Shown one piece after another: positions 1 to 32,000 of a stretch of DNA of 32,000 nucleotides. The DNA is from Acaryochloris marina S15 (lineage in GTDB: Bacteria; Cyanobacteriota; Cyanobacteriia; Thermosynechococcales; Thermosynechococcaceae), in assembly GCF_018336915.1 (NCBI RefSeq), contig NZ_CP064923.1, forward strand, positions 540,001 to 572,000. The letters are read 5' to 3'. A model generated the notes under the pieces. It worked only from the letters and a program-made list of their open reading frames with translations. It had not been told where the DNA came from and made no database searches. Both the position numbers and the translations under genes were made by a program. The number at the start of each line of letters is the position of its first letter. The first letter of the stretch is position 1.

Positions 1-1023
1 CAAGTTCGATTTGCGATTCATACTTGGGCTACTCTAGCCGCTTCGGTTGAAGGCTGCCAACGTCATTTTTTTGGTGATGAATGGGGTGCCATCCATTCCT
101 GCTGTTGGCTACCGCTGTATCACGTCAGTGGGTTGATGCAGTTTATGCGATCGCTACTCTCATACGGCAAGCTAATCCTCCTCCCTCGCCACTGTTTTTC
201 CCCCACTCCCTCCTTAACTCCAGACGTTGCAGCTTTTCTGGATTCTCAATCTGAGCAGCCCCATCCGTATTTTCTCTCCCTTGTTCCCACCCAACTCCAA
301 CGACTCTTGCAACAGAGCGACTCTCGCATACAGTGGCTGGCGCGATTTCGCACCATTCTGGTAGGGGGAGGTCCTACATGGCCTGCTTTACTACAGGCGG
401 CTCGTCAGCATCATTTACGTCTGGCATTAACCTATGGAATGACGGAAACGGCAGCTCAAGTCGCCACCTTAGATCCAGATCAATTCCTTCTAGGTGCCGC
501 ACATAATGGCCACATTTTGCCCCACGCTCAGATTGCGATTAAAGATGAGCAACATCAGGGCGTGCTGGCCCATCAAACTGGACAGGTGGTCATTGAAAGT
601 ACCTCTCTTTGTAAGGGATATTACCCTCAACTATTTGTCTCTGATCACAAATTTTTTACGGATGATTTGGGGTATTTCAATGACCAAAGAGAGTTGCATA
701 TTGTGGGTCGTTTAAGTCGCAAGATTATCTCTGGGGGTGAGAATGTTTTTCCTGAAGAAATAGAACGGTTAATCCTGGGTACAGGCATAGTGAAAGATGC
801 CACGGTTTTTGGCCAACCCCACCCAGATTGGGGTCAAAGTATTACAGCAGTTGTGGTCCCTGCAGTAGACTCCTTTTCCCTAGCCGCATTGCAAGTTTTG
901 CTGAAGACTCAACTCAGCCCCTTTAAACAACCCAAGCAATGGCATGTACTACCCAGACTGCCCCGCAATCCTCAAGGTAAAATCGACCAATCCCAGCTTA
1001 GAAAAGTACTTCAGGCTCATTAG
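1..1023 (+). CDS. menE: O-succinylbenzoate--CoA ligase-like adenylate-forming enzyme (MenE type); 5' end lies outside the window
   Basis: Frame 1 is open from base 1 (QVRFAIHTW...LPLYHVSGLM) into the listed 133..1023 ORF. Acyl/aryl-CoA ligase motifs are present: LTYGMTETAAQV, GYFNDQRELHIVGRLSRKIISGGENVFPEEIE and a C-terminal NPQGKI. The short C-terminal half is typical of MenE. Confidence 0.7.
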   Translation, partial: QVRFAIHTWATLAASVEGCQRHFFGDEWGAIHSCCWLPLYHVSGLMQFMRSLLSYGKLILLPRHCFSPTPSLTPDVAAFLDSQSEQPHPYFLSLVPTQLQRLLQQSDSRIQWLARFRTILVGGGPTWPALLQAARQHHLRLALTYGMTETAAQVATLDPDQFLLGAAHNGHILPHAQIAIKDEQHQGVLAHQTGQVVIESTSLCKGYYPQLFVSDHKFFTDDLGYFNDQRELHIVGRLSRKIISGGENVFPEEIERLILGTGIVKDATVFGQPHPDWGQSITAVVVPAVDSFSLAALQVLLKTQLSPFKQPKQWHVLPRLPRNPQGKIDQSQLRKVLQAH

Positions 1024-1441
1024 TAGGAGTTAGGAGACGCAAATTCTGGCGTTAACCCATCTAATTTTATTGATATGTTTCACTCTGTTAACCCCCGCAA
1101 ATAAGAGTGAACTTTAGTAAAATAACTGAGTCAGTCCTGGGGGTTAATGTTAGATTAAACCCAGGTACAAAAAGTCAAAGTTAACAAGTAACCCCAGAGC
1201 ACGTCAGTACCTCCTACCTCTGTTCTGAAGAGCAACCTTCTTCCTGAGAACTTACGATTTGTGGTCATCCTTTTCTATACGAAAAAGCTGAAGACCAGAA
1301 CACTTATCTAGTAAAGATATGTAAGACTTACCTCTTAGAACTGTTGCTGTTGTTAATGTCCACTTTAGTTGTTTTTTTCTTGTACACTCTATCTATTTTT
1401 TCAACTCTGAGCAAACATACATTCTCGGTTTCTATAGGATT

Positions 1442-1471
1442 AAGGGTTTGGTTGCAATAAGCCAAACCCTT
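1442..1471. repeat. Perfect 10-bp inverted repeat AAGGGTTTGG / CCAAACCCTT with a 10-nt spacer; possible terminator hairpin
   Basis: Read directly from the sequence. It lies 44 nt beyond the stop of the minus-strand HAD gene. The only U-run is on the + strand (GCCGUUUUAG), so strand and function are uncertain. Confidence 0.35.
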
Positions 1472-1514
1472 TAGCCGTTTTAGAGGTGTTTGTCATGCTC
1501 GAATAAAGCTTGAA

Positions 1515-2300
1515 TTAATGTGTGAGTAGCCGTTGAGTAATTTCGATAAATCCTAACCCCTCCGCTGCTTGGGTTATCGCTTGGGGATGGTGGTCAATCT
1601 GTTCCAGATAGTGAGACAAATTGGCAACGCCGACTGACAGAGGAAAAACTTGAGGGTCAAAGAGATCTTGATCATTGGGGCTATCGCCAATCGTCAAGAT
1701 TTGGGCTAACTCATATTGCTCAGGCAAGTGATGCTCGAGTACGGTTAGTAGCCCTGCTTGCTTGTTCTGGCCTTGGGGTTTGATGTGGCACTGCACTGTA
1801 CTATAGGTAAAATCAAATCCTTCAGTGGCGCAGAGATTCGCCATCTGATCTAAATCGACCGGATCGAAATCAGGATTATCAAAGGTCCAATCTGTGATCC
1901 TGAAAGCGTTGTCAGCCGTAGTCCGTAGATGCGGGAAATGAGTTTGAAGCATACGAAAGGTATTGGCTAAGTGAGCCCGGTGATCTTTGAGGCCAGGAAT
2001 GTCTGAAAGTACTTTCCCGGGGGTATCGGGTTGGTGAAAGAAAAGGCCGCCATTTTCTGCGATCGCACCTTGTATCGGCAAATAATGGGCGAGTCCGCTG
2101 ACCCAACCCGCCGATCGACCCGTCACAATCACAACAGCAAACCCGCTATTTTGTAAGTCCCACAATGCTTGACCAAAGATAGCTGGGAATTTACCGTCTA
2201 CAGTTAGAGTGCCATCCATATCGGTTGCAATCAGTTTGATGGTATTGAGCTGCTGTGCAGGAAGATCTGCAAATGGTGTGATGGAGTGGCTCATGGACAA
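1515..2300 (-). CDS. HAD-superfamily hydrolase, subfamily IIB (Cof / sugar-phosphate phosphatase-like)
   Basis: HAD motif I IATDMDGTLT, motif II VIVTGRS, motif IV GDSPNDQDLF, with a cap domain between motifs II and III. Confidence 0.8.
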   Translation of the reverse strand: MSMSHSITPFADLPAQQLNTIKLIATDMDGTLTVDGKFPAIFGQALWDLQNSGFAVVIVTGRSAGWVSGLAHYLPIQGAIAENGGLFFHQPDTPGKVLSDIPGLKDHRAHLANTFRMLQTHFPHLRTTADNAFRITDWTFDNPDFDPVDLDQMANLCATEGFDFTYSTVQCHIKPQGQNKQAGLLTVLEHHLPEQYELAQILTIGDSPNDQDLFDPQVFPLSVGVANLSHYLEQIDHHPQAITQAAEGLGFIEITQRLLTH

Positions 2301-2332
2301 TTCGTGCAGGGCGGTCTTATTCTACAGTGCGA

Positions 2333-2833
2333 TTAGACCGCCTTATAAATGACGGCACCATCGGACTCGCGATTCCCAACAACCAATAGTTCGGCCAAAC
2401 ACAGCTCTTGGACTTTGGATTTGACCGTTTCAGGACTTGTTTCGGTCGCAATTACGCAATCACTCAGGGTGGCCCCCCTCTGATCTCGACAAATCTTTAG
2501 AATTTGCACATCCAGAGGTGGACTCGTTTGCCCATAAGTACTGACATCTCTCACAATAGTGGGTTGTGTCGTGGCATCAGCTGAACTATAGAGTAATCTC
2601 TGCTTCAGATTTTTATGGTCAACCATCTCTGGAATTAAAAAGAGATCGACCACTTGGCCAATGCCGAGAAATCCGAAGGTACAAAAGTAGAGAATGCCGC
2701 TAACGGGTTTGCCTAGGTAGAATCGGTGAATCCCACAGATGCCAAAGGTAGAGAAAAACCAAAGGAGATAGGCGGTACCATTATTAGCCATTGGGGTGTT
2801 ACGACCTTTGCTGTCTCGAACACTATTCTTCAA
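2333..2833 (-). CDS. TM2 domain-containing membrane protein with a soluble C-terminal domain
   Basis: YLLWFFSTFGICGIHRFYLGKPVSGILYFCTFGFLGIGQVVDLFLIP matches the TM2 two-helix signature (G-x-H-R-F-Y-L-G). The true start may be the internal MANNGTAY (ATG at 2791). Confidence 0.7.
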   Translation of the reverse strand: MKNSVRDSKGRNTPMANNGTAYLLWFFSTFGICGIHRFYLGKPVSGILYFCTFGFLGIGQVVDLFLIPEMVDHKNLKQRLLYSSADATTQPTIVRDVSTYGQTSPPLDVQILKICRDQRGATLSDCVIATETSPETVKSKVQELCLAELLVVGNRESDGAVIYKAV

Positions 2834-3042
2834 TTCTAGCTAATGAGGAATTGCAGCAGAATCGCAATCTTTACCTTTCTACAGAAAAGCAAGGGACTGG
2901 TCCCCCCTTCACAATCTCCAACGGAAGCGTAATAGATCCCTGGTCTAAGATTATTTATTCAAAACACGACGGAAATCTACCAGAAAACAGATCATTCATC
3001 TGCATAGGCTAGGGATCTATTATGCTTCCGTTGCTACTGAGG

Positions 3043-3678
3043 CTACAAAGTGCACTTGGATTTATTCTGACGGACAAGATGTGACCATTTTCTTTTGGCG
3101 AAGATACCAAGACCGATGGTTATAATGCTGCCCAAGAAAGTACTAGGCTCAGGAACAGTCACGAACTCAGGAGAACTAGAACCGTTAAACAATCCGCACA
3201 GTGAACCAGGAGAACCATCACAGACTCGTACGCCTCCGCGAAGTTGAATGTTGCTGAAGGCACCAGGACCCGTAACGTAACGCGGGCCAAATAAGCCGGT
3301 AGTGGGCCTTAAAGTACTAATTCCTTCCCTGAACCTAGTATTGCCATCGCCCAAGGGACCACCATCTAAGTCATAGACAAGACCAAATAAGTCTCCAAAT
3401 CCATAAGTTGTCGGTGGTGTTAACCGATTCCCAGAAAAAGTGACCCTGAAGTCCGAAATTTCACGGAAGTTTTGGGAGCCTCTAAAATACGCAACTTGAC
3501 CATCGCCATCAAGGTCATCGGCGATGAAAAAACCTTCAGTGTAAGCGCCTTCATCAAAACCATCTTGTCTGAAGTTATAGGTTAGGGAGGCTGCTGTTGC
3601 TGGGGATATAAAGCTCAGAACCAAGGTGCATGAGGCATATGCACAGGCTGCTATTGTCAAAAACTTTGAGTTCTTCAT
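3043..3678 (-). CDS. PEP-CTERM sorting-domain secreted protein
   Basis: N-terminal signal peptide MKNSKFLTIAACAYASCTLVLSFISPATA. C-terminal VPEPSTFLGSIITIGLGIFAKRK gives the PEP motif, a TM helix and a basic cluster (exosortase sorting signal). Confidence 0.8.
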   Translation of the reverse strand: MKNSKFLTIAACAYASCTLVLSFISPATAASLTYNFRQDGFDEGAYTEGFFIADDLDGDGQVAYFRGSQNFREISDFRVTFSGNRLTPPTTYGFGDLFGLVYDLDGGPLGDGNTRFREGISTLRPTTGLFGPRYVTGPGAFSNIQLRGGVRVCDGSPGSLCGLFNGSSSPEFVTVPEPSTFLGSIITIGLGIFAKRKWSHLVRQNKSKCTL

Positions 3679-4188
3679 GTTTAAATCTCAGATTCTCGAT
3701 CATTAAAGACTCAGGAGATCGAAAAGACTAGCAATATTATAGTTAATGCTCTATTTCTACTGTAGAGATTATTTCCTCGTATTTAGGATTAAAAGAACAT
3801 AGTTCGATATCTGATGGAGGTACTGCTCTCTTAAGAACTAATAAATCCATTAGGCTCCTTTCCAGTAGGATATGCTAGCTGTTCTCCTACAAAAACTCCT
3901 AGAAGTTTTTCTGGATTTAGGTTTGATATCCCTATCACTTTTTAAGAGAGCAGTGCTGGAAAGGTCATCACAGCTGATCCATGGATATTGTCATAGCCAC
4001 TTGACATAACTGTTGTCCTCCAAAACAGTATTGATGCAGCAGTTGGATGAAAGTTTCTGATTTTGTGCTGGGCATCCGTGAAACTTGAAATCTTGAAGCC
4101 TCTGCTACAAGAGTGAGAAGAATACTCAAACCAGGCTACTTCGCTCATGGGTTTGGGCAGTAAGTCTAGGAGTGTATGCAGAAGCCGT

Positions 4189-4539
4189 TTACTCTTCTAA
4201 GCGAGTGATCAAAACTTTTAGCTCTTCAGCTAATTCTTGGCTAGTAATCTTTTGCTCAGTTTCACTAGTATCATCCATAAACATATTGCCTTTGCCTGTC
4301 AATAGCCAATCGATAGATACCTGATAATAGGTATTGAGCAAAATTAGAAAATCAATATTGAGTAAATAATCACCACACTCACAGCCTGACCACTGTCTGA
4401 CCGAGATAGAAAGATTTTTGGCAATTTGAACTTGGGATAACCCCAGATGAGCACGTAGCTGCTTCATTCGTCTGCCAATTTTCTGGGCTGCAATATGAAT
4501 TATTAGCTGATCTTTTTTCCCGAGTTGCTTGCGAGGCAT
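4189..4539 (-). CDS. XRE-family helix-turn-helix transcriptional regulator
   Basis: LRAHLGLSQVQIAKNLSISVRQWSGCECG ... VSIDWLLTGKG is a typical Cro/CI-type HTH with the IDWLLTG tail. The surrounding DNA is AT-rich. Confidence 0.75.
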   Translation of the reverse strand: MPRKQLGKKDQLIIHIAAQKIGRRMKQLRAHLGLSQVQIAKNLSISVRQWSGCECGDYLLNIDFLILLNTYYQVSIDWLLTGKGNMFMDDTSETEQKITSQELAEELKVLITRLEE

Positions 4540-4598
4540 AGCAGAGTGGCAGATTAGTTTTTATGTTATTAGAGATATTGAAAAGGACTAAAATTATA

Positions 4599-4685
4599 GT
4601 CATCTAATCTAAAAGGCGATAGAAAAAAAAGGTAATTAGATGACAAAAGATTGTCTAAATATTTTTCAACAAACATATTTTAGAC
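4599..4685. promoter_or_regulatory. Two adjacent inverted repeats in the divergent XRE / ORF-5070 intergenic region; candidate operators
   Basis: IR-1 is GTCATCTAAT (4599-4608) / ATTAGATGAC (4635-4644), a perfect 10 bp with a 26-nt spacer. IR-2 is GTCTAAATAT (4653-4662) / ATATTTTAGAC (4675-4685), 10 bp with one extra base. Both sit 60-150 nt upstream of the XRE start codon. Confidence 0.4.
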
Positions 4686-5069
4686 GTAATCCTCTAACGA
4701 GTTCTATGTAGGAATACGGATTCTTTTGCAATCACAGGCACTCTAAATGGAGAAAGCGTCTCCGTGAAAACACTGAATTTTTCGGAAATGGTGCATGATT
4801 ATTGAGTCATATTGCCTACTGTAGGGGTGCCACTCCGTATATTCACGGATACAATAGAAAGAACATTTATCAAATGGCATAGGTGGTGATTGCACAGGAC
4901 GCGATCATCTATGACATAGAGAAGTCTTTAGCCCCTGTTTGGGAGAACACTCTAATCTTTAGGATTTAGCAAATCATTCGCTTAGCTTTTGCGAGCGTTT
5001 ATGCTATCTCAGGGCTAGAAAAAGACATACATTAAAGAAAACATTATCTAGTTGTTGTTAGACATAGCA

Positions 5070-5486
5070 ATGGACACAATTCAATACAAGCGATCTACAA
5101 AGGGCTGTCAAACCAGACGGATAGCAGAACAGAGACATTCAAAGCTTCAGCCTTCTTTCACGACGAGGAGTAGCCTTCTGGAATCTTCTTATAAAGCCCA
5201 ACTAGATTTAGCTGTCAAAGGAGTGTTGTTTGAAAGCCTATACCCTCTCAGTCGAGATGAAATTGCAGAACGAATGACGTGGTTAATGGCAGATACCAAA
5301 TATGGCAAAATCAATCGGGTCTTTGCATCTCTTCAGCGCTTGATTACTAGCAAGTTGGTTGCAGCGACTCGCGTTGTTGATCAAGGAAAGGAGGTGACTA
5401 AATATCTTCTGAATCTCCCCTATGAAGAATTGCAAAAAGAGCGGGCGGCAAGGGTGAGAATTCAGCAGTTTCAGTGTAACGAATAG
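5070..5486 (+). CDS. Hypothetical protein, divergent from the XRE gene
   Basis: The ORF track starts at TTG 5052; the first ATG is at 5070. A stem-loop plus T-run follows at 5543-5575. I recognise no motif, and the DNA is AT-rich. Confidence 0.45.
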   Translation: MDTIQYKRSTKGCQTRRIAEQRHSKLQPSFTTRSSLLESSYKAQLDLAVKGVLFESLYPLSRDEIAERMTWLMADTKYGKINRVFASLQRLITSKLVAATRVVDQGKEVTKYLLNLPYEELQKERAARVRIQQFQCNE

Positions 5487-5542
5487 AAATCTTTTCTATT
5501 GGTATCGAAAGCAAGACGATACATCCTGAATAAAAAATCAAA

Positions 5543-5575
5543 GAAAGAGGACTGATAACCAATCCTCTCTCTTTT
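5543..5575 (+). terminator. Rho-independent terminator candidate
   Basis: Stem GAAAGAGGA (5543-5551) / TCCTCTCTC (5563-5571): 6 perfect bp plus 2 more beyond one mismatch, followed by TTTT (5572-5575). Confidence 0.45.
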
Positions 5576-5715
5576 GTGTCACTTACAAGTAACTAAGAAG
5601 CGTATATTAATTTCGAAGTGCGCTGTTGACGGATGTAATTTACCTCAGTCTTATTCCCTCATTTTATTTTTTGAACGAATGCTGCCTTAAGAGAGGCGAA
5701 AGAAAGGAGTGAAAC

Positions 5716-6819
5716 TTAGGATTTGGAGTCAGATTGGTAGTAAACTTTCTCTCCATGATCAGGAACGTATCGGCAATCTCTCAAGGCAATCCATAAACTC
5801 TTCCAAATGGGATCTGGAGACTTCTGATAGTACTCACCTAAGAGCGGCTTAATGGCTTTGGTTGCCGTCAGCAAATGATAGTGAGGCATGCCTAAGAAAA
5901 TATGGTGGGCGACATGAGTGCCAATATTGTGATGGATGGGATTGATAAACCCATAGTCATGGTCGATGGTAGAGAGTGCACCCTTGAGAAAATACCAATT
6001 GTCATTGGGGTACCAAGGTACACTCGGGACGGTATGGTGCAACAAAGTAACGACGTCTAGCCAAACAATGAAAACAATATAGGGAACGAGATAATACTTG
6101 ACTAGGAATAACCAGCCATTGGTGTAAGTGAGAACTGCTAAAAAAGCGATCATTGCTCCCCATAAGACCGTACTGGTGATGACATCCCATTTCTCGGAAG
6201 GCTTGAATAAGGGGCTACTAGGCAGGAAATGAGATCCCTTGCGTCCAGGTGACCGCTTGAATAGATAGATGGGATAGGCCAGTAGGGTCAAATAGTAACG
6301 GACAAATTTGACATCCTTCGGCATCTCTCGATATTGAGTTTCCGTGGGAGGGTACCAACTTTCATCCGTTTCGATATTGCCTGTATTGGCATGGTGGGTA
6401 CGGTGACTAATGCGCCAACCATGAAAAGGCACCAAAATTGGCGTATGGCTGAGATGTCCGATCAAATCGTTCAGCCGCCTGTGTTTGGAAAAAGAACGAT
6501 GACCACAGTCGTGTCCCACAACAAATAACGCCCAAAACATTGTGCCTTGAGCTAACCAAAAGATGGGCCAGAACCATAGGGCATTAATTTGATGGGCAAT
6601 GGCGTATAAACCAGCGATAATACCGATATCTAAAAAGAAATATGAAAGAGATCGCCAGGCTGAAGGCTCAAAGCAATGAGGGGGAATGGCTGCCTTTACC
6701 TCTTGAAGGGTAAAGGGTAATTCTCTAGACCTAGAGACGGCGGGGCCTTTGGTTTCAACACCAGTAGAGTTTTGCACGAAAAAATACTGCTTCCTTACGC
6801 TGTAGTGACCGAGTCTCAT
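5716..6819 (-). CDS. desB: Acyl-lipid omega-3 fatty acid desaturase (DesB type)
   Basis: Three His boxes: HDCGHRSF, WRISHRTHHANTGN and HVAHHIF. ELPFTLQEVKAAIPPHCFEPS and GALSTIDHDYGFINPIHHNIGTHVAHHIF closely resemble the cyanobacterial DesB / plant FAD3/7 pattern, not the Delta12 type. I prefer MRLGHY (ATG 6819) to the ORF-track start at 6855. Confidence 0.8.
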   Translation of the reverse strand: MRLGHYSVRKQYFFVQNSTGVETKGPAVSRSRELPFTLQEVKAAIPPHCFEPSAWRSLSYFFLDIGIIAGLYAIAHQINALWFWPIFWLAQGTMFWALFVVGHDCGHRSFSKHRRLNDLIGHLSHTPILVPFHGWRISHRTHHANTGNIETDESWYPPTETQYREMPKDVKFVRYYLTLLAYPIYLFKRSPGRKGSHFLPSSPLFKPSEKWDVITSTVLWGAMIAFLAVLTYTNGWLFLVKYYLVPYIVFIVWLDVVTLLHHTVPSVPWYPNDNWYFLKGALSTIDHDYGFINPIHHNIGTHVAHHIFLGMPHYHLLTATKAIKPLLGEYYQKSPDPIWKSLWIALRDCRYVPDHGEKVYYQSDSKS

Positions 6820-7101
6820 TCTATCTCTTAACAAGTCGTAATCAAAGTTAAGCAATGACTCCCATGAAAGTTTACAAATTGAAATAGTATTAACTTCAGA
6901 ACTGAATTTCCTTATATCTATCTGGGTTAACTCTTGGGGGGGTGATCGCGGTCAATCTATTAAAGGATTGAGACTACTAAGCTCTAGTGAGCTATATTTT
7001 TCTTGCTCTGCAGTATTGGACCCGCTGATTACATCAAGCTCCGCTGAACTAGCGGTTCCCGAACCAATCCTCTGACGTTACTTCAGAACATATCTTCTGC
7101 C

Positions 7102-8073
7102 ATGATTACTCATCAAAATCTTTGTAAGAAAAACCATCAGTTTAAGAACAACTGCTTAAAATTCTTGAGTGTGAGCAGTGTTCTTCTGGTCCTAATCAGT
7201 GGATGCAGCTCGGAAAACTCTAGTTCTAAATCTAAATCTCAGGCGCAATCAGGAGACCCGGCAGCCAGTACTCCAGAGCCTCTCAATTCAACGCCGACAA
7301 AATTAAAGTTAACGGTTGTATCTCCCGAGTCACTGCGCGTTAAGCAGGGAGATTTAATCGTTAAGGGGCAAATTTTGGTCGATCGGACCGCTGCCCGTCA
7401 GACCATTATGGCTCGCCGTCAAAAGGTGCAACAGGAAGTTGCGCTTTTAACGGCGACGGAACAGATTCCGACTGCCCCAACGAATACAACTGCGGCAGAA
7501 GCTCAGGTGCAGCAAGCCCGAGAACGGGTTCGTTTAGCGGATGCTGCAATGCAGGATTATCTGGCTAAATCTCCTTACACTGATCTTGCTCGTCAAACCC
7601 TGCCTCTGCCATCGGAGGAGAAACAGTTAGCTCAGTTGCAATTCGCTAAAACCTCTGCTCAAGCCCAGCTAGAACAGGCCATTGCCCAGCGTAAGTCTTT
7701 ACAATCTTCTCAACAAGCTCGGCAACAGGGGCAAGCTGTAGCGTCTAGTAAGAAGAATCAACTTCTCAATGAGTTGAAAACTATTGAGGCCCAATTACAG
7801 GCTTTTCAAGATATTCTGTCTCCCCATGATGCGATTGTGCAAAAGGTCGATTGGCAAAAGAAGGGAAAAAATGGGACGACGGTAGAACTAGCCCTTGCGG
7901 TCCATTCTTTGGCAGATCCTGTTCCATCTCTACCTAATGGGACCAATAATCCTTTGCTATCGGTTCCTAGCCCAGCGCCCGGACAGCCCTTTCCCAGCCT
8001 TCCTGCGCCGTTAGCGCCTGCTCCCCAACCCGCAGCCCCCGGGCAGGTCCCGACTGCTGCTCAGCAACCTTGA
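7102..8073 (+). CDS. Putative lipoprotein with a Gln/Ala-rich coiled coil and a Pro-rich tail
   Basis: Lipobox LISGC. LKLTVVSPESLRVKQGDLIVKGQILVD resembles the lipoyl-like hairpin of membrane-fusion (HlyD-type) proteins. A long Q/A-rich helical region is followed by a PAPxxP tail. Confidence 0.6.
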   Translation: MITHQNLCKKNHQFKNNCLKFLSVSSVLLVLISGCSSENSSSKSKSQAQSGDPAASTPEPLNSTPTKLKLTVVSPESLRVKQGDLIVKGQILVDRTAARQTIMARRQKVQQEVALLTATEQIPTAPTNTTAAEAQVQQARERVRLADAAMQDYLAKSPYTDLARQTLPLPSEEKQLAQLQFAKTSAQAQLEQAIAQRKSLQSSQQARQQGQAVASSKKNQLLNELKTIEAQLQAFQDILSPHDAIVQKVDWQKKGKNGTTVELALAVHSLADPVPSLPNGTNNPLLSVPSPAPGQPFPSLPAPLAPAPQPAAPGQVPTAAQQP

Positions 8074-8271
8074 ATGATCAGTTTGAGTCGAAAGTGACTG
8101 GAGATGTTGCCTGAGGATCATGGCGGTTCTCAATTCAGTGTGTTAGGTTTGGCCACTGAGTCAATGGCGTGCTGTGAGGTAGCGGTTCAGGTTCTGAATA
8201 TCTGACTGGTACTTTGAAGCTGAAAATTGCGGATAAGTGTACCGCCAAGCACACAAGGTTGATTCACCATT

Positions 8272-8340
8272 CCTCGATTAGCTCAGCGGGAGAGCACCGG
8301 GCTTATCCGGGGGGCGTAGGTTCAAATCCTACATCGAGCG
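8272..8340 (+). ncRNA. tRNA-like element 1: cloverleaf with an aberrant anticodon arm
   Basis: Acceptor CCTCGAT / ATCGAGC: pairs 2-7 are Watson-Crick and 1:72 is C.C. U8-A9 is present. D-arm GCTC-AGCGGGA-GAGC. T-arm GTAGG-TTCAAAT-CCTAC. The anticodon arm is only CCGG-GCTTAT-CCGG (4 bp, 6-nt loop, no U33-NNN-purine pattern). There is no encoded CCA. Confidence 0.6.
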
Positions 8341-8343
8341 AAC

Positions 8344-8419
8344 CGAAAGCTAGCTCAGTTGGTAGAGCATCAGACTCATAATCTGACTGTCACAGGTTCA
8401 AATCCTGTACTTTCCACCA
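8344..8419 (+). tRNA. tRNA-like element 2: CAU anticodon (Met/Ile2 type) with a defective acceptor stem and encoded CCA
   Basis: D-arm TA-GCTC-AGTTGGTA-GAGC. Anticodon arm TCAGA-CTCATAA-TCTGA. Variable loop CTGTC. T-arm ACAGG-TTCAAAT-CCTGT. 3' end ACTTTCC-A-CCA. The 5' acceptor strand CGAAAGC gives a C.C mismatch at 1:72 and C.A at 7:66. It starts only 3 nt after element 1. Confidence 0.6.
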
Positions 8420-8423
8420 CCCC

Positions 8424-8509
8424 GCCCTGGGTATGGGCACCTCGTTTAGGACGAGTTATGTCATCGGTACGGGAGCAATCCCAAGGTGGTTCAAATCCAC
8501 TTGATAAGC
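8424..8509 (+). ncRNA. tRNA-like element 3: T-arm-containing multi-hairpin RNA with no acceptor stem
   Basis: Hairpins: GCCC-TGGGTAT-GGGC (8424-8438, D-arm-like); CTCG-TTTAGGA-CGAG (8441-8455, a loop like tRNA-Leu UAG); GGGA-GCAA-TCCC (8471-8482, GNRA tetraloop); T-arm GGTGG-TTCAAAT-CCACT (8485-8501). The tail TGATAAGC follows. No complementary 5' acceptor strand exists. Confidence 0.45.
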
Positions 8510-8619
8510 ATCCGGTTGTTGGTGTCTCGCGGTGAGTGTCACTCGGTGGCCGTCACTGCAACAGCCAAAGGCCAGCGCAATCGCATTGGATGATCGGTTT
8601 GAGTAGGTTCCTTTGAAGG

Positions 8620-8650
8620 GCAACCGCTGGGAGGAAATTCCAGGGGTTGC
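8620..8650 (+). other. Stem-loop in the SPFH leader
   Basis: GCAACCGCTGG (8620-8630) / CCAGGGGTTGC (8640-8650): 11 bp with one G.G mismatch and a 9-nt loop GAGGAAATT. No U-tract follows, so it is not a terminator. Confidence 0.4.
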
Positions 8651-8792
8651 TGCTGCGAACGGCCTATCGGTTGAAGACAGAACCCAGGCTTAACCTTCGG
8701 GTGGGGCTGCGGTTCACCTTCAACTTAATCCAGCTGATCATGGGCGATTGCCCGCACTGTAACTGTGGAGACCAACAGCCTTGGGTGCTTTT

Positions 8793-8810
8793 AGATGTGG
8801 CCCCACATCT
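8793..8810 (+). promoter_or_regulatory. Perfect 18-nt palindrome AGATGTGGCCCCACATCT just upstream of the SPFH RBS
   Basis: Read directly from the sequence. It ends 25 nt before ATG 8836 and 12 nt before the GAAGGA Shine-Dalgarno-like element. It could be an operator or a translational-control hairpin. Confidence 0.4.
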
Positions 8811-8835
8811 ATGCGAGAAGAAGAAGGAAATAACA

Positions 8836-10368
8836 ATGTTTAAGTCGTTTTATATCAAGCCCCATGAACGGGGTATGTTGTTTTATCGCAGCAAGTTTGA
8901 GATGTTTTTGCTGCCGGGTACCCATCGTCGCATGGGGTGGCATTGGCAGGTGAAGACTTTTGATTTAAATCAGCCCCAAGTCCAGATTGACCATTTGGAG
9001 ATGTTGCTGCAAACCCATGCCCACAGTATGGATGAGTATTTTACGGTGGTGCGCACGGCTTATAACCAGGCTGCCTTAGTCCGGTTAGGACAACAATGGT
9101 GCACGATTGGCCCGAATCAACTGCAAGCGTTTTGGCGGGGGTTTATTGAGGTAGAAGTGCACCTATTTAACCTAGATGAGGGGCTTGAACTGCCGTCTCA
9201 GTTTGTCCAGCGATTGCGAGACGTATCGCTACCAGATTTGAATCGGGTCTCAATTCCTGAATCCCAGTTGGGGATGCTCTATGAGCAGGATAATTTTGTT
9301 CGACCTCTGGCTCCTGGAGAGTATGGGTTTTGGACCTGCGATCGCAAAATCAGTATCACCCGCTATAATCGCACCCGCCCTGAACCCGATTTCTCTTTTG
9401 AGGAAGTGCTGATTGAGCGGCATCCCGAGTTTGTCGCTAGTCACTGTGAATCCGTGCAGTTGGGCAATCAGGAAGTTGCCATTGTCCGGTACCAAGGCAA
9501 AGCAATTACGATTTTGCCCCCCTGTAGTCGCAAGCTCTTTTGGAAAGGGGTTGCGGTTGAGGTGATTGATATCAGTGAAGATGCCAAGCTATCGCCAGTG
9601 CTCGTGGCCGAGCTGGTCGCGGGGTTACCGGAAGCCCTAGAGCTGGCCTATGATGTCTTACATATTTTGGAAGTTCCGGCCCAGCATTTAGGGCTGCTGT
9701 ATGAAGCCAGTGCGTTTGTAGAGACGCTGACTCCGGGTTGGCATGTCTGGTGGACCTTTGGTCGGGCTTGGAAAACTGAAGTGGTGGATTTGCGTTTGCA
9801 AACCCTAGAGGTCTCCGGTCAGGAAATCTTGTCTAAGGATAAGGTGTCTCTTCGCCTTAACCTGACGGCGGGATATCGGATCACGGATCCCGTGCAGGCC
9901 AAAACTGGCTTGAGCAATATTGAGGATTATCTCTATAAAGAGCTTCAATTTGCCCTCCGCTCAGCAGTGGGCACCAAGTCTCTGGATCAACTCCTAGAAG
10001 ATAAGGGGGCGATTGATGCTAGCGTCTCTGACCATATTCGCGAGAAAACGGAGCAGTATGGGGTTGTCATTGCTTCCGTGGGTGTCAAAGATATCATTCT
10101 GCCCGGAGAAATGAAGGCCATTCTCTGTCAGGTGGTTGAAGCAGAGAAATCCGCCCAGGCCAACGTTATTCGTCGTCGGGAAGAGACGGCTGCCACGCGC
10201 AGTATGCTCAACACTGCCAAGGTGATGGAGAGTAATCCCGTGGCCCTGCGCTTGAAAGAGCTGGAGGTGTTAGAACGGATCGCGGACAAAATTGAGCATA
10301 TTCATGTCAATGGCGGTCTCGATAGTATCTTGACCGAGATGATTCGCATCAATGGGGCTAGAGAGTAG
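8836..10368 (+). CDS. SPFH/Band-7 (stomatin/slipin-like) protein; soluble, with three tandem N-terminal-type modules
   Basis: The C-terminal half carries a canonical SPFH core: LRLNLTAGYRITDP, VGVKDIILPGEMKAI, AEKSAQANVIRRREETAATR, NPVALRLKELEVL. I chose ATG 8836 (GAAGGA 8-13 nt upstream) over the ORF-track TTG at 8647, because that extension overlaps the structured leader. I see no hydrophobic TM segment. Confidence 0.8.
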   Translation: MFKSFYIKPHERGMLFYRSKFEMFLLPGTHRRMGWHWQVKTFDLNQPQVQIDHLEMLLQTHAHSMDEYFTVVRTAYNQAALVRLGQQWCTIGPNQLQAFWRGFIEVEVHLFNLDEGLELPSQFVQRLRDVSLPDLNRVSIPESQLGMLYEQDNFVRPLAPGEYGFWTCDRKISITRYNRTRPEPDFSFEEVLIERHPEFVASHCESVQLGNQEVAIVRYQGKAITILPPCSRKLFWKGVAVEVIDISEDAKLSPVLVAELVAGLPEALELAYDVLHILEVPAQHLGLLYEASAFVETLTPGWHVWWTFGRAWKTEVVDLRLQTLEVSGQEILSKDKVSLRLNLTAGYRITDPVQAKTGLSNIEDYLYKELQFALRSAVGTKSLDQLLEDKGAIDASVSDHIREKTEQYGVVIASVGVKDIILPGEMKAILCQVVEAEKSAQANVIRRREETAATRSMLNTAKVMESNPVALRLKELEVLERIADKIEHIHVNGGLDSILTEMIRINGARE

Positions 10369-10410
10369 GGGAATAGGAGCCGATTCACCATCAGCTCCTA
10401 AAGGCAAGAT

Positions 10411-10854
10411 ATGGAAGCAGTCATCTTTGTGGGCATTCAGGCCACAGGCAAATCGACGTTTTATCACCATCGGTTTGGTCGGACCCATGTGCGGATCAAT
10501 CTGGATATGTTGAAAACTCGACATCGTGAGCAACAGTTTTTGTCCACCTGCCTAGATACCCGTCAACGCTTTGTGGTGGACAACACCAATCCCACTCCTG
10601 CTGATCGCCAGCGGTATATCCAGCCTGCCCAAGCACAGGGCTTCTCGATTACAGGGTATTACTTTGAATCGAAGTTGGCAGATGCATTGATACGAAACTG
10701 CGATCGCACTCCCGACCAACAAATTTCAGATAAAGGGATCCGAGGAACAGCCTCTCGCCTCATCTTGCCTGCTTATGACGAGGGGTTTGACCAACTTTTT
10801 TATGTTCGTATTCTCCCCCATCAACACTTTGCAGTTGAGGACTGGCAACCATGA
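10411..10854 (+). CDS. P-loop polynucleotide 5'-kinase family protein (PNK/PNKP kinase-domain-like)
   Basis: Walker A GIQATGKST. RINLDMLKT aligns with the catalytic-Asp region of PNK kinases. FVVDNTNPTPADRQRYIQPAQAQGF and DEGFDQLFYV follow the mammalian PNKP / T4 Pnk kinase-domain pattern (V-I-D-N-T-N-P ... R-x-R-Y-I ... E-G-F). There is no phosphatase domain. Confidence 0.75.
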   Translation: MEAVIFVGIQATGKSTFYHHRFGRTHVRINLDMLKTRHREQQFLSTCLDTRQRFVVDNTNPTPADRQRYIQPAQAQGFSITGYYFESKLADALIRNCDRTPDQQISDKGIRGTASRLILPAYDEGFDQLFYVRILPHQHFAVEDWQP

Positions 10855-11612
10855 AATTTACTGAACTCGATCAAAAACTGAGAGTCTTTGAAACCGCTCA
10901 TGATTTATGCGTTTTGCCTGGGTTGTACATGGTGGCTCGTTTGGATGGACGGAATTTTACCCGCTTAACCAAAGAAACCTTGGACTTAGAAGCCCCCTTT
11001 GATTCAGGCTTTCGGGATGCCATGGTGGCAACGGTTCAGCATTTGATGAACTGCGGATTTCGAGTGATGTATGGCTATACCCAAAGCGACGAAATCTCTT
11101 TACTGCTGCACCCAGAAGAGCAGACCTTTGCTCGTAAGCTGCGCAAGCTCAACTCTTTGCTGGCAGCGGAAGCCAGTGCTAAATTGTCATTGATCTTGGG
11201 CAGTATGGCTGTCTTTGACGGTCGCATCTCCCAACTGCCCACGGTTGATTTAGTCGTTGACTATTTTCGATGGCGACAGGAAGATGCCCACCGCAATGCC
11301 CTCAATGCCCATTGCTACTGGATGTTGCGTAAATCGGGTGACTCCGCGAGCATGGCAACTCAGAAGTTAGAGGGATTATCTGTAGGCGATAAGAATGAAT
11401 TGCTGTTTCAACTGGGGCAAATCAACTTTAATGACTTACCCCACTGGCAAAAGCGGGGAGTGGGTTGCGCTTGGCAGTCGTATCCAACGGCAGGCATCAA
11501 CCCTATGTCAGGGGAAGTCTCTCAAGGGACCCGCACGAAAATCAGCATTGAGGTCAACTTGCCCATGAAAGAAGACTACAGGGAATTTGTCCTCAATTTA
11601 ATGACTCGCTGA
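10851..11612 (+). CDS. Thg1-like protein (TLP; tRNA-His guanylyltransferase superfamily, 3'-5' nucleotidyltransferase)
   Basis: VARLDGRNFTRL, YGYTQSDEISLLL (metal-binding D-E), FDGRISQLP, YFRWRQEDAHRNALN and GDKNELLF all match conserved Thg1-family blocks. The eukaryotic HINNLYN block is replaced by HRNALNA, which fits the TLP subgroup. The start overlaps the kinase stop (ATGA). Confidence 0.85.
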   Translation: MKFTELDQKLRVFETAHDLCVLPGLYMVARLDGRNFTRLTKETLDLEAPFDSGFRDAMVATVQHLMNCGFRVMYGYTQSDEISLLLHPEEQTFARKLRKLNSLLAAEASAKLSLILGSMAVFDGRISQLPTVDLVVDYFRWRQEDAHRNALNAHCYWMLRKSGDSASMATQKLEGLSVGDKNELLFQLGQINFNDLPHWQKRGVGCAWQSYPTAGINPMSGEVSQGTRTKISIEVNLPMKEDYREFVLNLMTR

Positions 11613-11616
11613 ACCT

Positions 11617-12174
11617 CTATTTCTGGGATAAAACTCGCAGCCAGGGCTTTTGGGCTCGGCGGCGCTCTAAACTCATTTCAAAGCCATAGGCTTTAAATTC
11701 TTGTTCACTGTAATATTCCCGAAACCGAGCCAAGGGAACGCGAGACCGACCATCTAGAGAGTGAACAATAGACGTAGGAACACGAACATCTCCTCCCAAA
11801 TGGACAAAGGCTTCTTCTACCGTCATCCAGGGGCGCTTAGAATCGCTCACTTCCGTGGGAATCGCTTGCTCTAAACTGCTCAGCTTATCGGCCAATCCCT
11901 TGACCATATTGCCGGGCTTCATATTTGAATTTTGCTTTGATTTCTGCAGTTTCCCTATCCACACTTGGATCAGAGAGCTGAAATACTGGAAAATTCGCTT
12001 GAGAATTCGCCCACAGACTTGAAGGATGCTGCCAGCCCCGGCTTGACTGGACGGGCTGCCCTGAGAGGCAATGGCGGCACTGGACCAGCCGCAATTGGCA
12101 CAGACTTGACGCCCGGATTTGAGAGGGGGTCCTAAGCGATTGGAGCAACGGGGACAGGTTTCCAGCATAGTCAA
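11617..12174 (-). CDS. Hypothetical protein with an N-terminal zinc ribbon
   Basis: CPRCSNRLGPPLKSGRQVCANCGW (CxxC...CxxC). Convergent with the TLP gene; the stops are 4 nt apart. Confidence 0.55.
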   Translation of the reverse strand: MTMLETCPRCSNRLGPPLKSGRQVCANCGWSSAAIASQGSPSSQAGAGSILQVCGRILKRIFQYFSSLIQVWIGKLQKSKQNSNMKPGNMVKGLADKLSSLEQAIPTEVSDSKRPWMTVEEAFVHLGGDVRVPTSIVHSLDGRSRVPLARFREYYSEQEFKAYGFEMSLERRRAQKPWLRVLSQK

Positions 12175-12213
12175 AGTCTCCTAAGACAGGGATGCGCGAA
12201 CGAAGATAACACG

Positions 12214-12669
12214 TTAAGTCAAGCTCTCTAGTGCAGATGTTGAACCGAGATTATGGAGAATTTCTAACGGTAAGCCATCCGCATCCGCGGCAAAGGCCAC
12301 ATGATATGTATGCTTGCCAATCGTTTGTGGCATGGGATAAAGCAATACTTTTAAGGTGATTGAGACTGCTTTGAGCCGTTCTCGCCATTGTTCAAGCCAG
12401 GTCGATAAGGTTTGGTCTGCCGACAGGTCATCTGTGACATCTATCGATAAATGATAATAGCCTACGTAACCCTCGTCGCCAAAGGCATCCGCTGGCGGTT
12501 TAGGATCTGGGATTTGAATTAGTTCTAGTCTGCCGATAGGACCCTCCAACCAACATCCCAGAGTATACCCAGTTGTAAAGCGTTCGATAACGTCAAAGTC
12601 TAGGGTCTGGTAGAACGAGATTGCCCGGTGGATATCCCCGGTCCGAATCGACAGATGATGCCCCTTCAT
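12214..12669 (-). CDS. VOC (glyoxalase/bleomycin-resistance/dioxygenase) family protein
   Basis: MKGHHLSIRTGDIHRAISFYQTLDFDV is a typical VOC beta-alpha-beta-beta-beta N-terminus. The YHLSIDV and YHVAFAADADGLPLEI blocks are also present. Confidence 0.65.
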   Translation of the reverse strand: MKGHHLSIRTGDIHRAISFYQTLDFDVIERFTTGYTLGCWLEGPIGRLELIQIPDPKPPADAFGDEGYVGYYHLSIDVTDDLSADQTLSTWLEQWRERLKAVSITLKVLLYPMPQTIGKHTYHVAFAADADGLPLEILHNLGSTSALESLT

Positions 12670-12741
12670 GGCGATACCCCGATATGCTGACCATCAGATA
12701 TACCACAGCCTCCTCGTCGTTGAGCCATAGATTCAGAAGGC

Positions 12742-13248
12742 TTAATCAAATAGGCGGAAATGAGGAGAATTACTGGGAATTCCAGGTTCCTTATCGAGAT
12801 CGAAATTAATCACTTGCCAGCGAGGATCATCCTCAGAGTCAGGGCTGAATTCTACGGGTAGCCCATATAAGCGTGGACGCCCTGACTGGGGTTTGTCTGA
12901 CCAGGGAGAATGTTCTAAATAAGTGTTGATCAAGATCTGATAGCGTTGGGCAATAATCACTTTGGTCGCGCGATACCCTTCGGTATAGAGGCGATCTAGC
13001 GCTTCATGAATTTCGAAGCGGATGCCATCAGGATGGGTATGTTGGCGGTACCATTGCCCATCCCATAATCGCCAATGACGTCCAGATTGGAGGTGGACTA
13101 AATCTTCAGTCTTGGGATCAGCTTCAAATGCCCCGTGACGTTGGCAAAGATAGGTATCCGTTAAGGTCAATGCGGTCATCATTTGTCGGCAATGGGGACA
13201 GAGTGTCTCAGGCCCAAAAATCGGATAGTGCATGCTGACATGTGTCAT
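12742..13248 (-). CDS. Conserved hypothetical protein with a putative zinc-binding CxxC...C..H N-terminus
   Basis: ETLCPHCRQMMTALTLTDTYLCQRHGAFEA. Codon usage looks normal. The start may be the internal MHYPIFG. Confidence 0.55.
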   Translation of the reverse strand: MTHVSMHYPIFGPETLCPHCRQMMTALTLTDTYLCQRHGAFEADPKTEDLVHLQSGRHWRLWDGQWYRQHTHPDGIRFEIHEALDRLYTEGYRATKVIIAQRYQILINTYLEHSPWSDKPQSGRPRLYGLPVEFSPDSEDDPRWQVINFDLDKEPGIPSNSPHFRLFD

Positions 13249-13385
13249 GAAGTCAGAGAGAGCCGAAGAACTCTGGTTGCCGCTAAGGTGGCTTCATTAT
13301 AACCGTGAATCGTTTAGCGTGGCTGTTCTGAATGGTCTGGAGACCGTCTCTTTTCAGGGTAGGATCGAGACGGTGTTTTAACCCT

Positions 13386-13931
13386 ATGACCTTGGATGTA
13401 TCCAGTCCCCAATATTGGCCACCCCCGGATCTTTCCTTGGCGGCGTTTGTGGCAGATAATGCCACGGTGATCGGCAATATTCACCTTCATCGAGAGGCCA
13501 GCATTTGGTATGGTGCGGTGCTGCGGGGGGATGTCGAGCGCATTGAAATTGGCGAATATACCAACATTCAGGATGGCGCCATTCTTCATGGTGATCCGGG
13601 ACAGCCGACGATTTTAGAAGATTATGTGACCGTGGGGCATCGAGCCGTGATTCACTCAGCGCATATTGAGCGAGGCACATTGATTGGTATTGGGGCCATT
13701 ATTCTCAATGGAGTACACATTGGCACTGGCAGCATTATTGGGGCTGGGGCAGTGGTGTCTAAGTCGGTTCCCCCTCGTTCCCTATGGGTGGGAGTGCCTG
13801 CAAAGCCTTTGCGGGAGATGAGTGAAGCGGAATCCGAGGATTTGATGGATCATGCTCGCCACTATCAAAAACTGGCTTTAGTCCATGCCAATCGAGGGAC
13901 TGATTTGGGTTTCAAAACGATTAAAAGCTAA
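13386..13931 (+). CDS. Gamma-class carbonic anhydrase-like / left-handed beta-helix (hexapeptide repeat) protein
   Basis: ASIWYGAVLRGDVERIEIGEYTNIQDGAILHGD...VTVGHRAVIHSAHIERGTLIGIGAIILNGVHIGTGSIIGAGAVV matches the gamma-CA/YrdA pattern with conserved His residues. I prefer ATG 13386 (MTLDVSSPQYW) to the track start at 13332. Confidence 0.8.
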   Translation: MTLDVSSPQYWPPPDLSLAAFVADNATVIGNIHLHREASIWYGAVLRGDVERIEIGEYTNIQDGAILHGDPGQPTILEDYVTVGHRAVIHSAHIERGTLIGIGAIILNGVHIGTGSIIGAGAVVSKSVPPRSLWVGVPAKPLREMSEAESEDLMDHARHYQKLALVHANRGTDLGFKTIKS

Positions 13932-14020
13932 GTCTAAGGGATTTTGATTAGAAAAATCTGACTACTTGTAGGACAATGGGTAAAAAGTGCTTTTAAAATA
14001 ATTCTGAGAGGAGATTGAGC

Positions 14021-14131
14021 ATGGATGTTCGTTTATTAATTGTTTTAGCTCCTGTCGCTGTTGCTGGTGGTTGGGCTTTATTTAGAATTTTCCCCGCTGC
14101 TATCGAGCAATGGCAAGGCATGAACAAGTAA
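14021..14131 (+). CDS. psbY: Photosystem II protein Y (36 aa); too short for the supplied ORF track
   Basis: MDVRLLIVLAPVAVAGGWALFRIFPAAIEQWQGMNK follows the PsbY pattern as I remember it (MD-x-R ... L-x-P ... G/A-W-A ... A-x-x-Q). RBS GAGAGGAG lies 7-14 nt upstream, and a strong terminator hairpin lies downstream. Confidence 0.7.
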   Translation: MDVRLLIVLAPVAVAGGWALFRIFPAAIEQWQGMNK

Positions 14132-14171
14132 CTGGAACGTAATTGTTCAAGGTACTCCTAACTTAGTACAT

Positions 14172-14205
14172 GAAGCAGGGGCTAGCATTAGTTAGCCCCT
14201 GCTTC
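14172..14205 (+). terminator. Terminator hairpin downstream of psbY
   Basis: Perfect 13-bp stem GAAGCAGGGGCTA / TAGCCCCTGCTTC with an 8-nt loop, followed by GATCTTTAAA (a short U-tract). Confidence 0.6.
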
Positions 14206-14303
14206 GATCTTTAAACTATTCTGCAAACTGATGATGACGGTCAGATCTAGAACCATCGGTTTTTTGTGGATGGCTTGAGAGAATATGCCGATGTAGAAAA
14301 TGC

Positions 14304-14837
14304 CTAACATCTCAGATAGGGCAGTAATATTTGAGTGGTCTCCCCCGATAAATTCAGGCGTCGTTGTAGATCCGCCAGGTTGTGAAAGGGACCGTGGGCA
14401 ATGCGATCGCGAATAACGTTTCGCGCCAGACTCGGTGTCATCTCCGGTATCGTCATCAGCTGTTCTACAGAAGCTGCGTTTAAGTTAAAGGCGGGGGCTA
14501 AGGCAAGGCTCTCCTGGTCGTAGTAGCAAAACTGCATCACTGCTGCTAGAGGCTGCATCCGCTGGACAGGCTGGGATAGGGCAGCTGCCACATCTTCAAT
14601 GGCGTAAAATTGGACGCCATTCTGGGTTAATTGCACGAGCTGGCGGGCCTGGTGAATGGACAGTCCTGGCAAGCGCAGCCAATCATCGACACTGGCTTGA
14701 TTAACGTCAATGCTGACGCCCAGCTCAGCGGCCAAAGCAACTTCTGCCAAGGACTGAAACCGATAATAGGGGTCAGCCAAAATCTGAGCCCGTAGCGGTC
14801 CTTGCTGTTGAGTCCACTGCACGAGGCGGTTGAGCAT
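14304..14837 (-). CDS. ComEA-like protein with two helix-hairpin-helix motifs
   Basis: VNQASVDDWLRLPGLSIHQARQLV and LNAASVEQLMTIPEMTPSLARNVIRDRIAHGPFHNLADL are ComEA/HhH-type motifs. It lies 17 nt downstream of the TM2-SHOCT gene on the same strand. Confidence 0.55.
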   Translation of the reverse strand: MLNRLVQWTQQQGPLRAQILADPYYRFQSLAEVALAAELGVSIDVNQASVDDWLRLPGLSIHQARQLVQLTQNGVQFYAIEDVAAALSQPVQRMQPLAAVMQFCYYDQESLALAPAFNLNAASVEQLMTIPEMTPSLARNVIRDRIAHGPFHNLADLQRRLNLSGETTQILLPYLRC

Positions 14838-14854
14838 GGCTATTTATAGGTGCA

Positions 14855-15268
14855 CTAACCTAAGAGCTGTCGTCGCTGTTGCTCAAATTCGTAGTCTGTC
14901 ACTAGTCCCTCTTGGCGGAGGCTTTCGAGCTGGCGTAGCGAATCTGCGATCGCATTCATCTGTGCCGGTTCCAGGGTCGGTTGAGTGGGTTGAGGCCAGG
15001 CCGGATTAAAGGCTTGGTGAAACCGATCATCCCCTTGGGTTAAATAAATCACGGCATCACATAGACTGGCTACCCGAGTCAGGGTGGCAATCGGTAAGGT
15101 GGCCCAAAAGATACCAGGCAGCAGATACACCAAGCCCCAGCGAGTTTGGCCTAAATAGAGCTTATGCAGACCTGGCAAGAGTAACCCTGCAAGGGCTAGG
15201 ACAATGGCAACGATACGATTCTTTGGTCTCGGTAAGGCGAGACCCGATGGAGTCGAGTCAAGAGTCAT
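14855..15268 (-). CDS. TM2-like membrane protein with a C-terminal SHOCT domain
   Basis: ALAGLLLPGLHKLYLGQTRWGLVYLL is TM2-like (H-x-x-Y-L-G). The C-terminal LRQLESLRQEGLVTDYEFEQQRRQLL matches the SHOCT short oligomerisation motif. Confidence 0.6.
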   Translation of the reverse strand: MTLDSTPSGLALPRPKNRIVAIVLALAGLLLPGLHKLYLGQTRWGLVYLLPGIFWATLPIATLTRVASLCDAVIYLTQGDDRFHQAFNPAWPQPTQPTLEPAQMNAIADSLRQLESLRQEGLVTDYEFEQQRRQLLG

Positions 15269-15384
15269 CAGTCAAGAGAAACCACAATGGCTAGTTGAAT
15301 GGATTAGTTCTAGCACATTGCTAACCCTTCCGCGCAAGGAAAGATTGCGATGAGTATCTTGTGTCAATAGATGGTCTGCTGAGC

Positions 15385-15585
15385 TTAGGGAGACAAGCGG
15401 TGGACGAGTTTCTCTATCCACCGGACTGCTCGTTGCCAAGTCTGACTTGGAGAGGACTTAACGCTGTAAGGCTGACGCTGTTGACACCCTTGTAAGTGTT
15501 CTAACATCCGGTGCAAATTTTGGTCTTGTTTGGCCAGTTGGTGGGTTAAGCAATTAGATTGACGCTGGCAAGTATGACAAAGCAT
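15385..15585 (-). CDS. Small hypothetical protein (66 aa)
   Basis: ORF only; Cys/His/Gln-rich, with no recognisable motif. Confidence 0.3.
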   Translation of the reverse strand: MLCHTCQRQSNCLTHQLAKQDQNLHRMLEHLQGCQQRQPYSVKSSPSQTWQRAVRWIEKLVHRLSP

Positions 15586-15766
15586 AGTAGATATTCACTC
15601 CTACTCAAGGAAGTCACGATGGCCAAGAGAGGCTCGAACATCGCAATTGGAAACGCTTTTGAAGAGTGAGGGAAGAATAAGATTCATCAATTCTAGCCAA
15701 GACGCCATCAAACGGCAGCCTTTAGATGTTGCATTTTATGAAGGGACATTTATCACAGACTGAATA

Positions 15767-16198
15767 TCAGTCCACGAAAGAGTTTGAGGCGTAAACCACA
15801 TACTGTTGAGCATCACTAGTATCGATCAGCACCTCCATGAGGTAAGCACCATCAGAAAAATCGGCATATAGGAGCGATTGCATCTGCTTGCCTTTGTGTT
15901 GCAGGGGTGAGTCTGCAAAAATCTGGCTATCGGTCTGACTCCGCCATTGCTGAATTTTGTTGAGAGGGGTTTGCTGCTGCAGTGCCAACAAGTCCTGGGG
16001 CTGAATGGTTAACTCTACCTGATAGGTCGGATTGAACCCTGAAATGCATTTTTCTTGCAGAATACGGGTACTAGCGGGCCAGTCAGTGATTTTTATGTTG
16101 GTGGCAAAGGTGTCACAAGGCACTGTGCTGCCTAACGGATCCCAACATCCTCCCAGCCCAAGGAGCAATACCCAAAACAGTGTGCTGAATCGATTCAT
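15767..16198 (-). CDS. Putative lipoprotein, function unknown
   Basis: The internal start MNRFSTLFWVLLLGLGGC (ATG 16198) gives a clean lipoprotein signal peptide and lipobox. The 80-aa upstream extension in the ORF track looks non-coding. Confidence 0.55.
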   Translation of the reverse strand: MNRFSTLFWVLLLGLGGCWDPLGSTVPCDTFATNIKITDWPASTRILQEKCISGFNPTYQVELTIQPQDLLALQQQTPLNKIQQWRSQTDSQIFADSPLQHKGKQMQSLLYADFSDGAYLMEVLIDTSDAQQYVVYASNSFVD

Positions 16199-16492
16199 TT
16201 GCAGGAGAGTGCTACCAGGGGGATCAGGAGATGCGATCGCAAAACCGTGCCAGAAACTCGACTGTCTTTCACGATAAAGCTGCAGTGGAAGGATTTGAGA
16301 CCATACCATTATGCAGTGTGTTGAAAGCGGCAAATTAATACCCATCTCAATCATGATCAATTCAAGCTTCTGAGCTAAACGATTCAATGGTGCCTGTGGC
16401 CTGCTTTTGAAGCCTCCATGGGGGCATGACCAACTCATACTGCAGGAGACAACATCCCTTACAGTAGAGACAGAACATTTCAGGTCAGAGTA

Positions 16493-17371
16493 GTGGTTGT
16501 TAAGCCCAATTGGTTACGAGTGAAAGCCCCGCAATGGGAGCGCGTGGGCAGTGTCAAAGATATTTTGCGGGATCTGAACCTGAATACGGTTTGTGAAGAA
16601 GCCTCTTGCCCCAATATTGGCGAGTGTTTCCACCACGGCACGGCCACATTCTTAATTATGGGACCAGCCTGTACTCGGGCTTGCCCTTACTGCGATATCG
16701 ATTTTGAGAAAAAGCCTGTGGCCCTTGACCCCACAGAGCCACAACGCTTGGCAGAAGCTGTGCGTCGGATGGATCTCAATCATGTGGTGATTACCTCTGT
16801 GAATCGCGATGATTTGCCCGATGGCGGGGCCTCACAGTTTATTCGCTGCATTGAGCAGATTCGAGTCCTGTCGCCCCAGACCACCATTGAAGTGTTGATT
16901 CCTGACTTATGTGGCAACTGGGACGCCCTAGAGGCCATCCTGCAAGCAGCGCCTGAGGTGATCAACCACAATACGGAAACCATACCGCGCCTGTATAAAC
17001 GGGTTCGACCCCAAGGGGAATATCAGCGGACCTTGGAATTGCTGATGCGATCGCGCCAGCTCGCCCCTTGGGTTTATACAAAATCCGGCATCATGGTGGG
17101 TCTAGGCGAAACAGATGCTGAAGTTCAGGAGGTCATGGCTGATTTACGCCAAGTCGATTGCGATATCCTCACCATCGGTCAATATTTGCAGCCCACGGCT
17201 AAACATTTAGGCGTACAGGACTTCGTCCATCCCGATCAATTTGCTAAATGGCAAGCTCTGGGTGAAGAGATGGGCTTTTTGCAGATTGTTTCCTCTCCCC
17301 TTACCCGCAGTTCGTATCATGCCGAGCAGGTCCAAGCCTTAATGGAAAAATATCCTCGTTCTAAACCTTGA
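16493..17371 (+). CDS. lipA: Lipoyl synthase
   Basis: [12 protein letters not shown] (auxiliary cluster) and [10 protein letters not shown] (radical-SAM CxxxCxxC); the protein is LipA-like along its full length. GTG start. Confidence 0.9.
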
Positions 17372-17497
17372 GTAGAGTGACACTCTAGAAAGTGTCACCT
17401 TCTGGCCAAGGCCAGGCCCAGCCAATTTTCTATGCTAGAAGTCAGAATTTAATACACTTTGTCTCCGCTAGCGAAGATCAAAGCCCGTGTAATTTGA

Positions 17498-17535
17498 AGA
17501 GGTATGTCTGCAAAAGGCATGCCTCTTTGATTTTT
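17498..17535 (+). terminator. Rho-independent terminator candidate between lipA and the Ycf66-like gene
   Basis: Stem AGAGGTATG (17498-17506) / CATGCCTCT (17518-17526): 9 bp including one G.U pair, followed by TTGATTTTT. A second hairpin, GTGACACT/AGTGTCAC, lies at 17377-17398 right after the lipA stop. Confidence 0.5.
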
Positions 17536-17575
17536 CTAACTAGACTCATAGGAAAATGACTCCAGGGTGGTATGA

Positions 17576-18595
17576 ATGGGGAATCCTGTTTATGCTGAAC
17601 GGAGAATCTGGGCCATGCTTTCCTTAGCCTTAGTGTTGATCGTGGGTTTAGGCAGTGTTGGGCTGTATTTAACAGCCTACGTCTATCCAGAAATTCACCG
17701 CAAAACCGATGTCTGGTGGAGCGGTACGGGGCTTTTTTATGCTTTAATCCTGTTGATCTATCGCCGTCCTGTCGGCCTGTTGCTGGGGCATACGGCGAGT
17801 GTCGTCTTGTTGGTTTGGCTTAGCTACCAAGCATTACAGCGTCGATGGGCCATGGTAGAGGCTAATCCAGCGCAGCCAGACGATGGAACGTGGGGTGCTA
17901 AAGCCAGAAAGCTATCCGATCAGGTCCTTGCCAAGATTACTAGCCTGGATTGGCAAGGATTATGGGAAAAGATGGGCATGCAAGCGGATGACGGGACATC
18001 TGAAAAGTCAATTTTGCCCCCTGCCATCAAACAGCGTTTAGACCTATCAGGTCTAGGAGAAAAACTTAAAGGTATGATCAGTGGCAAGCAGACTGCTGAG
18101 GCTGATACACCCACTGAGACGGTCCAGCCTACTGAGATGAGTACACCTACAGTAGAGTCTCCTGCTGCAACAATAGCTGAGACCATATCAGAAGTAACGT
18201 CACAACCGGGTGCAGCTACGGCTGAATCTATATCAGAAGTAACATCACCACCTGCTCCAGTGACTGAGTCTACTCCACCCGTTGCAGAGCCTGCGGCTAA
18301 GGATTCCCAACTTGAAGAACGAGTTGCTGCGACACCCGTGATGGTTGAAACACCTGCGACACCAGAAATAGAATCGCCTATCCCTGACGCCCCGACAGAG
18401 CGTTCAGCCCAGTCAGAAGAGGAGGCAGAGCCTGCTGCTCAGGTAGAGGTTGTTTCAGAAGCCCCAATAACTGTAGAACCCGATGCCAACAAATCTGAAC
18501 TAGCGGCTGAGCTGGACCAAGTCATCTCTGACTTGTCTCCAGAAGGACAAGATGCTACTCCGAATCTACCTCAACCCCCTGATCCATTGGGGTAA
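17576..18595 (+). CDS. Membrane protein with a Ycf66-like N-terminal domain (tentative) and a long acidic Pro/Thr/Glu-rich tail
   Basis: Two or three N-terminal TM helices (LSLALVLIVGLGSVGLYLTAYVYPEIHRKTD...GLFYALILLIY). The tail contains a near-duplicate unit, ETISEVTSQPGAAT / ESISEVTSPPAPVT. The start may be the internal MLSLALV (17615). Confidence 0.6.
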   Translation: MGNPVYAERRIWAMLSLALVLIVGLGSVGLYLTAYVYPEIHRKTDVWWSGTGLFYALILLIYRRPVGLLLGHTASVVLLVWLSYQALQRRWAMVEANPAQPDDGTWGAKARKLSDQVLAKITSLDWQGLWEKMGMQADDGTSEKSILPPAIKQRLDLSGLGEKLKGMISGKQTAEADTPTETVQPTEMSTPTVESPAATIAETISEVTSQPGAATAESISEVTSPPAPVTESTPPVAEPAAKDSQLEERVAATPVMVETPATPEIESPIPDAPTERSAQSEEEAEPAAQVEVVSEAPITVEPDANKSELAAELDQVISDLSPEGQDATPNLPQPPDPLG

Positions 18596-19236
18596 CCCTA
18601 GCCTTTCCTATCCTATGGAAGCGCTATGAATACTGACCGTTGTTGAATGGTAGGTCTCTTTAATCTAGATAAGCTTTATATCTGAATCATATTTTCTGAA
18701 GACCCTAACCGCGATGAGCTGCTCAGAATGCTGTAGCAAATTATAGAAGCAGACGGCTCGGACCTCGAACGATATGAGATGCAGGCTTTAGTTGAAAAAT
18801 AGAGTCGCAACCTTAAGATTTTTGAGTAGATATTTTATGCCGTTGATAATGGCAGTCTCACAGCAGAGAATATCGTCGATCAGCCTGATCAATATAGACC
18901 TGTAGCGCCTCACCTCTCTCCACAGATGAAGTGTAATTATGTGACAGTATGTAATGAAGTAAGAGAAGTACTGCTTCAACGTATTGTTGTTTGAGAATCC
19001 CGATAATTTAAATAGCAATAGAGAAATCTAGAATCATATGACCATAGCTCTCAAAATCAAAGATGTATTGGAACGTGAAGGTAATCTATTCGCGACGGTA
19101 CAAATCTGGCGATTCTTGTTGATTCTAGAGCTGGATAATGCCATGCTCACTCAGGGCTAGAAGGTGGCAAGAGTTACTGGGAATTATGCATTTATACAGC
19201 AATATGCACCGTTAAATTTAAACAGATAATCCTGAA

Positions 19237-21045
19237 ATGAAAAAGTTCTTGAAGCAATTTCTATATATTTTAGCTGACCAGAAAGCAATGTTATTTGTCT
19301 TGCTGGCTGCTGTTTTAGGAAATGCTGTAATAGAAACCTTAGGTATTGGCCTGATTGGCCCTTTTATTGCTTTTGCGAGTGATCCCGAGTTAGTAGAGAA
19401 AACCATCGTTATTGGCCAAATCTATGACTGGTTGAACTTTGAATCTAGGGAAAGGTTTATTGCGGTTCTGGCCTTATTTATTATTATTGTTTTTTATGTC
19501 AAGTCTTTTCTTAATTTCGTTATTCGGCGCTATATTTTTAACTTTGTTTATCAATACCAAGGTAAGCTGCGGATTCGATTATTAAGTGCGTATATGCAAA
19601 TGCCATATACATTCCACTTAAAAAATAATTCTGCTTTTATGATTCAAAGCATCATGAATCATACGGTTAGTTTTTGTAATGGCATCTTGCTAGAGATGCT
19701 GAATTCTTTTGTCAGCTTAACCATTATTACCTTTCTGAGTATATTGCTGATTTATACCAGCCCCATTGCGACAATCGTAATTGGACTGATTTTATTCGTC
19801 GTTTTTGCCATTATCTTACGATTGAAAAACACCCTTGCTCGATGGGGTAAAACGATTGCTCAGTCTCAGGCAGAGATGATTCGAGTGGTTAACCATAGCT
19901 TGGGGTCTGTGAAAGAGACGAAAGTGATTGGGTGCGAGTCCTTCTTTTTAGATCAACTCGATACTCAAGCCCAGCTCTATTCCACCTCTCTTAGCGATTT
20001 CATGTCCTTCAATCAAATTCCACGCATTACGATTGAAGCCATGATTATGACCTTTATCTTAGGTTTTATCTCTTTTTCGATCTTAACGAATCAAGATTTT
20101 CAAGGATTAATTTCCACATTAGGTATCTTTGCGGTCGTATCAATACGACTGATGCCTTTAGCAACACAACTCAGCAAGGGCTTAAGCGTTTTAAGAAGTT
20201 CAACATTTGTATTGGAAAAGCTATATCACGATCTCAAAGAACTTGAAAATTATCAAGCACTTATTGCCCCTTCCACTGATGTTGTCCCTCAACTCAAGTC
20301 GGCAGAATTGAATGGTAGTCTTGAGCTGCCTCAGTTGGAGTTTGAGAAGGAGATTTTATTTGATAAAATTTCCTTCCAGTATGAAGGTGCTAAAAACCCT
20401 TCTCTAAATCAGATTCAACTTCGCATCAAGAAAGGAGAATCCATCGCCCTGATTGGTAAATCGGGCGCAGGAAAAACGACCCTGGTCGATGTGCTTTTAG
20501 GGCTGCTGACACCCACTGGTGGAGATATTAAAGTCGATGGCCAATCGGTTTACCACGATTTGAGAGCTTGGCAAAATTTATTGGGATATATTCCCCAATC
20601 TATCTTTTTAATTGATGACACCTTAGAACGAAATATTGCCCTTGGCGTTCCCGATCACCTGATTGATGAGACTCGATTAAACCGGGCCATTGAGTTAGCA
20701 CAGTTGTCGGAGCTAGTGCAGGAGCTTCCTGATGGTGTCAAAACCAATCTAGGAGAGCGTGGAGCCAATTTATCCGGAGGACAACGACAACGGGTTGGTA
20801 TTGCCCGGGCCTTGTATCATGAGCGGGAAATTTTAGTGTTGGATGAAGCGACCTCTGCCCTTGACAATGAGACAGAAGCCTTAGTGTCAGAAGCGATTCG
20901 CTCCCTGAGTGACTCGAAGACGATGATTATCATTGCCCATCGTTTAACAACGGTGGAGCATTGTAATTGCATTCATCTCATGAAGAATGGCCAAATTATC
21001 CAATCTGGAACCTATGAAGAGGTGGTCTTGGCTGCTGATGATTAA
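19237..21045 (+). CDS. ABC exporter, fused permease and ATPase (type I exporter, MsbA-like)
   Basis: N-terminal 6-TM domain. Walker A GKSGAGKTT, signature LSGGQRQR, Walker B ILVLDEATSALD, H-loop IAHRL. There is no C39 peptidase domain. AT-rich codon usage. Confidence 0.85.
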   Translation: MKKFLKQFLYILADQKAMLFVLLAAVLGNAVIETLGIGLIGPFIAFASDPELVEKTIVIGQIYDWLNFESRERFIAVLALFIIIVFYVKSFLNFVIRRYIFNFVYQYQGKLRIRLLSAYMQMPYTFHLKNNSAFMIQSIMNHTVSFCNGILLEMLNSFVSLTIITFLSILLIYTSPIATIVIGLILFVVFAIILRLKNTLARWGKTIAQSQAEMIRVVNHSLGSVKETKVIGCESFFLDQLDTQAQLYSTSLSDFMSFNQIPRITIEAMIMTFILGFISFSILTNQDFQGLISTLGIFAVVSIRLMPLATQLSKGLSVLRSSTFVLEKLYHDLKELENYQALIAPSTDVVPQLKSAELNGSLELPQLEFEKEILFDKISFQYEGAKNPSLNQIQLRIKKGESIALIGKSGAGKTTLVDVLLGLLTPTGGDIKVDGQSVYHDLRAWQNLLGYIPQSIFLIDDTLERNIALGVPDHLIDETRLNRAIELAQLSELVQELPDGVKTNLGERGANLSGGQRQRVGIARALYHEREILVLDEATSALDNETEALVSEAIRSLSDSKTMIIIAHRLTTVEHCNCIHLMKNGQIIQSGTYEEVVLAADD

Positions 21046-21050
21046 TCAGC

Positions 21051-21078
21051 TTTAGAGCTTGGCTAGCCAAGCTCTAAA
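21051..21078. terminator. 28-nt perfect palindrome between convergent genes; probable bidirectional terminator
   Basis: TTTAGAGCTTGGCTAGCCAAGCTCTAAA is its own reverse complement. It starts 6 nt after the ABC stop and ends 13 nt before the SLH-gene stop. Confidence 0.55.
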
Positions 21079-21090
21079 TGTCAGAGAACA

Positions 21091-22047
21091 CTAACTGAGT
21101 TCTTTCTCTTGTCGTTCCAAGGCTTTGGGGGCGGTTTCTCTCCCAATTTGCCAGAGGGTAGCCGCGGCTTCATGGCGTTTGGCTGCTTGTTTGGGCTTGA
21201 AGGTCCCAATTTTGCCGAAGGCACGTTCGATGTTACTTCCCTTGGGTCCCTTCGCGAAGAGGTCGTTGTATATGTACCCCGAGTGCCGCTTATCAATGTC
21301 AGCCAGATCGCTAAACTTCCAGGCACTGCGCAACAGGGAGACTCTTACGGGTTTAATGCTTTTACCCTTATCCAAGCCAACTTTAATGCTGATCATCTCT
21401 TCGCGGGTAATGGGCTGATCGGGTTTGAAGGTTTTATCGTCATAGCCCACTGAATAGCCTGCATTGGCTAAAGCTTGAACAACTTTAAATGCGGGATGTT
21501 TGGCATCAATATCTGTAAACTCTGGGTCAAAAGTAGGGGCCAAACGGATCTTTTGGGCTGGGCGACTGATGGTGTTGTGGGCCTTGAACAGCCAGATCAT
21601 ATATTCACCCCGAGAAATGGGATCGTAGGGCTGAAAGTTTTGATCGTCGGTCGCTGAAAATATCTCTAGTTTGATTAGATCAGCCAGGAGCGGCTGGGTG
21701 GGTAAATCGGCGATATCGTTAAAGGCGACGGCAGCGGGCCGGTTCGTCTCCGACTGTATAGGAGAGGCACTCTCTGGGTTGTCTTCTGATGTTTTGGCTA
21801 CTATCTCTGAAACGGGCTTAGCCTCTTTGAGGGGATCTGAGCCGAGGCCGATTTCATCCTGTTGTTCTTTGAGATCTTTATTTTCGGCCTCAAGGTCTTG
21901 TAATTTGGACTTTAACTCAGCGACTTCATCTGCAGATTGGGTGGATTCTTGGTTGGCCTGGTTACATCCACCTATCAATAGCCATCCACTCAGTAGGGAA
22001 AGACTTAATAAGGAACGGAATGCAGGTTTCTTGGCAACGATCTTCAT
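21091..22047 (-). CDS. SLH (S-layer homology) domain lipoprotein
   Basis: The internal start MKIVAKKPAFRSLLSLSLLSGWLLIGGC gives a signal peptide and lipobox. There is a coiled-coil ELKSKLQDLEAENKDLKEQ segment. SLH-type segments include FNDIADLP...LIKLEI, ISRGEYMIWLFKA and ITREEMISIKV. Confidence 0.7.
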   Translation of the reverse strand: MKIVAKKPAFRSLLSLSLLSGWLLIGGCNQANQESTQSADEVAELKSKLQDLEAENKDLKEQQDEIGLGSDPLKEAKPVSEIVAKTSEDNPESASPIQSETNRPAAVAFNDIADLPTQPLLADLIKLEIFSATDDQNFQPYDPISRGEYMIWLFKAHNTISRPAQKIRLAPTFDPEFTDIDAKHPAFKVVQALANAGYSVGYDDKTFKPDQPITREEMISIKVGLDKGKSIKPVRVSLLRSAWKFSDLADIDKRHSGYIYNDLFAKGPKGSNIERAFGKIGTFKPKQAAKRHEAAATLWQIGRETAPKALERQEKELS

Positions 22048-22247
22048 GGGGAGATAAGCTTCAACGGAATACGATGGAACAAGAGTTTGATGTTGTGATT
22101 CTGGCCTCAAGGATAAGCGAATCAATCTGGACTTGGTTCTTGAAACCAACGATCAAACCTCTCCCACCGTTTTATCCCTAAAATACTTTTTTGAGCGTGA
22201 TCACTCTCACCCATATCAGTGATATCTAAGCTACCAGGACAGACACT

Positions 22248-23465
22248 TTGACCCATCCTGATTCATTTAACCCGGTTCTCTTTCAGCGAATTGTAGACTG
22301 CATGAATACTGCTCCTCAGCAGAGAATGACCTTTGCTGAGTTTATGGAACTGGCTTTGTATGACCCTGAGCAGGGGTACTATGCGACGAACCAAGTTCAA
22401 ATCGGAGTGGCAGGGGATTTCTTTACGTCTCCTCATTTATGTCCTGATTTTGGTGAATTACTCGCTGAACAATTTCTGGATATGTGGAGGGTGATGGGGC
22501 AGCCGAAGTCATTTACATTGGTCGAGATGGGGGCTGGTCAAGGCTTAGTAGCGGCTGATGTCCTTAAATATTTGGCGATCCGAAAACAATCTGCTGATTC
22601 ATCGGCTGGCTATGCAGCCTTTTGGGCCGCTTTGCGTTACATGATTGTAGAAAAAGCAGAGGGCTTAATAGCGGCTCAACAGCGATTGCTACAGCCGTTT
22701 CAGTTCGCACCTGACAAAGTGCAGTGGCTGAGGTTTGAACGGCTTCCCGAGGCGGGTACGGTGGGCTGCTTCTTCTCTAATGAGCTAGTCGATGCTCTAC
22801 CGGTGCACCAATTTGTTGTGCAAGATGGTGCTGTGCAAGAAGTGTTTGTGACGATTGATGGTGATTCACAGTCTTTTATGGAGGTCTTATCAACCCCTTC
22901 AACAGATCATTTAGTAGAGTATTTAGCTGGGCAAGGCATCGATATTGGTGCGGGATATGAAGATGGATATCGGAGTGAGATTAATTTAGCGGCTCTGAAT
23001 TGGCTGGAGACCGTCTCACAAAAACTGGAACGAGGGTATGTGCTGACGATTGATTATGGATATTTAGCACCGCAATATTACAGCCCCCAGCGGCACCAGG
23101 GCACTTTGCAATGCTTTCGTCGGCATGGTGCTCATCAAGATCCCTATGCCTATCTGGGACATCAAGATATTACGGCTCACGTTAACTTTACGGCTTTAGA
23201 AAAGCAGGGGTTGGCCCAAGGGTTAACTTCAATAGGCTATATCCAACAAGGGTTGTTTTTAATGGCGTTGGGCTTGGGCGATCGCTTAGTCGCCAATAAC
23301 AACACCTGTGATATCACTCAGCTGAATGAGGTGATTCGTCGGCGTGAAACCCTGCAGTCTCTAATCAACCCTCTGGGACTGGGTGGTTTTCAAGTCCTGA
23401 TTCAAGGGAAAGGGTTAAATGAGAAGGAACAAAGTCAGGTATTGAAGGGTTTACAAATGCCTTGA
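22248..23465 (+). CDS. Class I SAM-dependent methyltransferase, MidA/NDUFAF7 (DUF185) family
   Basis: MTFAEFMELALYDPEQGYY, GDFFTSPHLCPDFGELLA, LVEMGAGQGLVAADVL and FSNELVDALPVH are family hallmarks. TTG start as listed in the track. Confidence 0.75.
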   Translation: MTHPDSFNPVLFQRIVDCMNTAPQQRMTFAEFMELALYDPEQGYYATNQVQIGVAGDFFTSPHLCPDFGELLAEQFLDMWRVMGQPKSFTLVEMGAGQGLVAADVLKYLAIRKQSADSSAGYAAFWAALRYMIVEKAEGLIAAQQRLLQPFQFAPDKVQWLRFERLPEAGTVGCFFSNELVDALPVHQFVVQDGAVQEVFVTIDGDSQSFMEVLSTPSTDHLVEYLAGQGIDIGAGYEDGYRSEINLAALNWLETVSQKLERGYVLTIDYGYLAPQYYSPQRHQGTLQCFRRHGAHQDPYAYLGHQDITAHVNFTALEKQGLAQGLTSIGYIQQGLFLMALGLGDRLVANNNTCDITQLNEVIRRRETLQSLINPLGLGGFQVLIQGKGLNEKEQSQVLKGLQMP

Positions 23466-23484
23466 TGCACCTGGGTGAAGCCCC

Positions 23485-25470
23485 TTATTGATCTGACGCA
23501 GTTTCTTGCCACCCTAATTGCACAGCTTGCTGTAACGCTAGATTCGCTGTTTCTGTCTGGTCCACTGCTTGTAAGGCTTTGCTGAGATTCACATAGGATT
23601 GAGCTGCATAGGGAGAAAGCTGGATAGCGCGACGATAGGCTGAGATCGCACCCCCGTATTGCTGCTGTTGCATCAGTACTTTACCTAGACTGGTATAGGT
23701 TTGCGCAGTTTCTGGCAAGAGCCGTAATGTTTGGTGATACGCGGCAACTGCCTCCTGCCTTTTGCCTTGCTGAGCCAGGACATCTCCCCAGGTCTGATAG
23801 ATATTTAGTTCAGCGAGATGGGGCATAACGGTCTGTGTCCGTGTAACCTCGTCGTGACTGACACCGATGGCATCCTGATGAAGGGTATAGCCGATAGTAT
23901 TATTTCCTAAACGATTAGCTCGATAGGCCTTTTGGATGACTTTGGGGGAGATGTCTTTGATTCTCTTTTGAAATAGTTGAGTATCGACCACAACTGGTTT
24001 AGACTCACCAGCCGCTGTCGCCCAGCAACGATGAGCCGCAAGATTCTGAGCATCAACGGCTAAAGCTTTTTGGCAGTACTGAGCGGCAACCTCTGTTTGC
24101 TGATTAGCGATCAGTAGATTTCCCAAACGGTTATAAGCCTGGACCTCTTGGTGAGACTCTTTCCGCAAAATGTCCAAGGCTTCTTGGGGCCGTTGCAGTT
24201 TGACTAGTGTTTCTGCAATGTCAATGTAGGCATATTTGTTGAGTTGATATTCTTGCCGAAAACTGGTTAAGGCTGTTTCTAGTTGGCCCTGTCTGGCTTG
24301 AACCTGGCCTAAGCAAGACCATACATCTGCCCGCTTCCGATTCACCTCAGCCTTATTGAGATGATGGGCCAGGAATTGGGTCTTGTTCAGGATTGTTTCA
24401 GCTTGACGGCAATTTTTCTCAGCCTGAGTCAATTGATTGGCCTTGACTAAATCCTTTGACTGTTCGATCAAATGCTGGACATTTGCCTTCTGGAATGGTT
24501 GGTCTGATCGAAAATACTGCTGCGATACTTCCTGGGCTTCGTTCGAGAGGTTTTGACCCACTAAAAAATGAATCAAGTCTTGGGCAATTAGTGGTTGGCC
24601 CATAGGGTCTGTCAGTTCAAGAGCCTTGCGAAATGCTGACTGTGCGGGTTCGATACGATTCAAGGAGTTGAGTCTGACTGCTAAGGCATGATGGGCATAG
24701 TCATCCTTAACACCTTGTTTGGGGTGTTTACTATCTAGATCAAGCCATTGATGATAGGCGGCTAACGCATCATCTAAGTGATTTTCACGAACTAGAACAT
24801 CTCCCAGTAATCGGTGAGGATAACCTGGATAGGCTTTGGGCCGAGTCTGGGCAAAAGCACTCACAGCCTCATCTAACTGATTATGTTTCGCTAATGCATT
24901 CCCTAGGTGTTCATAAATCAATCGATCTGGTTTTGCTGTAATAGCTTGGCGATAGGCTTTGATCGCTTCAGGTAAACGCTCTTCATGGTCCAAAGATTGC
25001 CCTAACCGAAAATGGACTTCCGCTTCCTGCATTGCTTTGGGGGCATCAGGATAGTCTTGAATGATGCCTTGGCGGAAGGTTGCGATCGCATCGTCAGTCT
25101 TGCTCTGTTTGACTAAGGCTTTGCCCCAACTTTGATAGATCCGCGAAATATTGGGTGGCTTGAGGGCAATGGCTTTTTGATAGTGACTAATGGCTTTATC
25201 GACCTGATTTTCGGCCACTAAAACGAGTCCCAGCTGATGGTGAGCTTCCGCATCTTGGGGATTCAGTTGGATGGCCTGTTGCCACACCTTGGCTTGTTGA
25301 GTTTTGGCTAATAGTTGCTTCACAGAGCTGTTTTGCTCGGTAGACTTTTTTGCAGTTGCCGAAACTTGCTGAGACGATGAGGAATTAGCCGAAAAAAGAT
25401 TTAGGCGGTGAATTAAACCAATGGACAATACACACAAGCAAAGCAGGGACAGTGTTGTCTTAGTTTTCAT
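23485..25470 (-). CDS. Secreted tetratricopeptide (TPR) repeat protein
   Basis: Signal peptide MKTKTTLSLLCLCVLSIGL, then many A-x-x-x-Y-x-x-A-I/L-x-L-x-P TPR units. Confidence 0.75.
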   Translation of the reverse strand: MKTKTTLSLLCLCVLSIGLIHRLNLFSANSSSSQQVSATAKKSTEQNSSVKQLLAKTQQAKVWQQAIQLNPQDAEAHHQLGLVLVAENQVDKAISHYQKAIALKPPNISRIYQSWGKALVKQSKTDDAIATFRQGIIQDYPDAPKAMQEAEVHFRLGQSLDHEERLPEAIKAYRQAITAKPDRLIYEHLGNALAKHNQLDEAVSAFAQTRPKAYPGYPHRLLGDVLVRENHLDDALAAYHQWLDLDSKHPKQGVKDDYAHHALAVRLNSLNRIEPAQSAFRKALELTDPMGQPLIAQDLIHFLVGQNLSNEAQEVSQQYFRSDQPFQKANVQHLIEQSKDLVKANQLTQAEKNCRQAETILNKTQFLAHHLNKAEVNRKRADVWSCLGQVQARQGQLETALTSFRQEYQLNKYAYIDIAETLVKLQRPQEALDILRKESHQEVQAYNRLGNLLIANQQTEVAAQYCQKALAVDAQNLAAHRCWATAAGESKPVVVDTQLFQKRIKDISPKVIQKAYRANRLGNNTIGYTLHQDAIGVSHDEVTRTQTVMPHLAELNIYQTWGDVLAQQGKRQEAVAAYHQTLRLLPETAQTYTSLGKVLMQQQQYGGAISAYRRAIQLSPYAAQSYVNLSKALQAVDQTETANLALQQAVQLGWQETASDQ

Positions 25471-25549
25471 TGCAACTCAGGGGTGAAATAGGAAAGAATT
25501 TCAGACGGCTCTTCGTGATATTGGTTTGGTCAGGATTAGCCGGTCTAGG

Positions 25550-26686
25550 CTATAAGCGCGCTTGGGCTTTGGCAAGGTTGGATTGAGCTTCTGTCAAATT
25601 GGGATTGAGGGAGAGCGCTTGTTGGAAAGATGCGATCGCATCTCGTATCTCTCCATGCTCCAGTAAAACTTTACCTAAACCGTTATGGAATTTAGCATTA
25701 TCGGGGTTTAAGCGAATGGCGTTGCGATAGGCCTCTATGCCGATATGCAGGTGTTGATAGAGCATGTTATCTCCAGCCTGAGCATAAGACTGAGCCGCCG
25801 CCGCTAACTGACCTGCTTTTTCCTGAACAGATGCCAAAGAATAGTAGATGCTACCCGTCGGATCGATGGCAAGGGCTTCTTGGTAAGCTTTGATAGCTTG
25901 CTGGTACTGCTCAAGTGCGACAAAATCACGTCCTACATCTCGCCAGGCTAGAGCCTTCTTATCTGTGAATGCAGCTTCAAGATCCTTGAAACCGTTCGAC
26001 ATCTGGTTGGCCGCAATTTGCTGGTCATAACCTTGAACATAGGCCGCCATCGCCGCTTCAGCTTTACCTTTAGCGACCCACGTTTTGCCTAACTGAAAAT
26101 AAAGCTGTTCATCGCCTGGATAGTGGTCAATCGCTTGCTTCCTATATTGCAATGCTAAGTCAACTTGCTGATTCTGGGTTAGAGCATTGGCCAGCTCTGT
26201 ATGGGCTTGAGCATCGTACCAAGCTGAGCTTCTAGGGGGATGCCAAGCGGAGGGGGAAGACTGATTCTGGAGAACGATGCTTTGGCGCAAGGCTTGTAAT
26301 GCCTCGTCTATCCGTTGAAGCTGGACGAGCGCTTCAGCCATTTTTCGGTGGACCAAGGCGTTGTTCGCATCCAACACTAAGGATTGATGATAGGCAACAA
26401 CTGCTGCAGCCAAGCGCCCCTTTTTAACTAGCCGATCTCCTTGCAGATCAAGCTGTTGAGCAGACTGCTGAGCTTGAGCGACTTGAATCTCTACGGCTGG
26501 ATCTGCAATGCCAAGCTGAGCTGAAACAGAGCCTGGAAGATTGATGGCTAGAATATTAAGCCCAATCAAAGTGAGAGAAAATATCGTTGTCATAAGTTGC
26601 CAAAATTTGAGAAGAGGTCTGACAGCGCTCCCAATTGCAGCCAGACCTAGGATGGGCAAAGTTTCCTGGGGGGATGTCACTTGCAC
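25550..26686 (-). CDS. TPR repeat protein with an N-terminal membrane anchor
   Basis: Hydrophobic segment LMTTIFSLTLIGLNILAINL, followed by TPR units (AIKAYQEALAIDP, AIASFQQALSLNPNLTEA). Confidence 0.7.
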   Translation of the reverse strand: MQVTSPQETLPILGLAAIGSAVRPLLKFWQLMTTIFSLTLIGLNILAINLPGSVSAQLGIADPAVEIQVAQAQQSAQQLDLQGDRLVKKGRLAAAVVAYHQSLVLDANNALVHRKMAEALVQLQRIDEALQALRQSIVLQNQSSPSAWHPPRSSAWYDAQAHTELANALTQNQQVDLALQYRKQAIDHYPGDEQLYFQLGKTWVAKGKAEAAMAAYVQGYDQQIAANQMSNGFKDLEAAFTDKKALAWRDVGRDFVALEQYQQAIKAYQEALAIDPTGSIYYSLASVQEKAGQLAAAAQSYAQAGDNMLYQHLHIGIEAYRNAIRLNPDNAKFHNGLGKVLLEHGEIRDAIASFQQALSLNPNLTEAQSNLAKAQARL

Positions 26687-26814
26687 CCAACGATATCTCT
26701 ATTATTGATATCCTTGTCGGTCTCTGCAGTGATGTCATACTGGATTGCTGGTGATATTTGTCACAACTAGAAACAAGCCTTAAGTCCTTCTCCTGCCAGC
26801 CCTAAAGCAGTGTT

Positions 26815-27807
26815 TTAAGATAGCCTTTGTTTCACTTTTCGCCAGCGATTCTGCCAGCGGAGCTGCGTGATTCGCAGCTGAGTTAAGGGTGTAATGGCTT
26901 CTTGTTGCTGGGGTTGGGAATCAAAAAATGCATTGACCTCAGTCAAAATCACCTGCAACCGCTGGAGAATATTGGCCGTCCGGTATTCTGCCAACACTGA
27001 TTCTGGGAGATTGCCGACTTGACCCGATTGCAGAACTTGCTGAATACGCTGGACATCAAATGTGAGGGAATAACCTGCAATTTTGTGACAGTTAAAACCA
27101 GGATCCAAGTAGTCAGAAAGTCCACCATTAATGCTGGAAAACACTTGGCACCCACAAGCCATTGCCTCCATGGGTTGCAGTCCAAAGCCTTCGCTCACTT
27201 TTTGCTGTGCCCAATATTCCGCAGAATCGTAGAGATAGACTTTGGCTCGGTTAAAGAGTTGGGATAGATCTTCAACATAGCTATCTACGACCTCGACTGT
27301 ACAGACTTGCTGCAACGCTGGAATCAAATCTTGCATTAAATAAGCAGAAGATTTCCGAGCCTGGACTAAGACATCTATATCTCGGTCTATATTCACATTG
27401 CTGAAATTGTCTGAAATTTGGTTGGGTAAATAGTAAAGCAGGGAATGAGGCGATCGCTGGCCCCAATAGCCTAGGGTATTTCGGCTCACCGTAATAATCG
27501 GCACCCGTGCGGGTAGGTCAAATCCATAGCCTGAACTATGGGCGTGGTAGACCACGTTATAAGCCTGCAATTGTTGAGCCAACTTGCCGACATCAAATCC
27601 CCAACTAATGACGAAAATGACCTGATCTAGATGGGGCTGAGTCCACAGATCCGTTAAGAAGAGGGTGTCTGGTTCCCGTTGTTTGTAGGTCACCACTTCA
27701 GCGGAGCAGATCTGCTGAGCCAATTTTAAGGTTTTCAGTTCTGCCCAGAGTCCACCACAGGCGTATTTACCCCCTAACCCCGGAACCAAGAAATATAACT
27801 TCCGCAT
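26815..27807 (-). CDS. Glycosyltransferase, GT-B fold (group 1 / GT4-like)
   Basis: EGFGLQPMEAMACGCQVFSS is the E-x-F-G-x(4)-E-A-M-A-x-G motif of GT4 enzymes. Confidence 0.7.
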   Translation of the reverse strand: MRKLYFLVPGLGGKYACGGLWAELKTLKLAQQICSAEVVTYKQREPDTLFLTDLWTQPHLDQVIFVISWGFDVGKLAQQLQAYNVVYHAHSSGYGFDLPARVPIITVSRNTLGYWGQRSPHSLLYYLPNQISDNFSNVNIDRDIDVLVQARKSSAYLMQDLIPALQQVCTVEVVDSYVEDLSQLFNRAKVYLYDSAEYWAQQKVSEGFGLQPMEAMACGCQVFSSINGGLSDYLDPGFNCHKIAGYSLTFDVQRIQQVLQSGQVGNLPESVLAEYRTANILQRLQVILTEVNAFFDSQPQQQEAITPLTQLRITQLRWQNRWRKVKQRLS

Positions 27808-27909
27808 ACCTCGCGCCCATTGACTAGAGATATAGTGTAAGCCGCCAATGCTGAACTTGAACGTTGGATACTAAGATTAGAGAGTTCTGCACCAAGCCCA
27901 TATCTCCGT

Positions 27910-28527
27910 ATGCAACCTCGCCGAATTGCCCGTGAATTGGCACTTTTAAGTATTGGTCAATTGCCTAGCAATTCTGATCGACTCGCCAATCAAGATTTGC
28001 AAGCTGTGATGATTACAGCAGTGCGAACCCTTGTCGCTGAAGTCCAAGAAGCATTGGAAACCGCCAGTGCCGAACTGAAACGGGGAAGCGATCGCATCCT
28101 CGATAGCGAACTCAAAGCCATTGATGTGCAGAGTTCGCGGGCCATGGTTACCGAAGCCATTGACCTCACCAAAACAGCGGTCAACCGTTTGGGGTTAGCC
28201 ATTGATTTCCCTGAATTTATTCAGCTGGCCAACCAACAGTCCGTTCGAGACTACACCCTAGATTTAATTGCAGCGGTTCACCACCATCGCGAGGACATTG
28301 ATCAAATCCTCGAGAAATCCTTGGTGGATTGGCAGCTCCATCGGTTGGCCCACATCGATGCCAATTTGTTGCGGTTAGCCGTTGCCGAAATGAAGTATTT
28401 AGATATTCCCAATCAAGTAGCGATTAACGAATCCGTAGAGCTGGCTAAGAAATATAGTGCTGAAGAGGGTCATCGCTTTATTAATGGTGTTTTGCGACGG
28501 GTAACCCGCCACATCGCGGTACCTTAA
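27910..28527 (+). CDS. nusB: Transcription antitermination factor NusB
   Basis: The N-terminal RRIARELALLSIGQL and C-terminal FINGVLRRV are typical of NusB; the long cyanobacterial-type insertion is present. Confidence 0.85.
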   Translation: MQPRRIARELALLSIGQLPSNSDRLANQDLQAVMITAVRTLVAEVQEALETASAELKRGSDRILDSELKAIDVQSSRAMVTEAIDLTKTAVNRLGLAIDFPEFIQLANQQSVRDYTLDLIAAVHHHREDIDQILEKSLVDWQLHRLAHIDANLLRLAVAEMKYLDIPNQVAINESVELAKKYSAEEGHRFINGVLRRVTRHIAVP

Positions 28528-28581
28528 TATGCGGTAGGTTGAAATCAGATCCGCCCCCATCGTTTCGCTTAGGAAAAGGTC

Positions 28582-30105
28582 ATGGTTTTCAATTGGTTTC
28601 GTCGCCAATTTAATAAAGAAGAAGCTGAGGAGCAAGAAACAACGTCTGTCGTTGAAGCGGAGCAAGATGCCCCCAGTGACGACAGCGATGATAGCGACGA
28701 TGCTGATGAAACGAGTGAAGCTGAAGACTCTCTCAGTTGGGCGGAGACAGCCTTTCAAAAAATCCAAGAGCGACAGCAAGCAACCACCTCAGAGACTGCT
28801 GCCCCAGACGTCGAAGAGAGTCCCTCAACCGATGAGGTAACCCCTGCTCCAGACGTCGAAGCAGAGAGCCTCTCAATAGATGCAGTAACACCAGAAGCTG
28901 AGTCTGCTCCCCCTGAGGTCACTCCCACCACTGCTGAAGTAGAGGAAATTGAGCCATCAGAACCAGAGGCTGCTCCCCCTCCCGAACCGACGCCTGTAGA
29001 AACTCCTGCACCGGTCGCGAAAGCAGAAACCCCTGTGCCTGTTGCGGCAACGCCAAGCCCGACTTCACCCCCCGCCAAGCCGACCCCATCTGATCTGACA
29101 TTTGATGAAGGGTTTTTGTGGTCTGCAGAAGTATTAGCAGCCCAGGGTCGCCGCCCTGAAGATGTCTCCGTTGAAGAAATTTCTTGGCTGCAGAAGCTGC
29201 GCCAAGGATTGGGGAAAACCCGGCGAGGCTTAGCCAACCAACTCAAATCGGTGGTGGGTCAAGGCCCATTGAATGCCGATGCAGTGATGGAAATTGAGTC
29301 ATTACTGCTGCAAGCCGATGTGGGTATTTCGGCGACGGATAAATTGATCGAAGCTTTGCAGGTCAAAGTTAGAGAAGAAACCCTACCCCCCGATGCTGCG
29401 ATTGCATATCTCAAAGAGATAATGCAAAAGATTCTCGATGCTCCTATCCAAAAGAACTACAACCCTAACTTTGCCCCCAAGCGAGAGGGGATGAATATCT
29501 GGCTGATGACAGGGGTCAATGGAGCAGGTAAAACCACCACCATCGGCAAACTAGCCCATATTTCTCAAGAGTCGGGCTATGCCTGTCTGATTGCTGCTGC
29601 CGACACTTTTAGAGCTGCAGCTGTTGAACAAGTGAGAGTGTGGGGACAGCGCAGCAATGTCGATGTGATTGCCAATCCTGGCCAGAATACAGACCCCGCT
29701 GCCGTTGTCTTCGATGCCATTACTGCTGCCCAAAAGCGAAACATTGATCTATTGCTGGTGGACACAGCAGGGCGCTTGCAGAATAAGAAGAACCTGATGG
29801 ATGAACTCAACAAAGTTCGGCGGATTGTCAGCAAGAAAGCACCGGATGCCCATATTGAATCCTTGTTGGTACTGGATGCCACTTTGGGGCAAAATGGCTT
29901 GCGACAAGCTCAGGTCTTTTCAGAAGCTGCCGAACTAACCGGAGTGGTACTCACTAAACTGGATGGCTCTGCCAAAGGTGGGGTCGCCCTAGCCGTGGTT
30001 CAGGAGTTAGGTCTGCCTATTCGATTTATTGGAGCCGGTGAAGGGATTACTGACTTGCGCCCCTTCTCTAGCTATGAATTTGTAGAAGCACTCCTGAGCA
30101 CCTAG
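28582..30105 (+). CDS. ftsY: Signal recognition particle receptor FtsY
   Basis: Acidic/Pro-rich A domain, then the NG domain: GVNGAGKTTTIGKLA, DTAGRLQNK, TKLDGSAKGG, IRFIGAGEGITDL. Confidence 0.9.
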   Translation: MVFNWFRRQFNKEEAEEQETTSVVEAEQDAPSDDSDDSDDADETSEAEDSLSWAETAFQKIQERQQATTSETAAPDVEESPSTDEVTPAPDVEAESLSIDAVTPEAESAPPEVTPTTAEVEEIEPSEPEAAPPPEPTPVETPAPVAKAETPVPVAATPSPTSPPAKPTPSDLTFDEGFLWSAEVLAAQGRRPEDVSVEEISWLQKLRQGLGKTRRGLANQLKSVVGQGPLNADAVMEIESLLLQADVGISATDKLIEALQVKVREETLPPDAAIAYLKEIMQKILDAPIQKNYNPNFAPKREGMNIWLMTGVNGAGKTTTIGKLAHISQESGYACLIAAADTFRAAAVEQVRVWGQRSNVDVIANPGQNTDPAAVVFDAITAAQKRNIDLLLVDTAGRLQNKKNLMDELNKVRRIVSKKAPDAHIESLLVLDATLGQNGLRQAQVFSEAAELTGVVLTKLDGSAKGGVALAVVQELGLPIRFIGAGEGITDLRPFSSYEFVEALLST

Positions 30106-30533
30106 TATTTTTCTGACCTAGAACTAACATGATCAATCGATTCTTTGCCTTATCAGACTGCAGAGATCAGGAAATAAATTGTGGCAATCTTATCAGAAGT
30201 GCGCTATACCAGATTGAAGGAAACAATTGATATTTGTCATATTGTTTCCCTTTTAGGAGTGGTTTCACAATTTTTTAAGTCGTTCTTGGTCAGTCTCTGA
30301 TATTTGCTGCAGTTAACAGCAATTTCGTGATGATTTGGCACTCTATCTAGAGTATTCTTCCTAAGAAAAAATGTATCAGAGGATACTGTTGCATTCCTTC
30401 TGCTTCTTTATTTTTCTTTAGTTAGAGTTCAGCTGCCCAAAGAGTTGACAAGAGTGCTAAGCTTACTGGGCATAACTGTCAACTAGTAACACAACACTCG
30501 TTTTCTCTACAATACTGGCTTGTATTTGCCTTT

Positions 30534-31958
30534 ATGTCTCGAGTTCCACTTCCAAACCAACCGTCCCAATCTTTGGATTTTGACTATCCAGGGGTGGCGA
30601 CAAACGTGGCAACTTTGACAGCACTCCAAGAGCTTGTTTCCCATCTCCGACGAGAACAAGCAAAAGCGCAAGACTTATTGAGTTCCTTAAGCTTTTCGTT
30701 AAGGAGCTTTAACAATCTCAATCAGTTCCTCGCCTTAATTCCTCTGATTGTTAGTCGTGTTACCGATGCGGATGCCGCTGCTTTAATTTTGTTTCGCCCC
30801 AACGGGCAAGTGTCTTTAGAGCAGTTGTATTGTCATGAAGGACAGCAATGCCGAAATATTCGCTTAGCCCTAGAGAGTGTCACCCGTCAGTTTCCGATTA
30901 ATGGTTCTCCTGCTAAACAACCGAACCTAGTTCTAGAACAACAGTTAGGTCAGCTGTTGGGAGAAAATTATCAGTGGTTCAGTACCGCTATTTTAGTGCG
31001 GAATTTTGAACTCCATGAACGGGGCCGCCTATACCTGTTTAGCAGTAATCCTGAATATGAATGGACAGAAACCCGGCAAAAGCTAGCCCAGTTAGTGGCT
31101 GACCAAACCGCTGTGGCCATTGAAAACGACACGTTAACGACCCAACTCCGTAAGCAAGAGCGAATCACCCGTGAGTTAGAGATTGGGGCAGAAATTCAAG
31201 CTCGTTTATTGCCCAACTATTCCCCCACGATTGACGGGGTGGCCCTAGCAGCTACCTGTCAAACGGCCAATCAAGTGGGTGGAGATTATTACGACTTTAT
31301 TCCGATTTATCGACAGCTTCCAACCTCCCGTCAATATCGCCTAAATCAGGCCGATCGCTGGGGACTCGTGATTGGAGACGTCATGGGTAAAGGGGTTCCT
31401 GCTGGGCTGATCATGACCATGACTCGCGGGATTCTGCGAGCCGATGCGTTACACCATCATTCTCCAGCAGAGATCTTAAAAAATCTCAATCAGGTCATGT
31501 ATGCCGATTTAGAAAACTCTAATCGGTTTGTGACTCTGTTTTATTCAGAGTATGACCCCAAAACTCGTCAGCTTAGCTTCAGCAATGCGGCTCATAATCC
31601 GCCATTGCTCTGGCGTGCCCGTGAAGATGCGATTGAGCGCCTAGATACGGACGGTATGTTGATTGGTCTGGATGCCAATACTGAGTATCAGGAAGATAAG
31701 GTCACCCTAGCGCCTGGCGATACGATTATTTACTATACTGATGGCTTTACCGATGCGGCTGGTCCTAATGGTGATCGCTTCGATGAAGAAAACTTACTGA
31801 CTGTCTTTCAAGAAGCCTGCCATACTTGCCACGGCCCGCAAGAGATTCTAGATTACCTGTTTGAGCGTTTGCAAGCCTTTATGGGAGAACGGAATCAAAG
31901 CGGTGATGATGTGACTCTGATCGTCATGCAAATCACGCCCATGTTGCTGACCTTCTAA
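30534..31958 (+). CDS. GAF-domain PP2C-type (SpoIIE/RsbU-like) protein phosphatase
   Basis: N-terminal GAF-like region, then GGDYYDF, GDVMGKGVPAGL, YYTDGFTDA and DDVTLIVM, the SpoIIE/PP2C metal-binding motifs. Confidence 0.8.
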   Translation: MSRVPLPNQPSQSLDFDYPGVATNVATLTALQELVSHLRREQAKAQDLLSSLSFSLRSFNNLNQFLALIPLIVSRVTDADAAALILFRPNGQVSLEQLYCHEGQQCRNIRLALESVTRQFPINGSPAKQPNLVLEQQLGQLLGENYQWFSTAILVRNFELHERGRLYLFSSNPEYEWTETRQKLAQLVADQTAVAIENDTLTTQLRKQERITRELEIGAEIQARLLPNYSPTIDGVALAATCQTANQVGGDYYDFIPIYRQLPTSRQYRLNQADRWGLVIGDVMGKGVPAGLIMTMTRGILRADALHHHSPAEILKNLNQVMYADLENSNRFVTLFYSEYDPKTRQLSFSNAAHNPPLLWRAREDAIERLDTDGMLIGLDANTEYQEDKVTLAPGDTIIYYTDGFTDAAGPNGDRFDEENLLTVFQEACHTCHGPQEILDYLFERLQAFMGERNQSGDDVTLIVMQITPMLLTF

Positions 31959-32000
31959 ACTGGCGTTCAAGTTTTAACATCCCTTCTAGGAATGTCAGGC

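Follow-up and report, generated by a model that had tools for sequence, protein, structure and literature searches.

Two independently conserved modules predicted for RNA repair lie side by side in Acaryochloris marina

Genes and features of the locus

The window, by which we mean the whole stretch of 32,000 nucleotides from Acaryochloris marina S15 that was analysed, carries a structured non-coding RNA followed by genes for an SPFH/Band-7 protein, a PNK-family kinase and a Thg1-like protein (TLP). We refer to the RNA and the SPFH gene as Module A (8183-10368) and to the kinase and TLP genes as Module B (10411-11612).

8183-8213, + strand: 5′ conserved block of the RNA, aligned in 10 cyanobacterial loci
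8237-8246, + strand: single-stranded block GUGUACCGCC, shortly before tl1, conserved in all aligned cyanobacterial leaders
8272-8340, + strand: tl1, a tRNA-like cloverleaf predicted to be non-decoding (Rfam tRNA, 52.7 bits; ARAGORN 'tRNA-???')
8344-8419, + strand: tl2, a tRNA-like cloverleaf (Rfam tRNA, 61.1 bits over 8344-8416, 8419 with the encoded CCA; ARAGORN)
8420-8509, + strand: hairpin cluster of H3 (8424-8438), H4 (8441-8455), a GNRA hairpin (8471-8482) and a T-arm-like hairpin (8486-8502, GGUGGUUCAAAUCCAC)
8570-8757, + strand: 3′ structured domain of ~190 nt, a conserved three-way junction (RNAalifold, 10 loci)
8793-8810, + strand: palindromic hairpin AGAUGUGG-CC-CCACAUCU, after the RNA 3′ domain and ahead of the purine-rich ribosome-binding region (ATG at 8836), from reading the sequence
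8836-10368, + strand: SPFH/Band-7 ('slipin family') protein, 510 aa (Pfam Band_7, 6e-31)
10368-11635, + strand: segment missing in L015, a syntenic relative, and corresponding to the kinase-TLP cassette (blastn)
10376-10398, + strand: intercistronic hairpin GGAGCCGAU-UCACC-AUCAGCUCC, without a U-tract, between the SPFH and kinase genes, likewise from reading the sequence
10411-10854, + strand: PNK-family P-loop kinase, 147 aa (AAA_33, 1e-9; TIGR01663 kinase part, 8.5e-14)
10851-11612, + strand: TLP, a 3′-5′ nucleotidyltransferase, 253 aa (Thg1, 3e-29; Thg1C, 3e-17)

The open reading frames called in the window bear out the layout described in an earlier note on this DNA: three + strand frames (8836-10368, 10411-10854 and 10851-11612), a 42-nt gap between SPFH and kinase, a 4-nt ATGA overlap between kinase and TLP, which are translationally coupled, and a convergent frame on the - strand (11617-12174) downstream of the TLP. 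Its assignment of the proteins to the SPFH, PNK-type kinase and TLP families is also correct by domain matches. The two HIP1 sites, at 9338 and 10700, were likewise confirmed, among 13 in the window against 0.21 expected; they had been taken as a sign of long residence, which they show for cyanobacteria only and not for the locus itself.

The SPFH start at 8836 matches the N-termini of 63 homologues, and a longer frame from a TTG at 8647 is an artefact that passes through the conserved RNA. With no predicted N-terminal helix and β strands from residue 2, the protein is consistent with a soluble form lacking a membrane anchor. It begins with two N-terminal β/α repeats (aa 1-130 and 135-265), continues with the SPFH domain (aa 275-421) and has a long helix at its C terminus, and Foldseek matched its AF2 model (pLDDT 83.9) to stomatin over the C-terminal half (7.6e-15) and to major vault protein in ~590-column alignments (2.7e-14). 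As modelled, the build is vault-protein-like, which is new here. The protein is the orthologue of Anabaena Alr0740, and SPFH identity across cyanobacteria is ~65%.

Catalytic motifs are intact in both enzymes of Module B. The best NCBIfam match of the kinase is the kinase part of PNK-3′Pase (8.5e-14) and, among PDB entries, it matches the kinase domain of mammalian PNKP best (4e-8), to which GxxxxGKS, the Asp of INLDML, VVDNTNP and RxRY align. The TLP has the LDG and SDE motifs, matches the Methanosarcina acetivorans TLP best among PDB entries (5axk, 3e-25; Bacillus thuringiensis TLP 4kgk, 2e-20) and shares 65-72% identity with TLPs from cyanobacteria, Chloroflexota and Bacteroidota. The 42-nt gap before the kinase gave no call of a promoter-like or terminator-like site; the hairpin there, of which a perfect version exists in the related locus L003 (GAGCCGAU/AUCGGCUC), could attenuate read-through into the kinase.

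A structured RNA upstream of the SPFH gene

The non-coding RNA of Module A is conserved and structured over ~575 nt and comprises, in order, a 5′ hairpin, two tandem tRNA-like cloverleaves, a hairpin cluster and a three-way domain of ~190 nt. That it takes in what had been described as a 326-nt leader is new here; a plain leader this is not, since the conserved three-way junction at 8570-8757 lies inside it. The hairpin of the 5′ block (8188-8204, CAGGU-UCUGAAU-AUCUG) has a covarying stem, CAGGU/AUCUG here versus GGGU/ACCC in L007, L009 and Anabaena PCC 7120.

Three tRNA-like elements had been proposed, and two of them, tl1 and tl2, are recognised by both ARAGORN and Rfam. The acceptor, D, anticodon and T stems of tl1 covary across 27 loci. 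It lacks a CCA, and its anticodon loop is shortened to 4 nt (CUUA), differs in each of five Acaryochloris-group relatives and spans 4-8 nt across loci (5 to 8 nt where counted on alignment columns). In tl2 we find a CAU 'anticodon', an unpaired C1/C72, a C7-A66 mismatch and an encoded A73-CCA; among orthologous loci the 'anticodon' varies (CAU, CAC, UAU, UGU, GUU, GAU, GUG and others), position 1:72 is mismatched in 18 of 27, and RNAalifold supports an acceptor of 6 bp only. Compensatory changes occur at 34 of the 41 pairs of the double cloverleaf. Judged by these comparisons, tl1 and tl2 are non-decoding elements, because the 'anticodon' changes between orthologues, the tl1 loop ranges so widely in length and tl2 is so often unpaired at 1:72.

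The proposed third element, 8420-8509, was rejected as a tRNA, being missed by ARAGORN and by Rfam up to E=10, and as a cloverleaf, having no acceptor-type closing helix and a minimum free energy no better than that of shuffles (z=0.10). Within this cluster H3 and H4 covary (GCCC/GGGC versus GUCC/GGAC; CUCGU/ACGAG versus CUUGU/ACAAG), and the T-arm-like hairpin is found in some lineages only. In the 3′ domain, a long-range helix (GGCCAGCGCAAUCG / GCGAUUGCCCGCAC) surrounds two long hairpins, of which one has a UUCG loop; the region from tl2 to the ATG, which includes this domain, contains 79 pairs, 46 with compensatory changes (RNAalifold, 10 loci). The signature blocks of the 3′ domain, CCAGCGC, UUGAGUA, AACGGNNUAU, CUUCGGG and GCCCGCA, precede no other form of SPFH than the cyanobacterial one of ~508 aa, and Anabaena PCC 7120 has them too.

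Two modules and their juxtaposition

Module A is the Band-7/'b7a-tRNA' module of Burroughs and Aravind (2016). Their comparative-genomics prediction, that SPFH/Band-7 proteins are paired with a tRNA-like ncRNA, had been cited in the earlier note and is real. The note had also looked to a conserved, covarying tRNA-like element upstream of SPFH homologues for support, and such an element was found: it is present on the same strand within 1.2 kb in 63 of the 70 SPFH relatives whose upstream sequence reached 700 nt or more (long form, 27/29; short form, 36/41). In other phyla the module resides inside long tRNA arrays, of which the tRNA-likes are the last members, and near RtcB, RlaP and HNH. Of the short-form loci, 23 of 54 lie within arrays of at least six tRNA genes, and tblastn places RtcB in 12, HNH in 15 and RlaP in 6 short-form neighbourhoods. 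An Escherichia coli island of SPFH, RlaP and a zeta-family kinase, also new here, occurs in 1425 of 5426 complete genomes (26%).

Neither kinase nor TLP was found beside SPFH and its RNA at any of 81 other SPFH-relative loci outside the A. marina group. The kinase adjoins a TLP in five of five other loci from three phyla, where SPFH and the tRNA-like RNA are absent; the overlapping pair is hosted by Nostoc, Pantanalinema, Lusitaniella, Caldilineaceae and Limibacter, and in Nostoc piscinale it lies directly 3′ of hisS. Such stand-alone pairing has been reported before (Anantharaman et al. 2010; PMC2904730). Both modules are present, on different contigs, in Spirulina SIO3F2, P01_G01_bin.54, Cyanosarcina and Lusitaniella. 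Linkage of SPFH, kinase and TLP was seen in a single narrow lineage, the window and L001-L003.

In blastn comparisons with L015, whose SPFH is 86% identical, window positions 8120-10367 match 3278-5529 and 11636-13998 match 5554-7926, and only ~24 nt separate the two blocks in L015, a clean indel. Since this syntenic relative lacks exactly the segment 10368-11635, Module B was most likely inserted directly behind Module A in the A. marina lineage. That the four parts form one conserved unit is contradicted by the 81 loci without kinase or TLP, the five stand-alone pairs and the L015 indel; because the modules are separate elsewhere and L015 is without the cassette, the architecture is a lineage-specific juxtaposition.

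A candidate repair mechanism and its alternatives

On balance we think it probable, if only just, that two modules conserved independently of each other, both predicted for RNA repair, were fused here in one lineage and work as follows. The SPFH oligomer and its RNA would form a ribonucleoprotein scaffold or chamber that takes part in the response when tRNA is damaged and translation impaired, and Module B, on the same strand across a gap of 42 nt, is probably read through from the Module A transcript. The kinase would convert 5′-OH ends made by ribonuclease toxins to 5′-phosphates, and the TLP would activate the 5′-phosphate end and refill missing 5′ nucleotides, templated by the acceptor stem's 3′ strand. 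The rationale that the kinase supplies the 5′-phosphate required by the TLP, invoked in the earlier note, is already published (Anantharaman, Iyer & Aravind 2010; PMC2904730), and repair of 5′-truncated tRNA by bacterial TLPs in vitro is described in a passage of PMC3061083. A function shared by the two modules is plausible, given their adjacency, the repair nature of both and the repair enzymes in the same slot elsewhere.

Expression of the Anabaena orthologue is linked to translational stress: alr0740 belongs with rtcB to the TrcR regulon, alr0739-alr0740 are induced by translation inhibitors, and in a trcR mutant they are de-repressed 71-fold and 42-fold, alongside rtcB (77-fold) and the tRNA L-array (PMC10272220, PMC8421152, PMC9938897). 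In Anabaena PCC 7120, alr0739 and a TrcR-bound promoter separate the RNA from SPFH, operator repeats stand between RNA and open reading frame in L007, L009 and L018-L021, and in other cyanobacteria TrcR-type TGTAKTAY repeats occupy the position held here by the 8793-8810 hairpin. Repeats of this kind, which precede the orthologues of Anabaena and of several further cyanobacterial and metagenomic loci, have no counterpart in front of the SPFH gene of the window, so this stress regulation may not hold in Acaryochloris.

It is possible, though we have our doubts, that the juxtaposition is coincidental, the cassette having landed or been retained at a permissive site after SPFH. The modules, which occur apart in all other loci, would then work independently, with kinase and TLP in general or tRNA-His 5′-end maintenance and SPFH and its RNA in something else. 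The clean indel and the hairpin between the cistrons fit this reading, and the pair behind hisS in Nostoc piscinale suggests a role tied to tRNA-His for which SPFH is not required. Yet the cassette follows SPFH closely on the same strand with no promoter of its own detected, each module is independently tied to RNA repair, and the adjacency of RtcB and RlaP to the SPFH gene in other bacteria is what one would expect from module displacement, not from chance.

We consider it unlikely that SPFH and its RNA are a conflict device, for defence or counter-defence, in which the tRNA mimics serve as decoys or sensors for phage or toxin tRNA nucleases and kinase and TLP are an add-on restoring host tRNAs. 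The hypervariable tl1 anticodon loop among close relatives would suit such a role, as would the TIR-TPR and HNH genes and the retron type XIII-like reverse transcriptases linked to some SPFH relatives, and the embedding of the short form in tRNA arrays that have spread horizontally and for which a role as sponges or in anti-defence has been proposed (PMC8421152, PMC12803027). However, no PADLOC defence model matches SPFH, kinase or TLP, the long form sits at ordinary chromosomal sites across cyanobacteria and looks vertically conserved there, and a decoy for anticodon nucleases would be expected to retain a 7-nt loop resembling the target, a loop that tl1 lacks.

Quite improbable, in our view, is that tl2 (or tl1) is itself the substrate, its 5′ end, for example the unpaired first position, being matured or repaired by kinase and TLP for loading into an SPFH particle. 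The conserved 6-bp acceptor, unpaired 1:72 and encoded CCA of tl2 recall the acceptor stems with recessed 5′ ends on which TLPs act, according to passages of PMC3061083 and PMC4820378, but these features are identical in many genomes with no adjacent TLP, so that there is no sign of co-adaptation of the RNA to the enzyme. Templated fill-in opposite C72 would moreover add G where the gene encodes C1, so that such repair is not foreseen in the encoded sequence, and the tRNA-like RNA is absent near kinase-TLP pairs elsewhere. That the RNA acts in cis as a leader, either a riboswitch or an attenuator, to control SPFH translation or transcription is very hard to credit: it lies directly upstream on the same strand, with no recognisable separate promoter in Acaryochloris and a hairpin ahead of the ribosome-binding region, but elsewhere it is separated from SPFH by alr0739 and the TrcR-bound promoter or by operator repeats, is tandemly duplicated as a whole unit in L005, and has tRNA-likes that end tRNA arrays in other phyla.

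The fusion of two repair modules that we favour thus joins elements each predicted earlier by comparative genomics, in a combination specific to one lineage. In other bacteria the slot beside the SPFH-RNA module is held by RtcB ligase, RlaP nucleotidyltransferase or a zeta-type kinase, whereas here it is held by the kinase-TLP pair.

A locus of two separately conserved modules

The locus is, with high confidence, a composite of two modules: module A, a structured RNA (8183-8757) with the SPFH gene behind it, and module B, a cassette (10411-11612) encoding a kinase and a Thg1-like protein (TLP). The three plus-strand ORFs, the 42-nt gap and the 4-nt ATGA overlap all lie where the earlier note had placed them, and the HIP1 sites that it reported are real (13 in the window vs 0.21 expected).

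Genes of the locus (window positions)
8836-10368, plus strand: SPFH/Band-7 ORF (Pfam Band_7, 6.2e-31, aa 279-450)
10411-10854, plus strand: PNK-type kinase ORF, 42 nt after SPFH (Pfam AAA_33, 1e-9)
10851-11612, plus strand: Thg1-like protein ORF (PF04446, Thg1, 3.3e-29; PF14413, Thg1C, 3.1e-17)
11617-12174, minus strand: convergent 185-aa ORF, following the TLP gene

With the SPFH protein of A. marina MBIC11017 (NC_009925, 3.82 Mb) the window protein shares 92% identity. For the kinase, the top NCBIfam match is the kinase part of PNK-3'Pase (8.5e-14) and the closest solved structure is the mammalian PNKP kinase domain (4e-8), with the P-loop, the Asp of INLDML, VVDNTNP and RxRY all matched in the alignment; by this homology the enzyme would be expected to phosphorylate RNA 5'-OH ends. 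The best PDB match of the TLP is that of M. acetivorans (5axk, 3e-25), with human Thg1 (5e-21) and BtTLP (2e-20) near behind. Its translation retains the LDG and SDE catalytic motifs with their metal-binding carboxylates and reads HRNALNA where the HINNLYN region of Thg1 aligns, and the predicted activity is templated 3'-5' repair of 5'-truncated tRNA. PADLOC defence models gave no match to the SPFH protein, the kinase or the TLP. The product of the convergent 185-aa ORF carries a zinc-ribbon-like CxxC...CxxC motif at its N-terminus and matches nothing in Pfam or NCBIfam; the ORF is syntenic in L001, L003 and L015, with or without the kinase-TLP genes. A 573-aa TTG-initiated ORF (8647-10368) traverses the conserved RNA into the SPFH gene; an over-long start is annotated in the Altericista orthologue (L011 5001-6722, P0041), and some SPFH database homologues run to 640-675 aa with N-terminal extensions (P0006 and P0013, for example).

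The single operon unit proposed in the earlier note gives way to the composite on three grounds: SPFH relatives without kinase or TLP, kinase-TLP pairs without SPFH, and L015, a syntenic Acaryochloris-group relative. We surveyed module A through the SPFH homologues of Gloeothece PCC 7424, Chroococcidiopsis PCC 7203, Altericista and Anabaena PCC 7120 (hereafter PCC 7120), together with 80 metagenomic loci. Where enough sequence was present, a same-strand tRNA-like element lies no more than 1.2 kb upstream of the gene in 27 of 29 loci with the long form of the protein (~508 aa, cyanobacterial) and 36 of 41 with the short form (376 aa, other phyla). Within this survey a kinase and TLP stand beside SPFH only in the window and in L001-L003, all A. 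marina-like. TLP homologues occur in cyanobacteria, Chloroflexota and Bacteroidota (65-72% identity), and a small AAA_33 kinase overlaps the TLP start in all five loci compared (Nostoc piscinale, Pantanalinema, Lusitaniella, a Caldilineaceae MAG and Limibacter), with no SPFH gene and no tRNA-like element nearby. L015, with 86% SPFH identity and synteny on both sides, matches window positions 8120-10367 and 11636-13998 and lacks 10368-11635. Since no outgroup carries the cassette, the parsimonious reading is that it was inserted behind SPFH in the A. marina lineage.

The surroundings of module B vary. In N. piscinale CENA21 (L012 3151-5798) the kinase-TLP pair comes straight after hisS, encoding histidyl-tRNA synthetase, on the same strand, an adjacency suggesting that cyanobacterial TLPs may have a tRNA-His G-1 role. 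In Pantanalinema (L097 2035-5631) a ParE-like gene precedes the pair and an R2K_3 ATP-grasp protein follows it, and in the Caldilineaceae locus (L013) a metallophosphatase gene follows the TLP gene.

The structured RNA and its Anabaena counterpart

ARAGORN and Rfam concur on two tRNA-like elements 417-495 nt upstream of SPFH, tl1 (8272-8340) and tl2 (8344-8416/8419). Two of the three elements proposed in the earlier note thus stand, and the third (8420-8509) falls: missed by ARAGORN and by Rfam even at E=10, and folding at shuffle level, it is a four-hairpin cluster with one T-arm-like hairpin. The earlier note had looked to a conserved, covarying tRNA-like element for support, and one was found in 63 of 70 relatives. 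RNAalifold of 27 tl1-tl2 dimers from cyanobacteria and other phyla gave a double cloverleaf of 41 pairs, 34 of them with compensatory changes, the cloverleaf fold being present in both elements.

The two elements are not tRNAs. The tl1 anticodon loop has 4 nt in the window and, counted by alignment columns, 5-8 nt elsewhere, and its sequence and length are unique to each of five Acaryochloris-group relatives (~88% identity over the region), the rest being conserved. The tl2 loop, CUCAUAA, looks normal; the 'anticodon' at the orthologous position in other genomes reads CAC, UAU, UGU, GUU, GAU, GUG, CCU and others, and some tl2 loops fall short of canonical decoding in lacking U33/R37 (UGUAUCC in L007, for example). 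In the window the tl1 acceptor forms six of seven pairs with C1/C72 unpaired, position 1:72 being paired in most relatives. The tl2 acceptor has C1/C72 and C7/A66 mismatches and six comparatively supported pairs; its 1:72 mismatch recurs in 18 of 27 loci, and A73-CCA is encoded in many copies. Compared with L001, L002, L003 and L015, the tl1 loop (8295-8310) is a local hypervariable spot between conserved stems.

The 326-nt leader described in the earlier note is conserved structured RNA and not a spacer, as both alignment and RNAalifold demonstrate. Across ten cyanobacterial loci, conserved blocks run from a 5' hairpin (8188-8204) to GCCCGCAC (8750-8757). Downstream of tl2, RNAalifold predicts 79 pairs, 46 with compensatory changes, and a long-range helix (8570-8583/8744-8757) closes a three-way domain of ~190 nt. 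The 3' blocks are confined to loci that encode the ~508-aa cyanobacterial protein. None accompanies the 376-aa protein of other phyla, which is also one N-terminal repeat short. A search of 8100-8900 against Rfam 15 at E up to 10 returned nothing meaningful beyond the two tRNA matches. The YrlA score of 17 bits, with a gathering threshold of 69, is no more than expected by chance. The cyanobacterial RNA partner is a large covarying structured RNA absent from Rfam. In an uncultured cyanobacterium (L005 1290-1900 and 2060-2690) the entire unit of tl1, tl2, hairpins and 3' domain is tandemly duplicated upstream of a single SPFH gene, the second tl2 having a long variable arm. Acaryochloris thomasi (L010 4821-6527) encodes an SPFH orthologue with 73% identity whose 180-nt upstream region contains no tRNA-like element and no RNA blocks; the RNA has presumably been lost there or is encoded elsewhere.

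In PCC 7120, protein P0448 (BA000019.2 861842-863368) is preceded by an OmdA/YdeI gene, which identifies the gene pair as alr0739-alr0740. The protein clusters that we looked up had no PCC 7120 member, and orthology was resolved through the PCC 7120 locus itself, by which Alr0740 is assigned as the orthologue of the window SPFH protein. The conserved RNA lies upstream of alr0739 and ends just before two 9-nt GTGTAGTAT repeats; such repeats part RNA from ORF in six other loci as well (L007, L009 and L018-L021). This position between RNA and ORF argues that the RNA is a separate partner of the SPFH protein and not a cis leader. Orthologous promoters carry contiguous 9-nt repeats rather than the published Anabaena operator patterns; the latter (TGTWNWWNWNNWGTANYNWA and a 21-nt variant) matched none of the loci and gave no match of note in the window. 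Tandem 9-nt repeats of the TGTAKTAY type are absent upstream of SPFH in the window, L001-L003 and L015, and in L018 and L020, both metagenomic, no YdeI gene was found in the interval from the RNA to SPFH.

The Anabaena genes are under experimentally established control by TrcR, a translational-stress regulator. In a trcR mutant, alr0739 and alr0740 are de-repressed 71-fold and 42-fold and rtcB 77-fold, all8564 (HNH) and the trn array responding too; TrcR binds the alr0739-alr0740 promoter fragment, and both genes respond to chloramphenicol and erythromycin (PMC8421152, PMC10272220). The same two papers mention neither the RNA nor a link between the slipin gene and a tRNA-like element.

Repair enzymes beside SPFH genes and the case for cooperation

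Independent comparative evidence ties each module to RNA repair, and expression data do so for module A as well. In 23 of 54 loci the short-form gene lies within or at the end of a same-strand array of 6-21 tRNA genes, whose final one or two members before the SPFH gene are the odd tRNA-like elements. Searches by tblastn placed RtcB in 12 short-form loci, HNH endonuclease genes in 15 and RlaP in 6. None of the three is encoded anywhere in the 32-kb window by the same search. These neighbourhoods agree with the gene context of the cyanobacterial L-array, which includes HNH and rtcB (PMC8421152), and with the Band-7/b7a-tRNA/RtcB prediction, credited to Burroughs and Aravind (2016) in bioRxiv 10.1101/312249.

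An island encoding SPFH, an RlaP nucleotidyltransferase and a zeta-family P-loop kinase is present between yjbD and lysC in 1425 of 5426 complete E. coli genomes. In the example from E. coli WAT (L101, NZ_CP012380.1 4472053-4478612, island at 1500-4916) the SPFH protein is slipin-family, 375 aa long and 44% identical to the window protein, the zeta-toxin-family kinase gene is convergent, and the 530-nt upstream gap holds a T-arm-like GGGUUCGAUUCCC and no tRNA by ARAGORN or Rfam. Since BLAST finds the window kinase to have no similarity to the zeta-family kinase of E. coli, the parallel between Acaryochloris and E. coli is one of syntax, not orthology. The slot beside the SPFH gene holds differing RNA-end repair enzymes by lineage. 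Among viral contigs the sole match was an enterobacterial SPFH-RlaP pair (L099, IMG/VR UViG_2667528155_000005, 172-2090) with RlaP 95% identical to that of E. coli, possibly host DNA within a prophage call.

Other neighbours recur. In four cyanobacterial loci (L009 3170-4213, L021, L022 and L023; also L057) the gene immediately preceding the tRNA-like RNA, in the same orientation, encodes a retron type XIII-like reverse transcriptase (PADLOC RT_XIII, 3.4e-148); SWIM/HEAT partners are described for retrons of this type. A convergent gene for a 473-aa TIR-TPR protein is conserved downstream of short-form SPFH in three soil metagenome loci (L039, L048, L053), and a conserved protein of ~350 aa with no Pfam match is encoded between the tRNA array/SPFH gene and RtcB in L043 (3133-4158), L060 (2244-3302), L071 and L074.

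In the AF2 model of the SPFH protein (pLDDT 83.9), two beta/alpha repeats precede the SPFH domain, a long helix comes after it, and there is no N-terminal membrane helix. The top Foldseek matches in the PDB are to stomatin, over the C-terminal half; major vault protein (MVP) aligns over ~590 columns at 2.7e-14, with E-values near those of stomatin and TM-scores of 0.2-0.3. Sequence profile searches found stomatin-type SPFH and not MVP. Because profiles see only stomatin-type SPFH, the modelled likeness in build to MVP is suggestive, not established.

Whether the modules cooperate stands, in our estimate, near an even chance. Under cooperation the kinase would heal 5'-OH ends and the TLP would refill 5' nucleotides on an SPFH-RNA scaffold. 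The cassette lies on the SPFH strand, 42 nt behind, no promoter or terminator was called in the gap, and repair enzymes adjoin SPFH genes in other lineages, all of which count in favour. Against it stand the adjacency of the modules in a single lineage, their lack of linkage in four other cyanobacteria, the hairpin at 10376-10398 between the SPFH and kinase genes, and the absence of co-adaptation of tl2 to the TLP. If the Acaryochloris combination is functional, 5'-end fill-in repair would be linked to an SPFH-RNA particle. A broader proposal, which we consider rather improbable, is that bacteria possess a vault-like RNP in which an anchor-less MVP-like SPFH protein and a tRNA-mimic RNA (~575 nt in cyanobacteria) would form a chamber or scaffold for tRNA repair under translational stress, with interchangeable enzyme cartridges: RtcB/RlaP in many phyla, RlaP and a zeta-type kinase in E. 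coli, and PNK-kinase and TLP in Acaryochloris. If true, bacterial 3'-5' polymerases would here have a physiological setting for the first time.

Relation to known systems

Two questions meet at this locus: the in vivo job of bacterial Thg1-like reverse polymerases, posed since 2010, and the purpose of the SPFH/Band-7 protein with its tRNA-like RNA, predicted in 2016. The second becomes testable in tractable organisms, as alr0740 is switched on with rtcB and a cryptic tRNA array when translation is blocked, and a related SPFH-RlaP-kinase island is carried by a quarter of complete E. coli genomes. Both modules had already been predicted (2010, 2016). As far as we have checked, the combination of the two is new. 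So are the larger structured RNA around the tRNA-like elements, the association of its extra domain with the long form of the protein, the putative likeness in build to MVP, the recognition that the orthologue with experimentally shown regulation is alr0740 with its upstream RNA, and the widespread E. coli island.

The bacterial PNK-Thg1 gene pair was described in 2010 by Anantharaman, Iyer and Aravind (Biol Direct, PMC2904730), with the logic that the kinase furnishes the 5'-phosphate. The window shares with it a PNK-family P-loop kinase gene beside, and by 4 nt overlapping, a Thg1-family gene. The partners given there are MACRO-domain and RNA-ligase proteins, and SPFH or tRNA-like RNA is not reported ('band' occurs 0 times), whereas SPFH and a tRNA-like RNA adjoin the pair here. 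With the biochemically characterised TLPs of B. thuringiensis, M. xanthus and M. acetivorans (PMC3061083, PMC4820378) the window protein has family, domain pair and catalytic motifs in common, and an activity like theirs is predicted for it. The TLP review does not mention kinase or operon context.

The TrcR regulon resembles the locus in the orthology of Alr0740 to the window SPFH protein, in the same conserved RNA upstream of alr0739, and in the short-form relatives of other phyla that lie in L-type tRNA arrays with HNH and RtcB; the window differs in having no YdeI gene, tRNA array or TGTAKTAY operator repeats. The eukaryotic vault (MVP with vault RNAs) may have its overall build in common with the modelled SPFH protein, which places beta-rich repeats at the N-terminus, before an SPFH 'shoulder' and a long helix. 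As in the vault and the Ro60/Rsr-Y RNA (YrlA) particles, the putative partners of the SPFH protein are small, structured ncRNAs, here related to tRNA; YrlA, too, is a tRNA mimic (bioRxiv 10.1101/312249). In contrast to MVP, the window protein is stomatin-type by sequence and has two repeats only, and a cage and RNA binding are putative.

The closest comparison for module A is the Band-7/b7a-tRNA module, with which the locus shares an SPFH gene beside a tRNA-like ncRNA and, in relatives of the window protein, links to RtcB and RlaP. Burroughs and Aravind (Nucleic Acids Res 2016) reportedly described an SPFH/Band-7 protein next to a predicted tRNA-like ncRNA. As far as we have checked, the locus differs from that module in two respects: a PNK-kinase-TLP pair occupies the RtcB/RlaP position, and the tRNA-like elements are tandem cloverleaves within a transcript-sized RNA of ~575 nt that includes the 190-nt domain.

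Follow-up and report, generated by a model that had tools for sequence, protein, structure and literature searches.

A conserved pair of tRNA-like RNAs upstream of an SPFH/Band-7 gene in Acaryochloris marina and its putative link with RNA repair

Background

[quoted passage not shown] Other papers of these authors' group do not describe the RNA. A second related system is encoded by rsr-yrlBA-rtcBA operons, which associate the Ro60 protein (Rsr) with Y RNA/YrlA. The effector domain of YrlA mimics tRNA, and Y RNAs are thought to tether or gate enzymes. Two other systems have features in common with the locus described below: vaults, which combine the major vault protein (MVP) with vault RNAs, and the 5'-editing of mitochondrial tRNAs by Thg1-like proteins (TLPs) in Amoebozoa.

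Here, we analysed a 32,000-nt stretch of the Acaryochloris marina S15 genome (the window, whose coordinates are used throughout), in which a pair of tRNA-like genes precedes an SPFH/Band-7 gene followed by a kinase gene and a TLP gene. Like b7a-tRNA, this pair is a tRNA-like non-coding RNA lying beside a Band-7/SPFH gene, whose protein family is repeatedly found with genes for RNA repair (RlaP, rtcR), and both are predicted to be cofactor RNAs. However, the window pair is a fixed tandem of two cloverleaves with ~550 nt of further conserved RNA, and its partners are a PNK-type kinase and a TLP instead of RtcB. The pair matches the predicted b7a-tRNA class, as this class is known from a secondary description. 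The likeness to the Ro60/YrlA system lies in the combination of a tRNA-shaped non-coding RNA with a putative ring- or cage-forming protein in the setting of an RNA-repair operon. However, the window encodes no Ro60/TROVE protein, and its RNAs are complete cloverleaves, not a tRNA-like module carried on a Ro-binding stem. Identity with Y RNA (YrlA) was rejected (Rfam score of 17 bits for a gathering threshold of 69, E=5.2).

Organization of the locus

Exactly two tRNA-like genes were detected in the window, by ARAGORN as well as by Rfam. Like the other parts of the locus whose coordinates are given here, they are on the + strand. Element 1 (8272..8340) is a complete cloverleaf with C1.C72 and a shortened anticodon loop; element 2 (8344..8419) is a cloverleaf with an unpaired C1.C72, a 7-nt CAU loop and an encoded A73-CCA. 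The spacer between them is AAC (8341-8343). They are preceded by a conserved non-coding 5' domain (8121..8271) and followed by a conserved non-coding 3' domain (8420..8791), which extends from element 2 to the SPFH gene and includes a degenerate third tRNA-like piece (8441..8509). A palindrome, TAGATGTGGCCCCACATCTA (8792..8811), lies directly 5' of the ribosome-binding site of the SPFH gene. This gene ('slipin family'; 8836..10368) encodes a 510-aa protein (Pfam Band_7, 1e-30), the ATG at 8836 being retained as its start because the homologs are 508-528 aa long. It separates the RNA pair from the genes encoding a small P-loop polynucleotide 5'-kinase-like protein of 147 aa (AAA_33/PNK-like; 10411..10854) and a TLP of 253 aa (Pfam Thg1 and Thg1C; 10851..11612), whose start overlaps the stop of the kinase gene. 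The three protein genes are tightly packed as one operon in the window and in two related loci, L081 and L001; L081, a 96% identical relative, has the same layout as the window. A scan of 7000-11900 for promoters and terminators returned fewer sites than were found in shuffled sequences and is therefore uninformative.

Upstream of the RNA region, an ORF encodes a 323-aa coiled-coil protein (7102..8073) with weak coiled-coil-type Pfam/NCBIfam matches only. Its homologs were found upstream of the RNA in just four loci (the window, L081, L001 and L087). On this distribution, the ORF is a lineage-specific neighbour located outside the core module. The genes flanking the locus in the window encode a DUF2396/TIGR02652 protein and a DUF3474 desaturase; like the nearest relatives (Acaryochloris), they point to a cyanobacterium.

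A covarying family of paired cloverleaves linked to the SPFH gene

Among 86 loci collected around SPFH homologs, nearly every one with enough upstream DNA carries same-strand tRNA-like genes upstream of the SPFH gene. These genes usually form a back-to-back pair, whose first member is often labelled 'tRNA-???' by ARAGORN. A covariance model of the pair identified 41 pairs at 119 bits or more (36 of them distinct), all on the + strand and upstream of SPFH. In an alignment of the double cloverleaf from 27 loci, 95.1% of the cells were paired and 33 of the 42 pairs showed double-sided changes. This level of pairing was reached by none of 500 shuffles, and slid controls were 29-43% paired. All four helices of element 1 covary across 27-36 loci. 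Furthermore, the order and spacing of the two members do not vary, and a wider stretch of conserved RNA surrounds them.

In distant loci, the pair runs on into arrays of 10-24 ordinary tRNA genes. Some pairs lie as far as 1-2.7 kb from the SPFH gene, the interval being occupied by ORFs or a reverse transcriptase. The reverse transcriptase neighbouring SPFH in these loci was classified by PADLOC as a retron RT_XIII; the literature on type XIII retrons mentions neither SPFH nor tRNA-like RNAs. The other recurrent protein neighbours of the loci clustered mainly into housekeeping genes and antisense artefacts. No RtcB was found beside any of the pair-bearing SPFH loci.

A second sample was collected around TLP homologs (61-82% identity) and comprised 80 loci belonging to many phyla. 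Apart from L001, the nearest relative and the only one of these loci where SPFH and the RNA pair accompany the TLP, neither ARAGORN nor the covariance model found the pair in the other 79 kinase-TLP loci, the best score (79.9 bits) corresponding to ordinary tRNAs. Conversely, a TLP adjoins three of about 41 pair loci. Since the pair is located upstream of SPFH in 41 loci and in none of the 79 other TLP loci, it is assigned to the SPFH gene: judging from gene neighbourhoods, this is the gene to which the RNA pair belongs, rather than to the TLP.

Features of the two elements

The first-pass annotation had described two tRNA-like genes 3 nt apart, with textbook D- and T-arms, a common 11-mer and a C1.C72 mismatch in both. 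All of this was confirmed. The 11-mer, GGTTCAAATCC, occurs at 8319-8329 in element 1 and at 8395-8405 in element 2. The two elements score as tRNAs in Rfam (52.7 bits, E=9e-09 for element 1; 61.1 bits, E=4e-11 for element 2) and their helices covary.

In element 1, the acceptor stem is CCTCGAT/ATCGAGC, with C8272 facing C8339 and G8340 as discriminator. The anticodon arm can be drawn as CCGG/GCTTAT/CCGG (4 bp, 6-nt loop) or as CCGGG/CTTA/TCCGG (5 bp with a G.U, 4-nt loop). Whichever is adopted, the loop could not present a normal anticodon, as had been proposed, and ARAGORN labels the gene 'tRNA-???' with a 2-nt anticodon. Element 1 therefore falls outside the 7-nt-loop/U33/purine-37 definition of a canonical decoding tRNA. 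Across the family, the loop has 7 nt in 12 of 36 loci and 2-6 nt in the other 24; on this comparison, the short anticodon loop is a family trait. The mismatch has another history: position 1:72 of element 1 is paired in 31/36 loci, its relatives having overall U:A or G:C, and it is U1:A72 in both L001 and L087. The C1.C72 of element 1 is, as far as these alignments go, a private substitution of the window and L081. An N73-C-C sequence is usually found directly 3' of element 1.

In element 2, the acceptor stem CGAAAGC/ACTTTCC includes two mismatches, C8344.C8415 and C8350.A8409, the latter (7:66) being confined to the window clade. Both had been noticed in the first-pass annotation, as had the normal CAU loop (CUCAUAA) and, after A73, the encoded CCA (8417-8419), which is confirmed; N73-CCA often follows element 2 across loci. 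At position 1:72 of element 2, no pair is formed in 20 of 26 loci, nor in 27 of the 34 distinct loci that make up a larger set; N1 is generally C or A and faces A or C. All the other pairs of the double cloverleaf are formed in 27-36 of 36 loci. For comparison, generic tRNA doublets of the same loci were aligned to the same covariance model: 1:72 is paired in 61 of 83 second members of these doublets versus 7 of 34 elements 2 (Fisher p=2.5e-7). The unpaired 1:72 is also encountered in dozens of loci without a nearby TLP, and L001 has a paired U1:A72 in element 2 despite its kinase-TLP operon. Within the aligned loci, it is a trait of the family, with or without TLP. Hence, conservation of the 1:72 mismatch in orthologous loci was observed for element 2 and not for element 1. 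The earlier remark that both stems would be completed by placing a G against C72 holds for the window sequence, but this is not a conserved property.

The anticodon of element 2 varies between close orthologs on an otherwise conserved tRNA body. There are 17 different triplets among 33 seven-nt loops, CAU being the commonest (9/33): it is found in the window, CAC in L001, the nearest TLP-bearing relative, and GAU, GUU and others elsewhere. The loop keeps the shape of a tRNA anticodon loop, with 7 nt in 33 of 36 loci, U33 in 26 and R37 in 30. Together with the loops of 2-6 nt of element 1, these 17 anticodons favor the second suggestion of the first-pass annotation, that of non-decoding mimics. 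The unpaired 1:72 and the frequent CAU recall the bacterial initiator tRNA (C1.A72). Identity with an initiator tRNA was rejected, given the anticodon stem UCAGA/UCUGA devoid of the three G:C pairs, the elongator-type D stem (C11:G24) and the variable anticodon.

Conserved non-coding flanks

Conserved non-coding sequence surrounds the pair in cyanobacteria: the whole region spans ~700 nt, with ~150 nt on the 5' side and ~400 nt on the 3' side. The 5' domain is conserved among the window, L081 and L001 (alignment A2) and can be aligned over 24 cyanobacterial SPFH loci, in which blocks and hairpins are kept. The 3' domain has a mean column identity of 91% among the same three loci, and blocks of it are kept across 16 cyanobacterial loci. 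The flanking domains match no Rfam family, and the single-sequence fold of 8417-8660 is not significant (z=-1.35).

The 3' domain includes a third copy of GGTTCAAATCC (8488-8498), which had escaped the first-pass annotation. It is located inside the third tRNA-like piece, a degenerate one detected by ARAGORN only at a relaxed threshold (-ps80). In this piece, GGGAGCAAUCCC forms a hairpin (8471-8482) and the 11-mer lies in a second, T-arm-like one (8485-8501); about 9 of 16 aligned loci retain the latter hairpin, with compensatory changes. Moreover, the hairpin just 5' of the SPFH ribosome-binding site shows a compensatory change between the window and L001.

The SPFH protein

The AlphaFold2 model of the SPFH protein (pLDDT 80.7) displays two beta-rich repeats at the N-terminus, together with an SPFH core and a long helix. 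No obvious membrane segment was found in the protein. Foldseek searches with this model retrieved stomatin (4e-15, C-terminal half) and the major vault protein (1.6e-14, full length). According to the model, the protein looks soluble and its domain order resembles that of the vault protein. The likeness to vaults includes the beta repeats, an SPFH-like 'shoulder', the long helix and the association with small structured RNAs. However, the TM-score is about 0.3 (query-normalised), the SPFH protein has two repeats versus nine in MVP, and a cage is known for the vault only. In addition, vault RNAs are not tRNA cloverleaves. PADLOC recognised none of the three proteins (SPFH, kinase and TLP).

RNA-repair and translation-stress context

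Homologs of the SPFH protein (44-46% identity) are encoded by Citrobacter and E. coli, where they are paired with RlaP (PF10127), an 'RNA repair pathway' nucleotidyltransferase whose biochemistry has been described (bioRxiv 10.64898/2025.12.29.696909). In Citrobacter, rtcR, slipin and RlaP (PF10127, 1.5e-96) are side by side, and the slipin-RlaP module of E. coli is present in 1625 of 5426 complete genomes. RlaP was also found in loci L154 and L161. The covariance model, ARAGORN and Rfam detected no pair in the enterobacterial slipin-RlaP leaders, which contain only a T-arm motif and whose MFE fold is not tRNA-like. Therefore, the RNA partner may not be universal for the SPFH family.

A second link is provided by the TrcR regulon of cyanobacteria. 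In the Anabaena PCC 7120 trcR mutant, the slipin gene alr0740 and an upstream ORF are derepressed 42-72-fold (42-fold for alr0740), together with RtcB and a stress-induced tRNA array (PMC10272220). Alr0740 is a putative member of the SPFH family of the window; only close Nostoc relatives were retrieved. The TrcR octamer (TGTAGTAT/ATACTACA) was found in 15 of 25 cyanobacterial loci at the position equivalent to that of the palindrome TAGATGTGGCCCCACATCTA, between the conserved RNA, which it directly follows, and either SPFH or a small ORF preceding SPFH. These fixed-position octamers account for 17 of the 20 exact TrcR sites in 295 kb. The window clade lacks the octamer and has its own palindrome, TAGATGTGGCCCCACATCTA, instead.

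The kinase-TLP cassette

The downstream kinase and TLP reported by the first-pass annotation were corroborated by concordant Pfam, NCBIfam and PDB matches. The kinase matches Pfam AAA_33 (1e-09), the kinase part of the NCBIfam PNK-3'Pase (8.5e-14) and the PNKP kinase domain in PDB (4e-08). The TLP matches Pfam Thg1 (3e-29) and Thg1C (3e-17); its closest solved structure is MaTLP (5AXK, 3e-25), human Thg1 and BtTLP being also matched in PDB. Residues D32, D80 and E81 are invariant in alignment A1. By homology, the 10851-11612 ORF is a member of the 3'-5' RNA polymerase family (Thg1/TLP).

A kinase gene is located directly upstream of the TLP gene in about 60 of the 80 TLP loci. L087, whose SPFH protein is 86% identical to that of the window, has the same upstream and downstream genes and lacks the kinase and TLP genes entirely. 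Therefore, these two genes constitute a 1.25-kb cassette that was gained or lost right behind SPFH. Judged by its distribution, it is a widespread separate cassette, independent of the RNA pair. A TrcR box was found upstream of 1 of 26 stand-alone cyanobacterial kinase-TLP cassettes, and nothing places them in the same regulon. Nevertheless, the occurrence of the SPFH-kinase-TLP operon in three loci suggests some functional tie of the SPFH module to the TLP.

Discussion

Taken together, elements 1 and 2 are probably a conserved tandem of non-decoding tRNA mimics, accompanying a vault-like SPFH/Band-7 protein in modules of RNA repair and translation stress. The RNA and the SPFH protein would form a ribonucleoprotein. 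By analogy with Y RNA and Ro60, this particle may provide the enzymes of tRNA-end repair with a scaffold or bait shaped like a tRNA, or it may draw tRNA-targeting toxins. In the lineage of the window, a mobile cassette encoding a 5'-kinase and a TLP would have been placed behind the SPFH gene as an accessory. It would heal 5' ends (conversion of 5'-OH into 5'-P) and refill damaged acceptor stems of tRNAs by templated 3'-5' addition, and could thus be viewed as the 5'-end counterpart of the 3'-end nucleotide restoration carried out by RlaP.

Two features most likely prevent the mimics from entering translation, namely the crippled anticodon loop of element 1 and the unpaired 1:72 of element 2. 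In initiator tRNA, a mismatch at 1:72 is known to act as an anti-determinant for EF-Tu, from which we infer that it would exclude element 2 from elongation. Element 2 may also be tRNA-like enough, by its loop shape and its CCA, for a real tRNA function. A more elaborate picture seems unlikely to us: a soluble, vault-like SPFH cage would surround a ~700-nt RNA showing two tRNA mimics, and element 2, with its frayed or missing N1 and its fast-evolving anticodon, would serve either as a toxin bait or as a docking or priming substrate for end repair (by the TLP and the kinase here; by RlaP, RtcB or a retron-type reverse transcriptase elsewhere).

The main proposal of the first-pass annotation was that both elements are dedicated substrates of TLP 5'-editing. 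The mismatched 5' nucleotide would be removed or not retained, the kinase would ready the end and the TLP would add a nucleotide templated by position 72. The window by itself agrees with this scheme: both elements carry C1.C72, a mismatch within the first three acceptor pairs, as expected of such substrates, and SPFH, kinase and TLP form one operon here as in L081 and L001. Bacterial TLPs prefer 5'-truncated tRNAs, which they refill by Watson-Crick templating (PMC6471195). The unpaired position 1 of element 2 is conserved, and its N1 can also be read as the last residue of an N73-C-C-N tail of element 1; in that case, element 2 would be born one nucleotide short, as a natural 5'-truncated substrate. 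The encoded 5' acceptor mismatch and the nearby TLP recall mitochondrial tRNA 5'-editing in Amoebozoa (DdiTLP3 and relatives), whose chemistry would fit. However, the substrates of amoebozoan editing are working tRNAs with conserved identities, whereas the anticodons of the window pair are not conserved, element 1 is non-decoding, and the mismatch concerns position 1 only and does not track the TLP. Indeed, element 1 is paired in most loci (31/36), including L087 and the TLP-bearing L001 (U:A), where element 2 is paired as well (U1:A72). The mismatch of element 2 is equally found without a nearby TLP, and L087 has the RNAs without the cassette. Moreover, none of the 79 other kinase-TLP loci has such RNAs, and the homologous SPFH module of E. 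coli and Citrobacter uses RlaP instead. Since L001 is paired at both elements, the pair does not travel with TLPs and the mismatch is independent of them, the 5'-editing scheme is unsupported, and we regard it as improbable. The RNAs track SPFH.

A working spare tRNA, belonging to a stress-induced repertoire of 'extra tRNAs' comparable to the Anabaena trn array, would account for several properties of element 2 (and, in some species, of element 1). Element 2 has a 7-nt loop, U33, R37, often an encoded CCA, and an Rfam score that is usual for a tRNA; in distant loci, arrays of 10-24 ordinary tRNA genes directly continue the pair, and the TrcR regulon is common to the Anabaena tRNA array and a slipin gene (PMC10272220). 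However, the anticodon of element 2 changes between close orthologs (17 triplets), its 1:72 is systematically unpaired, unlike that of generic tRNAs of the same loci, and element 1 is unable to decode in 24 of 36 loci. The fixed order and spacing of the pair within a larger conserved RNA region also argue against this explanation, which we consider as improbable as dedicated editing by the TLP.

Lastly, it is improbable that the cloverleaves are mere cis-acting parts of the SPFH leader (RNase P/Z processing sites, a stability signal or a sensing leader) without function in trans: they always lie on the same strand upstream of SPFH, sequence conservation in the window clade continues as far as the start of SPFH and the hairpin before the ribosome-binding site shows a compensatory change between the window and L001, but a TrcR-type operator/promoter stands between the RNA and SPFH in 15/25 cyanobacterial loci, which implies separate transcription, and ORFs or a reverse transcriptase can occupy a gap of up to 1-2.7 kb between the pair and SPFH.

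Conclusions

Our preferred reading, that of non-decoding tRNA mimics attached to an SPFH module, is accompanied by a detailed anatomy of the class: a covarying tandem of two cloverleaves, with a crippled anticodon loop in the first and an unpaired 1:72 and a hypervariable anticodon in the second, within ~700 nt of conserved RNA beside the gene of a vault-like SPFH protein. The analysis also ties the SPFH module to three separate lines of RNA-damage biology, namely RlaP/RtcR in enterobacteria, the TrcR regulon in cyanobacteria and the kinase-TLP 5'-repair cassette in the window.

To our knowledge, the physiological substrates of bacterial TLPs are not yet known. Few genomic contexts hint at where to find them, and the SPFH-kinase-TLP operon is among these, although the 5'-editing scheme itself is unsupported. 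If the more elaborate picture outlined above, which we hold to be unlikely, were true, the SPFH cage and its RNA would be a bacterial counterpart of the vault and Ro ribonucleoproteins, devoted to the surveillance of tRNA damage.

A conserved intergenic region around the tRNA-like pair

Conservation is not confined to the two back-to-back cloverleaves (elements 1 and 2, 8272-8340 and 8344-8419), but spans the entire intergenic region of about 700 nt (8121-8835) located upstream of the SPFH gene. The same region was found in the close relatives L001 (4270-4978), L081 and L087 and in more than 20 further cyanobacterial loci. Its 5' domain contains covarying hairpins and its 3' domain several invariant blocks, and the region also includes a third T-arm-like hairpin that shows compensatory changes. 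No Rfam family matched the flanks of the cloverleaves. The whole intergenic region may be a single large structured RNA.

Between the RNA pair and the SPFH gene, 15 of the 25 cyanobacterial SPFH loci carry the operator octamer (TGTAGTAT/ATACTACA) of the translation-stress regulator TrcR, at a fixed spacing 3' of the pair (for instance at 5929 in L083, 4911 in L105 and 5326 in L084). In the clade of the window, the octamer is replaced at this position by the palindrome TAGATGTGGCCCCACATCTA (8792-8811), and L001 has another, differing hairpin at the equivalent site. In Calothrix sp. NIES-2100 (L084), a small ORF (5419-6000; 193 aa, DUF8412/OmdA-like) separates the TrcR box from the SPFH gene, an order that agrees with the alr0739-alr0740 layout reported for Anabaena.

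Genetic neighborhoods of SPFH and TLP genes

Eight SPFH loci encode a reverse transcriptase of the retron type (PADLOC RT_XIII, E ~1e-148): L083 (4170-5213), L095 and L096 (both 3099-4142), L099 (2979-4064), L097 (439-1491), L101 (438-1544), L091 (2-979) and L156 (3129-3644, minus strand). In all seven cyanobacterial loci, the gene lies on the same strand, either immediately 5' of the tRNA-like pair or between the tRNA-like elements. The literature on type XIII retrons does not mention SPFH proteins or tRNA-like RNAs.

In distant relatives (metagenomic loci L135, L138, L141, L142, L153, L157, L161 and L162, SPFH of about 376 aa), arrays of 10 to 24 ordinary tRNA genes surround the SPFH gene together with the pair proximal to it, and further tRNAs lie immediately downstream of SPFH. 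RNA genes also adjoin some TLP genes: a Trueperaceae locus (L006) has a tmRNA gene (7887-8251) directly 3' of a TLP gene without kinase, and a Cyclobacteriaceae locus (L072, 2281-2698 and 6617-6831) has tRNA-Ser and tRNA-Pro genes immediately 5' of TLP, with RNase P RNA 4 kb away.

In enterobacteria, slipin and the RNA-repair nucleotidyltransferase RlaP form a two-gene module (Citrobacter freundii L167, 3960-7913; Escherichia coli L168, 5998-7922), which about 30% of complete E. coli genomes carry and which, in Citrobacter, adjoins a divergent rtcR. The leader of the module contains a sigma-54-like TGGCAC element and a single T-arm motif (GTGGGTTCGATTCCCA); no cloverleaf was detected in it.

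Predicted fold of the SPFH protein

The SPFH protein (8836-10368) has no obvious membrane segment. Since its predicted fold aligns over its full length with the major vault protein (repeats, shoulder and cap helix), this model suggests that the protein would form a soluble cage and not a scaffold of membrane microdomains.
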